DNA of 64,000 bases, taken from NCBI GenBank assembly GCA_037308085.1, contig CP147779.1:960001-1024000 (forward strand). The letters run 5' to 3'. The notes below the pieces were generated by a model that saw nothing but the letters and a program-made list of their open reading frames with translations, did no database searches and was not told the origin of the DNA. The position numbers and the translations under genes are program-made. Below, one piece after another: positions 1-64,000 of this stretch (position 1 is the first letter of the stretch; each line of letters opens with the position of its first letter). This stretch comes from Promethearchaeati archaeon SRVP18_Atabeyarchaeia-1 (GTDB taxonomy: Archaea > Asgardarchaeota > Atabeyarchaeia > Atabeyarchaeales > Atabeyarchaeaceae).

Positions 1-39
1 CGCTCACTCAAAATAGGGGTTTCAGGCCCCTGCCTGAAA

Positions 40-1245
40 CTATCTTCTCCCTACTCTTCTGAAACTAATCACAAGAATAACGAGAAACAACGCAGAGGCG
101 GCGAATAGTACAATCGTTAAGACACTTGCAATGTTCAGCGCATTGGTAAAGCGGAAAACGAAGTCAATTGCAAAGAAACCTATCAAGAAGATGAATCCCC
201 AAGGGGAACTTCTCTCACCGGATCTGCGCAGGCCTCTAAACGTCGATAGCAGGAATATGATTGCCACAATCGCCAGACAGACTGGATTGATGTAGTTCAT
301 GAGTAAGGAATGGGTGAGGTCGCCTCCAGCTGGGGTCCAACCTATCTGAGGAATTGGCAGATAGAGCAGGACACCCAAGTACACGAAGACAAGGAAGATG
401 GCTGCCTCAAACAGCCATATGAGTTTTGCAGGGGCTCTAGTCGAATACATTCCATACTTCTGGAACTCAAACTCAGCCGCCCCCGCGTAGATGAACCATA
501 TCAGGGAGCCAACGGCTAGGGCATCGCCCAAGCACAATGAGAATACGTAGATTATGGGGACATTGATCTCCCAAGAGCTCCAAATAAGGCCCAGCGCGTC
601 AATGTAGGGTGTGATGATGCGGATTAGAAGAATCCCTGGCACACCTATGAAAACAGCCGACAGCAAGATGATGAAGAGGATTTTTCTGCGCCTTCCCCCG
701 CTTCTGATGTAGTCCCGTCCATAGTATATCCTGCCTACAAGCACGGCGCCGCCGATAACGGCTAAGACTGGTGAAAAGAACGGGAGCGCAAAGAAGACGA
801 GAATTATCAATGTGTTGAAGCCGTAGAAAGTCCTATACCTTACCGGAATGATCGTCGTCGTCTCGCTCATGTGCTGGATCGCGTCTGCCAACCTGTCTTT
901 GTTGAGGTAGATGAAGAGGACCCAGGGTATTGAAAAGAATAAGGGTGCCACGAAGAGTCGCGTAGGCCAGTAGAAAATGGAGCTTCCGAGCACGGATCCA
1001 ATCCCCCACAGATCAACAAGCGCACCAAGGGTCCAGAAATAGACAAGTATTCCTATAGTCCCCAACACGACCCCCAATCTAGAATACTGCATGCCCATGT
1101 TTCTATCTACCCACTTGAAGTAGCTCTCTTTTGAGCCAAAACTAGTTGTGTTCAGCAGATATTCTTTTCTCTCGCTAGATACTAATGGGTTCGTATCCAA
1201 GGTCACCTTCAGTCTCTCAGTAAAGCCTGGAAAGGCATCGATCAT
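40..1245 (-). CDS. Multi-pass membrane protein, unknown function
   Basis: 401-aa ORF with about 10 hydrophobic segments; no family motif recognised. Confidence 0.75.
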   Translation of the reverse strand: MIDAFPGFTERLKVTLDTNPLVSSERKEYLLNTTSFGSKESYFKWVDRNMGMQYSRLGVVLGTIGILVYFWTLGALVDLWGIGSVLGSSIFYWPTRLFVAPLFFSIPWVLFIYLNKDRLADAIQHMSETTTIIPVRYRTFYGFNTLIILVFFALPFFSPVLAVIGGAVLVGRIYYGRDYIRSGGRRRKILFIILLSAVFIGVPGILLIRIITPYIDALGLIWSSWEINVPIIYVFSLCLGDALAVGSLIWFIYAGAAEFEFQKYGMYSTRAPAKLIWLFEAAIFLVFVYLGVLLYLPIPQIGWTPAGGDLTHSLLMNYINPVCLAIVAIIFLLSTFRGLRRSGERSSPWGFIFLIGFFAIDFVFRFTNALNIASVLTIVLFAASALFLVILVISFRRVGRR

Positions 1246-1296
1246 ATTCTTTCAAGAAGATAGAATTGACGGGTCGACTAGGAGGCCCAGAGAAAT

Positions 1297-1881
1297 ATGC
1301 CTAACAATGCGAAACTGCATCAACTGGAATGCTTGAACGGTAGACGAATATATCTGAGAACTTTCTCCAAGGATGACCTCCGCCACACCCTGAGGTGGTC
1401 CAGTGATCCTGAAATCAGAAGGTTGATAGGCGAAGTCACTGCCGCGACTCAAGCGGAGGCCAAGAAATGGTACAGAGAGTTGCGCGCTGACAAGGATCGG
1501 ATATGGTTCGCAATCGTACTCAGAGAAAGTGACAGGGTAATAGGAGAGGCCGGACTGCTACGCATGTTCAGACCTTGGCGCTGCACAGACATGACAATAA
1601 TTATCGGGGAGAAAGATACCTGGGGGAACGGTTATGGCAGAGAGGCAGGTCTTCTTCTCCTCGACTACGCCTTCAAGGTGTTAGGCTTCCACAGGATCTC
1701 GATAGGAGTTGTCGGACTCAATGAGCGAGCTCTTCGGTTCTGGGAGAAGCTGGGGTTCAAGAAGGAAGGTATCGAGAGAGATGGATATTTCTGTGATGAC
1801 AAGTACAGCGATTTTGTCATGATGAGTATCCTCGAAAACGAATTTGAAGCACTGGAAAAGCTGAGACAGCCCTCCACTTGA
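1297..1881 (+). CDS. GNAT N-acetyltransferase, RimJ/RimL-like
   Basis: RIYLRTF start, WGNGYGREA acetyl-CoA motif, N..A...EKLGF..EG motif. Confidence 0.85.
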   Translation: MPNNAKLHQLECLNGRRIYLRTFSKDDLRHTLRWSSDPEIRRLIGEVTAATQAEAKKWYRELRADKDRIWFAIVLRESDRVIGEAGLLRMFRPWRCTDMTIIIGEKDTWGNGYGREAGLLLLDYAFKVLGFHRISIGVVGLNERALRFWEKLGFKKEGIERDGYFCDDKYSDFVMMSILENEFEALEKLRQPST

Positions 1882-1971
1882 CCTGCTATCCTGAGTGTGA
1901 GAAGCTTAAAAAGGAAAAATACATGAGAAATCTAATTAACCAATAACAAGCAGACGGGGTTTAGGTGTCTT

Positions 1972-2301
1972 ATGTCCCAAGTAGTTCCCATAACCGAATT
2001 CCAGAAGCTCGATATAAGAGTCGGCAAGGTCACGAAGGCGGAGAGAATTGCATCCTCAAAGAAACTAGTCAAACTGAAAGTCGACATAGGAAATGAGACG
2101 CGAGAGATAGTTGCAGGAGTAGCGGAGTTCTACAGCCCAGAAGATCTTCAAGACAAGAACCTCATAATTCTGACGAACTTGGAACCAAGGAAGGTCATGG
2201 GTGTCCAAAGCCAAGGCATGATACTCGCTGCTGATGTCAGTGGAAGGCCGTATGTGATCTTCGCTGAACCGTCAATCCCTCCGGGCGCCAAGGTTCGCTG
2301 A
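1972..2301 (+). CDS. tRNA-binding OB-fold protein (Trbp111 / MetRS C-terminal domain-like)
   Basis: FQKLDIRVGKV, NLEPRKVMGVQSQGMILAA, PGAKVR. Confidence 0.9.
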   Translation: MSQVVPITEFQKLDIRVGKVTKAERIASSKKLVKLKVDIGNETREIVAGVAEFYSPEDLQDKNLIILTNLEPRKVMGVQSQGMILAADVSGRPYVIFAEPSIPPGAKVR

Positions 2302-3129
2302 AAGATGAGCCTCTTTGCGCCTGTTGAGATTTGTCAGTATGTTCCTGCAGAGGTAAGCGTTCGCTGCTGCGATAAATGATAGCCTAGAGGTTGGCAACAA
2401 CTCAGCATCTACCTCGGCTCCTTTTTCATTCACAATTACTCCGCCAGCTTCCTTGAGGATCAGGTACGCTGCGGCGATGTCGGTGACCCTGCCTACTCCC
2501 CTTAGATCCACGAAGGCATCATATTTCCCTGATGCTACGAAGCACATTTCCAAAGCGTTTGTGCCAAGGTGTCTCTTCCTTTTAGCTATGTTAAGGATAC
2601 CCATGATATTCTTGGTATAGCTTCGCAAGTCTACTATGTTAAGGTCTATTCCAATCGTGCTGTCTGAAAGCCTTTTGCTCTTTGAGGGCGTTATTGTCTG
2701 CCCGTCAAGCTTTGCTCCTTTGTGTAGCTCGGCCTCGTAGATGATTCCGCCGGGTAGGTCAGCTACGAGAGCCTCATTCACATCAATTAGGCGGTTGCCG
2801 TCGGCGAACGCCACTGAAAACGAGTATCCGCGGATCCCGACTATCGCATTGTAGCTTCCGTCAATCGGATCCAGAACTATCCTTTCGTTCTTCGCTTCTC
2901 CATAGTCTTTCATTCCCAGCTCTTCGCTTATCAGCGTGAATGGCTTGCCATGTTGCCGGAGGACTTCGATTGCAGCCTTCTCAGCTACCGCGTCTATCCT
3001 TCTGGTAACGTCTCCGTCCCCCCTGACGGTTAGCGGCTCGGCGGCCCTCCGGGTTCCGACAAGGGGTTCAATGGCGTCCCTCACTGCCTTCGATGCCTCT
3101 TTGAATGATGGGAGCCAGCCACTTGTCAA
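2272..3129 (-). CDS. suhB: Inositol monophosphatase / FBPase family
   Basis: ISEE, LDPIDGS and DIAAAYLI.EAGG motifs. Confidence 0.85.
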   Translation of the reverse strand: MTSGWLPSFKEASKAVRDAIEPLVGTRRAAEPLTVRGDGDVTRRIDAVAEKAAIEVLRQHGKPFTLISEELGMKDYGEAKNERIVLDPIDGSYNAIVGIRGYSFSVAFADGNRLIDVNEALVADLPGGIIYEAELHKGAKLDGQTITPSKSKRLSDSTIGIDLNIVDLRSYTKNIMGILNIAKRKRHLGTNALEMCFVASGKYDAFVDLRGVGRVTDIAAAYLILKEAGGVIVNEKGAEVDAELLPTSRLSFIAAANAYLCRNILTNLNRRKEAHLSANLGARRD

Positions 3130-3250
3130 GATTTGGTCAACTCCAGATCGCGACTGATAGAAGATAGGGGCACATGATTCAGATTGAAGTAGATCGTTCA
3201 GCCTAATAATACGGCTTGTAGTTATTTATAGTGAGGAGCCCTAAAGAAGA

Positions 3251-4078
3251 GTGGGTGATGCTCCCATGAGTAAAAGGCCGACTAGTTTCAAAGAAGTTAT
3301 GGAGGCAAGCTCGCTTTCGCGTGGAACTAGAGTGGTTTTGGCTCTCGACATATCCGCCAGGCTTCCCAAGGACGGTATGGAGAAGGTTCGCAATGAGCTG
3401 CTGAATAAGGCTTCAAGTACTTTGGATGCCGCAAACAAACACATTGCAGCGCTTAAGATCAATCACCAGCTCGTATTGCCGTTGGGTCTCTACGATATGA
3501 TGCAGGTTATTATTAAGAAGGCGAAGAAATACGGGCTACCGTTGATAATGGACTGCAAAGCCAATGATGTCGAACACACGAACAGGTGGATTGCCCTCCA
3601 CTATTTTGACGCGGGATTCGACGCGATCATAGCGAATCCCTTCGTTGGATGGGAAGGTGGAATAGAGCCGATCATGAGTGAGTCTAAGGTGGAAGGAAAA
3701 GGAGTGATCCTGTTGACCTATATGTCCCACAAGGGAGCAACCGAGGGATATGGTCAGCGAGTGCTGACAGCGGATTCAGCGAAACCAAGACCACAGTACA
3801 TGCTCTTCGCAGAGAAAGCCGTCAAGTGGGGAGCCGATGGTGTCGTGGTCGGAGCCACCTATCCTGAGAGGATTAGAGAAGTCCATGAAGTAACAAAAGG
3901 CAGAGTCCCTATATACTCACCGGGAATAGGCGCCCAGGGCGGCGAAATAGATGCAGCGTTCAAGGCTGGGTGCGAGTACGCGATAATAGGCAGGTCGATA
4001 TATGAGTCTGATAGCCCAGAGAATGCGGCAGCCGAAATCAAAGACAAGATAAACGGGGTACTATCCAAGCTCAAATGA
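3251..4078 (+). CDS. pyrF: Orotidine-5'-phosphate decarboxylase
   Basis: LALD, DCKANDV (DxKxxD), VVGAT, SPGIGAQGG, IGRSIY; start may be ATG 3266. Confidence 0.9.
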   Translation: MGDAPMSKRPTSFKEVMEASSLSRGTRVVLALDISARLPKDGMEKVRNELLNKASSTLDAANKHIAALKINHQLVLPLGLYDMMQVIIKKAKKYGLPLIMDCKANDVEHTNRWIALHYFDAGFDAIIANPFVGWEGGIEPIMSESKVEGKGVILLTYMSHKGATEGYGQRVLTADSAKPRPQYMLFAEKAVKWGADGVVVGATYPERIREVHEVTKGRVPIYSPGIGAQGGEIDAAFKAGCEYAIIGRSIYESDSPENAAAEIKDKINGVLSKLK

Positions 4079-4164
4079 CCGGTGTCGGGTCTTCACCCAA
4101 TCAATCTAATCAAATTGCGTTCTGGGTTTTCCTAAACGCCATGATATAGAAAACTAGTTCTAGG

Positions 4165-4256
4165 AGCTGGGAGCAGGAATCGAACCTGCGTGAACGGGTT
4201 TCTATCAGCTCTTAGTTCCTCTGCAGCCCGTTGCCTCTCTCCTAGGCTATCCCAGC
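4165..4256 (-). tRNA. tRNA-Cys(GCA) with a 21-nt intron at position 37/38 (intron 4200-4220)
   Basis: Minus strand: GCTGGGA/TCCCAGC acceptor stem, GCCT/AGGC D stem, ACGGG-CTGCAG[intron]A-CCCGT anticodon arm, GCAGG-TTCGATT-CCTGC T arm, U73 discriminator. Confidence 0.95.
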
Positions 4257-4446
4257 TCACACAAGGGGGAATCGCTGATGAGTCCGGTACCAAGCACATA
4301 TCCAAGACCTGTTCTTTAAAGTTTTGTCGAGCATGTGAGGACAGACTGAAAACTCTAATAATTGAAGAATTATAGTGTCATTAGAGCAGCCCTTAGGCTG
4401 GCAGGTGCCATTGTTTATTCGATGGCAGTAGCGAGGTAGTTCTCCA

Positions 4447-5685
4447 TTGTGGTTCGATTCAATTGATCTTGATCGATACAGGAACCTCCACAGAAGGATT
4501 AGTGGAAACCTCATCAACGTCAACCCGATTCAAACGGGTGGCGTCATACCCCTTGAGGCACGGAAAGCGTTACAGGAATTTCTGGATGGCTACTCTGTAT
4601 GCGATTTTTGCAGTGTGCCTGGCGGTGGAAGGCTTGACTCAATCAAGGACCCTCCTATCAGCAATTTCATGATCGATTTGGCGAAGTTTGTAGATATGGA
4701 CGAAGTTCGCGTTGTTCACGGGGCAAGGGAGGGGATATTCGCGGTAATGCATTCAATCGCAAGACCAGGTGAAACAGTAGTCGTCGATAGTCTCGCTCAC
4801 TATACGACCTACGTTGCCGCCGAAAATGCGGGGCTTAACGTTGTAGAGGTGCCGCATAGCGGTCCTCCATTCTTCCGGCTCACATCAGAAGGTTTCGCCG
4901 AGAAGGTAGAGGAAGTAAGGCAGACAACTGGCAGGAACCCTTCCTTAATTGTGCTCTCCCACGTCGACTACGAATATGGCAACCTAGCAGATGCTGGCGG
5001 TATTGGCAGAACCGCAAGAAAGTATGGCATACCATTCCTTCTAAACTGCGCTTACACCGTTGGAAGAATGCCCGTCTCTGGTCGCCAGCTCCAAGCAGAT
5101 TTCCTGGTCGCGTCGGCACACAAATCCATGGCCACTTGTGGTCCTGCCGGTCTCTTGGCAGCCACGTCTGACTTCGCAAAGCGAACCTTCAGAAGATCCA
5201 CAAATACAGGCACCTGGTCTGGGAAGAAACTTGGTAAGAAAGACGTTGAATTCCTAGGTTGCACTTTAAGGGGTCTTCCAGTGGTTTCGATGATGGCGAG
5301 CTTTCCTCATGTAGTTGAACGAGTGAGGAAATGGGAGGATGAAGTCAACAAAGCTAGATGGTTCGCCAGTCAGCTTGAGAGGATTGAAGGAATCAAACAA
5401 CTCGGCGATAAACCACACAACCATGACATCACCTTCTACGATTCTCCCCCCTTGGCGAAAATAGCTGAAAAACACAAGAGAAAAGGTTTCTTCCTCTACG
5501 ATGAACTTAAGGAGAAAGGCATTATGGGTCTTGAGCCTGGGCTCTCAAAGTCCTTCCACCTCAGCACGTACATGCTGACATGGGATCAGGTCAGGAGTGT
5601 CGCCGATGCCTTCAGATTCGTAGCCGAGAAGTACTCCATGCCTCACGAGAGAGAGAACATCAAGTCTCAATTGTTGTCAAACTAG
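4447..5685 (+). CDS. pscS: Sep-tRNA:Cys-tRNA synthase (SepCysS)
   Basis: INVNPIQTGG, DGYSVCDFC, GAREG, AHYTT, SAHKSM (PLP lysine), LGCT; divergent from tRNA-Cys. Confidence 0.92.
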   Translation: MWFDSIDLDRYRNLHRRISGNLINVNPIQTGGVIPLEARKALQEFLDGYSVCDFCSVPGGGRLDSIKDPPISNFMIDLAKFVDMDEVRVVHGAREGIFAVMHSIARPGETVVVDSLAHYTTYVAAENAGLNVVEVPHSGPPFFRLTSEGFAEKVEEVRQTTGRNPSLIVLSHVDYEYGNLADAGGIGRTARKYGIPFLLNCAYTVGRMPVSGRQLQADFLVASAHKSMATCGPAGLLAATSDFAKRTFRRSTNTGTWSGKKLGKKDVEFLGCTLRGLPVVSMMASFPHVVERVRKWEDEVNKARWFASQLERIEGIKQLGDKPHNHDITFYDSPPLAKIAEKHKRKGFFLYDELKEKGIMGLEPGLSKSFHLSTYMLTWDQVRSVADAFRFVAEKYSMPHERENIKSQLLSN

Positions 5686-5735
5686 GTCGAAAGGTTATGA
5701 AAACGAGAGCGTGCTAGCCTGATCTTGACCCGCAA

Positions 5736-5900
5736 TCATTGTATTCCTTTTGGCTTACCTCTCACCCACAGCTCCTTCTTCAACATGTCTCTGATGGCGA
5801 CCCTCATTGCCTCACTGCGATTAGGATAGATTCCTGCGCTGACCAACTGATCGATACCGGTAAGGTAAACCTCAGGCAGTTTGACCGTAATCAACTTCAA
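5736..5900 (-). CDS. Ribbon-helix-helix CopG/CdrS-like regulator
   Basis: MKLITVKLPEVYLTGIDQLVSAGIYPNRSEAMRVAIRDML; TTG start at 5900 (or ATG 5918) inside the longer predicted ORF. Confidence 0.85.
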   Translation of the reverse strand: MKLITVKLPEVYLTGIDQLVSAGIYPNRSEAMRVAIRDMLKKELWVRGKPKGIQ

Positions 5901-6125
5901 AAGGACAACATCCCCCATCACGGAAGAAGGGTAATACCACCGTAACACACGAGAACAGATGCCATTTTTCCATAATAAGATTTTCCTATGGAGCCAGCGG
6001 GAACAAACGGAAGAACAAGGTGTGGAGGCAAAGCTGGTGAATAGTGGAGTAGGATTAATAACATGGCTCCATAATATAGTAGCTTGTTTCTCTCGCAAAC
6101 CTGTACTATACGAGGGCGGAACCAA

Positions 6126-6944
6126 ATGACTGCAAGTTCGGAGAGGGTTGGATACTTCAAGACTGGCATCAAAGCCTTGGATCTTTCCCTTCCAGAGGGT
6201 ATTCCGCGCAATAGTTTTGTGCTGGTTAGTGGCGAAGGGGGAACGGGAAAATCAGTCTTGCTGACACAGTTGATTTATGAACGTCTCAAGCAAGGGGAAC
6301 CTTGTATCCTGCTTTGTCTGGACGACTCTCCGCGAGGATTCATGCAACAGCTAACAAGTTTCGGCTGGTTTCCAGAGCCATTTCTAGAGAAGAACCTGCT
6401 TCACTTCATCGACTGCTACTCTTACAGGATGAATCCAGATGAATCATCAATACCCAGCTACACAACGTACATCAAGGCACCAACAGATCTCGACAACCTC
6501 CAAGCTAACGTAGCTGACGCAGTTGACAAACTTGGTATGCACAATCGTGGTGCGGTCTTCATCGACTCTATAACTGAACTCTGGTTCCTTAACCTGAAAG
6601 AACCCTATGCAACCGTCGAGTATGTGAAAACATGGAGAGCAGAATTCTCAAAGGAGCGCCTAGTCCCGGTCTTCTGCTCTCATCACTACGGACTCAAAGT
6701 CTTCGAAGTCTACGAAGAACTGTTGGAGTATATTGTCGACGGCGTAGTGGATCTACGTTACGAACCCAACCTGATGAAGATTGGAATGCTAGTCAAGCAA
6801 CTAAGAATCAGAAAGTTGAAGGGTGTGCACCACGACTCCAACTGGGTCACTTTTACCGTCTCTGGCGAAGGAATAGACCTGCTGAAGCTAAGATCGAGAC
6901 CACCGAAGAAACAAGAGCGCGAAGAGTCAACCGCCGCCGAATAG
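6126..6944 (+). CDS. KaiC/RAD55-family RecA-like ATPase, single domain
   Basis: TGIKALD..L..GIP, GEGGTGKS Walker A, FIDS Walker B, IRKLKG. Confidence 0.88.
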   Translation: MTASSERVGYFKTGIKALDLSLPEGIPRNSFVLVSGEGGTGKSVLLTQLIYERLKQGEPCILLCLDDSPRGFMQQLTSFGWFPEPFLEKNLLHFIDCYSYRMNPDESSIPSYTTYIKAPTDLDNLQANVADAVDKLGMHNRGAVFIDSITELWFLNLKEPYATVEYVKTWRAEFSKERLVPVFCSHHYGLKVFEVYEELLEYIVDGVVDLRYEPNLMKIGMLVKQLRIRKLKGVHHDSNWVTFTVSGEGIDLLKLRSRPPKKQEREESTAAE

Positions 6945-7237
6945 ATTCTGTAGCTTGCCCTTCCAGTTCTCGTAAAGAGGATGGCTTGTTAGATACCCAT
7001 CGGCGAACGAACGAGGCATCGTCTTCTACTTCTGGCTGTAACGACGAGATGTTACAGATTTCATACTCACCATAAGATAACAGATATGGAAATTCATTTA
7101 TATCCGCAAAAGACTCAATGCCTAAAGTCAAGAATGCCGGAAAACTGGGTTCCACAAGTCGCTGGAGCCTCTACGATGAGGTTCCGGAAGACGAGACTTG
7201 TAGGGAGCATAGCAGTTATCAAAAGAGATGAAGAAAA

Positions 7238-8776
7238 ATGTCGTGTTCAGGCGGCTACTCACTTCCATATACTACAAAAAGCATATGCCCTGAGTGCCTC
7301 AAGGTAATCGACGCGGAAATAAAAGAAGAAGACGGAAAAGTAATCATTGAGAAGACATGCAAGAAACATGGAACCTTCACTGATACGTACTGGGGAGACG
7401 CTGACTATTTCAGGAGAGCCACTTGTGATGACTACGTTGGTGCTGGAGTAAAGAATCCTAGAACGAAGGAGAAGCTAGGATGCCCCTATGACTGCGGGCT
7501 GTGTCCTAACCATAAATCTCACACAGCGCTGGCACTCATCGATGTCACTAACAGGTGCAACCTTCGCTGCCCAATCTGCTTTGCCAATGCTGCTACTTCG
7601 GGTTACGTCTACGAACCTACAATAGAAGAAATACGCGGCATACTCGTTAACTTCAAGAGTAATATGCCTGTTCCAGCGCCGGCTGTTCAGTTCGCAGGCG
7701 GAGAGCCAACTATAAGAAAAGACTTCCCTGACATCGTTAGAACTGCAAGGGAAGTTGGATTCACTCACGTCGAGGCTGCAACGAACGGATTAAGGATTGC
7801 CCAAGACCTCGAATTTGCAAAGGCGATAAAAGATGCGGGCATGAGTACTCTTTACCTGCAATTTGATGGTGTGACGCCAGAACCATACATAGCTGCGCGT
7901 GGAAGAAACCTGCTGCCGCAGAAGATGAAAACTCTTGAGAATTGCAGGAAAGCAGGTCTGCACAGCATCGTCCTAGTTCCCACAGTTGTAAGAGGAGTCA
8001 ATGACAACCAGATCGGAGACATCATACGCTTCGCCATCAAGAACAAAGACATCGTCAGAGGGATAAACTTCCAGCCTGTCTCAATAACGGGTCGTATCGA
8101 CAAGGACGAACGAGGGAAGATGAGAATAACAATACCCGACGTGGTCAAGCTCATGGAAAAGCAGACAAACGGAATGATAAAGGAAGGAGACTTCTATGCC
8201 TGCTGCTCAACAGTTCCACTCAGTAGGGTTCTCGGACCACTGACAGGAAAACCCGGAGTTGAGTTCTCATGTCACCCAGCATGCGGAGTTGCAACATACC
8301 TCTTCATAGAAGAAGACGGAACTGTGAACCCCATAACCCACTACGTTGACTATCAAGGTCTAATCAGAGAACTGGGCGAACGGCAGAAAGCAGGGACACT
8401 CGAAGGGCAGCTTCTGGACGTTGTTGAGAAGTACGTCAAAGACGAGAGCATCGTTGACATGCTACAGACACTCTTCACAGAGCCCTCCTACGAGGCGCTT
8501 GGAAAGTACAGCAGATCGTCTATTCTCGTTGGCTCAATGCACTTCCAGGATCCATACAACTTCGACCTTGCCAGAGTCAGTAGATGCTGCATCCACTATG
8601 GCGTTCCTGCCAAGAAGGGAGTTCCAGGACCAATAATCCCGTTCTGCTCCTATAACTCGATACACCGCCCAGTGGTTGAAAAAGCTCTGGGGATACCGCT
8701 TGACAAGTGGGCCAAGGGCCACCAAGGCGTAACAATCGGCCCGAAGGAAGTTGGCGGTATCGTAGAGAAAGCGTAA
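7238..8776 (+). CDS. tes: Tetraether lipid synthase (GDGT-MAS / MJ0619-like radical SAM enzyme)
   Basis: N-terminal CPEC...CKKHG site, CPYDCGLC, CNLRCPIC radical SAM motif, C-terminal CHPAC, RCCIHY and IPFC. Confidence 0.88.
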   Translation: MSCSGGYSLPYTTKSICPECLKVIDAEIKEEDGKVIIEKTCKKHGTFTDTYWGDADYFRRATCDDYVGAGVKNPRTKEKLGCPYDCGLCPNHKSHTALALIDVTNRCNLRCPICFANAATSGYVYEPTIEEIRGILVNFKSNMPVPAPAVQFAGGEPTIRKDFPDIVRTAREVGFTHVEAATNGLRIAQDLEFAKAIKDAGMSTLYLQFDGVTPEPYIAARGRNLLPQKMKTLENCRKAGLHSIVLVPTVVRGVNDNQIGDIIRFAIKNKDIVRGINFQPVSITGRIDKDERGKMRITIPDVVKLMEKQTNGMIKEGDFYACCSTVPLSRVLGPLTGKPGVEFSCHPACGVATYLFIEEDGTVNPITHYVDYQGLIRELGERQKAGTLEGQLLDVVEKYVKDESIVDMLQTLFTEPSYEALGKYSRSSILVGSMHFQDPYNFDLARVSRCCIHYGVPAKKGVPGPIIPFCSYNSIHRPVVEKALGIPLDKWAKGHQGVTIGPKEVGGIVEKA

Positions 8777-8780
8777 ACTC

Positions 8781-8820
8781 TGGGGAAGGCGCTGATCCGC
8801 CGCACCCCTTTCTTGTTTTT
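8781..8820 (+). terminator. Putative terminator after tes
   Basis: GGGG-AA-GGCG...CGCC-GCA-CCCC hairpin followed by TTTCTTGTTTTT. Confidence 0.45.
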
Positions 8821-8968
8821 CGGGGCATGCTCTCAAGAGTATTGAAGGCATGATTTCTAGGTCGGACAACGTCGTCGTTCCATACCTAGCAAATAGTATA
8901 TCTATCGTAAGCGCATAAAGAATTCGATCCGCTCTCTTCCCACAGAAAAGGAGGGTGTAGTTCAAGTT

Positions 8969-9910
8969 TTGCTCGTCACAGCGCTCAGTGGCGGGGTCGG
9001 AGGCGCCAAACTAGTTCTAGGGCTGTCCAAGATCCTGAAACCGGGAGAGCTAACAGTCATAGTCAATACTGGAGACGATTTCAAACTCTTTGGGCTGCAC
9101 ATCTCCCCCGACCTTGATATAGTAATGTACACCCTTGCCGGAATTGTCGATGAGCAGAAGGGGTGGGGGATCAAAACTGACACATTCAACACGCTTGACG
9201 CCCTAAATGGAAACTACGGGTTGGAGAAGTGGTTTAATCTAGGAGATAAGGACATGGCCACTCATCTGTACCGAACGTCATTGCTCGCTCAAGGTCATAG
9301 CCTCTCAGATGCGACAGCGACAATCTGCTCAGCACTTGGAGTGAAAGGCATAAGAATACTGCCAATGACCGATGACACCGTGCAAACGATGGTCAAGATA
9401 CCGGGCGGCAGGACAATCCACTTCCAAGAATACTTCGTTAAACGCGGATGCAGTGACAGTGTGGCAGGAGTATCGTACAGTGGTTCGAAGACAGCGCGCC
9501 CGGCAAGGGGAGTACTTGAAAGCCTGCGGAAAGCTGACAAGATAATAATATGCCCAAGCAACCCAATCGCCTCCATAGGACCCATGCTGTCAATTCATGG
9601 AATATATCAGGCTCTGAGAAAGGTCAACTGTCCCATCATCGCCGTCAGCCCGATAGTAAAGGGGAGACCTGTGAAGGGACCTGCAGACAAGTTCATGAAA
9701 GGTGCGAAGCTCGACGTCTCTGCCACTGGCATAGCCAAATACTATAAACGATTCTTAGACTATCTCGTAATAGACGAATCAGATGCAGAACTCAGCGACG
9801 AGATAAGATCAATTGGGCTAAAGGCGATCGTTACAAATACAGTTATGAGGACCTTAGAGGAAAAGGTTGAATTGGCAAGGACCCTTCTGAGAGTAGGAAG
9901 TGAGAACTGA
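8969..9910 (+). CDS. cofD: 2-phospho-L-lactate transferase (F420 biosynthesis)
   Basis: [44 protein letters not shown]. Confidence 0.93.
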
Positions 9911-9912
9911 TT

Positions 9913-10572
9913 CTGCGTGCAGACATTGTCATACCAGTTAAGAGATTATCGGAGTCCAAGACCAGACTTTCAGAGATTCTCAGCTTAGATCACCGAAAAA
10001 TCCTAGTTCTCACAATGCTAGAAGATGTGGTGAATGCTATCAGTGAATCGAGCTTGGTCGAACGGACAACCATTTTGACTCCTGACAAGCAGGTCATGGA
10101 CCATGCTGCCGCACTGGGCGTAATGACCATGGCTGACCAGACCGAGCAAGGCATCAATGAATCTATTGCGATTGCGACGAAGTACGAGATCGAGGAAAGG
10201 AGTGGCATTCCTCTCTTGGTCTTACCTGTAGATGTCCCCTTGGTTAGATCGAGCACAATTGATGCCATAGTAAGAAAAGTCGATAGATCGCATGGATCCC
10301 TCGTCGTGATTTCGCCTTCAGCAACTAAGGGGACAAATGCGTTGCTTAGGAACCCACCAGATCTGATCCCTACTCGCTACGGCGCCAACAGTTTCGGGGC
10401 TCACGTTCAGGAAGCTGAGAGAAAGGGGATCCACCTGGAGATCTACCGTTCTGAGGACTTGGAGATTGATCTCGACACGCCACGTGATCTTTACGAGATT
10501 CTGAGGAAAGGAGATTCCACTAAGACCGCAACCTACCTGCAAGGTATTCTTCGAAATAGGGTGGACCAATAG
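9913..10572 (+). CDS. cofC: 2-phospho-L-lactate / PEP guanylyltransferase, probable CTG start
   Basis: Frame extends upstream of ATG 10015 as (L)RADIVIPVKRLSESKTRLS, the conserved CofC N-terminus; GTNAL, DLDTP.DL; in-frame TGA at 9901. Confidence 0.88.
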   Translation: MRADIVIPVKRLSESKTRLSEILSLDHRKILVLTMLEDVVNAISESSLVERTTILTPDKQVMDHAAALGVMTMADQTEQGINESIAIATKYEIEERSGIPLLVLPVDVPLVRSSTIDAIVRKVDRSHGSLVVISPSATKGTNALLRNPPDLIPTRYGANSFGAHVQEAERKGIHLEIYRSEDLEIDLDTPRDLYEILRKGDSTKTATYLQGILRNRVDQ

Positions 10573-10585
10573 TAGAGTTGAGGCA

Positions 10586-11608
10586 TTAGGTGAACATTGA
10601 TGATACGTCGAAGTTCTCGTCTGCTCGCCTGAAACCCAACTTGGGGCTCTGGCTCGTGCTATTGTTCTCGAGGATACCCTGACCATTCTTGACTCTGTCT
10701 AGCACTTCGTAACCTAGTATGTAGAGGGCATTGATTACGGGGGTTGCTGATGAGACGCCAACTTCTCCGCATAGCTCAACTACGTAGCTCATAAGAGTCT
10801 CTTTCCCGTCGTCTATGAAGAAGGTCTTTCCAAAACCATCAATGGCGGCCTCTATAACGTTGGCTTGAGCAGGGTTTGCGCTGTGTGAGAATCTTCCCAC
10901 CAAGCCCAAAGAGGCCTGTCTAATGTCATGGAAAACGCCGTAGGTTCTAATTACACAGCCCGGGACAAGCTTCCTGACTTTCCAATCACTCAAGATCTGC
11001 TTTGTCGAAGTGAAGACGGCAGCTATGTCTCTAATCCTCTCAAGCTTCCCAACTTCTCCTTCATCTAAAGCAGCAGTCTTGCCAATCGGAACAGACAGTT
11101 TGATTCTCTCTCCAATGCTGCTTCTCCAATGAGGAGAGGAGGGGTAGCATGTAACGTCATCTATTGCCGGCGTGTTGACGTAAAGCATGGTGGGCCTAAT
11201 CGATCTGTAGAATTCCTCGTAGGAAGCTTTGGTGAGACTGTCAGTGTCTATGCCACCATACTGCTTGAGAGATGCCCTGGTTTCTTCACTTGCCTCAATT
11301 GATTTCGCAGCATCGTGACCCTTTTCAGTGAACTGCACAACATGGTAGCCGCGGAATTTCTCATCGGAAATCCGACGGATCTGCACGTATCCCTTTTGGC
11401 TGAGCTCGGTCAAGGTGTCCATGCAGTCGGTGCTGAAGGGCCCTCTAAGGTACGGCGCAAATGTGAACTTGCCTTCGTCGGCGATTGCCCCCCTGTGCTG
11501 AAAAAGGAAAATTAGTTTCTGGAGTCTTTTTATTCCTCTGATCTGTCCGCTGAAGCATTTCAATACTAATAGAAGAGTCATCTCTTGGGGGCTGAAAATA
11601 TCATTCAT
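10586..11608 (-). CDS. Hypothetical protein with N-terminal winged-helix (YwgA/SocA-like) domain
   Basis: GIKRLQKLIFL...FAPYLRGPFS pattern; C-terminal half not recognised. Confidence 0.6.
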   Translation of the reverse strand: MNDIFSPQEMTLLLVLKCFSGQIRGIKRLQKLIFLFQHRGAIADEGKFTFAPYLRGPFSTDCMDTLTELSQKGYVQIRRISDEKFRGYHVVQFTEKGHDAAKSIEASEETRASLKQYGGIDTDSLTKASYEEFYRSIRPTMLYVNTPAIDDVTCYPSSPHWRSSIGERIKLSVPIGKTAALDEGEVGKLERIRDIAAVFTSTKQILSDWKVRKLVPGCVIRTYGVFHDIRQASLGLVGRFSHSANPAQANVIEAAIDGFGKTFFIDDGKETLMSYVVELCGEVGVSSATPVINALYILGYEVLDRVKNGQGILENNSTSQSPKLGFRRADENFDVSSMFT

Positions 11609-11719
11609 TTTAGCATCGCTCTGGGGCTCCGTTGGTGGTTTGTGTCATATGGAAGGTATTTAAACTGCCCTATCGCGATGCCCATCGTCTGACGCGGGTG
11701 GAAGAATCCATCAAGTTGT

Positions 11720-12625
11720 TTATCTCTTGATTCCTCTTGCTATGGCAGGGGCAGCGCTGACGTAACTGATTACGGAGGGTATGGTGTCCGATCCAACAAC
11801 CATCTCTGCTCCGGCCTCGTACACTTTCATTAAGGCATTCTCTACTAGGACGGGATGGCTAGTCGCAACGTAGACTTTGTTAACGCCATTTCTCTTAAGA
11901 ACATTTACAGCCTGCACTATTGTTCCACCTGTCGATATTATGTCGTCTATTATCAGAGCGTCTCTTCCCTTCAGTGAAAGCTCGCGAGGTTTTATTTCAA
12001 CTTCACCGAACTTCCCGCCTTCGTCTGAGGTGACTCTATGTTTCTCAAGAACATCATAGTCTGCCTCCAGTTCCTTAGCGGCTACCCTCGCCCACTGCTC
12101 CGCCTCCTCATCGGGTCCTATGACTGCGGGATTCTTCATTTTAACAGTTTGCTTTATGTATCTCGCCAAATCGGGAACGACTGTCAGGTTGGTTGAAGGA
12201 ATTTTGAAGAGTTCTGAGATGCTGCCGATTCTGTGAAGGTGCAAATCGACAGTGTACACCTCACTTGTTCCGACCGACTCGATCATGTTGCATACTGTTT
12301 TCAGCGAGAATGCTTCCCCTGGATTGAAGCGCCCGTCCTGTCTTGCGTAGGCGAAATAGGGGATTATTCCCCTGACCTTGGAAGCGCCCAGATCTCTCAA
12401 GTTGTCGACTATAAGGAAGTACTCCAGAAGGAAATCATCCGGTTGCATATACATCGACTGAACAAAGTTGACAACTTTCCCTTCAACATCTCCTAGGACG
12501 CGTATGTATCTCTCGCCATCAGGGAACTTTTTGAGATCAAGCTTTAGAAGAGGGATGCCTGACTCTCTGGCGAGTTTCAAAGCGAATACTTGGGCAGATG
12601 ACCCGCCAATAACGACTTCTTCCAT
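11720..12625 (-). CDS. prs: Ribose-phosphate pyrophosphokinase
   Basis: FPDGE, PYFAYARQD, VDLH, IIDDIISTGGT. Confidence 0.95.
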   Translation of the reverse strand: MEEVVIGGSSAQVFALKLARESGIPLLKLDLKKFPDGERYIRVLGDVEGKVVNFVQSMYMQPDDFLLEYFLIVDNLRDLGASKVRGIIPYFAYARQDGRFNPGEAFSLKTVCNMIESVGTSEVYTVDLHLHRIGSISELFKIPSTNLTVVPDLARYIKQTVKMKNPAVIGPDEEAEQWARVAAKELEADYDVLEKHRVTSDEGGKFGEVEIKPRELSLKGRDALIIDDIISTGGTIVQAVNVLKRNGVNKVYVATSHPVLVENALMKVYEAGAEMVVGSDTIPSVISYVSAAPAIARGIKR

Positions 12626-12710
12626 GATTGAACACACACTCTATAAGATCCCTGTTTTTTCAGAAATAGTCTAGCCTGGGAACTAAATAAAAATCTTCTG
12701 TGTTTCCTGC

Positions 12711-13664
12711 CTAGCTTGTGTCTCTCCATGATTCGAGAGCCTTATCAAGAGCCTGCTTGTCTGGGCTGCAGCGGGTTTCAGCTTTCGAGGCCTTCAGCCC
12801 CCCCGCGATCGTGGCTCTCTCCAGAGACTGCGCCACGGAAAACCCCTGCGCCATTGAAGCAGAGAGTACACCTAGGAAGGCGTCTCCGCATCCAGTCGTA
12901 TTGACGACTTTCAAGCCGAGTTTCTCGAGTGGTAGTGCAGGCAGTCTCAAGGTCTCGCCGTCTCTTCCCGCGTAGGCGCACCCTTTCTCTCCGAGCTTGA
13001 CTATTACGCCCATATCTAAGTCGTGGTTCTTCAGCTTCCTCCTCACTTCTGAAGGATCGTCTGAGCCTGCGAATTGTTGGCTTTCCACAGAGTTCAACAC
13101 GAGAATAGATACGTTCCTCAGGACAGTCTTGAGCTTCTCTGCGCCAGCCTGAAGTTTCGTCCCCGCGTCATATAGAATAGTGGCGTCGTGTTCGGTTCCA
13201 AGGGCAGAGATTCTCTCAGCTGTGGACACGAGTGGGTCACTTATGGCAATCACCTTGCAGTCACTGATCGTCGCGAGGTTCTCCGGTCGGACAAGATCTT
13301 CGGGTAGAAGGTGATGGTTCGCCCCAAATAGGGTTTCTATGAAATTCGATCCGTTTCTGTCAATCGTGATATACGCTTGGCCTGATTCGATGCCTCGCAC
13401 AACTTTGATGTGAGAGACATCAATTCCTTCCTCGGCAAGGGTCTCGACCTGCCCCCTCCCAATGTCGTCAGTCCCCACGGCTCCGAATACTGCAACCCTG
13501 TTTCGGTGGGATACCCTCGCAGCTGCGACCGCGGTGTTTGCAGCTTTGCCTCCCGGAACCCTGGTGACTTGCCTTACCGTTACCTCCTCCCCGACGACCG
13601 GGAAATTATCCACCCATATGTTGATGTCCCAGTTGATTGCCCCTATGGTGATCACTTCGATCAA
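12711..13664 (-). CDS. PfkB-family carbohydrate/nucleoside kinase
   Basis: PGGKAANTA, N..E, KLGEKG, NTTGCGDAF; GGAGG RBS upstream of TTG. Confidence 0.9.
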   Translation of the reverse strand: MIEVITIGAINWDINIWVDNFPVVGEEVTVRQVTRVPGGKAANTAVAAARVSHRNRVAVFGAVGTDDIGRGQVETLAEEGIDVSHIKVVRGIESGQAYITIDRNGSNFIETLFGANHHLLPEDLVRPENLATISDCKVIAISDPLVSTAERISALGTEHDATILYDAGTKLQAGAEKLKTVLRNVSILVLNSVESQQFAGSDDPSEVRRKLKNHDLDMGVIVKLGEKGCAYAGRDGETLRLPALPLEKLGLKVVNTTGCGDAFLGVLSASMAQGFSVAQSLERATIAGGLKASKAETRCSPDKQALDKALESWRDTS

Positions 13665-13886
13665 TTACGTCACTCCTCCAGGCATTCATACTTGGGTCGC
13701 GTGACTGAAATAGGTTTCCAAAGCACGGATGCCTTGACCCGTAAGCTCGTCGGCGCCGGCCAAAAGCAAAAAAACGGCAACTTCGAAGTTGTTGTACCCC
13801 TAAGCGAAAGTATTTAACGGACGATGGTTCAGAGTTCATTGCCATAATGCCAGCTTGCAGCGCGGACTCCTGGAACCCCCGTACAT

Positions 13887-14708
13887 ATGGCGCCAACCAG
13901 ATTCCAAGGGGGGTTAGTACAAATTCCATATGAAAAGCATCTGAGCAGCAACAATGTCGAACTCCTCCTGATCGATATGGATGGAACTCTTGGCTTTTCC
14001 TTGATTCCAGAGGAGCAGGCCATTTCGGCTGCAATAAAGTGGATCTCAGATGAAGTCACCAAGTTGGCTGGGCTCCCAGTCAGCGAGGAAGAAGTTAAAC
14101 AGATCTACAAGCAGACAAAACTCAAGCAGTACAAGTTGTACCCGCTTCAGACACGTAGACATGACAAGACTCTCCGCTTCACGCTCCTGCTGGAAGACAT
14201 CTCGCGTGTCAAGCGAATAAAGATCCCCAGGAAAATGGTTGAAGACGCCATGAAGATATATTGGCAGGTTTTTGAGAGAAACGCCGCGGCCTATCCAGGC
14301 ACTCATTCGACGCTTGAAGCCTTGAAACAGCGTCACAGGATTGTCGTGATAACGAATAATGGAAAAGTCGAAGGTGAGAAGAAGCGCAGGATCTTCGGTC
14401 TGGAGCCTGACAAGCACTACGACCTATTCATAACATCCGATGAGCTCGGAGGGACCTGCAAGCCATCAGAAGCATACTTTGACAGAGTCTTGAAACGGAT
14501 AAAGTCATCATTACAGCTAGACGTGCCTCCTGAAAGAATCATCGTTATTGGGGACGACCCTGCCGGGGATATAACCCTAGCAAACATGTGCGGAGTCCAG
14601 AGCATCAGGGTGAAGAAAGACCTCCACTCAACAGAAGAGCCGAAGAACGACCTGGAAAAAGCTTCCAGAGAAATCAACGAAGTAGACGAGTTGCTAGAGA
14701 TTCTCTGA
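13887..14708 (+). CDS. HAD-superfamily hydrolase
   Basis: DMDGTL, ITNN, KP, IGDD...DI; start uncertain. Confidence 0.85.
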   Translation: MAPTRFQGGLVQIPYEKHLSSNNVELLLIDMDGTLGFSLIPEEQAISAAIKWISDEVTKLAGLPVSEEEVKQIYKQTKLKQYKLYPLQTRRHDKTLRFTLLLEDISRVKRIKIPRKMVEDAMKIYWQVFERNAAAYPGTHSTLEALKQRHRIVVITNNGKVEGEKKRRIFGLEPDKHYDLFITSDELGGTCKPSEAYFDRVLKRIKSSLQLDVPPERIIVIGDDPAGDITLANMCGVQSIRVKKDLHSTEEPKNDLEKASREINEVDELLEIL

Positions 14709-14835
14709 ACACGCCTAGGTACCTGGTAGCTTCTTGGGTTGTCCTCTTAAGCGAGATTCCAAAAAAATTGTTGAGGAAAGGCTGGATTCGCTCTTTTCCT
14801 CCAATCAACTACAGCCATACCTTAGGTTTGACCCT

Positions 14836-15321
14836 CTACCTTCTTGGTGGTCTTCTTCCGCGACCTCGTCCGCCGCGGTCATCTAGGTCTCTGTAAAGTG
14901 GTCTGAACCTCGGCTTGAAATCTCTGCCGCCACCGCCACCAAAGCGTCTCGGCTGCTGCTCCACAACCCTCTCCGACAGATTGTTCTCGGTGTTTACGTT
15001 TGCAATCTCAGCGTTGCTGTCTGAGATCTGACCAAACCTTCCAATGTTCAACCTCATGGAGCCCTTGAAAACTGAGACATAGCCGTTCTTTATGTCAACG
15101 TTCTTGCCTTCGGAGACCTTGCCGATAGCGTCGTCCCAAAGCGTCAAGAGAATTGATCCAGAGTCGTCACCAACCAGAGCTTCGGTGACTTTGTGTGTCG
15201 AACCATCAGCTCTGGAGCTGACTTCCCTGGGCTGGCTCACGTTGGAAACATGAACCACCACGTTTACTTGCCTAGAGCGCTCGTTGAGTTCGCTTACCTT
15301 CATGCTTCTTTCTTCAACCAA
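14836..15321 (-). CDS. ssb: Single-stranded DNA-binding protein, single OB fold with Arg/Gly-rich tail
   Basis: MKVSEL, VGDDSG.I.LTLWD, NGYVSVFKG..RLNIGRFG. Confidence 0.88.
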   Translation of the reverse strand: MVEERSMKVSELNERSRQVNVVVHVSNVSQPREVSSRADGSTHKVTEALVGDDSGSILLTLWDDAIGKVSEGKNVDIKNGYVSVFKGSMRLNIGRFGQISDSNAEIANVNTENNLSERVVEQQPRRFGGGGGRDFKPRFRPLYRDLDDRGGRGRGRRPPRR

Positions 15322-15645
15322 TGCTAAGATCCTTCTTGCTAAACAGCTTGCTTCTCCTCTTGTCTACCGACCAGCTACTCATAACAAAACGAGTCCGGTG
15401 GTTTGAAAAACAACTCCCTTAACGAATATTTAAACGTGTCGCGTATGATCATTCTCTTCTCGACGATTCTGATGGCTACTCATCGCTGCCTCCACCGATC
15501 CTGATGTTCTCCCATTGCGAATTGAACGTGAATCTTGCGATGTTCCCATTGATAACAACAACCTAAATATGCAGACAGTTCGAAGTATCATTGAACTAGG
15601 CAACCATTTGAAGTCTACATCGGAAATGACGGGGAGAAGAATACC

Positions 15646-17037
15646 ATGGCAAAGTGGGACGGGTTAGCGATAAGGCGTCTGGCGACCTTTGCATTTATCT
15701 CAATGATTCTCTTGGTCTCCATAGTTCCGGTTGTACAGACAAGTAACGGGTCCCTAAATCCTCAGACTGCTAACACGGGTGCAAACACCGGAGTTTCTCC
15801 AAGCCCTTCGTCATTCTCAATAGCCTCACAGAAGTCTCCTTCTCCAAAAGAAGAGAAAGTGATCGTAGTTCGGGCAGTGTTCCCAGACCACCCCTCCTTC
15901 GCTGACGTGAACGCCATGAGTTCACTGTTTGTGGGCGGGGTTAAGAGCTACTACCAAGAGGTCTCCTACAACCAAGTCTACTTAAACACGACGTTCATAA
16001 GCAAGCCCTACCCGATGAGCCAGAACGAAGCGGACTACATACCTGGAAATGGATTAGAACTCCTTGTTCGAGAGGCTTTGACTGATGCGCTGGCTGACGT
16101 TAATGCCTTAGGAGGGTACCAGATCTTTAAGCACATCGTTATCGTACACAGTGGACCGGATCAAGCTGCGACTGGCAATCCGTCTGACATTATATCGGAG
16201 TTCATTTACAGTATGAACCTGTTTGTGGGCGGCGTTAAGATCACGAATGCTTGTATGGTATCTGAGAGCGATCCTCTTGGTGTTGTTGTTCATGAACTTG
16301 GTCACAGTCAGGGCTTGCCTGATCTCTATAATTATGCCACCTCGGGCATTGACAACTTCGTCGGTGAATGGGATTTGATGGCCACGGGTTCTTGGAGCCC
16401 TGGTGGGCAGGGAAGTTCTCCAACTCATTTGACAACGTGGTGTAAGATCGAACTGGGCTGGATTGGGCTAACGCAGATCGTCAATTTGAATCAGTCATGG
16501 ATAGGCAGCGGGCACAATGCAACAGTATTCCTGGATCCTCAGGAGCTGCTTGGGAATACGCTGGCAATAAAGATACTGCTGAACAATGGTACGTTTTACT
16601 TGGTAGAGGCTAGGATGATGGTGGGATACGACGTATCGATTCCCGCGAACGGTGTTCTCGTACTTTTCTGCGACAATTCAAAGCAGAGCGGTCACGGCAT
16701 AGTCAGAGTCATGAGCGCCAACCCGCCCAGCTTGGGTGCGGGGGCCGCATTCAACGTGGGCTGGTTTGCCCAACCCTTCTACGGAGACAAGCTCACTGAT
16801 ATAGGAGTTAAGGTGCAGAACAAGTGGAGCAATGGAACCTACAAGATATTCATCGGAACCTACAACGAAGCGCGTAGCGCGCCAGTAGAATATCAAGATA
16901 CGTCAATTCCACTCTTGGTTCTAGCGGGTTTCGTCTTTGCTCTCGTGATTATTGCAGTGACTGTCTACGTAAAGAAAGGAAGACAGAGAAACAGTAAGAC
17001 CGGATATGAGACCGTTCCCATGATAAAACTATCTTAG
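15646..17037 (+). CDS. M6-family (immune inhibitor A-like) membrane-anchored metalloprotease
   Basis: Signal peptide, HELGHSQGLPDLY, WDLMATGSW, C-terminal TM helix. Confidence 0.88.
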   Translation: MAKWDGLAIRRLATFAFISMILLVSIVPVVQTSNGSLNPQTANTGANTGVSPSPSSFSIASQKSPSPKEEKVIVVRAVFPDHPSFADVNAMSSLFVGGVKSYYQEVSYNQVYLNTTFISKPYPMSQNEADYIPGNGLELLVREALTDALADVNALGGYQIFKHIVIVHSGPDQAATGNPSDIISEFIYSMNLFVGGVKITNACMVSESDPLGVVVHELGHSQGLPDLYNYATSGIDNFVGEWDLMATGSWSPGGQGSSPTHLTTWCKIELGWIGLTQIVNLNQSWIGSGHNATVFLDPQELLGNTLAIKILLNNGTFYLVEARMMVGYDVSIPANGVLVLFCDNSKQSGHGIVRVMSANPPSLGAGAAFNVGWFAQPFYGDKLTDIGVKVQNKWSNGTYKIFIGTYNEARSAPVEYQDTSIPLLVLAGFVFALVIIAVTVYVKKGRQRNSKTGYETVPMIKLS

Positions 17038-17183
17038 GGACCAAGTTCCCTGGCTTGGAGCAACACAATTGTGAGTAGCGACAGACGAGCTGCTCCCCCT
17101 TCTACTATTTTTTGTCTCACTAAGGCGCTACGAGATAGCGAAGAGGCGATAGCCATTCTATGGGCCAGCCGCTCTCTGATTCC

Positions 17184-18521
17184 TCAGAGTCCTTGAAGTG
17201 GTGAGGACAAACCCCATTCCTTCAGGTTCTCGCTGACCTTCTCATCGATCTTCGACTTGGTGAGTCTTCTGATCTGGTTCGGCTTGTATGAGCCGATGTC
17301 TGTTAGGATTTCGGTGACGTTTTCCGGTGGCGTTACATCAAAGGCTGGGTTGTAAACCAAGACTCTGCCACTTTCCGGCTTACTGCCCTTCACCAACTTG
17401 TCGCTTGGCGGCCATTCGTCCAGTGCTTGCGCGGAGATAATCCCTCGCCGTTTCTTGTCCTCCGCCTCAAGCCTATACGGGTAAGTGAATTCCTCTATGT
17501 TCCTTACTTCAATTGGTATGTCCCTACCGCGCTCAGTGCCCAGGTCTATCGTGGAGTAGGACGTGCAGTAGTAGAAGGGAAGTCCATACTCGTGAAACAC
17601 TGATGCCGCATCCGCCGACCCGATCTTGTTCGCGACAGATCCATCCTTTGCGACTCTGTCCACTCCAAGCATAGCTTTATTCAATCCGTATTTCCGAATT
17701 GCGGCGTTTGTCATGCCATCAGTTATGGCAATAACTGGCAGACCGCAGCGCAGCGCCTCCCAGATGGTAATCTTGAAACCCTGAGATCTGGGTCTGGTCT
17801 CGTGGGAGACCAGCACGACGTCCACGCCATCAGCGTAGGCCTCTTCAATCCCGCATGTGGCATGAGCCCCATAGGAACCCGCTAGGCCGGCATTGCAGTG
17901 GTGGAGGATTACGTCGCCATTTTTCAGGTGCTTCCTAATTTCCTTCCTGGTGAAAGCGTTAAGCGCCAAGTCGGATGCCAGTATGTAGTCTGCCACGTCC
18001 CTTACGGCTTCAACGATACCATCGACTGTCATACCTTTGCTGAAAGCCCTCTCTGCCGCTTCCATCGCCAGGTTCACTGCCCAGGGTAATGGCTGCGCAG
18101 TCGGTCTTGCGTTTGCTATGAACTCTCCCTTGGGCTTGAGTTCCTCCATGAAACTCTGGGGAACTTTGGTTGCCTTCGCCGTGCTTACTGCAGCAAGGAG
18201 CATACAGTATCCACCCGCGACGCCGATGGCTTGGCTACCTCGAATTATCAGCTCCTTGATTCCAGGATCAGCTCCTTGTTTCCAGTCTTTTGTAGCCCAC
18301 GTTGTCACCTCGAAGGGGAGTTTTGTCTGATCTAGGTAAATGAGTTCCTCTTTCTCATGGTTATAGAATATCGTCAATGGTATGTGCGTCTTTTCATGAA
18401 CGTGGATCCCAACCGCTCCGTCATACTCCAAGCCGATCTTCCGAATCACGCCGTCAACGTCAATGGGCAAGTAGCTTATTCCTCCTTCATGAGTAAACCG
18501 AGCTGTACCGTGGGCAAACAA
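17184..18521 (-). CDS. mtnA: Methylthioribose-1-phosphate isomerase (eIF2B-related family)
   Basis: LDQTKLP, IRG..AIG, ARPTA, HCNAG, ETRP..QG, ANKIG, NPAFDVTP. Confidence 0.8.
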   Translation of the reverse strand: MFAHGTARFTHEGGISYLPIDVDGVIRKIGLEYDGAVGIHVHEKTHIPLTIFYNHEKEELIYLDQTKLPFEVTTWATKDWKQGADPGIKELIIRGSQAIGVAGGYCMLLAAVSTAKATKVPQSFMEELKPKGEFIANARPTAQPLPWAVNLAMEAAERAFSKGMTVDGIVEAVRDVADYILASDLALNAFTRKEIRKHLKNGDVILHHCNAGLAGSYGAHATCGIEEAYADGVDVVLVSHETRPRSQGFKITIWEALRCGLPVIAITDGMTNAAIRKYGLNKAMLGVDRVAKDGSVANKIGSADAASVFHEYGLPFYYCTSYSTIDLGTERGRDIPIEVRNIEEFTYPYRLEAEDKKRRGIISAQALDEWPPSDKLVKGSKPESGRVLVYNPAFDVTPPENVTEILTDIGSYKPNQIRRLTKSKIDEKVSENLKEWGLSSPLQGL

Positions 18522-18670
18522 AACTAGTTCTCAGCATGGGTGCCAGCCTTAAGTTGATACTTGCACATTTCCTTTAAACCTTACGATCCACGGAAAAGAG
18601 AAAGTACTAGCCAACTAAGAGTCCATCATGAGCCAGTTCAGACACGCTAGGATGGAAGTGGCTTCTGCTG

Positions 18671-19765
18671 TTATTCCTTCTCGTCAGTCTTCTTTTTTTC
18701 GATTATAGGCTCTCCCAGAGCCAGTTCCTCTAGCTTCTTCAAGGCCTTCTCCAAGTCTTTTTCAAGTTCCCCTTCCACCACTTTAGCAAAAGTGTCAGAG
18801 TCAGAGACTATCGTCGTCCTCTTAGTCTTGTCATACGCCCCCTTAGCTAAGACATCGATTGCTTTCTCGGGCTCCCTCACAATTACCTCTTGTGTCTCCT
18901 TGGGCGCTGGTACTCCCTTCATTCTGACAAGCTTCTCCCCCATCTTCTTGATCCTTACAACTGGAGTAGATGTTGCAATCCCCTGCTTTACAGGTGCGAC
19001 AACATCTGTTAGCCTTCTTTTTTCTCTGAACGCTTCGAAAAGGATGTGAGAAATCGATAGTTCGCTTATTATGGATGCAGGCTTATCAAGCTCGAAGAGA
19101 AGATCATAGTTGTCATTGATGCTTTCAACTTCTTCTTCGGACTTCCCAGTACGGAGACCGTTCATGATCATCTCCGCTCTTTCGCGTGCCCTCTGCTTCT
19201 CGACGACAAACAATTTTGACGCATCAGTTGGGGTGAGCCCTGTGATCATAGTCGTGAAGAACACCGCGGTATCAGCTGTCGTAGCAAGGGGGTGGTAAGC
19301 TCTCCATTCGGTAACAATCGGCTGAATGAAGCCTTCAATAATCTCCTTGGACTTGTTCTGAAACTCCAAAGCCGCTTTCGGTCCCTCTCCAATTCTCTTC
19401 TCATCCAGTGCAAGCAGCTCAATTGCCTTGCCAACATAGGTGGAGAATATGGAGAGAAGAAACTTGTCCCACATCGCTTCCTTCTGGATCGAGGTCATTT
19501 CAACCGCGCTTATGTCCCCATAGAGACTCTCCATGAACCTGAGGTTTTCTTCGACATCGGCTCTCCCGCTGTCTTCGAACAGCTGCAGGATGTAAGCCTT
19601 CTGTGGCGCGGTTTGGAACTTTCTAGTAAGCTCCTCAAGCACTCTGCTTGGTATCGGCTCAAGCTGTATCGGCACCTCATCCAGCATGGACTCGGACTTT
19701 GCCTTTGCCGTTGATATCCTGCCGATTGCCAGCAACTCGTGCTTCAGACTGTCGTCGTCCTCCAT
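18671..19765 (-). CDS. Hypothetical soluble protein, charged and helical
   Basis: 364-aa ORF between mtnP and mtnA; no motif recognised. Confidence 0.7.
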   Translation of the reverse strand: MEDDDSLKHELLAIGRISTAKAKSESMLDEVPIQLEPIPSRVLEELTRKFQTAPQKAYILQLFEDSGRADVEENLRFMESLYGDISAVEMTSIQKEAMWDKFLLSIFSTYVGKAIELLALDEKRIGEGPKAALEFQNKSKEIIEGFIQPIVTEWRAYHPLATTADTAVFFTTMITGLTPTDASKLFVVEKQRARERAEMIMNGLRTGKSEEEVESINDNYDLLFELDKPASIISELSISHILFEAFREKRRLTDVVAPVKQGIATSTPVVRIKKMGEKLVRMKGVPAPKETQEVIVREPEKAIDVLAKGAYDKTKRTTIVSDSDTFAKVVEGELEKDLEKALKKLEELALGEPIIEKKKTDEKE

Positions 19766-20015
19766 TGCATCCTCAACTTCTCACGCATTTTGTCAATTTG
19801 AATCTAGGTAATCTTCGCAGTATAGCCTTTTGCACGATTGGGATTACAATACACAGAAGGCATAATCATAAAATAAACACTACGCTCGTTGCTTATAAGT
19901 CGTACAACTGTTATTGTGAACTTCGGGGTTTGTTGATTTCTCATTTCCCTGAAAAAGAGGAGTTCTGGGAGGCAAGAATATACGCCCGTCGGCTATTCTC
20001 TGCCTCTCGTTCCAC

Positions 20016-20893
20016 CTACATCTGCGCCGTCTTCAGAGCGTCCTTGCATTCACAGGCTCTATCCTTCGGAATTCTTGGTATCACGCTGAAAAGCAGCTTA
20101 TTCACATTCTCAATGTTCTGCTTCATGGATCTGACAACCTGCTCGGCTGTAACGGGTTTCAGACCATAAACATCAGTGTCGGTGGGCATCGCTATGTTTG
20201 CAAAACATATTTCTGCTTCTCTAGCAAGAGCGCACTCAGGGTAGGCCGTCAATGCGGGGCGGGCAGGCCCTACTTGCTTCACGCCTTTCCGACGACATCC
20301 CATCCCTGCCTCTTATAGAACAGCGACTCCGCCCTCGTGGAGAACCTTGGTCCCTCGATGCAAACATACTCGAATGAGTCATGATCCTTGGAGTTCTCCT
20401 TGGAGTGAATTTTCATGCCGAGTTTCACAGCCGTGTCCACAACGATCTTCCTCAGCTCCGGACAAAACGGCTCAGCAAAGGAAACATGCCCTACCAGCCC
20501 TCCATCGAAGAATGTTTGGTTCATTCGTGGCGCAGCCGTGAAACTTACTATCTGGTCACAGACAACGAATTCACCTGGTTTGATTCGCTCAGGCTGTAGG
20601 CTCCCAACTGCAGCCGGGCTTATTATTCTGGAGACTCCGAGAGCTTTCATAGCCCAGACGTTGGCCCTGAAGTTGATCTTGTGCGGCGGAATCCGATGAC
20701 CCCTTTGGTGGCGAACCAAGAACGCCACTTTCCTTTCTCCAACGTAACCTACTATGACGTTGTCGCTTGTCGCTCCGTAGGGTGTGTAGACTTTGAGTTC
20801 TTTTGCTTCCTTTATTATCTTTGGGTCGTAGTTGCCCGAACCTGCAAAAACCCCGATTTCTGCAGTTTCACCTGGATCTATTAAACCAATCAT
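20016..20893 (-). CDS. mtnP: 5'-methylthioadenosine phosphorylase, interrupted: join(20893-20287, 20251-20016), 280 aa when joined
   Basis: GSG, TPYG, RH...H, AVGSL, EPFC, EGPRFSTRAES in the first part; TAYPE..LAREAEIC and TDTD in the second part; the join restores DVVGMTAYPE. Confidence 0.9.
20252..20286 (-). other. Candidate bulge-helix-loop (tRNA-endonuclease-type) intron in mtnP mRNA
   Basis: 35-nt insert AGGCGTGAAGCAAGTAGGGCCTGCCCGCCCCGCAT; cuts at AA|A and AU|U give GGA ATG ACG. Confidence 0.72.
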
Positions 20894-21131
20894 ACGGATT
20901 CTCTCTCCATTTTGACGTTACGCGCATACATACAGACTTTTTCAATCCAAAAAATAGCCACATCTGAATGTGAAAGGTACCGAATATTTAATGCTATCGC
21001 CATGGTCGGACTTCTAACGAAGCTGTAGAAAGACTCTACAATCAGAGAAGGAGTTGTTCGATTTCGTCTACTTTGCAGAATTTGCTTTTTGTTTTGGCAA
21101 ACACTTGGCTCACTGCAGATACGAAATGGTT

Positions 21132-23124
21132 TTAGTTAGTGGTTGCCATCGTCCCCGCATCAAGTCGGTTTTTCTGCTCATCTGGTAGTGTATGGGTTAC
21201 GTCAATGCATCTCGGGAGCTTTACTAAGCCGCGATGGGGGCCAAGGTGATCCTTCGTCGCCGAAGGCTTGTCTTAGCCACTCTCGTTTCATCTCCTTTGA
21301 TCCCTGCAGTATGAATGTAGGTGTGTCTGGGTTCTGCTTAACGACTTCGCCAGTTATTTCCCCTGACCTTCGCAGTGTGTGTCCAATGATTTCAGTTGAT
21401 GTGCGCACATTCGCAGCTCTGCCATCATCATATTCTCTATTGAGTATGTTTACTCTGCCGAAAATGTTCGTTAATGATTCCACGATCCTGATTCTTTGTT
21501 CTGTATCATTGTTCACATAGGCGAATATTGGTCCTCTGCCTTGAGATTCGGAGAGTGAACCGTCTGAGAATCCTGCTGCTACCAGTCTCGCTCCGTCGAA
21601 GGTATCCAGTCTAAAGGGGAGTTTCGGGTTCTCAACCGCTCTTTGATGTCCTATTGCTTTGATGGAGCTGTTAAGCTCGTTGAGATTTCTGTCGAGGTAT
21701 GTCAGGATTGGAATTAGTTTATCAACCCTCATACTGTCCAGTCGATCATTTAGCTGCTCTCTCAGGTAATTGTTGCACAAGTGTGTTCCTCTCTCTTCTA
21801 ACTCTTGGACGAGTGCGGTTTTTCCCCCTGCCTTATCTATTGCAGCCATAAGTAATTCATGTTTGTACTCTTTGTCAAGAAATACTTCAACAGTTGGTGG
21901 TAGTGCGTACCATGGTGTTTCGTAGGGTGGGCTTATCCTTTCTTCTCTTGGTATGTGGAGGAATTCTTCTCCCTGACTTGTTTTGTATCTGTAGAGGTCT
22001 AAGTCTCCTATCCGCTCCTTCTCTATTGTTGTGATTTTGTAGTTCTGGTTTTCATCGGTTATTGTGAATCCGTCTCCTTCATTGAGCTTCAACGTAGTCT
22101 TGTCCCGTGGCTTTTCTCGTACGCTTGCTTTCTCCTTTGGCGGTTCTGGTGATAGGACTATGCTGTCAGTTTTCACCCTCAATTTATCGGGTTCTTCTTC
22201 TCCTCTTCTCGTCAGTAGTTCGGCTGTGATGCTCTTGCCGAGGCCTATTGCTCCCTCTTCAATTCTTCCCGTTGCGAGTCTTTCTCCTCTATCTGTCTGG
22301 ATAACCATCTTCGCATGGTTGCCGTCTCTTGCGTTGAGCCCGAGTTCTCCAAGTATGCCGTGGACTTGTATCTTCATCTCGCCGTTGGTCGTGGTCGGTG
22401 TGATTAGGATGCATTGCTTCCAAGGTGGGTCCTCAGGTTTCCTCACATTTAGAACCTTAACATTTAGTTTGTCTCCTACCTTGATGTCCATGCATTCAAC
22501 GTATGCTTTCATGATGTTTGCTCTTGTTCCCTTTCCCAATGTTAGCCCAGCGATGGCTTGAACCCCCTGCTTCTCGAGCAGTGCCATCATTATGTCCCCG
22601 CGGTGGAACTCCACGTTTGCCATAGGGTTGAGCTTCAAGTAGTATGTCTGCCGGGCTTGGCTGTAATTCACTGTTGCGCCGGGGTTTAGGGTGCTCTTAG
22701 TAAACGCATCTAAACTGTAGACTGCTCCCTTCCACTTTACGGCTATGTCTTGGTCTTCTGGTGATTGAAGGTCTCTCAATGCTTCCCCTAAGTCCTTCCC
22801 AGCCATGCCTGATAGTCTTTGTAGATCCTCTAAGGTGATGTGTATTCTGTTGCTTTCCCAGCAGGTTACCTCGCTTTGAACGTATCTAAGCTCATCAGCA
22901 AGCTCGCGTCGGTTGAGGCCCATTTCTGTGCGCCACTGTCTAACTAATTCGCCTGCACCAACCACCCTAGCATCCTGAACTCTTATCTTGTTCAGTTCGG
23001 TTGCATCGGTTGCTTGTTCTCGCGCCGTTCTGTCGGGGTCATTGAGGCGCCTTATGTTAGTTCTTGAAGAAGCATCGCCTCCGCCTCTGGCAACGCTGCT
23101 CCTAAACTCGACATGGCGGGTCAT
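21132..23124 (-). pseudogene. XRE-HTH plus LAGLIDADG-like nuclease protein, C-terminus frameshifted
   Basis: N-terminal Cro/C1 HTH (RQWRTEMGLNRRELADELRY...WE); motifs LVAAGFSDGS and LRQAFGDEGS; ORF stops at 21202 just after a 5-nt homopolymer run (21236-21240), while an alternative frame continues HRGLVKLPRCIDVT. Confidence 0.55.
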
Positions 23125-23450
23125 TCTGCCCGCGATATTGGAATCCTCCCGTCTGGTGATGAGTATGTCGTTTCTCGTTATTCACCAGCAGCGTCAGCAG
23201 GCGATCCCATTTAAAGCTCAATAATACGGTTGGTCAGAGGGTTCCTGCTTGCCTTCCGAGGATGTTACTCAAATCGAGTGGAGTCTCTCAGGTAGCTCGT
23301 TGGCAAAGAGTCGCTTGATTTCCAACTCTCACCGTTCCAGTCATGCAGGTTCTCTTCACTCCTGTCTTCCCAAGTTCTCTCTCCGCCGCGGCATCGGCGC
23401 TCTTCCATTCGTTCTTCCTTCCCATAAGTCAAAGCTTCACCGATAGTTCC

Positions 23451-24047
23451 CTATTCTGGCAGCGTGGCCCCAGTCTGAGATTTGTGAATAGTTCTTGCCA
23501 ACAGCCTAGCCAACCTGAGCGGCTCCGGAACGCCGCCCTCAAGTGTGAAACTATCTAGTACCCTTACGGCCTCGTCAAATTCGATTCCCAGTTCGCGTAT
23601 GAAAACTCGGTACCCTGTCCTAAGCTCTGCTGCATTCCTGGTGCAATTCCTGTTGAAAGTACTTAGGCGCTTCTCCCAGTCCTGTGGAAAGTACTCTTTG
23701 AAGTACTTCTCTAAACCCTCGGATTCCTCGTAGGTTACGCAGATCAGTGGTAGATGCACTTCTTCGCTGACTCTGGCCAGATCCAGGACGTTGAACCACG
23801 CTATCACGCACCCGGCGATCATAATGAGGTTGACATCGGTTCTCTCCAGAGACTTGTATAGCTGCAGTACACCCTCGGTCGCATCCATTCCACCCACCGT
23901 GATGCCTGTTACTGCGAACCCATCGATCACGAGATCTTTTCTCATGACGATCCCGGCGAGGACAGATCTGCCCCCTTCTCCTTTGGAGAAACTCTCGGCT
24001 ATCCCCAAAACCCGCATGCCTTTCTTGAATGGATGCAGACGCAACAA
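23451..24047 (-). CDS. DUF99 family protein (endonuclease V-like)
   Basis: RVLGIAESF, GIVMRKD..IDG, TVGGMDAT, AWFNVLD, PEPLRLA; GGAGGTG RBS before TTG 24047/24044. Confidence 0.85.
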   Translation of the reverse strand: MLRLHPFKKGMRVLGIAESFSKGEGGRSVLAGIVMRKDLVIDGFAVTGITVGGMDATEGVLQLYKSLERTDVNLIMIAGCVIAWFNVLDLARVSEEVHLPLICVTYEESEGLEKYFKEYFPQDWEKRLSTFNRNCTRNAAELRTGYRVFIRELGIEFDEAVRVLDSFTLEGGVPEPLRLARLLARTIHKSQTGATLPE

Positions 24048-24258
24048 GCAAGCACCTCCAGACCGAAGCAGAGTACGGTGTTCCACTTCCACTCGAATTG
24101 ATGCCAATCAGAGAATTGACTTCCTCAACTATTGAATTATTCGGTAAGCGACCAACGACGATTCCCAGGCGACTCCCCGTCTCGAGTGGAAGCATACATT
24201 TATATTTTGAGACCTACATTCAAGTAGATAGGGATAGTGGGCGGAAGGCGGTCTAACT

Positions 24259-24819
24259 TTGGCAATCCGCGGCATCGATGAAGGCAAACTAGATAGACTG
24301 AGGAGTCTGCTTCAGAACCTTCCTCAACTTGGAATACGGTTCTACTTAGTGGGAACCAAGGAAGGACTTAGCGTGGTCAGTGATAGTACTGGTAACATGC
24401 CCGATCCAGATCTTCTCTCTGCAGCTACCGCAACTATGCTATCCACCGGAGACTTTCTGAGCGACAAATACAAAGAAGGCGTGACAAGAGAGATAATGGT
24501 TCGAGTGGAGCGCGGCTATATTCTGCTTTTCAGAGTTGGCGCCAACCACAACCTCGCTGCCGTGGTCGGGGATGTGACTAACCTTGACTACTACTTGGAT
24601 ATACTCAGAAAGTATAGCAAGGCAGTGGAAGAGGTTGTAATTCCTGGCGAAGAAGTGAGGGAAGCAGAGGAGATGTTGAGAAGGGAACTCGAAATGATCG
24701 GCGTCTCCGCTGAAGGCAGAGCGCGCTCAGAGAAACCAGCCAGCGCCGAAGCGATGGATGATAAGCCCTCGTCGCCGACGAAGACAGGCAAGAAGAAGCG
24801 TGCCAAGGAAAGCCCATGA
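24259..24819 (+). CDS. Roadblock/LC7 (MglB-like) domain protein with charged tail
   Basis: EGLSVVSD...DLLSAATATML...EIMVRVERGYILL. Confidence 0.75.
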   Translation: MAIRGIDEGKLDRLRSLLQNLPQLGIRFYLVGTKEGLSVVSDSTGNMPDPDLLSAATATMLSTGDFLSDKYKEGVTREIMVRVERGYILLFRVGANHNLAAVVGDVTNLDYYLDILRKYSKAVEEVVIPGEEVREAEEMLRRELEMIGVSAEGRARSEKPASAEAMDDKPSSPTKTGKKKRAKESP

Positions 24820-25103
24820 CCATATTGGCACGTTCTTGGCTGATTCCTGCTCTCGATTGCCGATTCGATGCGTATTATTGTTTTCTAGGCAAGACTGGTT
24901 TTGCGATTCTTCTCGCAGGTTAGTCCAGGGAATCTGCGTGGAGTTATTTAATGCTCGAATGATTCACTGACTAGTGTGGCAGCCGAAGAAGAAGAAGGAT
25001 TGCGGTGACAGTGGGGAACTGAGGATGTGCCCCGAGTGTCCTCTGCATAATACCTTCGCAATCTTTTCGTGCGATTATCGCAAGTCTATAGAAATCTTAT
25101 TAG

Positions 25104-26843
25104 ATGTGTGGTAAAATACTACTCGTGGTGAGTGTTACTGTGGTTACATCGCCTGCGGATCAGATTACGGAGCTCAGTCCTTCTGAGTGGTTCATTAGAA
25201 ACAGGAATATCGCGGGTTTTGACAACGCGGCTAGGGCACTTTACACTGCGCTTCGCGAGCTAGTGGAGAACGGGCTTGACGCCTGTGAGGCATCCAAGAC
25301 GTTACCGGAAGTGCAAGTTTCAATAAGAAGAGAGCAGCAGGATAAGAAAGACCCAACAGTATATGTGATACGTGTCGAGGATCATGGGGTTGGCGTCGCG
25401 CCTGACTCTGTCCCAACACTGTTTGGAAAGATCCTCACTGGGACGAAAATGTCCTTGAAGCAACACAGGGGGCACTTTGGACTTGGGGGGAAAATGGCTT
25501 TCCTATACGCTCAAGTCACCACTCAGTCTCCAATTAAGGTGATTACCTGCCGCATGAATTCTCACAAAGTCGCCACGTTCATGCTCAAGATAAACATCCA
25601 GAAGAATGAGCCTTCAATAATAGAGAGAAAGATAATTCCCGTTGCCAAGTTCATGGAGTCCCTAAAGAAACAAGAGGCTAGGACTGCTGACCAGAGCAAG
25701 GAGAAGAAGCCTCCCCGGAAACCGTCAAAGAAGGATGAAACTTGGCACGGTACCATAATTGAGTTATCACTAATGGGTGATTGGCAAAGGAGCAAATCGA
25801 AGATCCTCGAATACTTCAAGAGAACTGCGATAATCGTTCCCTATGCTAACCTTACGCTTGAAACCCCAGACCTTGAGACCTACCATTACAGTCGTGCGAC
25901 GGAATCCCTTCCCGAGCCGCCAATCGAGATCCTTCCTCATCCCCACGGGGTTGATACCGAGACCCTAGCACGTATGATCCTGATCTCGAAATCGAGCACA
26001 CTCAGTGACTTCCTGCTCGAAAACTTCCATAGAGTTGGGGAGAAGACTGCGGAGGATTTCCTGAAATTCGCCGAATTGAATGGCAAGAAGAATCCAAGGA
26101 AACTCAGCAGGGACGAGATCGTCAAGCTGATGGAGAGCATGGAGAAGTATGACAAGTTCCTTCCCCCTGATCCAAGATGCCTGAGCCCTATAGGTGAGGA
26201 AATACTAATAACGGGAATCAAGAAGGAACTTTCACCTGCCTTCGTAACTGCAGTAAGCAGATCCCCTTCGGTCTACGGTGGGCATGCATTCATCGTTGAG
26301 GTCGCGCTTGCCTACGGAGGGCAGATAGCGAATGGCATAAACCTTTACCGATTCTCCAACCGGATTCCTCTGCTATATGATGAAGGTAGCGACGTGACCT
26401 CGAAGGTCTCTAGGGAACTTGATTGGAGGAGGTATCACATTTCTCAGGAAATGCCGATAGCAATTTTCATCCACCTTGCGTCGACAAAAATCCCATACAA
26501 GACAGTTGGAAAAGAGTACATCGCTGAGGTTGATGAGATCAAGCGAGAAATAGACCTTGGGCTAAAAGAGTGCGCGAGACGCCTCTCGATATGGCTAAGT
26601 AAGAGGGAGCGCTCCGAATACGTGGCGAAAAGGTTGACAATGCTGAGGGACTTCTACGCTTTCATTGCCTCCACTCTAGAGAGATCCCTTTCCCGAAAAG
26701 TTGAGATCGAGAAACTCTTCAACAACAATAACCACGACAAGTCCAGGGTAGCCGAAACAAAGCGAGAAGAAGGAGGCGAATCCCTTGTCAACGGACAAAC
26801 CGTCATCGAAAAAGTTGCAGCAGACGAAAAAGGAGAAGCGTAA
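25104..26843 (+). CDS. top6B: DNA topoisomerase VI subunit B
   Basis: RELVENGLDA, EDHGVG, RGHFGLGGK, WHGT, PHPHG, RFSNRIPLLY; true start probably a few codons downstream. Confidence 0.93.
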   Translation: MCGKILLVVSVTVVTSPADQITELSPSEWFIRNRNIAGFDNAARALYTALRELVENGLDACEASKTLPEVQVSIRREQQDKKDPTVYVIRVEDHGVGVAPDSVPTLFGKILTGTKMSLKQHRGHFGLGGKMAFLYAQVTTQSPIKVITCRMNSHKVATFMLKINIQKNEPSIIERKIIPVAKFMESLKKQEARTADQSKEKKPPRKPSKKDETWHGTIIELSLMGDWQRSKSKILEYFKRTAIIVPYANLTLETPDLETYHYSRATESLPEPPIEILPHPHGVDTETLARMILISKSSTLSDFLLENFHRVGEKTAEDFLKFAELNGKKNPRKLSRDEIVKLMESMEKYDKFLPPDPRCLSPIGEEILITGIKKELSPAFVTAVSRSPSVYGGHAFIVEVALAYGGQIANGINLYRFSNRIPLLYDEGSDVTSKVSRELDWRRYHISQEMPIAIFIHLASTKIPYKTVGKEYIAEVDEIKREIDLGLKECARRLSIWLSKRERSEYVAKRLTMLRDFYAFIASTLERSLSRKVEIEKLFNNNNHDKSRVAETKREEGGESLVNGQTVIEKVAADEKGEA

Positions 26844-27987
26844 ATCAGGACAAGAATTGACCTCATTCAGCATGAAGACTATGGACACGCTGATTGAAGG
26901 GGCTCTCGCCAAGATCGCCGATCAGATTGACAGAGGCATTTTTCCAGCCATAGAGTATTTCGGAGCTTCAAAGAAGAACGTTCAATTCAACAAGGAACGC
27001 GGCTATGTATCAGTTGACAACGTAAGCTCGGAAATTGACGGCAGCCTTGTTGCAAGTGCGAAAACGCTATCCATGGTGACTTATGGATTAGCAAGATTCA
27101 AAGAACACATAGACAATAATATGTCGATGAGCCTGAGGGACTTCTACTATCTCTTCAAGGTGAAGGAGATTATTGACCTACTGAAGATAGAGGATCAGCA
27201 CGAGACTGATTCAATCATCAACTTGTCGGAACGTATCATAAGGCATGGAGGACAGTCTGTTCCAAGAGAGGAGTTCGGGGTAGTATCGTCTCCGAAGGGC
27301 ACGTTCTATGGAGACATCGCGATAACAGACTCAAGCGGCAAACGAGTCAGGTGCTCAGAAGTCGGAGAGTGGGGTTACTTCATAAGCAGTCGCCCCTTCG
27401 ACATCGCAATCCACGAGATCAATATAAAGGCCGCCGTATTCGTGGAGAAAGAAGCTTTTGCTAGAACTCTCATTGAGCTTAGAATACCGGAGCTACTGAA
27501 GATAGGTGTTGGCGCTCTGTTTGGGCAACCAGGCAGGAATATGCGCGGCTGGATCAGGCGACTAGCAGACGAAGGTGTTCCGATCCTAGGCATGGTGGAT
27601 CTGTCGCCATGGAGTATTCGAATATTCTCAACAATTAGGAATAATAGCATAGAGCTCTCCAATATCCGGGGACTTGCAACACCTGAGGCCAAGTTAATTG
27701 GTCTACATACATCCGATTTCTTTGGGCAGAACGCGCCGCTGAAAGGGATAATCCATGCGCTTGAGGACTTGGATGAACAAGACACGAAGTGCGCAATCCA
27801 GAACCGAGAGGTACCCGCCATAAGTGAAGACGAGTTCCTCAACAAGGAGAATGAGACTATCTTGGAAAAGAAGAAGAAGGGCGAACTTGAATCTTTCAAA
27901 GCATTCGGAGTGTCGTTGAAGGCCCTAAAGAAGAAGTATATTGACTATATTACTCAGAAGATTCAGAACGCTGGCGTGAAACTATAG
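26785..27987 (+). CDS. top6A: DNA topoisomerase VI subunit A (Spo11-like), divergent
   Basis: LRDFYY (catalytic Tyr), VEKEA, GQP, LATPEAK..G; follows top6B. Confidence 0.85.
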   Translation: MSTDKPSSKKLQQTKKEKRKSGQELTSFSMKTMDTLIEGALAKIADQIDRGIFPAIEYFGASKKNVQFNKERGYVSVDNVSSEIDGSLVASAKTLSMVTYGLARFKEHIDNNMSMSLRDFYYLFKVKEIIDLLKIEDQHETDSIINLSERIIRHGGQSVPREEFGVVSSPKGTFYGDIAITDSSGKRVRCSEVGEWGYFISSRPFDIAIHEINIKAAVFVEKEAFARTLIELRIPELLKIGVGALFGQPGRNMRGWIRRLADEGVPILGMVDLSPWSIRIFSTIRNNSIELSNIRGLATPEAKLIGLHTSDFFGQNAPLKGIIHALEDLDEQDTKCAIQNREVPAISEDEFLNKENETILEKKKKGELESFKAFGVSLKALKKKYIDYITQKIQNAGVKL

Positions 27988-28101
27988 TTGACTTCATGCG
28001 TGTCAACATCTAGCAGGACTTCCTTTATTCGGGGTTTGCGTTAGGAATTCCTGACACTCTTATTGTCGCGCGAGTGGCTTGCTGGCTAGCCAAAAAGGTG
28101 G

Positions 28102-28701
28102 TTGCTGAGGGTTCGTAACTTGGGTGTTGTACTGATTTCGGGAACGCCTGGCACAGGGAAGACCACGCTTGCCTCGGGACTTGCCAGGAGACTAGGTTAT
28201 GAGTTCATAGACATTGGCAAGCTTGCAGAAGCTGAGCACATCTATCTGAGAATCGACGCTCGGAGAAATACGAAGATCATAGACGAGAAAAGACTAGCGA
28301 AACGCCTTGAAAAAGAGGTAAGGGCGACACACGGGAACATCGTTATGGCAAGCCATTACGCGGAGATAGTCAACCCCAAGCTGGTCGATAAGGTAATAGT
28401 CTTAAGAACCCGCCCGGAGGAACTGAGGCGGAGACTTCTCCAGCGCGGATGGAGTGTCTCCAAGATCGGCGAAAACTTGGAAGCGGAGATTGTGGGCGTA
28501 TGTTCAAGCAACGCTCTATCAAGATTCGGGAGTCATAGGACCTACGAGATCGACACGACAAGGCTCCAGCCAGATCAGGTTCTCAGAATAGCACTGGAGA
28601 TCTTCGAATCCAAAGACGAATCTCACACTGCTGGGTCAATAGATTGGTTGGCAGAGCTGGAAAAGGAGGACAAGCTCGGAATGTACATGCGCGAAGGATA
28701 G
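28102..28701 (+). CDS. Adenylate kinase, AK6/Fap7-like
   Basis: ISGTPGTGKTT, SH, VLRT.PEEL..RL..RGW..KI.EN.EAE. Confidence 0.88.
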   Translation: MLRVRNLGVVLISGTPGTGKTTLASGLARRLGYEFIDIGKLAEAEHIYLRIDARRNTKIIDEKRLAKRLEKEVRATHGNIVMASHYAEIVNPKLVDKVIVLRTRPEELRRRLLQRGWSVSKIGENLEAEIVGVCSSNALSRFGSHRTYEIDTTRLQPDQVLRIALEIFESKDESHTAGSIDWLAELEKEDKLGMYMREG

Positions 28702-28735
28702 AAGAGGATTATCGCCACAGGCAGGGTGGTCCGAG

Positions 28736-29833
28736 CTAACGCTTAGCTTTTCGCGTCTCCTCCGCTACTTTGCTTAGATTCTCGAGTCTCTTGTACACCG
28801 GTGGGTGCGTGGAGAAGAGTTGGTTCAAGCTCAGGAAGCTGTTCTTTCTTCTCCCGGTTTCCATGGCGGTGGCTATCTCTTTGTCCGTCAACATTCCATG
28901 GTCTCTGAGTTGTCGAACCTCATTCTGTGAATTCACCGGGTCAGCTATGAAAAAGGCACGTAGGCCCGACGCTTCGCCTTTGCTCTGCGTCAGTTTCGTC
29001 GATATCTTGATCAAGGCACTCTGAAGGCTCTTGGGATCCTTAGTTGTGACAGCGGAGTACCTGTCAGCCATGAACTCCCGGGTTCTACTCACGGCTCTCA
29101 CTATCATCATGAAGATGAAATAGACGAACAGCGAGAGAATACCAGCTGCCAGAATCAATGTCCCCGCATTGTTGTTCTTAGAGTTCTGCTGTCCACCGCC
29201 ATAGTATGCTGACATGAACGCCACTCTTGACACCATGAAAGCAAGGAGTGGTAGGGCGCTTAGAATAGTTATCATTATGTAGTCCTTGTGCTTCACGTGT
29301 CCAAGCTCGTGCCCTATTACACCTCGAGTCTCTTCCTCGCTAAGCGTCGTGAGTAATCCTTCAGTGACTGCCAATGTTGCGCCTTTTGCCGTCCTGCCAA
29401 AAGTAAATGCGTTGGGTTCCTTCATGGGGCTTACAGCTATTTTTGGATTAGGAAGGTTGCTCTTCTCCGCCAGCTCCTTGACAGTTGATTCTAGCCATGG
29501 GTTGTCGCCAGGCTTTAGGTACTTCAGCTTCATAACCCTTCCTACGATACTAGGACCCGTGAGATACTGTATCAGCACAAATATGATTGTGATTATGAAT
29601 GGGTAGAAGAGCGGTCCCATTATCGCGTTAACGAAGAGGACAAGCACATTATTCAGGGGCACGCCTATGAACGGTATCGAACGAATAAGTGGAACATGCG
29701 AAATTGTCAGTATCTGGGCACTCGGCAAATACCCCTGCAGCAGATAAGTTATTCCCCACACGAAGAGGAAGAAAACTATCGAGGACAATAGGAAAGCAAT
29801 GAACATTCTCAACTTTAATCTAATATATGCCAA
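28736..29833 (-). CDS. htpX: M48 zinc metalloprotease HtpX
   Basis: PNAFTFG, HELGHVKH, REFMAD, FSTHPP. Confidence 0.92.
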   Translation of the reverse strand: MAYIRLKLRMFIAFLLSSIVFFLFVWGITYLLQGYLPSAQILTISHVPLIRSIPFIGVPLNNVLVLFVNAIMGPLFYPFIITIIFVLIQYLTGPSIVGRVMKLKYLKPGDNPWLESTVKELAEKSNLPNPKIAVSPMKEPNAFTFGRTAKGATLAVTEGLLTTLSEEETRGVIGHELGHVKHKDYIMITILSALPLLAFMVSRVAFMSAYYGGGQQNSKNNNAGTLILAAGILSLFVYFIFMMIVRAVSRTREFMADRYSAVTTKDPKSLQSALIKISTKLTQSKGEASGLRAFFIADPVNSQNEVRQLRDHGMLTDKEIATAMETGRRKNSFLSLNQLFSTHPPVYKRLENLSKVAEETRKAKR

Positions 29834-29959
29834 CGCTTACTCCTCCTTCTCAATGAGCAAAGGTTCAGGCGGTATTAAATCTTTTTATGCTAACATTCGT
29901 GATCCCTCACAACATTAAAATAATCAAGTTAAGCCTTTAATGCTGCCTACAGTTAGGAG

Positions 29960-30025
29960 AGAAAGCCGTAGTCCGTGAAGCAAGTAGCGCCGGCGGGTAA
30001 GTCGCAAAGTGTGTTTTTCACACGG
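29960..30025 (+). promoter_or_regulatory. Structured non-coding leader or sRNA sharing a 14-nt core with the mtnP insert
   Basis: CGTGAAGCAAGTAG at 29974-29987, downstream of TTTAA (29936-29940); hairpin GTGTG-TTTTT-CACAC at 30009-30023. Confidence 0.35.
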
Positions 30026-30116
30026 TGCACCTATGAAGAAGACCAAATGAATCGTCCTCACATGCGTGTAATTGAATTCGAGCCGTTTTCAAATCTAGCC
30101 CTCGAGGTGGTAGTCG

Positions 30117-32234
30117 CTGACAAGCATTCCAGAGAGAATATTCAGCCCTTCAGCATTAGCGGTCATTGGCGCTTCAAGGAGTTCCGAGAAGATAGGGAAT
30201 GTTGTTCTTCGCAACATAATCCAAAGCGGTTACAAAGGAAGAGTCTTTCCGATAAATCCGAACGCACCTGAGATCCTCGGTCTGAAAGCGTACCCGAAGA
30301 TCTCTGATGTCAGCGAAGCGGTTGATCAGGCTGTCATAAACATTCCAGCCGAGTCTGTTCCTGAATCATTAGTTGAGTGCGGAGAAAAGGGCGTAAAGAG
30401 CGTTGTCGTAATTACAGCCGGCTTCAAGGAGGTCGGGTACGAAGGCGCCCAACTCGAGAGGCAGACAGTAGAGGTTTGTAGAAAGTACGGCATGCGCATG
30501 CTTGGGCCGAACGTAGTAGGGTATATAGATACATGGACACCAATCAACGCGACATTTGCCCCAAATATGGCCTTAAGGGGGAATATTGGTCTCGTCTCGC
30601 AGTCAGGAGCCTTATGCACATCCATTCTCGACTGGTCTCGCGAAGTGGGGATAGGATTCTCGAAGTTCATCAGTGTAGGCAACAAAGCTGACCTCACGGA
30701 GTCAGACATGCTTGAAATCATGTCCTCAGATCCCAAGACGCGCGTCATAGTTCTCTACATAGAATCAGTTGTCAATGGACCCAGGTTCATCGAAGTTGCT
30801 CGAAGAGTTACTAGGAATAAACCGGTTGTAGTACTGAAGTCAGGGGTGTCAGAGGCAGGTGCGCGAGCTGCGTCATCACATACAGGCGCCCTTGCAGGTA
30901 GCGACATCGGGGTAGAAACCTCCTTCAACCAATTAGGCGTCTTGCGGGCACACTCCTTAGGTCAGCTATTCGATCTCGCAATCACACTATCGACCCAGCC
31001 AATCCCGAAAGGGGATGATGTGGCAGTAGTTACGAACGCTGGGGGCCCAGGTGTTCTGTCTGCGGATGCCGCAGAAATGATAGGATTGAGAATGACATCA
31101 CTTACGACGGAAACGATAACGGCTCTGCGCGAGAACCTGCCTTCAGAGGCTGCGGTCAATAACCCCGTTGACGTAGTCGGTGATGCCGACATCAAACGCT
31201 ATGAGTTTGCGCTCAGAACAGTTCTGAAAGATCCAAACGTACACAACGTAATCGCGATGATAGCTCCAGTTGCCGTCCTTCCACCCGAGAAGCTGGCTGA
31301 GCTCCTCATATCAATAAAGAAGGAGGGCGTCGACAAGCCACTGATAGGCGTACTCGTGGGAGGAGGAACAATGAGAAAGGCTCGCGAGAGCCTCATGTCT
31401 TCGGGTGTTCCAACATTTACGTTTCCAGAGGAAGCCATGCAGACGATCCTCGGTCTGACAAAATACGCGAAAATCCTAGAGATCCCAGCTGAGGAGGAGA
31501 CACCGAAATTCAGCATAAACAAGGACAAGATAAGGAGCATAATAGACGGCGCATGGAAGGATGGTAGGACATCGCTCCTTGGGTCTGAATCCTTCGCAAT
31601 CGCGGAAGCTTGTGGCATGAGCGCTCCCCCAACCAGACTTGCTACCACATCGAAACAGGCAGCAGAATTGGCAGAAGAGATGGGCTACCCTATCGCCCTC
31701 AAAGTATCTTCACCGCAGATTCTGCATAAGACAGATGTCGGGGGAGTCAAACTCAATCTGGGCTCCGCCAAGGAGGTCGAAGTCGCATTCACACAGATAA
31801 TGGATCTCGTATCGTCAAGATTCCCCGATGCTAGGATATATGGCTGTGACCTGCAAAAGATGGTTAAGCCAGGCTTTGAACTGATAATGGGCTCCACAAA
31901 AGACTTGGTATTCGGTCCTCTAGTCATGTTTGGTTTAGGAGGAATATTCGCCAACTTCCTGAAGGATGTCGCGTTTGGGCTGGCACCAATCAGCCAGAGG
32001 GTTGCCAAAGAGATGATTGCCCGTACCAAAGCATTCTCGATACTCAGAGGAGCGAGAGGAATAAAGCCCTACGACGTGGACGCGATATCGGAGATGCTCC
32101 TCAGACTCTCACAACTTGTCACAGAATTCCCTGAAATAACTGAAGCCGACATCAACCCCGTGTTCGCCTATCCTGCCGGCCAAGGATGCATAGCACTGGA
32201 TGTGAAACTGATTGTAAGCGGAAAGAGCTTGTAG
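30117..32234 (+). CDS. acd: ADP-forming acetate/acyl-CoA ligase, alpha-beta fusion, probable CTG start
   Basis: Frame upstream of ATG 30492 reads IFSPSALAVIGASRSSEKIG..FPINP (CoA-binding domain); SQSGA, SHTGALAG, TNAGGPG, HKTDVGGV; in-frame TAG at 30111, GAGGTG RBS, then CTG 30117. Confidence 0.9.
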   Translation: MTSIPERIFSPSALAVIGASRSSEKIGNVVLRNIIQSGYKGRVFPINPNAPEILGLKAYPKISDVSEAVDQAVINIPAESVPESLVECGEKGVKSVVVITAGFKEVGYEGAQLERQTVEVCRKYGMRMLGPNVVGYIDTWTPINATFAPNMALRGNIGLVSQSGALCTSILDWSREVGIGFSKFISVGNKADLTESDMLEIMSSDPKTRVIVLYIESVVNGPRFIEVARRVTRNKPVVVLKSGVSEAGARAASSHTGALAGSDIGVETSFNQLGVLRAHSLGQLFDLAITLSTQPIPKGDDVAVVTNAGGPGVLSADAAEMIGLRMTSLTTETITALRENLPSEAAVNNPVDVVGDADIKRYEFALRTVLKDPNVHNVIAMIAPVAVLPPEKLAELLISIKKEGVDKPLIGVLVGGGTMRKARESLMSSGVPTFTFPEEAMQTILGLTKYAKILEIPAEEETPKFSINKDKIRSIIDGAWKDGRTSLLGSESFAIAEACGMSAPPTRLATTSKQAAELAEEMGYPIALKVSSPQILHKTDVGGVKLNLGSAKEVEVAFTQIMDLVSSRFPDARIYGCDLQKMVKPGFELIMGSTKDLVFGPLVMFGLGGIFANFLKDVAFGLAPISQRVAKEMIARTKAFSILRGARGIKPYDVDAISEMLLRLSQLVTEFPEITEADINPVFAYPAGQGCIALDVKLIVSGKSL

Positions 32235-32638
32235 AGTATTCGGACGGAGAAGAGCCCAGTAACCCCAACGCGTGGTTTGCACAACCAGAAACACTTAAAG
32301 AGAGAGGAGGTGCAGAATGAAGCAAAATAGAGACGCCACGAGGCTAAGATAGAAGTCAGGAAGCGGACGAACAGTGCCCCATGTGCATCTTGAAATGAAA
32401 TCCAGTGAGGTTCTTTGGAGGCTCAGGAACAAGAAAGCCTCTGCCACTTTCGTCGCATACTGTTTTTCATGAGAAATTATCGCTTCCTTTCCTCTGCTGG
32501 CCCCCTTTTGGGATATGAGCTGTTTCCCGAAGTTTCGCTTTTTTTCCAGTAGCGATTTTCATTTGTCTTATGATTTCAGCGGTTTTCTCCTCGAAGTCCG
32601 AGTAAGTGATCACTTTGATGAGGAGTTCTGAAAGGCAT

Positions 32639-33682
32639 TTACTCGCATATCTTATATGCGCGATCTGATGTTACTACGTAGATTCCGTAACCGGAATCAA
32701 GGTAATCTTCTGCCTTCTTCTTAAGATGGTTCCAGTAATCAGTGCTTTCTAGTCCCGTGACTTCAAGTATCGTATGGCCAAACAGAAAGTCTGGTATGTA
32801 CCAGTGCTCCCTGATTTTCAGGTTCTTGTGGAATTCAAAGCACGCACCATGGTTCTCTAATAGTTTCTTGACCCTAAGTTCGAGCATACTGTCTGCCCCT
32901 TCTCGTTTCGCTTCTGGTGAACCAAACCCTGTAGATATTCTTCGCTTGAGAGGTCTTACCTCTTCCATGATCTTCCTGTATTTCTTTATGTTGTCTCGTC
33001 GTAGCCTTCCAGCCAGAGTTGGGTAGGCGACCTTGTATTTCTTAGCTATTTGCGTGACTGGTAGTCCCCTCGCAAGTTCAGTCCAGACCGTCTGTAGATC
33101 GACGTTCTTCTTCTCTGCATGTCGATGTTTCTTTGCTACTCTCGTGTAATTCCTTGCGTCATCCCGCCGCAGTCTATTAATCAGTGTTGCATGGCTCACA
33201 TCATATTCTTTAGCGACTCTTGTTAGCGACGTCCCTCCGTAAAGTTCAGTCCAGACTGCCTGCAGGTCTACGATCTTCTTCTCGGCATGTCGTCGAGTCA
33301 TCATTATTCCATCGTATTTCATTGGGTCGTCTCGTCGTAACTTTCTGGCCAAAGTTGCACGATTGATCTTGCGTTTCCTAGCTATTTCTGTGATCGGCAT
33401 CCCATTCTTGAGTTCAGCCCAAGTTGATCTTAGGTCCACAATCTCCTGCGCGTTTCGACGGGTCTTCATTATTTCAGCATATTTCCAGGCATCGTCTTGC
33501 TTCAGCCTATTTACCACAGTTGTATGACTTACGCCGTGCCTGCGAGCGATCGCTATTAGCGAAGTCCCAAGCTCCAGTTCACTCCATATGACCTGCAGAT
33601 CTATCTCCTTCATATTCCTTCCTTTTCCTACTTCACCTCTTTCTCGCGGCATGTTTCTCCGAATTGTGCTGCACATGCGCAT
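32639..33682 (-). CDS. Four tandem HTH repeats plus C-terminal PD-(D/E)xK-like nuclease; C-terminus possibly frameshifted
   Basis: Four 55-56 aa repeats (DL..W.EL..G......A....V...TL...L..DD...Y); DSMLE...YIPDFL...ILEV.G; alternative start ATG 33613. Confidence 0.75.
   Translation of the reverse strand: MRMCSTIRRNMPRERGEVGKGRNMKEIDLQVIWSELELGTSLIAIARRHGVSHTTVVNRLKQDDAWKYAEIMKTRRNAQEIVDLRSTWAELKNGMPITEIARKRKINRATLARKLRRDDPMKYDGIMMTRRHAEKKIVDLQAVWTELYGGTSLTRVAKEYDVSHATLINRLRRDDARNYTRVAKKHRHAEKKNVDLQTVWTELARGLPVTQIAKKYKVAYPTLAGRLRRDNIKKYRKIMEEVRPLKRRISTGFGSPEAKREGADSMLELRVKKLLENHGACFEFHKNLKIREHWYIPDFLFGHTILEVTGLESTDYWNHLKKKAEDYLDSGYGIYVVTSDRAYKICE
32940..33610 (-). repeat. Intragenic tandem repeat, 4 x about 165-168 bp
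   Basis: Repeated AGTTCAGTCCAGAC and CTTCTC.GCATGTCG blocks on the + strand, matching the protein repeats. Confidence 0.75.
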
Positions 33683-34125
33683 CTGGTTACCCTCGCATCT
33701 TCTTTTGCAGTCGGAGAGTACTTCTCCTCCTTGCTTGGAGGAGGAGACTGATTCACTGATGTGCGCACTTGCTCCTTGAGGAGGTCATCATATGTTTTCT
33801 ATGAGACGATTTTCTCCGATGGCGATAGAGTGATCCTCCGTTTCCCTTGGATCTATTTAGACTCAACCAATCAAGTTCTCGAGCTCCGTCATATACCTTG
33901 ATCATGCTAATTGGTGCAATTTGGCGACTCATGAATTTCTACAATGAATCAGCAGATCACGGCTTAAAAGACTAAGAATAACTAGTAATCAGTCATTTCT
34001 GTAAGTTCAGCCCGGCTCGGCAGGTATGACTTTGAGTGGAAGATCACCTTAAAATATGCAAGGATGATTAATCCCAAGTGTGACAAGGCTAAAGAGACTT
34101 CAAGTTATCACTGAAGGGTTCGTGA

Positions 34126-35214
34126 TTGAATATGGCTAAATCCCTTTACGTAGTTTCGTCCAACGAGTTTTCTGGCAAGACTGCCGTTTGTTTGGGCTTG
34201 GCGCTCAGATTTAAGAAAGCCGGCCTGAAGGTGTCATACTTCAAACCCATAGCGCCCGCAATAAGTACAATAAGGGCGGGTCACCCGCATGATGACGACG
34301 CTCAGCTGATGATCGACACTCTCGGTCTGCCGTATCCTCTCACAACTGCAGTGGCAGGCTTTCTCGAGCGCCGCTACCTCGACAAGGTATCGCCAGAGTA
34401 TAGAGAGAACCTGATGAATAAGATAGACAAATCCTTCAAGGAAGTATCTAAAGACGCGGACGTAGTGATAGTGGAAGGTTGCAGAAGGTTCCGGGACGGA
34501 ATTGCGCTCGGCCTTGACCCCACTAGCCTTGCCAAGAGACTCGGATCTAAAATGCTAATTGTCTGCAAGGGTGGGGAAGACACCGTGGCCGACAAGATCA
34601 TAATCGAGAAAATGGTAACCGACTCGAATGAAGTCGACTTGATGGGGTGCGTTGTCAATAATGTCCCAAGAACGATGATAGAACGCGTTGAGGGGGTAGT
34701 CAGACCAATATTGGAGTCCAAGGGTGTCAATATTCTTGGGGTGATTCCCGAGGAGACTGGACTAACAGCCCCATCAGTAGCAGATATCCAAGCAGCACTT
34801 CAGGGCGAGGTGCTGGCAGGCGAGGAGAACTTCGATAGGATGGTCAGACAGATACTGGTAGGGGCGATGACTCCGAGCTCTGCGCTTAGGTTTTTGAGGA
34901 GCGCGGAGGATAAAGTTGTCGTTACTGGAGGAGACAGGGCCGACATAGCACTACTTGCGCTTGAGACTGATACCTCTCTTCTCGTGCTCACTGGAAACAT
35001 GTATCCCGATGTGCATGTTATCTCTAAGGCTAAAGAGAAGAAAGTGCCGGTGATCCTAGTTCCTGAGGACACATATGCGACTGTAAGCAAGATCGAGTCG
35101 GTTACAGGACGAATAAAGCCAGGTGATCAGAAGAAGATTTCCTTTGCAGAGCAGATTGTCACGAACTTTGTTGACTGGAAGCGCATACTTCAGACGCTCG
35201 GCGTCGAATTATAG
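34126..35214 (+). CDS. Phosphotransacetylase N-terminal-like protein (BioD-like AAA plus DRTGG domain)
   Basis: SGKT, YFKPI, VVIVEG, VGAMT, VTGGDRADI, LVLTG. Confidence 0.88.
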   Translation: MNMAKSLYVVSSNEFSGKTAVCLGLALRFKKAGLKVSYFKPIAPAISTIRAGHPHDDDAQLMIDTLGLPYPLTTAVAGFLERRYLDKVSPEYRENLMNKIDKSFKEVSKDADVVIVEGCRRFRDGIALGLDPTSLAKRLGSKMLIVCKGGEDTVADKIIIEKMVTDSNEVDLMGCVVNNVPRTMIERVEGVVRPILESKGVNILGVIPEETGLTAPSVADIQAALQGEVLAGEENFDRMVRQILVGAMTPSSALRFLRSAEDKVVVTGGDRADIALLALETDTSLLVLTGNMYPDVHVISKAKEKKVPVILVPEDTYATVSKIESVTGRIKPGDQKKISFAEQIVTNFVDWKRILQTLGVEL

Positions 35215-35448
35215 ACATCGGTTTGGATCGGAAAAATGAGTCGCCAATTAAAGAGCCTTGTTCGTTGACTCCTAATTGCTCATGAAGTGATCCGCAGACA
35301 AAATGGAATGTGACCAGGAATATGCTTTAATGCAGCTAGCCTCTGCCTACAAGGCTTGAGCGCAAAATAGAGTCTCAAGTTGAATTGGGCTGAAGAGCTT
35401 CTGCAGACGGATTGGGAATAAGCCCTCACGCAGGGGAGGTAGGATTCC

Positions 35449-36480
35449 TTGGCCGAAGTTGCTGTCTCGATGGAGAACCTAACAAAGAGGTTCGGAGACA
35501 TAGTGGCAGTTGACCATATCAGCCTAGAGATCAAAAAAGGAGAGATCTTCGGTCTCCTTGGACCGAATGGGGCTGGCAAAACTACCACCATAAGGATGCT
35601 CTGTACCCTCCTTGAGCCAACGAGTGGCACGGCGAAGGTTGCCGGGTATGACATAAGAAAACAGCCAGCTGATGTCAGACGCAACATAGGAGTGGTTTCT
35701 GAAGGGGTTGACCTCTACGGCGACCTAACAGCAAGAGAAAACTTGGTGCTCTTGGGTAAACTATTCGGCGTGCCTAAGAAGACGTTAATGAAGAGAATCG
35801 ACGAACTCATTGACTTTATCGGGCTTACCGGCAGGGCCAATGATCTCGTCTCAACGTTCTCGACGGGTATGAGAAAGAAAACTCTTATAGTGGCGTCCCT
35901 GATTCACAACCCTCAGCTTCTTTACTTGGATGAGGTGACGAGTGGGCTTGACCCCCAGACAGCAGTCTCAGTAAGGGAATTGACTCAGAAGCTTCGCGAA
36001 CAAGGAATCACAATAATATGGACAACCCATTACTTGGATGAGCCAGACAAGATATGCGATCGGGTGGGGATCATATATGGGGGAAGAATACTTGCGCTGG
36101 GTACCCCGAGAGAAGTGAAGAACATAGCATCCAGCTCAGCTACGTTAGAGTTCACTCTCAACAGCTCGCCTCCCCGAGAATGCATCGAATACTTCAAGAA
36201 GCTCGAAGGGGTGTTAGCGGTCAACGCAACTGGTAATACCCTGGACTTGACAGTTCATAATCATGAGGCATCCGTATCACGCATCATAGAATGTCTAACC
36301 AACTACAGAATGAAGATCACTGATCTTGCCAAGAAGGAACCCTCCCTTGAGGAGGCATTTCTCAAGTTGATTAGCGATGCCTCGGCTAAGGAATCGGAAG
36401 GCGCAAGAAGCGTAGAATCAGAAGTAGAGCGCCTCCGAAAAGAAATCGCTGAGGCAATAGACAAGATCAAGTCGGAATAA
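35449..36480 (+). CDS. ABC exporter ATP-binding subunit (DrrA-like)
   Basis: GPNGAGKTT, FSTGM, LDEVTSGLD, TTH. Confidence 0.92.
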   Translation: MAEVAVSMENLTKRFGDIVAVDHISLEIKKGEIFGLLGPNGAGKTTTIRMLCTLLEPTSGTAKVAGYDIRKQPADVRRNIGVVSEGVDLYGDLTARENLVLLGKLFGVPKKTLMKRIDELIDFIGLTGRANDLVSTFSTGMRKKTLIVASLIHNPQLLYLDEVTSGLDPQTAVSVRELTQKLREQGITIIWTTHYLDEPDKICDRVGIIYGGRILALGTPREVKNIASSSATLEFTLNSSPPRECIEYFKKLEGVLAVNATGNTLDLTVHNHEASVSRIIECLTNYRMKITDLAKKEPSLEEAFLKLISDASAKESEGARSVESEVERLRKEIAEAIDKIKSE

Positions 36481-36507
36481 GAGAAGGAAGATTTCGCACT
36501 TCACCAC

Positions 36508-37701
36508 TTGTCGTGTTCACAAGGACAATTATCGGTGAATCTGGTGAGAAGCTTGGGTCGACGCAGGGGATTGAGCACTGTCTACGATATCTCACTGGTG
36601 ACTCGTAAGGAGGTGCGGCAACTCTGGCGTGACAAGGCAAGCCTCACTCTGACATTCATAATACCTGTCGTGATACTGCTTGCATTCGGAGTCACAATCC
36701 CGTCTTCCTCATCGCTCGCCGCAACGAATGTTCCGATAAATACAGTCGTGTGTGATTTCGATAACACCACACTGTCACACGACTTCACGGCGATCATCGG
36801 CAACTCGACGTCGCTCTCACTGACTTTTCTGCAAGACGCCTCTCAGGCGAGATCTGGAGTTGAGTGGGGAACGTATTCAGCCGCCATAATAATCTACCAA
36901 GGATTCGCGGCAAACATCACGCGCCGGCCCTACCCGAGTAATATCAGCGTCACTTTGATAGTCGATGACTCAAAGTCGTACATAGTGGAGATAGTTCAAG
37001 GACAGGTTGCCAATGCGACTCAGATTTTCTTGGACCGAATAGGATTCCAATACGTCTCAACTTTCACACTTACCCAGGATAAGTTGAGCGGAAGGGATCT
37101 CTCATTCCGGTCAACGGCTGCCGCTCCAGTAATGGGCATCGCACTAGTATTCGGCTGTTTTGACGATGCGGCGGGATCCATGGCCCGGGAGCGGGAGCGA
37201 GGAACCTTCAGCCGGCTACTTTTGACGCCAATCAATAGACTCAGCATATTTATGGGAAAGACAATCTCCAGCATGATCCTAACTGTGGTGAGGACATCGC
37301 TTCTTCTTCTCGTCCTATTCTACTACCTCAATGTATCAATATCGGGTAGCCTGCTTCTAGTATTCCTGATAGCTCTCCTTATCGACACGACGACAGTAGC
37401 TCTAGGATTCGCGATCTCCTCTAGAGCGAAGAACACAAGGAGCGTTGTGATAGCCCAGATAGCTATCATGATCCCACTGATCTTTCTTACAGGTGTACTA
37501 AGACCACCAGAAGCCATGCCCGACTATGCGAGAGGGCTCGTCAATGCGATACCCTATACCTATGCAAACGATGCATTCAGGCGTGTAGTCAACTTGGGGC
37601 AGGGAATCCAATTCATATTGGGAGACATGGCGGTGCTCTTGGCAGCGACCATAATACTATTTGCGGTAGCCGCGACAATGATGAAGAGAAGCATAGTATA
37701 G
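36508..37701 (+). CDS. ABC-2 type permease
   Basis: KEVRQLWRD, ERERGTFSRLLLTP, multiple TM helices; start probably near 36571. Confidence 0.88.
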   Translation: MSCSQGQLSVNLVRSLGRRRGLSTVYDISLVTRKEVRQLWRDKASLTLTFIIPVVILLAFGVTIPSSSSLAATNVPINTVVCDFDNTTLSHDFTAIIGNSTSLSLTFLQDASQARSGVEWGTYSAAIIIYQGFAANITRRPYPSNISVTLIVDDSKSYIVEIVQGQVANATQIFLDRIGFQYVSTFTLTQDKLSGRDLSFRSTAAAPVMGIALVFGCFDDAAGSMARERERGTFSRLLLTPINRLSIFMGKTISSMILTVVRTSLLLLVLFYYLNVSISGSLLLVFLIALLIDTTTVALGFAISSRAKNTRSVVIAQIAIMIPLIFLTGVLRPPEAMPDYARGLVNAIPYTYANDAFRRVVNLGQGIQFILGDMAVLLAATIILFAVAATMMKRSIV

Positions 37702-37710
37702 GAAAGGAGA

Positions 37711-38475
37711 GTGGCCACTTCCATGGTTAGACTCAGCGGATCCCCCAGAAGCAACAGAAATGCCAAGAGACTGATCTCAGTGTCTACCATGGCAGGCATT
37801 ATCCTAGTCTGCGCCCTCTTAGGTCAATTGCCTACCACCACCCCATCGCAACTAGCTCCTACGTCGAGTCCAGCAGTTGTTCCCATGGGCGGAAACCCAT
37901 ACTGGAACATGGTGGGAACAATGGTTCTTTACAGAAACGGCTCCAAAGCTGGTAACCAGCCGTACTGGGTCGCACAATCTTTCCAAGTGACGAAGCCGGC
38001 ACCAGCATCAGTAATAGCGGGGCTCATAGTGTACGTCTGGTTAGCAAGAGACGTTCCACTGAATCAATCATTTCCGGAAACGGCTGACAATATCACTGTC
38101 CTGCTTGTCAACATTATGAATGGGACTCCAGACATCCCGAACCCAATCAGCAACCAAACGGTCAGCCCAGCAAACATATCGGCTGTAGGTCCGTATCCAC
38201 GAGGTGTAATGCAAACCAACAGTAGCCTCGCTATCCGTCTAAGTTTCTCCGCGCCAAGCCCCCTCGGTTTTGCAGAAGGAGAGTATGCGGTCTTCCTGTA
38301 CCGCAATAACTTGGGCGATAATGATGACTACCACATAGGGTATGCGTACTATTGGGCAGCCTCAAAGCTAGACATCTACTACGGCGGAGGAAGCTGGTCA
38401 CTTGACACAAACGGGACTTGGAGATACTATCCCATCGACATGTGCTTTGCGCTAGCCGAGATCACTGTCCCGTGA
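37711..38475 (+). CDS. Secreted or surface protein, unknown function
   Basis: N-terminal hydrophobic segment, P/T/S linker, beta-rich domain (AQSF), several N-x-S/T sequons. Confidence 0.65.
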   Translation: MATSMVRLSGSPRSNRNAKRLISVSTMAGIILVCALLGQLPTTTPSQLAPTSSPAVVPMGGNPYWNMVGTMVLYRNGSKAGNQPYWVAQSFQVTKPAPASVIAGLIVYVWLARDVPLNQSFPETADNITVLLVNIMNGTPDIPNPISNQTVSPANISAVGPYPRGVMQTNSSLAIRLSFSAPSPLGFAEGEYAVFLYRNNLGDNDDYHIGYAYYWAASKLDIYYGGGSWSLDTNGTWRYYPIDMCFALAEITVP

Positions 38476-38658
38476 CTACGATAAGATTAAAAGCGAAGCA
38501 AAACTATTCTTTCCCAAAATACCTTTCGTTCTCAGGGGTTTCCCCTTAATGATATGCTTCTAACTTTTATTGAAGCTCTATGGTTAGAGCAGCGTGGCTT
38601 GCTCAGGGGGTAGCAGGCAACCTGCTTTGTACGGCGATAGAAGCGAGGGCGATCATGG

Positions 38659-40581
38659 TTGTCTGGAACCGATGATGAAGAATATTCCCTAAGGCGCGAG
38701 GTAGGCTGGTTCGGTTCCTTCTCCATGGGTTACGCCGACGTTGGTGCCGACATATACGTAGCCCTCGGATTGGTGGCACTGTACGCCGCTGGCGCAGCCC
38801 CAGTGGCATTCGGCATAGCGTCAATAACCTACATCTGTACGGCAATGGCCTATTCGGAACTCGCCTCGACATACCCGTACTCGGGCGGCGCCCACGTCTA
38901 TGCCATGAAAGCTTCAAACGATTTCGTGGGTTTCATAGCAGGATGGGCGGTAATGCTCGACTATACAATCGACATATCACTTTTCGCGCTGGCGACAGCC
39001 GGATACATCTCTTTCTTCATTCCGGGACTAGGGACCCTGTCAATAGCGATTTCCCTCTTTGGATTCCAAATCAGCATTCCATATGTGGGGTTGCTCGCTT
39101 TCTCGTTAGTGATGTTCCTTCTCGTAATCAATGTCATTGGAATACATGAGTCATCGACGCTAAATGTGGTTCTGGTGTCACTGGATCTCGTTATCGAGTC
39201 AATAGTCCTAATACTGGGTTTCGCGCTCTCATTCAACTCTTCAACTTTTGTTAGTCAGGTAACGACACCTGGAGCAAATGTGAAGTACCCAGAACTGTCA
39301 TATATCTTCGGCCAAGATGTGAGGGCAGAGAACTTCATCTATGGCGTAACGCTTGCTATGTCCAGTTTCATAGGGATCGAATCCATTGCTCAGGCAGCAG
39401 AGGAAACCAAGAAACCCCATAAATGGCTACCGAGAGCAAGCAAGCTCTCAATAGTTTCCGTCATAATATTCGCCGTGGGGCTTTCGACTCTCGCCATGGG
39501 TATGATTCCATGGGGCACTCTCGCTGGAAACAAGCTCAACCCAGTGGCCCTAATTGCAAGTAACATTCCTGTTGTGGGGTTTCTTCTCTCGATCTTAGTA
39601 GGGTTTACTGGAGTGGCAATTTGCTATGCATCAACTAACACCGGAATAATCGGCGTGTCGAGAATTGTCTTCTCCATGGGCCGTTATCAGCTGTTGCCCA
39701 GATGGTTCTACAAAGTACACCCGAGAACGAAGACACCCTACAGAACAATCATCATATTTGGACTAATAGGCGCCTCGATCGCTCTGGTAGGAGAGCTTCA
39801 GTTTGTTGCTGATCTGTACAACTTTGGCGCGCTACTTTCCTACATCATAGTCAACATTTCCTTGATAATCCTTAGAAATAGAGACAAAGAAGCCTACAGG
39901 CCTTGGAAAGTTCCGCTGGGCATAAAGATAAAGATCGGAGGGAGAAGGATGCTACTTCCGATCGTGTCAGTCATCGGAGCAATTAGTTGCACCATAATAT
40001 GGCTCTTAGTCGTGACATATCACCCAGCCGGAAGACTGTTCGGCACGACATGGATTCTCATAGGCATAATCGGATACATAGCCTACAGGAAGCACGTTGG
40101 TCTTCCTGCTTTCAAAGCAACAATGGGCAAGAAAATCCGTCCCGGCGCCTATCTCATGAATGCGCTGGTCTTGATCAGGCTTCCCGAAGACGAGGAGATA
40201 GTTCTCTCGACAATCAAGAAAAACTTGGACCTGCGCCTGTCGATAACTCTCTGCAATTTGGTGGATCCAGACGAGTACGGATTGGTCATGGACAACGTCA
40301 AATCGTATTCAATACTGAGATCGCTTGAAGAGGAGAGCATACTAGAAGTGAAAAGGATGACCAAGAAGCTGAAGAAGATGGGATACAGGTCTCGTGGCAA
40401 GGTTCTAGTCGGCCATGCTGATGATGTGCTGGACAAAGAAGCCCAGTCGGACGATAATGATCTGGTAGTTCTGATCAAGAGAAGGGCTGGGAAAGCAGGA
40501 ATGGAGAAGCACATGACTGAAGCATTCAGCGTCGCATCCAAGTATCCAGGAAAAGTAATGATTATTCGGAGGCAAGACTAA
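38659..40581 (+). CDS. APC-family amino-acid permease with C-terminal USP-like domain
   Basis: GADIY..LG, ELAS.YP.SGG, GIESIAQAAEE, about 12 TM helices and a soluble tail. Confidence 0.88.
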   Translation: MSGTDDEEYSLRREVGWFGSFSMGYADVGADIYVALGLVALYAAGAAPVAFGIASITYICTAMAYSELASTYPYSGGAHVYAMKASNDFVGFIAGWAVMLDYTIDISLFALATAGYISFFIPGLGTLSIAISLFGFQISIPYVGLLAFSLVMFLLVINVIGIHESSTLNVVLVSLDLVIESIVLILGFALSFNSSTFVSQVTTPGANVKYPELSYIFGQDVRAENFIYGVTLAMSSFIGIESIAQAAEETKKPHKWLPRASKLSIVSVIIFAVGLSTLAMGMIPWGTLAGNKLNPVALIASNIPVVGFLLSILVGFTGVAICYASTNTGIIGVSRIVFSMGRYQLLPRWFYKVHPRTKTPYRTIIIFGLIGASIALVGELQFVADLYNFGALLSYIIVNISLIILRNRDKEAYRPWKVPLGIKIKIGGRRMLLPIVSVIGAISCTIIWLLVVTYHPAGRLFGTTWILIGIIGYIAYRKHVGLPAFKATMGKKIRPGAYLMNALVLIRLPEDEEIVLSTIKKNLDLRLSITLCNLVDPDEYGLVMDNVKSYSILRSLEEESILEVKRMTKKLKKMGYRSRGKVLVGHADDVLDKEAQSDDNDLVVLIKRRAGKAGMEKHMTEAFSVASKYPGKVMIIRRQD

Positions 40582-40626
40582 TATCGTTTATAGATCAGAT
40601 AGAACCAATATACACAAAGAAGATTC

Positions 40627-40920
40627 TTGAAGGGGTTGAGACTGCAATTGCCAAAAGGGATCTTGTCTATCATCAACATATTCGTTGAATCTAAGATGCT
40701 TGATAATGTCGTCAAGAGTGTATTGGAACTCCCTGAAGTGACAGACGTCTTCGAGGTCACAGGCGAATACGATGTCGTTGTCTTGGTCAGAACCAAAGAC
40801 ATACTTGAGTTCCGCTCGCTCATTAAGAACAGGATCTTGAAGATACCTGGGATAAGAAGCACCGTTACGGCAGTCGTGTTGTATGCACACAAGATGGGAG
40901 GCCAAATCGTCTCGGAGTGA
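40627..40920 (+). CDS. Stand-alone Lrp/AsnC ligand-binding (RAM) domain protein
   Basis: PEV..VFEVTGEYDVVV...IPGI..T.T. Confidence 0.85.
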   Translation: MKGLRLQLPKGILSIINIFVESKMLDNVVKSVLELPEVTDVFEVTGEYDVVVLVRTKDILEFRSLIKNRILKIPGIRSTVTAVVLYAHKMGGQIVSE

Positions 40921-40944
40921 TATGCCTGTTTAGTTGGTGAACTA

Positions 40945-41445
40945 ATGGGCGCAGAAGGTGAGGAAAAACTGGTTGCTGATCAAGGAGATGAGCATGCAAA
41001 CAAGATTCTGATCCCGCTAGGGCCTACATTAGACAAACCTAAGATGGCTGCTGCATTACAGGCGTTGTCATCCTTCAGGAACCCACTTCTCGTGCTATTC
41101 CACGTGATTGAACTTCCAAGTAGAACCGCGCCCTTGGATTCAGCTTATTATGATAGTGAGTTCAAGGAAGCCGAGAAAAAGTACCTGCTTGATGCCACAC
41201 GATGGCTTAAGGATCAAGGGTATCATGTGCAGACCAAGGTTGCTGTCGCTCGGGAGGTCACCGACGGGATCATCGTAGAAGCAAACAACGGCGAATATGT
41301 TGCCGTGCTGCTTCTGAAGAGACGAGCTGAGAAGGGTTTCCTGCGACGGCACAGGAGTGTCAGTGAAAAGGTCTCAAGGTATGTGGAGTGTCTCGTCATA
41401 ACCCAGCTCGTTGGAGAAGCAGAAAAACAGCGGTCTATCCACTAG
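40945..41445 (+). CDS. Universal stress protein-like
   Basis: KILIP, LFHVIE, VAREV..GI..EA, SVS.KV. Confidence 0.75.
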   Translation: MGAEGEEKLVADQGDEHANKILIPLGPTLDKPKMAAALQALSSFRNPLLVLFHVIELPSRTAPLDSAYYDSEFKEAEKKYLLDATRWLKDQGYHVQTKVAVAREVTDGIIVEANNGEYVAVLLLKRRAEKGFLRRHRSVSEKVSRYVECLVITQLVGEAEKQRSIH

Positions 41446-41449
41446 ACAG

Positions 41450-42433
41450 CTATCGTGGGGGTTGCGTTTTTCCCTCGGTGAGCTGCTCCTTCATCCAAGT
41501 TATGTAGTGCTGGATCCCTCTTCTCGTATCGACTTTGGGTTGCCATCCGGTACGCATTATTCTTGTCGTGTCCAAGAGCATGTCGGTGACATCGCCGAGC
41601 CAGCCAGCTTTTCCGCCCGTATAGGATAGCTCAACACCAGAGATACCGAGTTGTTCAATTACTATATCTGCAATCTCGTTAACTTCGATTTGTTCATTTG
41701 ATCCAATGTTGAAAGCCTCGAACCCCTTTCCATTATGTCTTTCGGCGGCATGCATTGATGCATCAATGCAATCACTTATGTAGAGATATGATTTCTTTTG
41801 TTTGCCGTCACCCAGTATCTCAAGTCTCCTAGGATCTCTCTTCAGTTTCATGAAGAAATCGTAGACGACTCCGTGGTTGGACCTGTCACCGAATATGTTG
41901 GCGTACCGGAGTGACACGCATTTAATCCCGTAGCAGGATGAGTAAGCCATCATATACGTCTCGCAGGCGCTCTTTGATGCGCCGTAGTTACTTATTGGTG
42001 CGATAGGACAGCTTTCCGGCGTAGGCATGACGCTGGCTTGTCCGTAGACTGTGCTTGTCGAGGCAAAAATGAATAATGGTGCTCCTCCTTTTCTGACGCC
42101 CTCCAAGACATTCAAGGTTCCTTTGACGTTGGTTTCGAAATCTTCGAGCGGTTGCGTTAGACTTAGCCTCACGTCAGGTTGCGCGGCGAAATGAAAGACC
42201 GCATCCTTTTCGGAACACAGCTTCGCCACGGTTTTGACGTCTTTCACATCCCCCTTGACAAATCTCAGCCTTTTCCTCTCAATGTGCTGCTTAACGTACT
42301 CCAGGGTCGATGATGACAGGTTATCCAGAATAGTGACTTCATTTTCCTTGCCAATTAGAGCATCAACCAAGTGGCTTCCAATGAAACCGCATCCCCCGGT
42401 AACGAGAACCCTCTTTCCTTCAACCTTCTCCAT
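41450..42433 (-). CDS. NAD-dependent epimerase/dehydratase (UDP-glucose 4-epimerase-like)
   Basis: TGGCGFIGSHL, YGASK, RYANIFG. Confidence 0.9.
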   Translation of the reverse strand: MEKVEGKRVLVTGGCGFIGSHLVDALIGKENEVTILDNLSSSTLEYVKQHIERKRLRFVKGDVKDVKTVAKLCSEKDAVFHFAAQPDVRLSLTQPLEDFETNVKGTLNVLEGVRKGGAPLFIFASTSTVYGQASVMPTPESCPIAPISNYGASKSACETYMMAYSSCYGIKCVSLRYANIFGDRSNHGVVYDFFMKLKRDPRRLEILGDGKQKKSYLYISDCIDASMHAAERHNGKGFEAFNIGSNEQIEVNEIADIVIEQLGISGVELSYTGGKAGWLGDVTDMLLDTTRIMRTGWQPKVDTRRGIQHYITWMKEQLTEGKTQPPR

Positions 42434-42513
42434 TCTTCCTGCACCAACATCAATCTCTTCTCAGTTTGAGAATTGATGAATCAGGCTATAAACGCTACTG
42501 CTTCAGAATCCGC

Positions 42514-43455
42514 TTACGAATCAAGAGCCATTCTTCTGGAATTCACGAAGTGCCAGAACTCCTCGGTGAGATCGCGGGGAGCCCCACTCTTTGAAGCATC
42601 GACCCTTCTCCGCGCTAGGAACAGTCTTCTGCTTGCGTCCAAGTCGCTAAAGTGAATGGCTTTTACCAGATTATTCTTTGTTGCTTTCGTCGCCGCGATC
42701 GAAGACACTATGCTGATGCCGATCCCCTGTTGCACAGCGCTCGTTATGGCTTCAGTGCTACCAAGTTGCACAACTGTGTTCAGCTGACTCCAACTGAGGC
42801 CAGCTCTGCTCAGCATATTTTCAATTTCTCTGCGCGTGCCTGAGCCTGCCTCCCTGGAGACGAACGGATGCTTCAATACTTCCCTTATACTGATTCTGTT
42901 CCTCGATGCGAGGGCGCTGTCAATTGGGACTATGAGAACAAGCTCCTCTGTTGCGATCTCGGCTATTTCGTATGGCCGTAGATCGTCAACTAGTGTTCCC
43001 ACAGCCGCGAAATCTGCCTCGTTGTCCTTCAATTGGCTCCAAGCTTCGCGACTATCGACGACTTTTACCTCAAAGTTGACACTCGGGCGAATCGCTCTGA
43101 ACTGCTTTATCATAGCTGGAAGCAGGTACTCGCCAGGAATCGTGCTTGCAGCGATCTCTATGGTGTTATCGGCAAAGCCCTTTGCGGTCTCTACTTCTTG
43201 GCGAAGCCTACTCTCAACGGCGAGTATCTCGTATGCCCTTCTCAGAACAAGCTCGCCAGTCGATGTAAGTCTTACACTCTCGGTTCCCCTCTCCAGAAGC
43301 CTTCCTCGGTAGATCCTCTCTAAGGTGGCCACATGCTGACTTATGGCACCTTGAGACAAGCCTACCTTCTTGGCGGCCTTTGAGAAACTCTTTTCCTCGC
43401 AGACGGCAATGAACGAATTATAGAACTCAAGTCTCAAGGACAAGCTATCAGACAT
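42514..43455 (-). CDS. LysR-family transcriptional regulator (CysL / selenium-associated-like)
   Basis: SFSKAA...SQ.AIS HTH, ASTIPGEY.LP, REAGSGTR. Confidence 0.88.
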   Translation of the reverse strand: MSDSLSLRLEFYNSFIAVCEEKSFSKAAKKVGLSQGAISQHVATLERIYRGRLLERGTESVRLTSTGELVLRRAYEILAVESRLRQEVETAKGFADNTIEIAASTIPGEYLLPAMIKQFRAIRPSVNFEVKVVDSREAWSQLKDNEADFAAVGTLVDDLRPYEIAEIATEELVLIVPIDSALASRNRISIREVLKHPFVSREAGSGTRREIENMLSRAGLSWSQLNTVVQLGSTEAITSAVQQGIGISIVSSIAATKATKNNLVKAIHFSDLDASRRLFLARRRVDASKSGAPRDLTEEFWHFVNSRRMALDS

Positions 43456-43514
43456 GCCGGATCAACCTGCGAAATGACAATTTCCCAGAATCGGTCTCTT
43501 CAGTCGTGACTAGC

Positions 43515-43784
43515 CTAGCAGGGCAGATCCGCTTCATCGGCGCTCCGTATTCCCTGACCGGATTTCCTTCTGATGACTATCCTGTAAGTCCCTTTTTCCT
43601 CCTCAACCTTCAGAGTCTCATTTCCGGTTCTCTCGGCAAGTTGCCGTATGTTATCTTTCGACTGTGGAAAGTCACTAAGGACCTCAAGGACTTCGCCTTC
43701 GCTCATCGATTCTAGCTTTCTCTTCGTCAATAGCAGAGGGATTGGACAGATCTTACCTCTGACGTCAAGCGTTTCCCTTTTCAT
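43515..43784 (-). CDS. TusA/SirA-family sulfur carrier
   Basis: LDVRGKICPIP motif. Confidence 0.9.
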   Translation of the reverse strand: MKRETLDVRGKICPIPLLLTKRKLESMSEGEVLEVLSDFPQSKDNIRQLAERTGNETLKVEEEKGTYRIVIRRKSGQGIRSADEADLPC

Positions 43785-43922
43785 CGATGATGCCCCTAGG
43801 TAGCCCTATTAGCTTACTTCATTAACGCAGCACAAAACCTAATAGAACAAGATTGGCAACTTGGCAATAAATATCTTTGTCTCCATGTCAAAACAGAGAC
43901 AGCGAAAACTGTCTCTCCTTTT

Positions 43923-44450
43923 TCAACCCTGGTCTTTCTCGAGTAATCCTACGTTATCGAGGAGCCTTTTCAGAGTTTCATCAAGCGCCTCATGAATTAC
44001 TCTTGTCCCTGCTAGCACCTCCATGAAGCCGGTTTCACTTGAGTATCGAGGTACCATGTGCGCATGCAGGTGCGAGACGCTGGCGCCAGCGGCGCGGCCT
44101 TGGTTTATTCCCATGTTAATTCCCTCAGGGGCGTACGTCTTCTCAATTAGAATAGAACTTCTCTTGATTAGCTTGAAAAACGAGGCGAGAGCCGTATCAC
44201 CAAGCTCTGAGAGCTTCTCAACGTGGTTCTTCGGAAAGATGAGCAGATGACCAGGGTTGTACGGGAACCTATTCAGAACAACCATGTTCTCCTTATCATC
44301 GAATACCACTCTAGTTTCGACTTGCTTGTCTCTTCTCGCCATAGCGCACAGCAGACAGTCAACCTTCGGTCTATCAAGTCCTCTGGAATACCTAGCTTTC
44401 TCAGGGACAGATATGTACGATCGAAACCGATTCTCACCCATGAACCTCAC
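43923..44450 (-). CDS. HIT-family nucleotide hydrolase
   Basis: CLLC, NRFPYNPGH, HLHAHMVPR. Confidence 0.9.
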   Translation of the reverse strand: MRFMGENRFRSYISVPEKARYSRGLDRPKVDCLLCAMARRDKQVETRVVFDDKENMVVLNRFPYNPGHLLIFPKNHVEKLSELGDTALASFFKLIKRSSILIEKTYAPEGINMGINQGRAAGASVSHLHAHMVPRYSSETGFMEVLAGTRVIHEALDETLKRLLDNVGLLEKDQG

Positions 44451-44539
44451 CAGCTATCAACGGAATAATGAAATATGAATCTCGAATAATAAGTTAACTA
44501 CTGACCCATCATGCTGTCACTTAAGAACGGGTGCCGACG

Positions 44540-44574
44540 AAAAAGAAGAAAAACTCTCCTCCAAAAAAGGAGGA
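44540..44574 (-). terminator. Putative terminator after the thermosome genes
   Basis: TCCTCC/GGAGGA stem (44557-44574) followed on the - strand by GAGTTTTTCTTCTTTTT. Confidence 0.5.
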
Positions 44575-44618
44575 AGGTTTAGGGGTTATCTACTCTAAGC
44601 TGATTTCGGGCGTGTATC

Positions 44619-46286
44619 TCAGAATTCTCCGCCGCCCATTCCACCCATTCCTGGAGGCATTCCTCCGCCAGGACCACCAGGACCGCCGGGCATTCCGCCA
44701 GCCGTTGCCTTTGAAGCTATGACGTCGTCGATTTTGAGGATCATCTCTGCTACTTCTGACGCCGATTTTATCGCTTGCTCTGTGACTCTGAGTGGTTCTA
44801 TGACATTCTCCTTGAGCATATCAGCTGTTTTTCCTGTGAAGACGTTGACGCCGAACCATTTGTTTACGGGTTTCTCGTGCTTTGCTCTGAGATCCACTAG
44901 TATGTCGAGCTGGTCATAGCCACCGTTCTCCGCCAGTGTTTTGGGTATGACCTCCATGGCATCTGCGAAGGCTTCTATTGCAAGCTGCTCTTTTCCTCCA
45001 GCTTCGGCAAACCCCCTCAAGTGTTTGGATATCTCCATCTGAGGCGCTCCGCCGCCTGCTAGTATCTTTCCGTCTTCGATGGCGTCTCTTGTAACGCACA
45101 GAGCGTCATGCATTGAACGTTCTGCTTCGTCAACAACGTGTTCCGTCCCGCCTCTGATGAGGATGGTGACTGCCCGAGGTTCCTTGCACTCCCTGACATA
45201 CGTGAGTTTGTCCTCACCAATTCTGACTTCCTCGACTAGACCCGCTTCTCCAAGCTGGTCTGCGGACAAGTCGTCAAGGTTTGTGACTATTTTTCCGCCA
45301 GTCGCCTTGGCAAGCTTCTCCATGTCAGATTTCTTGGCTCTGCGGATGGCCATAATCTCTGCCTTTGCTAGGTAGTGCTGTGCTAGGTCGTCGATTCCTT
45401 TCTGGCAGATGACTACATTAGCCTCGGTTGCTGCAACCTTGTCGACCATTTCCTTGAGCATCTTTTCCTCTTCATCTAGGAAGGCTTTCATCTGGGACGG
45501 ATCAGTTATTCTGATCTCGGCATCCATCTCTGTTTTCTCGATTTCTAAGGGTGCATCGAGTAGCGCTATTCTTGCATTCTTGATTCTCTTTGGCATTCTC
45601 GCATGGACGACTTCCTTGTCGATAATCATGCCATTTACGAGCTCTGTCTCAAACAGGCTCTTGCCCTGCTTCTTGATTACGTTGATCAGTTCGATGTCGG
45701 CTCTGATCTTGTCTCCACGTTTCTCTGCGATTGCTGAAACAGCATCGACTGCTATTTGTCCGAAGTGTTCCCTTGCACCAGTCACTCCCTTCGTGTTTAG
45801 GGATGTCATGGCTACCTTCTTAAGAGCGTCTTTGTCTTCAGGTTCAATTGGTATAGCGATGCTTTCAATGTACTTGCATGATTCGTCAGCGGCTTTCTTA
45901 TAACCTGAAACTATTGTTATCGGGTGGATGTCCTTATCAAGCAGCTCTTCCGCTTTTCTTAGCAGTTCACCCGCGATAATCACTGCTGTAGTGGTCCCGT
46001 CACCAACTTCATCATCTTGGGTTTTTGCAACCTCAACGATCATCTTTGCCGCTGGATGTTGCACATCTATTTCCTTAAGTATTGTTGCTCCGTCGTTCGT
46101 TAGTGTCACATCTCCAAGGCTGTCGACAAGCATCTTGTCCATTCCACGCGGACCAAGTGAAGTTTTTATTGCCTCTGCTATGACTTTTGCAGCTAGGATG
46201 TTTGAAGACTGGGCATCCCTGCCACGGTTTCTGCTTGTTCCCTCCTTTAGGATCAAGACAGGAGTTCCACCAAGTTGTGCAGACAT
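44619..46286 (-). CDS. Thermosome (group II chaperonin) subunit with GGM-rich tail
   Basis: [24 protein letters not shown]. Confidence 0.96.
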
Positions 46287-46319
46287 TCTATATCACACTC
46301 CTAATTCCCTAGTATTGAT

Positions 46320-47969
46320 CTAGTCTTCTTCTCCTCCGGCTCCGCCCGCTGGGGGTTTCCCTGCCCCGCCAGGACCTCTGGTCTTGCCTGACGCTATTAC
46401 ATCGTCTATTCTGAGTATCATCTCTGCAGCTTCAGTTGCTGACTTTAGAGACTGCAATTTGACTCTCAGCGGTTCCAGTACGTTTAGCTCTTCCATGTCA
46501 GCTATCTTGTCTTGTTCTCCCAAGACGTTGACGCCAGCCCATTTTTCGCCCTTGTCGTGTCGTTTCCTGAGCTCACCCATGACTTCTAGCACGTCAAATC
46601 CGGCATTCTCAGCGAGGGTCCTCGGGATTACCTCGGTAGCATTTGCGAAAGCTCTTACGGCCAGTTGTTCTCTCCCTGTAAGCGTGTCGGCGTATTGTCT
46701 GAGTTGCCTTGAAACCTCTATCTCAGGCGCTCCTCCGCCTGGGACCATCTTCCCATCTTCAATGGCGTCTCTCACAACACAGACGGAGTCGTGGAAAGCT
46801 CTTTCAGCTTCGGCAACGATTCTCTCCGTGCCACCTCGAATCAACACGTTTACAGCCTTCGGGGACTTACACCCCTCTATGAAAGTCATCTTGTCGTCTC
46901 CGACCTTACGCTCTTCAACACTCTCAGCGTAGCCCAGATCTTCACTCGTCAAGTCCTCCATTGTGTTAGCGGTCTTTGCCCCTGTTGCCTTAGCGAGTTT
47001 CTCCATGTCAGACTCCTTGATCCTGCGGATCGCGACGATGCCTTCCTTAGCAAGATAGTGCTGCGCTACATCGTCTATTCCTTTCTGGCAGAGAACGACG
47101 TTTGCTCCGACTTCCTTGATCTTGTCGACCATACCTCTCAGTATGTTCGTTTCCTCATCTAGGAATGAGCGCATCTTTGTCGGATCTGTGATGTTTATCT
47201 TTGCTGTAACCTCTGTCTTCTCAACCTCGAGCGGGCAGGTGAGTAGCGCTATTTTGGCGTCCTTGACGAGCTTTGGCATTCCCGGGTGAACAACTTCCTT
47301 GTCCAGTATGATTCCGTTGATTAGTGTAGTCTCTCCGGTCGATCCGCCCTGCTTCTTGTCGACTTTGACGAAGTTTATATCCGCCTTCAGTGTCCCATCG
47401 ACTTTCTCAGTTATCTGCTTCAAGGCTTTTACAGCCAAGTCCGCTAGGAATTCAGCAGATCCTGAGACGACTTTGCTTCTCATCGAGGTTACTGCTATCT
47501 TCTTCAGCCCGTCGACGTCCTCGAAGTCCACTGGCAAAGCGATTTTATCAAGAATCTCGAGGGACTTTGTCAAGCCCTTCCTGTAGCCGTCTAGGACCAC
47601 GGTTGGGTGTATCCCCATGTTCATGAGTTCTTCAGCTTCCCTAAGCAGCGCGGCAGACAATACCACCGCCGATGTGGTTCCATCTCCAACCTCATTGTCG
47701 ACTGATTTGGCAACTTGAACCATCATCTTTGCTGCAGGGTGCTGAACGTCCATCTCTTTCAGTATCGTTGCCCCATCGTTTGTCACTGTTACGTCGCCCA
47801 TTGTATCTACAAGCATCTTGTCCATGCCTTTTGGACCAAGAGATGTCTTAATCATCTCTCCGATGACGCGGGCAGCCATTATGTTGGATCGCTGTGCGTC
47901 TCTTCCCATGCTCCTGTTCGAACCCTCCTTGAGTATGAGAACAGGAGTTCCTTCTCTTGTCTGACTCAT
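46320..47969 (-). CDS. Thermosome (group II chaperonin) subunit, second paralog
   Basis: [24 protein letters not shown]. Confidence 0.96.
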
Positions 47970-48183
47970 ATGATTCTTTACACCTCTGTATTCACTTATT
48001 CAAACTTAGAACTGAATAGGAACCGAAAACTGTACCTTCGTCCTCTTACTCCGTTATGCATCGAGATAGCGACTAAAACTTCTATATAAATCTTGTGTCA
48101 AGACGGCAAAATTATCAAACCCGGAGATCCTCGGAGAAGGAAGTGCAGCTGCCTTGAGCTGCGGAGAGTTACAGCGTCGCTTT

Positions 48184-48744
48184 CTACTTCGCGCTCTGGG
48201 AAGACAGCTCGGTGGCGATTGCCTCTAGGATGCAGCTCGCAGCCAACTCGAACACGGTTCTATTAGACGATATGTAACTTCCAGTGAGCTGTTTGCTCAG
48301 ATATGAATCTTCGTCGCCAGTCTCGGTGGACTTCGTCTTGATAACTAGGAGGGTATCTGCGGCTTCAGCCATCGGAGAGTCCTCCGAGGTTGTGATGGTG
48401 ACTATCCTTGCCCCAGCCTTCTCCTTAGCAATCTTGGCGGCCTCCAATACCAGAGGAGTCTTTCCCGAGCCCGTTATGGCAATAAAGAGATCTCCCTGCT
48501 CGACAGACGAGGTTATCGTCTCGCCTATCACAAAAACATTGTACGACAGTTCAGCCAGTCGCATCGCCAAAGCCCTGGCGACAAGCCCAGAGGGTCCCTC
48601 TCCCATTACGAATACCTTTCTGTTGTTCTTCTTCGCATCTCGGAGGAGGGTTACTATCTTATTGACCCGTTTTCCTTCAAGAGAGTTGATGGCATCCCTG
48701 ATTTCATTAAGTACGCCTTGCGCCAAGGTGAGAGATCCGTTCAA
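48184..48744 (-). CDS. SIS-domain sugar isomerase (6-phospho-3-hexuloisomerase-like)
   Basis: FVMGEG.SGLV, AMRL, GET.T, I.GSG.T, FE; the N-terminal half of the listed 358-aa ORF is antisense to another gene and probably not real. Confidence 0.8.
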   Translation of the reverse strand: MNGSLTLAQGVLNEIRDAINSLEGKRVNKIVTLLRDAKKNNRKVFVMGEGPSGLVARALAMRLAELSYNVFVIGETITSSVEQGDLFIAITGSGKTPLVLEAAKIAKEKAGARIVTITTSEDSPMAEAADTLLVIKTKSTETGDEDSYLSKQLTGSYISSNRTVFELAASCILEAIATELSSQSAK

Positions 48745-48979
48745 TGCAGGTTGCACCACACAAGCGTGATAATTTAAGCAGAATGACGTATGAACCTTCG
48801 TCGATGCCAGAGATAGGGGCGAGGTTGGTCTCGATCCATCACACCGCAGACCGATAGGGGTTTCAGATGATATAAGTCTGTCGAATTCAGTTCCTGGAAG
48901 TTGTTCTGCCTTCTTAGGAACCTTAATTAGAACGTAATCGCTCAATGCCATGAGAAATGTATGGAGCTGAAATGCAAAA

Positions 48980-49285
48980 ATGCCAGCTGAACCTGCAAGC
49001 GTGTCTGGGTCAAAAATGGTCAAGGTCGACGAAAAGCAGATTGAACTAGAAGTCCTTTCGGCCATCGAAGCCGAGGCCCATAGACCAGGCGCGATCGCAA
49101 ACATCCTGCGAGGTAAATACGATCGGAACACCATTGTGAAAACACTCGTAGCTCTTGAGAAGGATGGAAAAGCCCAGAGGGAAGGAGCGAAGGCCTGGAT
49201 AGCAAAAGGCAAGGCAGCAAGTAAGGCCAAGGACAGTAAGAAGGAGAAAGAGAAGACCAAGAAGGATCAGCAATCTAGTCCCTGA
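48980..49285 (+). CDS. Small basic winged-helix-like protein
   Basis: 101 aa, HTH-like core (RPGAIA...DRNTIVKTL..LE..G), Lys-rich tail. Confidence 0.6.
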   Translation: MPAEPASVSGSKMVKVDEKQIELEVLSAIEAEAHRPGAIANILRGKYDRNTIVKTLVALEKDGKAQREGAKAWIAKGKAASKAKDSKKEKEKTKKDQQSSP

Positions 49286-49335
49286 CGGGTGACCCATCTT
49301 TGTCAGCTGCCTGCTTCTTGCAGAGTCCCTCCTTT

Positions 49336-52300
49336 CTACCATAGTCTCCAGGGCTTGCTTTCCACGTAGCAGTTTAGTGGCTTCAGACCAGATTCGGGTA
49401 TCCTTGAACTGCTCTTTCTACTCGATTGAGCGCTTACGGCCTTGGAAAGTTCTCTCACTAGTTGAAGGTTTGTGAAAACTGGTATATTGAATTCCACGGC
49501 TTTTCTTCGCATGACGTATTCGTCATCTAGCATCGATGCGTATTTGTCCATCGTGGTTGCAGATGCTATGTTAATGATGATGTCCAGTTTGTGTCCAGTA
49601 ATGTACTCCACCACGTTTGGTTTTCTCTCTGGCTCGCTAACCTTGTAGAGGGTTGTCACTTTCACTCCGCTGGACCTCAGTGCATCCGCCGTATGTTCAG
49701 TTGCATAGATCTCGTACCCCGCTCCCTCAAAGGCTTTTACAACTGGCAGCATCTCTTCCTTCAGCTTTCGACCTCCAACGCTTACAAAAAGCTTGCCGCC
49801 ATTGGTAGGTATGAACACCTCGGCGGAACAAAGGCTCATCAGGAGAGTCTCATGTAGATCTTCTCCTATGCAAGCCACTTCGCCGGTGCTCATCATTTCC
49901 ACATTGAGAATAGGGTCCGCGCCGTCTAGCCGCATAAAAGAGAACTGAGGAACCTTCACCCCGAAGTGCGGAGGCGGGGCGAACCTCCGTTGTACATCGA
50001 AGTCAGTCAGCTTCTTGCCCAACATGAATGCTGTAGCAAGGAACGCCAAATTAACGCCGGTAACCTTTGAGACGAAGGGAAGACTTCGAGAAGCACGCAG
50101 ATTGCACTCGATGACGTAGACTTGGCTATCCCGAACCAGGTATTGGACGTTGAAGGGACCACATATTCTCAGTGCTCTGGCGATCTTCTCTGTGTAATCT
50201 TCTATTGTGCTGATGATATGATCCTCCAGAGACGTGGGAGGAATGGTCATCGTCGCATCGCCACTATGTACTCCGGCCGATTCGATATGCTCTATCACGG
50301 CACCTATCAGCACTTCTCTGCCGTCGCAAACAGCATCCACTTCGCATTCTTTGGCGTTTTCTACGAACTTGCTAATTACGACAGGGTGGTCTTCGGAGAC
50401 CTCTGTTGCAAGCCTAAGTACTATCTCCAATTCCTCCTCGTCGAGTGCAACACGCATGGCCGCTCCGGACAAAACGTACGACGGTCTAACAAGCACAGGA
50501 TAACCTATCTCTCGGCAGAACTTCTTTGCGTCCTCCATGTCGGTGAGTCTCATCCATCTTGGTTGCGGAATGCCCAATGAGGTGAGAAGCGTGCTGAACT
50601 TCGACCTGTCCTCAGACCTGTCAATGTCATCTGCTTTCGTCCCAAGCAAATGAACCCCTGATAGTGAGAGTTGAAGTGCGATATTGTTGGGAGTCTGGCC
50701 TCCGACGCTGACTATCACGCCTGTCGGTTTCTCCTTGTCACATATGTCGCTGACCCTCTCGTAACTAAGCTCCTCGAAGTAGAGCTTGTCAGCTATATCA
50801 TAATCAGTCGATACGGTTTCAGGGTTACAGTTTATTATCACAACCTGATCTACTCCAAGCTTCTTTAAAGCCCAAACAGTGTTGACACACGAGTTATCGA
50901 ATTCCACTGAAGAGCCTATTCTGTAGGTTCCTGAACCGATCACTATGATCCTTTTCTCGGCAGAGCAAAATCGCAGGTCGTCCTCAATTCCACCATATGT
51001 CAAGAAGAGATAGCTTGTCTGCGCTTCCCACTCTGCTGCGAGAGTATCGATCTGCCTGACTATGGGAACGATTCCAAGAGATTTTCTGGCTTCCCTGACG
51101 TCACGTTCAGTCATGCCCAGACACCGTGCAACCTGGATGTCAGAGAAGCCAAACTCCTTGGCTCTACGCAAGTAATATGGGAATTTGCCGTCTTGGGATA
51201 ACTGTGTTCGGTCTGTTGACCTGAGTTCCCTCTCCAGCTCGACTATTCCGAGAATCTTGTGAAGAAAGAATTCGTCTATTCCCGTCAACTTATGTATCTT
51301 GTCAATTGTGAAACCTTGCTTTAGCGCTTTCACGATCTTAAAGAGTCGCTCATCCGTGGGATTCGCGAGCGAATATTCAAGGTCGGCTGTGTTCTCTCTT
51401 TCCTCCTCATCGCGATTGCACACGAGCCCCAGCTTCCCGATCTCCAACATCCTTACTCCTTTTTGCAGAGCTTCTTCGAAGCATGTTCCTATGCCCATGA
51501 CTTCCCCGACAGACTTCATTTGGGTTCCTATTTGGCGGTTGGCCTTGGGGAACTTCTTCAAGTCCCATCTCGGGATTTTTACGACGATGTAATCCATCGC
51601 AGGTTCAAAACATGCGGTTGTGACTTTGGTTACCTTGTTCATAAGTTCGGTGAGAGAGTACCCTATAGCCAGCTTTGCGGCTATGAAAGCCAGTGGATAT
51701 CCGGTCGCTTTGGATGCCAGTGCTGAAGATCTCGAGAGTCTGGAATTGATTTCTATAACCCTGTATTCATCTGATGTTGGATTAAGGGCGAACTGGACAT
51801 TGCATTCCCCGATTATGTTGAGAGAGCGAACAACTCTGAAGGCAACGTCTCTTAGCAGTTGGTACTCGTGATCGTTCAGAGTCTGTGATGGAGCCACTAC
51901 TATCGAGTCTCCCGTATGTATTCCCATCGGGTCGAAGTTCTCCATGTTACATACTGCAATGCAATTTCCTGCATTGTCCCTGCAGATCTCATACTCTATT
52001 TCCTTCCAGTGCCCGAGGTACTCCTCAACTAGTATCTTGCGAACCATGCTCTGAGCAAGCCCTCGATTCGCTATGTCCGTGAGCTCTTCCTTGTTTTTCG
52101 CTACCCCCGAACCTCTGCCTCCAAGCGCATAGGCAACACGCACCATTACCGGGTAGCCGATTCCCTCTGCTACATCTATTGCTTCTACTACAGAAGTCGC
52201 TATCTTGCTTCTGGGCACGCTGATGTTCTGTTTGATCATCGCTTCGCGAAATCGCTCCCTGTCATCGGCTGTCTCAATAGATTCAATCGAGATTCCGAGA

Positions 52301-52644
52301 ACGCTGACATTGTACCTCTCGAAGACGCCTTTCTTCGCTGCTTCGTAACCACAGTTAAGCGCCGTCTGACCGCCAAATCCGAGTAGGATTCCATCAGGCC
52401 TTTCACATTCTATGATCTTCTCAACATAGTCCGCTTGGACGGGTACGAGATATACCCTGTCAGCTATTCTCGGATCAGTCTGGATTGTGGCGATATTGGG
52501 GTTGATGAGAACTGTCTCAATTCCCTCCTCTCTTAATGCCTTCAAGGCCTGCGAACCTGAGTAGTCGAACTCTCCCGCTTCGCCGATCTTGATCGACCCG
52601 CTCCCAAGAACCATTACCTTCTTCATATCAAGCATCTTGGGCAT
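49336..52644 (-). CDS. carB: Carbamoyl-phosphate synthase large subunit
   Basis: GEAGEFDYSG, GIHTGDS, RSSALASKATG, NPETVSTDYD, C-terminal MGS domain. Confidence 0.97.
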   Translation of the reverse strand: MPKMLDMKKVMVLGSGSIKIGEAGEFDYSGSQALKALREEGIETVLINPNIATIQTDPRIADRVYLVPVQADYVEKIIECERPDGILLGFGGQTALNCGYEAAKKGVFERYNVSVLGISIESIETADDRERFREAMIKQNISVPRSKIATSVVEAIDVAEGIGYPVMVRVAYALGGRGSGVAKNKEELTDIANRGLAQSMVRKILVEEYLGHWKEIEYEICRDNAGNCIAVCNMENFDPMGIHTGDSIVVAPSQTLNDHEYQLLRDVAFRVVRSLNIIGECNVQFALNPTSDEYRVIEINSRLSRSSALASKATGYPLAFIAAKLAIGYSLTELMNKVTKVTTACFEPAMDYIVVKIPRWDLKKFPKANRQIGTQMKSVGEVMGIGTCFEEALQKGVRMLEIGKLGLVCNRDEEERENTADLEYSLANPTDERLFKIVKALKQGFTIDKIHKLTGIDEFFLHKILGIVELERELRSTDRTQLSQDGKFPYYLRRAKEFGFSDIQVARCLGMTERDVREARKSLGIVPIVRQIDTLAAEWEAQTSYLFLTYGGIEDDLRFCSAEKRIIVIGSGTYRIGSSVEFDNSCVNTVWALKKLGVDQVVIINCNPETVSTDYDIADKLYFEELSYERVSDICDKEKPTGVIVSVGGQTPNNIALQLSLSGVHLLGTKADDIDRSEDRSKFSTLLTSLGIPQPRWMRLTDMEDAKKFCREIGYPVLVRPSYVLSGAAMRVALDEEELEIVLRLATEVSEDHPVVISKFVENAKECEVDAVCDGREVLIGAVIEHIESAGVHSGDATMTIPPTSLEDHIISTIEDYTEKIARALRICGPFNVQYLVRDSQVYVIECNLRASRSLPFVSKVTGVNLAFLATAFMLGKKLTDFDVQRRFAPPPHFGVKVPQFSFMRLDGADPILNVEMMSTGEVACIGEDLHETLLMSLCSAEVFIPTNGGKLFVSVGGRKLKEEMLPVVKAFEGAGYEIYATEHTADALRSSGVKVTTLYKVSEPERKPNVVEYITGHKLDIIINIASATTMDKYASMLDDEYVMRRKAVEFNIPVFTNLQLVRELSKAVSAQSSRKSSSRIPESGLKPLNCYVESKPWRLW

Positions 52645-52658
52645 ATTGTCATCCCTCC

Positions 52659-53819
52659 TCAGCTCCTTTTTCTAATCCACTCGGCAAAGATGTCAAAGAG
52701 GAATTCCAGTTCGCTCGGTCCAGGTGTGTGTTCGGGGTGGTGCTGGATAGACATTGCTCTCTTTGATTGATGCTTGACCCCTTCCACCGTTTTGTCATTT
52801 GCATTCAGAAAGGAGATCGTCAACCCTGTCTTTTCAAGAGAAGTAGGGTCGACTGCGAAACCGTGATTCGCGCTTGAAATATAGCATCGCCCAGAAGACA
52901 GATCTATAATCGGAGAGTTCACACTTCTGTGACCAAACTTCAACTTGTATGTGGAGCCACCTAGCGCCAGAGCAAATATCTGGTTACCGAGACATATCGA
53001 GAACATCGGCAGATTTTCGGAAAGAAGTCTCTCCACAGTTTCTATCGTTCTGACGCAAATCTTCGGATCGCCAGGACCGTTGCTGACCATGAAGCCATCA
53101 GGTTTGTACTCAAGGATAGCGTCTGGATCGCTGTCAAAGGGAACCTTAACCACCCTTAAACCTCTCTCAAGCATCTTTCTCAGAATCGAGTTCTTGGCGC
53201 CACAATCTATCAGGGCGACCGTAGGTTTTCCAGCTCCGCCGCCATCACCGTAAATCACCGGTTCCTTGCACGAAACTTCCGCCACTAGATCTGTCCTATT
53301 CGGATCTTCAATGGAGAGAGCTGATTCAGAAACATGCTCAGAGTCTACCTCTCCGCCTTCATCGAAGACCTCTATTCTACCCAGCATTACTCCGCGTGTC
53401 CTTAGCCGTTTGGTCAGCGCTCTGGTATCTATGCCCCATATTCCAGGAATTCCCTCAGAGTTCAACCATGCATCAAGGGTGAGCGCCGATGACCAGTGGC
53501 TTGGCTCTTTGCATTCCTCGTGTACAACTAGACCTCTAACCTTGATCGAGCTGGACTCGAACCATCTAGGGAGACCCCACGAGTCAACCTCCCGGAGAAG
53601 GGGGACGCCATAGTTTCCGATTAATGGGTACGTATATACCAGAATCTGCCCCCAATAGGAGGGATCCGTAAGAGCCTCGTTGTAGCCATACATTGCGGTG
53701 TTGAAGACGACTTCACCCGAGACTCTGTGGAAAGCACCGAAACTGAAACCCTGGAAGACAGTTCCGTCTTCGAGAATGAGGGCAGCCTTTCTGTTCCCAT
53801 GGTGCCCCAATCGATCCAA
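52659..53819 (-). CDS. carA: Carbamoyl-phosphate synthase small subunit
   Basis: GEVVFNT, LTDPSY, SNGPGDP, ICLG, HPE. Confidence 0.96.
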   Translation of the reverse strand: MDRLGHHGNRKAALILEDGTVFQGFSFGAFHRVSGEVVFNTAMYGYNEALTDPSYWGQILVYTYPLIGNYGVPLLREVDSWGLPRWFESSSIKVRGLVVHEECKEPSHWSSALTLDAWLNSEGIPGIWGIDTRALTKRLRTRGVMLGRIEVFDEGGEVDSEHVSESALSIEDPNRTDLVAEVSCKEPVIYGDGGGAGKPTVALIDCGAKNSILRKMLERGLRVVKVPFDSDPDAILEYKPDGFMVSNGPGDPKICVRTIETVERLLSENLPMFSICLGNQIFALALGGSTYKLKFGHRSVNSPIIDLSSGRCYISSANHGFAVDPTSLEKTGLTISFLNANDKTVEGVKHQSKRAMSIQHHPEHTPGPSELEFLFDIFAEWIRKRS

Positions 53820-53892
53820 AAATCGCAGCCCTTGAAGTATCGTGCAAATGCCACTTATAAGTATTTTCTTCTTGAAACGGAATTTGGCCCAA

Positions 53893-54231
53893 CTAGTTCT
53901 TGTTCTTCAACGACCTGACAGCCGAGTCCCCCTCAGATTTTGCTTGCTCCCACTGTGACACTATCTTCTGATAAGCGGTCGGGGATGGATCCTTCCTGTA
54001 ATTCGAGAACAGTTCGACTAGCTTAGCTATGTCTCCCAAAAAGGGTAATCTCGAGATTATCATCTGCTCCTTCGAAACATCGACTTCGAGAATGACTGCG
54101 TTCTCCAAGGTCATAGAATCGCCTAGAACCTTTCTAATTGTGAGACACCCGTTCTTCATTGTTGCTTTCACGATGTCTTCAGCTATTCTTTTTGAAGGAT
54201 CATCTTTATCGTATACAGTAAATTCGCACAT
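53893..54231 (-). CDS. CooT-like small metal-binding protein with helical extension
   Basis: MCEF.VY...IAEDIV......LG N-terminal pattern. Confidence 0.65.
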   Translation of the reverse strand: MCEFTVYDKDDPSKRIAEDIVKATMKNGCLTIRKVLGDSMTLENAVILEVDVSKEQMIISRLPFLGDIAKLVELFSNYRKDPSPTAYQKIVSQWEQAKSEGDSAVRSLKNKN

Positions 54232-54272
54232 CTTTGAACAACCTCTTCCAACGGTTTTCCAGAATAGCTCCG

Positions 54273-55880
54273 CTATTCAACTTTCTTACCGCCGTAGAAA
54301 ATCCTCATGGCTTCATTAATGTTTTCCAGTATTTCGTTTGGGGTTAGACTGTCTCCGACTTTGGAGAAAGCAATGTCTCCTGCTTTTCCACAGGCGAATG
54401 CCGCAGCCGCGGCTGCCTCAAAAGGCAATCTGGTCCAAGATAGGAAGGTGGCTGCCATGCCAGAGAGAACATCACCCACCCCTCCTTTTGCCATTCCGGG
54501 GTTTCCCGTGAAATTGACCTTCGACCTGTTCCCGTCGCTGACAACTGCAATCCCGTTAGCTCTCTTCAGGAGAAGCGTGACTCCAAGCTTCTTCGCTTGC
54601 TTCGACACTTTCTCTAGAACTTCTTCGAGTTTATCTGTGGCACTAATCTCGGATCCCGTGAGAATCTTGAATTCTCCTAAGTGTGGCGTAAGAATCGCAT
54701 CTGTGCCGCGCAAAAGCGATTCGTTTCCTACAAGTAACTTCAAGCCATCTGCATCTATTACCGTGGGTGTCTTCCTGCTACCGATTCTCTTCAGAACTTC
54801 GGTAAACCCTTTCCTGGTGTCATCACTTAGTCCCAACCCGGGACCTACCACTACAGTGCTGGCCCATTCAAGTAGTTCATCAATTACCGGAGTGGCTTCA
54901 GGTGATAGCACCTTGCCAGGCAAATCCCTGACTATCAACGTTGGGGAGAAACCTCTTATTACATTTGACACTGATGAAGGAGCCGCTATGATTGCGAGTC
55001 CAGCCCCAGTTCTCAGAGCCGACAAAGCTGAGAAGCAAGGGGCCCCAGAATATTGGCTACTACCCCCGATGACAAGGATCCTTCCATAGTCGCCCTTGTG
55101 TGAGTCTCTGAGCCTAGGCTTGACAACGCGCCTGACGTCTCCAGGTCCAACCACCAGTTCAGCTTCAGGCGGGATGCCGATTCCTTTCACTTTGATCTCA
55201 CCTGTGCACTCGGGGCATGAAGGCAAACCCTTCTTCATTCTATGGAAGACAACTGTCGCGTCGGCGCGGACTGCAACGCCACTCACTTCACCTGTGTCTG
55301 GATTGACGCCTGATGGAATGTCAACCGCCACCTTAAGCGCACCAGAACTGTTTATCAGGGCTATTGCACCCGCAGCTGGCTCCCTAATCTTTCCCTTAAT
55401 CCCCGTTCCAAAGATTGCGTCGATGATAACATCAGACTCTTTTGCGATTGCAGCGATTGAGTCTAGTTCGGACGAGTCTCTCACGACGTGTTTCCTTACA
55501 CTGAATACCATCTTGTCAATAGCCTTATAGTTCTGCGAAGCTTCAGCCGTGTGGATCTCTTGAGGCGAACCCAAGAGTACGAAATCGACAAATGCGCCCA
55601 TGTGCGCCAAGTGCCTCGCGGCGACAGAGCCATCTCCGCCATTATTACCCATCCCAGCGAACACTGCGATCTTCTTGCCTTCAACCTTATCGCCAAGCTT
55701 CGCTGAAACAAAGTCGGCTACCTCTTTGCCCGCGTTTTCCATCAGGCAAAGTGTGGACACCCCGAGATACGCGGTATTCTCGTCGAGGACTGCCACCTCC
55801 TCAGAAGTCATGAGTTCCCCGATACCCCAGTAAGTAGCCTTTGTTGCTGATTTTGAACCAGCGTAACTCTGTCCGGGCAT
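54273..55880 (-). CDS. nnr: Bifunctional NAD(P)HX epimerase/dehydratase
   Basis: LMENAG, GNNGGDG, DAIFGTG, HKGDYG, IDADGL, TPH.GEF, GG.GDVL. Confidence 0.93.
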   Translation of the reverse strand: MPGQSYAGSKSATKATYWGIGELMTSEEVAVLDENTAYLGVSTLCLMENAGKEVADFVSAKLGDKVEGKKIAVFAGMGNNGGDGSVAARHLAHMGAFVDFVLLGSPQEIHTAEASQNYKAIDKMVFSVRKHVVRDSSELDSIAAIAKESDVIIDAIFGTGIKGKIREPAAGAIALINSSGALKVAVDIPSGVNPDTGEVSGVAVRADATVVFHRMKKGLPSCPECTGEIKVKGIGIPPEAELVVGPGDVRRVVKPRLRDSHKGDYGRILVIGGSSQYSGAPCFSALSALRTGAGLAIIAAPSSVSNVIRGFSPTLIVRDLPGKVLSPEATPVIDELLEWASTVVVGPGLGLSDDTRKGFTEVLKRIGSRKTPTVIDADGLKLLVGNESLLRGTDAILTPHLGEFKILTGSEISATDKLEEVLEKVSKQAKKLGVTLLLKRANGIAVVSDGNRSKVNFTGNPGMAKGGVGDVLSGMAATFLSWTRLPFEAAAAAAFACGKAGDIAFSKVGDSLTPNEILENINEAMRIFYGGKKVE

Positions 55881-55998
55881 TTGAGTACCTCCTGATGATC
55901 TTGATTCCTTTCCATCCGGATGCCAAAACCAGTCGGATAAATGTCGCTAGCAGACTAATAAGGCGCCTAGCTAATATTCTGCTTTTCTATTGGTAACT

Positions 55999-56790
55999 TC
56001 ATCGCGACTTGGCTAGTTCATCCCTGTGAACCATGAAACCAGCGTCCCTATGCTTCACATACACATCCTTGAGGCCTGTTGCCCGAGCTAGCCTCGTCAG
56101 GTCTCCAGAGGTTGGAGCCCTAATTCTTCTCATGTTCTCGTCTCTGGCATGCTCGGGAAGGAATTCCTGTAAGGTGTAGCTTGCGGTCTTCTCTGAAGCT
56201 CTGGCATCATAACCCAGGGATCTCAGAATCTCACCTATTCTCTCGAAATCCCTTTCTCTATCATTCAAGGTTGGAACCACCGTTGTTCTGATGTCCAAGT
56301 AGATTTCGTCGTGCCTCAGCAATTCCTTCAAGGTCATCATTGTGTTGTTAGCGATTTCCCTCCCCCTGCCAGGCAGCCCAACCAGTTTCTCCATGAGATT
56401 TGGATCATCTGGCGGGGCTTTCAGATCCAGGGATATGAGATCAGAATATGGTATCAGCATGATGGTGACCCCATGCAGGAATCCGTTTGTGTCAAACCCG
56501 AATAGTAGTCCCCTTTTCCTGCAATGATTGCTGACTTCCTTAATGAGATCAGGGTACAGTGTGGGCTCTCCGCCGGTGATCTTGACAGCCTCTATTGTGG
56601 AGCTCGCGCTGTCTATGACCCTGAAAACTTCCTCTATTTCCTTACTATCCTCGGGCTTCGCTTCGAGTATTCTCCAATTTTGGCAGAACGGGCAGTTATA
56701 ATTACATCTGGGGGTGAAGATTACTGCTGCAGGTCTCCCGATATAGTCGACTGAGCTTAGGTCAAGTGATCCTGCAACAAGGACTCTCAT
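55999..56790 (-). CDS. Radical SAM activating enzyme (anaerobic RNR / PFL activase-like)
   Basis: CNYNCPFCQN, TGGEPT, DTNG, DLKA, RTTVVP; ATG 56790. Confidence 0.85.
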   Translation of the reverse strand: MRVLVAGSLDLSSVDYIGRPAAVIFTPRCNYNCPFCQNWRILEAKPEDSKEIEEVFRVIDSASSTIEAVKITGGEPTLYPDLIKEVSNHCRKRGLLFGFDTNGFLHGVTIMLIPYSDLISLDLKAPPDDPNLMEKLVGLPGRGREIANNTMMTLKELLRHDEIYLDIRTTVVPTLNDRERDFERIGEILRSLGYDARASEKTASYTLQEFLPEHARDENMRRIRAPTSGDLTRLARATGLKDVYVKHRDAGFMVHRDELAKSR

Positions 56791-56961
56791 TTTCTTGCTT
56801 TTCCTCCAACGGAGGATGCTTAACGCGGGGAGTGAAGCAGAGCAAAGAGCTGAGTCAGTTCTCTGCATTGGGGCAACCAGAATCGCCCCTATCTGCGGGC
56901 TTACGTCGTTCATCTAGAGATATGAATACTTACGTGTCTCTTCTACAACGGTCAAATTTGA

Positions 56962-57720
56962 CTAAGTGTAGATAGATGCAGAGCTATTCTTCATATCCTG
57001 TTGCTTCACTCTTTCCGTGTGTGTTGCAAGCACCTGCAGTTGCTTCTGGATAGTCTTGGCTTGCTCTAGAAGCGATTTGACATCCACGGTGACTCCACGA
57101 ACATCACCCAATACCCTGACTATCTCCGCTGCCGCCGCTGGATCTGGCACCTCCTCCAAGGCTTCCACAATCAAACAGAGTCCATTAAGATCCCTCATAA
57201 GGCACTCATTCATTATGGCTCCGGGCATGCCTGCGACGAACCCCGCCTGCAGGCGTGGGATGTCGTGCTCCTTTAGTTCATCCAACACATCTGGTTCGGC
57301 AGCGCCAAAGACAATCGGTTTCTTCTTGTCATCCTTCCTCGGTATTCCTTCAACGCATATCAACTCGGAGGCGTCGTTTTTCTGGGACCACTCGCATATT
57401 GCATAGGCATAGTATGGAAGAGACATGCTTGGTACCGCAACCTCGGATATTACCACGACGAGTTTGCCATCCTTACTTGCATACAGCCTGATTGGAGCCC
57501 TCAAAATTCCACTGTAAAAAGGCGATATCGGAGGCGTGAACGGTGACCTTATTGCCCCGATCAAATCCATATCTAGCGTCTGTACCATATGATGTGTGAC
57601 TATCGTTCCAACGAGTCCTGGTCCAGGAAACCCGACTATGACCATTGGTTTATTGAGCGTGACCTTCTTCGTCTCAACTATTTCAGCGCCACGCGCTGTT
57701 TCCATAGGCAAAACCATCAT
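56962..57720 (-). CDS. PAC2-family proteasome assembly chaperone
   Basis: GFPGPGLVG, PIRLY, PDPAAAA, V..L.EQA. Confidence 0.88.
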   Translation of the reverse strand: MMVLPMETARGAEIVETKKVTLNKPMVIVGFPGPGLVGTIVTHHMVQTLDMDLIGAIRSPFTPPISPFYSGILRAPIRLYASKDGKLVVVISEVAVPSMSLPYYAYAICEWSQKNDASELICVEGIPRKDDKKKPIVFGAAEPDVLDELKEHDIPRLQAGFVAGMPGAIMNECLMRDLNGLCLIVEALEEVPDPAAAAEIVRVLGDVRGVTVDVKSLLEQAKTIQKQLQVLATHTERVKQQDMKNSSASIYT

Positions 57721-57860
57721 TAGTGCTGCACACCTTCATTCGTTTTCAGTCATGGATCGATGCTCGACCCATGTGAAGATAAGGATATAATATGTGGCTT
57801 TGCATTTAAAGGTAGAAGCCTCGAGGCGCTCATCAAGCAGCTTCTGCTTGCCAGCGTGAT

Positions 57861-58469
57861 ATGATAGATCGACAATGGCGACGGGCTCGTTCTCCGCCGG
57901 AGAGATGTACACAACAGTTGGAAGACAATACAATATCACCTTCGGATGAAATCGAAGTCCCGTTTGTTTCTTCTTCAGAGTTGATTACAGCGAAAATGCT
58001 CGAAATAGTTAAACTCAGCGCAAATGATCTTCTCTTCGACCTTGGATCAGGTGATGGCAGAATCGTGATTGCAGGCTGCCAGAACCACGGGGCGAGATGC
58101 ATCGGCATCGAGAGGAAAAGAGCGCTAGTTGAAGAATCAACGAAAAAGATTAGGGAACTCGGTCTATCCCGAAGAGCCGCCATAGTCCTTGGCGATTTTC
58201 ACTCAATTGATCTGGGTAGCGCTGACGTAGTAGTCTCCTATCTTCTAACGCTTGTCAACAAACAGCTTGAATCCAAACTCGATAGGGAGCTCGAACCGAA
58301 GGCTCGGGTAATCAGCCATGATTTCGAATTTCCAGACTGGAAGCCAACTGAATTCGTCGAAGTTAATGAAGGAATGCTTGACCATAAGATCTACCTCTAC
58401 GTCAAAGAGAACGCCGAAGGCTTCAAGAGGAAAACCGGAAAACCGCAACCCAATTGGCGGCCACTGTGA
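57861..58469 (+). CDS. SAM-dependent methyltransferase (archaeal protein-lysine methyltransferase-like)
   Basis: VPFV, DLGSGDGRIV, GIE, YL, SHDF; start probably downstream of the listed one. Confidence 0.82.
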   Translation: MIDRQWRRARSPPERCTQQLEDNTISPSDEIEVPFVSSSELITAKMLEIVKLSANDLLFDLGSGDGRIVIAGCQNHGARCIGIERKRALVEESTKKIRELGLSRRAAIVLGDFHSIDLGSADVVVSYLLTLVNKQLESKLDRELEPKARVISHDFEFPDWKPTEFVEVNEGMLDHKIYLYVKENAEGFKRKTGKPQPNWRPL

Positions 58470-58496
58470 CCTTGTTCGGAGCTCGTCGGCTACTAG

Positions 58497-60002
58497 TTAG
58501 CCTACTTTACCAAGCAACATACCTTCAACAGTTATTGGCTCCGTCTTCATGGCCAATGCTTGAGCCTCGGACAGTTTCCCTTCACTCTCAGAATAGATCT
58601 CAATTAGCGGGTCGCCCTTCTTGACTATGTAGCCCCTTTTGGCATGGAGCTTGATCCCTGCCCCCTTATCAATAGGTGACCCAGCAGCTCTAGCTATATT
58701 CTTTATTGCATTGTTATCCACGCTCACTACGTAGCCATCAGCAGGTGACAGCAATTTGATCCTATGGGTGCCAATGGGGATATCTTCGGGTTTGACTCGT
58801 GGGTCTCCACCTTGCGCTTCTATTATTTCCCTCATTTTCTGTAGGGCCTTACCGCTTGCGAGTATCTCCTTCGCTCTATCTTGTCCTCGTCCCCTCGGCG
58901 TCGCACCGCTCATCTCAAGGAGTAGACCTGCCAAGGCAGTTGACTTCTCAATTAAGCTCGTGGGTCCGTTTCCGGAAAGAGCTTCAAGCGCCTCCTTAGC
59001 TTCCAAAGCTGGGCCAACTGTGTGCCCAACTGGTTGATCTCCATAGGTTATCCCACACTCAACTTTGACTCCGAACCTCTGCCCCAATTCAACGAACTCG
59101 CGGCCAAGGCTTTGAGCTTGCTCGATGTCATCAACTTTGGTGCCGCGCCCGACGGGGATGTCAAGCGTCAGGAAATCAATGCCGACTGCGAGCTTCTTTG
59201 CCATGATTGAGGCAAGCATTTGGGCTTTCGGGTTGATCTCAAGTGAATACTCGACGCGCATGAACAGATCGTCGGCGGGGGCTAGATTGAGTGACCCACC
59301 CCACACGATTACGCCTTTTGTCTTCTTAGCGATCCCCTTCAACTCGTCAGCCCTGAAGGAGATGGGTGCGAGGACGCCCATAGTGTCCGCCGTACCAGAC
59401 GCAGAAGTTATCGCCTTGCTGCTCGTCTTAGGTATGAGAAGACCGGCTGACGCTACTATCGGAACGATCAGCAAACTGACTTTGTTGCCCGGAACCCCAC
59501 CGATGGAATGCTTATCATAAGCAGGCTCCTCAAAATCAATGGTCTCGCCGCTACCAACTATGGCCTCAGTCAGTGACTTGACCTCATTGATGTCAAATCC
59601 TTCATACTGCTCAGCGAAAAGAAGACCTGCAAGCTCCAAGTCGCTGAGGTTTCCCTCCATGACATCCTTGACTATGGTGTCTATCTCATCCTTCGCCAGC
59701 TTTGCTCCCTTCATCTTTTTCCTGATGAATCCTATTGATTCAGGTGCCACCGTGAGTCCAACTTGAACAGGTTCGCCATCCCCGATACAGAGTTCTGACT
59801 GAACATTCCCATAGATCCCTATTTGACCTAGATCAATGAAGGACTTGGTTATCTCAACTATCGCTGTTATCCTTCTGTTGCTCGTCCTCAGCGTTACGCG
59901 ATCGTACACATTGATCCCTTCCCGATCAGCGTCAGAACTGTTGATGAGGACTTCTCTTTTGTTAGAAACTATGTCCAATAGCTTGGCTCTAAATTGCACC
60001 AT
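58497..60002 (-). CDS. AMP phosphorylase
   Basis: N-terminal double-psi-barrel-like extension, DKHSIGGVPGNK, KTSS.AIT..SGTAD. Confidence 0.92.
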   Translation of the reverse strand: MVQFRAKLLDIVSNKREVLINSSDADREGINVYDRVTLRTSNRRITAIVEITKSFIDLGQIGIYGNVQSELCIGDGEPVQVGLTVAPESIGFIRKKMKGAKLAKDEIDTIVKDVMEGNLSDLELAGLLFAEQYEGFDINEVKSLTEAIVGSGETIDFEEPAYDKHSIGGVPGNKVSLLIVPIVASAGLLIPKTSSKAITSASGTADTMGVLAPISFRADELKGIAKKTKGVIVWGGSLNLAPADDLFMRVEYSLEINPKAQMLASIMAKKLAVGIDFLTLDIPVGRGTKVDDIEQAQSLGREFVELGQRFGVKVECGITYGDQPVGHTVGPALEAKEALEALSGNGPTSLIEKSTALAGLLLEMSGATPRGRGQDRAKEILASGKALQKMREIIEAQGGDPRVKPEDIPIGTHRIKLLSPADGYVVSVDNNAIKNIARAAGSPIDKGAGIKLHAKRGYIVKKGDPLIEIYSESEGKLSEAQALAMKTEPITVEGMLLGKVG

Positions 60003-60017
60003 CGATCAACTCCTCTT

Positions 60018-60938
60018 TCAACCATCCTTCAACTCCTCGACATACCGCTCGGCCAAGAAAGCTGCAAGCGCCCCGTCGCCGACTGCCGTCGCAACTTGTC
60101 TGAAGGGTTTCGATCGGCAATCGCCGGCAGCGAAGACTCCTCGCATCGAAGTTTCCAGGTTTTCGTTCGTGACTATGAACTTGTTATCATCTTTCCTTAC
60201 ATCAATGAAGTCCGTATTTGGGTTATTCCCAACGTATATGAAGACGCCATCAACGGCAAGTTCCCTGCTCCTGCTACTGTTCAGATCCTTAACGATGACG
60301 CCTTCTAACTTGTCTTGCCCTATGAACTTGTCAACGACCGAGTCCCACAGGAACTCGAACTTGGGATTTGACATCGCCTTTTTCTGAATTATCTTCTCAG
60401 CTCTGAGTTTGGTCCTCCTGTGAACAACATAGATCTTCCTCACGAGCTTGGAAAGGTAAAGAGCCTCTTTGATAGCTGCGTCTCCTCCGCCAACCACACA
60501 TACGTCCTTGTTCTGGAAGAATCGACCGTCACAGGTTGCGCAGTAAGATACGCCTTTTCCAATGAGCTTCTCTTCACCTTCAAGCCCTAGCCTCTTAGCT
60601 TGGGTGCCAGATGCAACTATCACGCTCTTTGCCTTGTAACTTGCGTCTCCAGTCTTTACCAGCTTAGCTTTTCCATTGTTTAGCACCTGCACAACCTCTT
60701 CGTTCACTATGGCTAACCCGAACTTCTTCGCTTGATCCTCCATTAGGCGAGTTAGCTCCACACCGCTTATCTCGGCAAACCCAGGGTAGTTCTCCAGCGT
60801 TTCTGTCAGTGCGATTTGGCCACCCGGGCAGAACTTCTCGATAAGCAGTGTGTTCAGGGCGCCTCTCGCGGCGTAGATGCCTGCCGTTAGACCAGCAGGA
60901 CCTCCGCCAATTATGATCAGATCAACAACTTCCGACAT
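60018..60938 (-). CDS. trxB: Thioredoxin reductase
   Basis: GGGPAG, ENYPG, CATCDG, GGGDAA, FAAGD. Confidence 0.95.
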   Translation of the reverse strand: MSEVVDLIIIGGGPAGLTAGIYAARGALNTLLIEKFCPGGQIALTETLENYPGFAEISGVELTRLMEDQAKKFGLAIVNEEVVQVLNNGKAKLVKTGDASYKAKSVIVASGTQAKRLGLEGEEKLIGKGVSYCATCDGRFFQNKDVCVVGGGDAAIKEALYLSKLVRKIYVVHRRTKLRAEKIIQKKAMSNPKFEFLWDSVVDKFIGQDKLEGVIVKDLNSSRSRELAVDGVFIYVGNNPNTDFIDVRKDDNKFIVTNENLETSMRGVFAAGDCRSKPFRQVATAVGDGALAAFLAERYVEELKDG

Positions 60939-61178
60939 GACCCACGCAACTCCAAGGTGAGGATTGATTGTCTGCGACAATAATAGTCTTGGCGCAATTA
61001 TCAGTCATAGCAATCATCTTCCTGGTTCCATTGAATTGGCTGACAGCGCTAGGAGCAATAGTGCCGAGGTAAACATGATCCGTTTCAATAAGAGATCGCT
61101 CTTATCAGGTGGCGAGGAGATCAGAAGCGCCAGGCCGCCAACTATTCTCGAACTCTCTGCCAACGTTGATTTGAGGCG

Positions 61179-61643
61179 CTAGCTGCCAACCAGCGTTTCA
61201 TCAGCGCTTTCTGGTAAATTGTCTTTCGAAATGGAGTACTGGTTCATGACGCTTTCCTTAACATAGATTGGGCAACTGGCTCTAACTGCCACGGCGATAC
61301 AATCACTCGGTCTCGCATCAACCTTGGTACTAGCGCCGCTCAATTGAAGCAGAAGTCTTCCGATGTAAATACCGTTAACGACATCAATGATCGCTACACT
61401 GTCAACGCTAGTATTCAGTTCCCTGAGGATAGACACGATCAAGTCGTGTGTGCTGGGTCTCTGCGGTTTTGCCCTGAGGATAGCCATCTCGATTGACGAT
61501 GCCTCAGCTGGCCCTATGAATATGGGAAGAATCCTTCCCTTGTTGTCGCTCAGAACTACAACTGGAGATGGTCCTCCCTTTGTCTGCGCCACATAAACTC
61601 CTGACACTGAGACAGTGACTTTCTCTTCTAGTTCTTCAGACAG
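61179..61643 (-). CDS. Bifunctional nuclease family protein (DUF151)
   Basis: LPIFIG..EA.SI, RP.THDL, DARPSD.IA.A; start uncertain (CTG 61643 after AGGTGA, or further upstream). Confidence 0.85.
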   Translation of the reverse strand: MSEELEEKVTVSVSGVYVAQTKGGPSPVVVLSDNKGRILPIFIGPAEASSIEMAILRAKPQRPSTHDLIVSILRELNTSVDSVAIIDVVNGIYIGRLLLQLSGASTKVDARPSDCIAVAVRASCPIYVKESVMNQYSISKDNLPESADETLVGS

Positions 61644-61814
61644 GTCTTTCACCTTCAGCGGTTTGCAGCAACTTCCACTTGGCGGTGAACCTCCCCCGGA
61701 TCTTGGTTCACGCATTCCTTCCAAGGAAAAGGCCAGGCTGGAAGTCTATTCGGGTTCAACTGACGAAATCGATTCGTACTTATTTTAATTTTTCTCTCAT
61801 CAAGAAAAGGGAGG

Positions 61815-64000
<2,186 letters not shown>

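What the first reader, a model, noticed from the sequence alone, without database searches (positions are those of the whole stretch)
20216..20310. Candidate tRNA-endonuclease-type (bulge-helix-loop) intron in a protein-coding gene, splitting the conserved Met codon of MTA phosphorylase
Seen in sequence: mtnP appears as two ORFs. On the - strand it reads ...GAT GTC GTC GGA A[AGGCGTGAAGCAAGTAGGGCCTGCCCGCCCCGCAT]TG ACG GCC TAC. Removing the 35 nt (20286-20252) gives GGA ATG ACG, i.e. DVV-G-M-T-AYPE, and one clean 280-aa ORF. The predicted fold has a long exon-exon helix (CAGGGAUGGGAUGUC / GACGGCCUACCCUG), a central helix UCGG/CCGC (three Watson-Crick pairs plus U.C), a 3-nt bulge AA|A, an intron helix GGCG/CGCC, and AU|U opposite a single G. 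Both junctions fall after the second nucleotide of a 3-nt bulge or loop. There is no target-site duplication, and the rest of the gene shows no decay. Established: the G/N-M-T motif lines the MTAP active site; the archaeal splicing endonuclease (EndA) cuts BHB/BHL motifs after the second bulge nucleotide; the well-characterised archaeal mRNA intron is in crenarchaeal cbf5, also at a catalytic codon. Inference: this is a spliced mRNA intron in a metabolic gene, so MTA salvage would depend on EndA/RtcB splicing. Unspliced RNA stops two codons later (TGA), so splicing could work as an on/off switch.
Basis: partly seen in the sequence, partly recalled or inferred. Interest (0 to 1): 0.92.

Follow-up and report, generated by a model that had tools for sequence, protein, structure and literature searches.

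The report
tRNA-type intron inside archaeal mtnP gene
The only methylthioadenosine phosphorylase gene of this Asgard archaeon (Atabeyarchaeia) is interrupted, inside its active-site Met codon, by a conserved 34-39-base intron of the kind normally found in archaeal tRNAs; such introns are rare in archaeal protein-coding genes, and gene callers report this enzyme as two fragments.

Summary
mtnP (- strand, 20016-20893) is broken by 35 nt (20252-20286). Removing them joins GGA A|TG ACG, giving G-M-T and one 280-aa ORF.

The core reading, a BHB-type intron cut by EndA and sealed by RtcB, is strongly supported by comparative evidence:
- 15 distinct Atabeyarchaeia sequences carry an insert at the same nucleotide. 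Lengths are 34-39 nt, covering all three frame classes.
- The intron stem shows compensatory changes.
- Both exons are under strong purifying selection (dN/dS 0.01-0.07, dS often above 1).
- All homologs at 66% identity or below are uninterrupted and read V-G-M-T.
- The splice points required by protein homology are the ones the rule "cut after bulge nucleotide 2, 4-bp spacer" predicts.
- The genome encodes an (alpha-beta)2 EndA with the broad-specificity loop, and RtcB.

The motif is relaxed (3 Watson-Crick pairs plus U.C; 3' AUU faces a G).

No RNA data could be obtained, so splicing itself is inferred. The on/off-switch idea has no support. I confirmed three more genes in this genome with such introns (ahcY, gatE, a RuBisCO-like gene), so this is one of a small set. 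This scan had already flagged such introns elsewhere in this genome.

It is a new member of a known kind (cbf5-type archaeal pre-mRNA introns).

The parts
20287..20893 (-). mtnP exon 1: ATG at 20893 to GGA A at 20290-20287. It ends with the first base of the split Met codon.
   Evidence: ORF list. NF006334 profile positions 5-189. dN/dS 0.026-0.055 across relatives.
20252..20286 (-). 35-nt BHB-type intron. It begins with the third A of the AAA bulge and ends with the second nucleotide of the AUU bulge.
   Evidence: Homologous inserts of 34-39 nt lie at the same nucleotide in 15 distinct sequences.
20016..20251 (-). mtnP exon 2: TG of the Met codon, 77 codons, and the stop at 20016-20018.
   Evidence: NF006334 profile 192-266 from residue 2. 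Thr1 aligns with human MTAP Thr197. dN/dS 0.010-0.069.
20289..20292 (-). Central helix H, 5' strand (UCGG, exon 1).
   Evidence: It pairs with 20254-20257. Pair C-G becomes U-A or U.G in other sequences.
20286..20288 (-). 5' bulge AAA. The predicted cut lies between 20287 and 20286.
   Evidence: Invariant in 15 sequences. Unpaired in both the single-sequence fold and the alignment fold.
20282..20285 (-). Intron stem h', 5' strand (GGCG).
   Evidence: It pairs with 20258-20261. 4 of the 6 stem pairs show compensatory double changes across the 15 sequences.
20258..20261 (-). Intron stem h', 3' strand (CGCC).
20254..20257 (-). Central helix H, 3' strand (CCGC, the 3' end of the intron).
   Evidence: The outermost position is U.C here and U.G in 2 of 15 sequences.
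20251..20253 (-). 3' bulge or loop AUU. The predicted cut lies between 20252 and 20251. The middle base varies (U, C or G) in relatives.
   Evidence: U20251 can alternatively pair with G20293.
20293..20308 (-). Exon-exon helix, 5' strand (coding QGWDVV).
   Evidence: Pairs are mostly invariant because they are also constrained by coding.
20237..20250 (-). Exon-exon helix, 3' strand (coding TAYPE).

Best explanation
The 35 nt at 20252-20286 (- strand) are a bulge-helix-bulge-type intron in the mtnP pre-mRNA of an Atabeyarchaeia (Asgard) archaeon.

Proposed structure and mechanism:
- The transcript folds so that the end of exon 1 (UCGG) pairs with the 3' end of the intron (CCGC).
- An AAA bulge and a conserved intron stem lie on one side. 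An AUU loop and a long exon-exon helix lie on the other.
- The heterotetrameric (alpha-beta)2 splicing endonuclease cuts after the second nucleotide of each bulge.
- RtcB joins the exons to GGA-AUG-ACG. This restores the active-site Met (human Met196) and a 280-aa S-methyl-5'-thioadenosine phosphorylase.
- The intron is probably released as a small circle.

What is shown:
- the DNA insert, its exact position and the predicted fold;
- conservation of position and structure, with covariation;
- selection on both exons;
- presence of the splicing enzymes.

What is inferred:
- that cleavage and ligation occur in vivo at these bonds;
- that splicing is constitutive rather than regulated.

The intron was most likely gained at the base of the Atabeyarchaeia clade. 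It probably entered the loop of a hairpin that the coding sequence already formed, as part of the BHB intron proliferation seen in this lineage's tRNA genes.
For: (1) Junction. One residue of the MTAP profile is missing between the pieces, and it corresponds to human Met196. Only the cut A|...|TG yields ATG.

(2) Geometry. That cut is the one given by the BHB rule: a 4-position central helix and cleavage between bulge nucleotides 2 and 3. The rule is stated in PMC2738675. A relaxed motif at a fixed position and length has a frequency of 7.3e-4 in this genome.

(3) Conservation. 15 distinct sequences carry an insert at the same nucleotide. They come from G000, a same-genus MAG (LC30), Ca. Atabeyarchaeum deiterrae and 12 metagenome contigs. 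Lengths are 34, 35, 36, 37, 38 and 39 nt, so all frame classes occur. The variants that keep the frame contain stop codons.

(4) Structure.
- RNAalifold recovers the exon helix, central helix, AAA bulge and intron stem without being given a structure.
- 89.9% of cells are paired, against 35-51% when partners are slid.
- There are 19 double-change cells against 9.4 +/- 2.7 in shuffles (0 of 500 shuffles reach it).
- 4 of 6 intron-stem pairs change on both sides, and one central-helix pair goes C-G to U-A or U.G.

(5) Selection. dN/dS is 0.026-0.055 for exon 1 and 0.010-0.069 for exon 2, with dS mostly above 1.

(6) Distribution. All homologs at 87% identity or more are called as 205-215-aa truncations. 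All at 66% or less are full length (284-286 aa) and read VVGMT or VIGMT without interruption.

(7) Machinery.
- The EndA alpha subunit is closest to the A. pernix catalytic subunit 3P1Z_B (E 5e-46). It keeps the catalytic His and the Lys44-equivalent of the broad-specificity loop.
- A second paralog lacks the His and is the beta subunit.
- RtcB is present.
- PMC5829648 reports (alpha-beta)2 EndA with the L1 loop across Asgard.

(8) Precedent in the same genome. ahcY, gatE and a RuBisCO-like gene are interrupted by 34-, 41- and 22-nt inserts with BHB motifs, and Pfam matches continue across the breaks.

(9) The insert is present in independently assembled contigs.
Against: - No spliced transcript, circular intron or junction-spanning peptide has been seen.
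- The motif is not canonical. In 13 of 15 sequences the outermost central-helix position is U.C or U.U. The third 3' bulge nucleotide can pair with the opposing G, which gives a 1x3 internal loop.
- The fold energy of the single sequence is ordinary for its composition (z = -0.22).
- The sequences are related, so shuffle-based covariation statistics overstate significance.
- In the DNA the codon just before ACG is TTG in 11 of 15 sequences, so gene callers can start a separate 78-aa ORF there.
Confidence: 0.84

Rival explanations
1. Split gene. The enzyme is made as two polypeptides that assemble: a 204-aa N fragment ending at the stop inside the insert, and a 78-aa C fragment initiated at the TTG just before ACG, which would supply the Met. 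The insert would be an intercistronic spacer.
For: TTG-ACG is in frame with exon 2 in the DNA. Gene callers annotate a 78-aa ORF directly after the truncated gene in several metagenome contigs. GTG occupies that codon in 2 sequences.
Against: - That codon is CTG in 2 of 15 sequences, including the complete Ca. Atabeyarchaeum deiterrae genome, and it is never ATG.
- The variation fits a free second bulge nucleotide followed by an invariant U.
- No Shine-Dalgarno-like sequence lies upstream; that stretch is the conserved CCCCGC strand of the helices.
- A spacer gives no reason for the covarying stem or the invariant AAA bulge.
- The tails of the N fragment vary freely in length and sequence, from 2 to 13 residues.
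- The break lies inside an active-site motif, not at a domain boundary.
Confidence: 0.07
2. Translational recoding. Ribosomes pass the insert by programmed frameshifting, bypassing or stop-codon readthrough, so there is no RNA splicing.
For: An otherwise intact gene has a short internal interruption next to a stable hairpin. Hairpins accompany known recoding sites. PMC2738675 notes that the cbf5 cases were once confused with frameshifting.
Against: - Insert lengths of 34-39 nt need a different frame change in different relatives: +1, -1, or 0 with an in-frame stop. No single recoding event fits them all.
- No matching take-off and landing codons flank the insert.
- Any read-through product would insert 11-13 unconserved residues into the G-M-T active-site strand and would lack the Met.
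Confidence: 0.03
3. Inactivated gene or artefact. The insert is a lesion in a decaying pseudogene, or an assembly error.
For: The gene is formally disrupted, and automatic annotation yields truncated proteins.
Against: - dN/dS is 0.01-0.07 on both sides of the break over divergences with dS above 1.
- The same insertion point is kept in 15 distinct sequences.
- There are no other frameshifts or stops.
- It is the only MTAP match in the genome.
- Contigs from runs of two studies contain the insert unchanged.
Confidence: 0.02

Closest known systems
cbf5 pre-mRNA intron of Crenarchaeota (Desulfurococcales, Sulfolobales): Watanabe et al. 2002; Yoshinari et al. 2006; Yokobori et al. 2009, PMC2738675
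   Same: Both are short introns in a protein-coding gene, flanked by a BHB-like structure. In both, the predicted cuts lie between bulge nucleotides 2 and 3. Both hosts have a hetero-oligomeric EndA. Both are lineage-specific and conserved at one site, and both confuse gene prediction.
   Different: The gene differs (a metabolic enzyme, mtnP, rather than an RNA-modification enzyme) and so does the phylum (Asgard, class Atabeyarchaeia). Here the motif is relaxed at the 3' site. The host genome carries several such mRNA introns, whereas the cbf5 paper stated that no gene other than cbf5 had been confirmed. Splicing of cbf5 was shown by cDNA and in vitro cleavage; here it is inferred.
Non-canonical tRNA introns of Atabeyarchaeia and Freyarchaeia (Valentin-Alvarado et al. 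2024, PMC11291895; bioRxiv 10.64898/2026.10.13.758758)
   Same: The organisms are the same and so is the presumed machinery (EndA with the L1/CSL loop, RtcB). Size range and BHB or relaxed-BHB boundaries match. Both appear to sit where the host RNA can form the motif.
   Different: The host RNA here is an mRNA, so splice-site precision is constrained by the reading frame and an active-site codon. Neither paper mentions introns in protein-coding genes.
BHB introns in ahcY, gatE and a RuBisCO-like gene of the same genome
   Same: These are 22-41-nt inserts in otherwise intact genes. Excision by the same rule restores the frame, and the Pfam match continues across the break.
   Different: The ahcY and gatE motifs are strict hBHBh'. 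The mtnP motif has a mismatched outer central-helix pair and an AUU loop facing a G. I found no sequence similarity between these introns by eye, and I did not test it formally.
Unconventional cytoplasmic splicing of HAC1/XBP1 mRNA (Ire1 plus tRNA ligase/RtcB) in eukaryotes
   Same: Both are non-spliceosomal, protein-catalysed excisions of a short mRNA intron at stem-loop structures. In both, ligation is by tRNA-splicing ligase, and removal changes the reading frame.
   Different: The endonuclease differs (Ire1 rather than EndA/Sen), and that event is stress-regulated. No regulation is shown here. This comparison rests on general knowledge.

Membership tests
Archaeal BHB (EndA-dependent) intron | Two 3-nt bulges on opposite strands, separated by a 4-bp central helix formed by the exon 1 end and the intron 3' end. 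| tested here: met
   Met in relaxed form. The AAA bulge is invariant. The central helix UCGG/CCGC has 3 Watson-Crick pairs plus U.C; this position is U.G, giving a full 4 pairs, in 2 of 15 sequences. The 3' AUU faces a single G and its last U can pair with it. By the Marck-Grosjean classes quoted, this is 'relaxed' in G000 and HBh' in the two U.G sequences.
Archaeal BHB (EndA-dependent) intron | Cleavage between bulge nucleotides 2 and 3 at both sites yields the functional mature RNA. | tested here: met
   The rule gives GGAA|UGACG, which reads GGA AUG ACG. This restores the frame, the single missing profile position and the Met196 equivalent. The same holds for all 15 sequences despite lengths of 34-39 nt.
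Archaeal BHB (EndA-dependent) intron | Flanking helices h (exon-exon) and h' (intron) are maintained in evolution. | tested here: met
   In h', 4 of 6 pairs show double changes and 90% of cells are paired. In h, 93% of cells are paired but pairs are mostly invariant because of coding constraint. Overall, 0 of 500 shuffles reach the observed covariation, with the caveat that the sequences are related.
Archaeal BHB (EndA-dependent) intron | The host encodes a splicing endonuclease able to cut relaxed motifs, and an RtcB ligase. | tested here: met
   There are two EndA paralogs. The alpha subunit has the catalytic His and the CSL Lys44 equivalent. The beta subunit lacks the His. RtcB scores 583 bits.
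Archaeal BHB (EndA-dependent) intron | The spliced RNA and excised (circular) intron exist in vivo, and EndA cleaves the site in vitro. | not testable with these tools
   No RNA run holds the locus. The one metatranscriptome laid gave no cover. No full-length protein at 87% identity or more, as expected from assembled spliced cDNA, is in the protein collection.
S-methyl-5'-thioadenosine phosphorylase (MTAP/mtnP, NF006334, TIGR01694) | A full-length match to the family profile that includes the active-site G/N-M-T segment. | tested here: met
   The two pieces cover profile positions 5-189 and 192-266 with one residue missing between them. Their summed score of about 319 bits is below the 382-bit equivalog cut-off, which is defined for a whole protein. 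The closest solved structures are archaeal and human MTAPs.
Split (two-polypeptide) gene | The downstream piece has its own conserved start codon and initiation signal. | tested here: not met
   The codon before ACG is TTG in 11 sequences, GTG in 2 and CTG in 2. It is never ATG, and no Shine-Dalgarno-like motif is conserved upstream.
Self-splicing group I/II intron or intein | A ribozyme core of hundreds of nucleotides, or an in-frame protein-splicing domain. | tested here: not met
   The insert is 34-39 nt. It is out of frame or stop-containing. There is no Rfam hit at the locus.

The most novel reading that the evidence does not exclude
EndA/RtcB splicing is a regulated step that co-controls recycling of S-adenosylmethionine by-products in Atabeyarchaeia. 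The intron-bearing genes confirmed here include mtnP (MTA), ahcY (S-adenosylhomocysteine) and a RuBisCO-like gene that may belong to a salvage route. An untested note adds pcm, a SAM-dependent methyltransferase. If splicing efficiency responds to a signal, unspliced transcripts would give truncated inactive proteins. That would be an archaeal analogue of the HAC1/XBP1 unconventional-splicing switch, in the closest prokaryotic relatives of eukaryotes.
Probability: 0.08. Interest if true: 0.92.

Novelty: new member of a known kind. Interest (0 to 1): 0.7.

Why it matters

This case has strong comparative support. It lies in a core metabolic gene of an Asgard lineage whose tRNA genes are almost all interrupted, and at least three further genes of the same genome are interrupted in the same way.

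Consequences:
- BHB introns can colonise mRNAs when the endonuclease is permissive. That gives a tractable prokaryotic model of intron gain in coding sequences, in relatives of the eukaryotic ancestor.
- Atabeyarchaeia metabolic reconstructions that treat such genes as truncated, split or pseudogenes are wrong. Public gene calls give mtnP as a fragment of about 207 aa and one of 78 aa.
- Methionine/adenine salvage in these organisms would depend on the tRNA-splicing machinery.

The prediction is directly testable with existing wetland metatranscriptomes.

Tried and rejected
(1) RNA evidence. The look-up of sequencing runs listed no RNA holder. The single metatranscriptome run laid had no contig on the stretch. 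This gives no information either way.

(2) Genome-wide scan. I searched for BHB motifs whose excision merges two coding ORFs.
- Background from adjacent same-strand genes swamped it.
- Counts were the same whether the 3' cut was at the true position or shifted by 1-2 nt (strict motif 122 against 103-118; relaxed 1573 against 1448-1537).
- The scan therefore cannot estimate how many mRNA introns exist.
- Of 15 strict candidates checked with Pfam, 12 were not shown to be interrupted: 10 were junctions between different genes and 2 gave no usable match on both sides. Three were real interrupted genes.

(3) Candidate in the window. A strict motif at 4633-4670 (+) proved false, because the SepCysS ORF runs through it in one frame.

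(4) Apparent second break. In some Asgard genomes the MTAP match stops near profile position 221. This is an in-frame Cys-rich insertion, not an intron.

(5) Other noted introns. I could not relocate the earlier-noted rpl39e, pcm, valS and EndoQ introns with my scanner settings. They remain untested by me.

(6) Fold energy. The single-sequence fold energy is uninformative as evidence (z = -0.22).

(7) Spliced cDNA. I looked for one in the protein collection. No full-length homolog above 66% identity was found. This is absence of evidence only.

Full report
**Observation**

On the - strand the window reads GAT GTC GTC GGA A, then 35 nt (20286 down to 20252), then TG ACG GCC TAC.
- The upstream ORF (20279-20893, 204 aa) ends ...DVVGKA-stop. 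A second ORF covers 20016-20303 in another frame.
- The NCBIfam MTAP model NF006334 matches the upstream piece at profile positions 5-189, ending at the Gly. It matches the downstream piece from position 192 at its second residue. Exactly one profile position lies between the pieces.
- Against solved structures, the first residue of the downstream piece (Thr) aligns with Thr197 of human MTAP. The missing residue is therefore the Met196 equivalent.
- Only the excision A|35 nt|TG recreates ATG. It gives a 280-aa ORF.

**Fold**

RNAfold of window:20232-20312:- returns the described architecture as the minimum-free-energy structure:
- a long exon-exon helix;
- a central helix CGG/CCG, preceded by an unpaired U opposite C;
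- an AAA bulge;
- the intron stem GGCG/CGCC.

The energy is not exceptional for the composition (z = -0.22), so energy alone proves nothing. What matters is geometry. Counting four positions of central helix plus two bulge nucleotides on each strand puts the cuts between A20287 and A20286 and between U20252 and U20251. Those are the bonds that protein homology demands.

The rule that cuts fall between the second and third bulge residues is stated for the cbf5 introns in PMC2738675. In my scan of this genome, a relaxed BHB motif at a given position and length has a frequency of 7.3e-4, and a strict motif 5.5e-5.

**Organism and machinery**

The window is part of a single 2.81-Mb contig.
- The same-family genome that shares the feature is Ca. 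Atabeyarchaeum deiterrae, isolate SRVP18_Atabeyarchaeia-2. The same-genus genome is MAG LC30. The organism is therefore an Atabeyarchaeia, an Asgard archaeon.
- That lineage was reported to have introns in 92-95% of its tRNA genes, often at non-canonical positions. The paper does not mention protein-coding introns (PMC11291895).
- The genome has two EndA paralogs.
  - One is closest to the A. pernix catalytic subunit (3P1Z_B, E 5e-46). It keeps the GPGIDHAPF His and an ungapped loop with a Lys at the position of A. pernix Lys44. That loop and residue were shown to confer broad substrate specificity.
  - The other paralog lacks the His and is the structural beta subunit.
- RtcB is encoded just beyond the window.
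- This agrees with the published statement that Asgard archaea have (alpha-beta)2 EndA with the L1 loop (PMC5829648).

**Comparative evidence**

A search of 61 genomes of the phylum showed the MTAP match split at profile 189/190 in G000 and in Atabeyarchaeia-2. The same-genus MAG has an in-frame stop at the same place.

Reading the DNA, and adding metagenome contigs and members of the truncated protein clusters, gave 15 distinct sequences. All have an insert at exactly the same nucleotide.
- Lengths are 34, 35, 36, 37, 38 and 39 nt, so every frame class occurs. The variants that are multiples of three carry in-frame stops.
- Precise excision gives GGA ATG AC[G/A] in every case.
- Every homolog at 87% identity or more in the 5.8-billion-protein collection is a 205-215-aa truncated call.
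- Every homolog at 66% or less is full length, 284-286 aa. These come from Jordarchaeia, Freyrarchaeia, Thorarchaeota, Bathyarchaeota and others. Five of them, read at the DNA level, run through VVGMT or VIGMT without interruption.
- The insert is thus a clade-wide, single-origin feature of Atabeyarchaeia.

**Structure conservation**

On the 15-sequence alignment (A2), RNAalifold predicts the exon helix, central helix, AAA bulge and intron stem on its own. Counting my explicit BHB structure gave:
- 89.9% of cells paired, against 35-51% when partners are slid by 1-3 columns;
- 19 cells with changes on both sides, against 9.4 +/- 2.7 in shuffles (0 of 500 shuffles reach it);
- compensatory changes in 4 of the 6 intron-stem pairs, for example G-C, G.U and A-U at one pair;
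- one central-helix pair that goes from C-G to U.G and U-A;
- an outermost central-helix position that is U.C or U.U in 13 sequences and U.G in 2.

The loop is free to vary in sequence and length. The AAA bulge and the U that begins exon 2 are invariant, while the middle 3' bulge base is U, C or G. The sequences are related, so the shuffle statistic overstates significance. The slid-partner control and the multiple independent pair types do not depend on that.

**Selection**

Pairwise Nei-Gojobori estimates on six sequences give dN/dS of 0.026-0.055 for exon 1 and 0.010-0.069 for exon 2, with synonymous divergence mostly above 1.
- The downstream exon has therefore been translated in the predicted frame throughout the clade's history while the insert was present. 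This excludes a pseudogene.
- It is the only MTAP match in the genome.
- Contigs assembled independently from runs of two studies contain the insert without variants, so it is not an assembly artefact. Two of those runs may be the genome's own source.

**Rivals**

*Split gene.* This is what gene callers implicitly propose: they start a 78-aa ORF at the TTG that precedes ACG.
- That codon is CTG in two lineages, including a complete genome, and it is never ATG.
- There is no conserved Shine-Dalgarno-like element.
- The covarying stem and the invariant bulge have no role in that model.
- I give it 0.07.

*Recoding.* It cannot accommodate three different frame relations. It would also leave out the Met and insert unconserved residues into an active-site strand. 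I give it 0.03.

*Pseudogene or artefact.* I give it 0.02.

**Context in the genome**

This scan's earlier notes list BHB introns in other genes of the same genome. I re-tested three:
- ahcY: 34 nt, strict hBHBh'. Pfam AdoHcyase_NAD ends at 161/162 before the break and AdoHcyase resumes after it.
- gatE: 41 nt, strict. GatB_N continues across the break.
- A RuBisCO-like gene: 22 nt. RuBisCO_large continues across the break.

My own unbiased motif-plus-ORF scan could not count such introns, because junctions between adjacent genes produce the same signal. Twelve of the 15 strict candidates were not shown to be interrupted genes: ten were junctions between different genes and two gave no usable Pfam match on both sides. 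The set is therefore small, a handful to a few tens, not hundreds.

mtnP is thus not a unique regulatory device. It is one member of a spill-over of BHB introns from tRNA genes into mRNAs. Nothing supports the on/off-switch idea, although it is not excluded.

**A possible origin**

The spliced sequence folds into a hairpin of -18.6 kcal/mol with the junction in the apical loop. Intronless homologs show a weaker version of the same hairpin, because the codons for V-V-G-M-T are partly self-complementary. This fits, but does not prove, insertion or fixation at a site that already offered an exon-exon helix. The tRNA-intron preprint concludes the same for tRNA genes.

**Novelty**

In the searchable literature I found no report of BHB introns in Asgard protein-coding genes or in mtnP. 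The cbf5 paper states that no other archaeal pre-mRNA intron had been confirmed. The mechanism is a known kind; the gene, the phylum and the multi-gene context are new. Direct RNA evidence is the missing piece.

Noticed in passing
window 4165-4256 (-): This is a tRNA gene (Rfam 49.4 bits; Cys-GCA by ARAGORN in intron mode) with an intron of about 21-24 nt at the anticodon loop. ARAGORN in default mode found no tRNA in the whole window. In intron mode it found only 22 tRNA genes in the 2.8-Mb genome, in line with the heavy interruption of tRNA genes reported for this lineage.
   Followed up: partly
window about 4400-5580 (+): SepCysS (Sep-tRNA:Cys-tRNA synthase, NF006810, 442 bits) lies next to the intron-containing tRNA-Cys gene. 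A strict BHB-like motif at 4633-4670 inside it is a chance match, because the ORF is continuous.
   Followed up: yes
genome C1:488226-488259 (+), L185: The ahcY gene (S-adenosylhomocysteine hydrolase) is interrupted by a 34-nt strict hBHBh' intron (CCAG.TG|T ... CTGG.AC|A). The Pfam domains continue across the break.
   Followed up: yes
genome C1:2219068-2219108 (+), L197; C1:2712760-2712781 (-), L201: gatE is interrupted by a 41-nt strict BHB insert, and a RuBisCO-like gene by a 22-nt relaxed one. Pfam GatB_N and RuBisCO_large matches lie on both sides of the respective breaks.
   Followed up: partly
genome-wide (G000): Several of the intron-bearing protein genes deal with S-adenosylmethionine by-products or use: mtnP, ahcY, possibly the RuBisCO-like gene, and pcm according to an untested note. 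This could be chance in a small set. It deserves a proper enrichment test once all mRNA introns are catalogued.
   Followed up: no
L022, L024, L026 (other Asgard genomes, family f9): MTAP carries an in-frame insertion of about 23 residues with two CxxC pairs (zinc-ribbon-like) near profile position 221. In the genome search it looked like a break in the gene.
   Followed up: partly
window 21202-23124 (-): A 640-aa ORF lies directly upstream of mtnP. It has an N-terminal HTH_3 domain and no other Pfam match. By eye, the C-terminal part has a LAGLIDADG-like segment (GFSDGSL); this was not confirmed.
   Followed up: no
L206-L216 (metagenome contigs): In all Atabeyarchaeia contigs read, mtnP is preceded on the same strand by an Endo_dU (PF01949) gene and followed by the same unannotated gene of about 360 aa. 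The neighbourhood is therefore conserved along with the intron.
   Followed up: no
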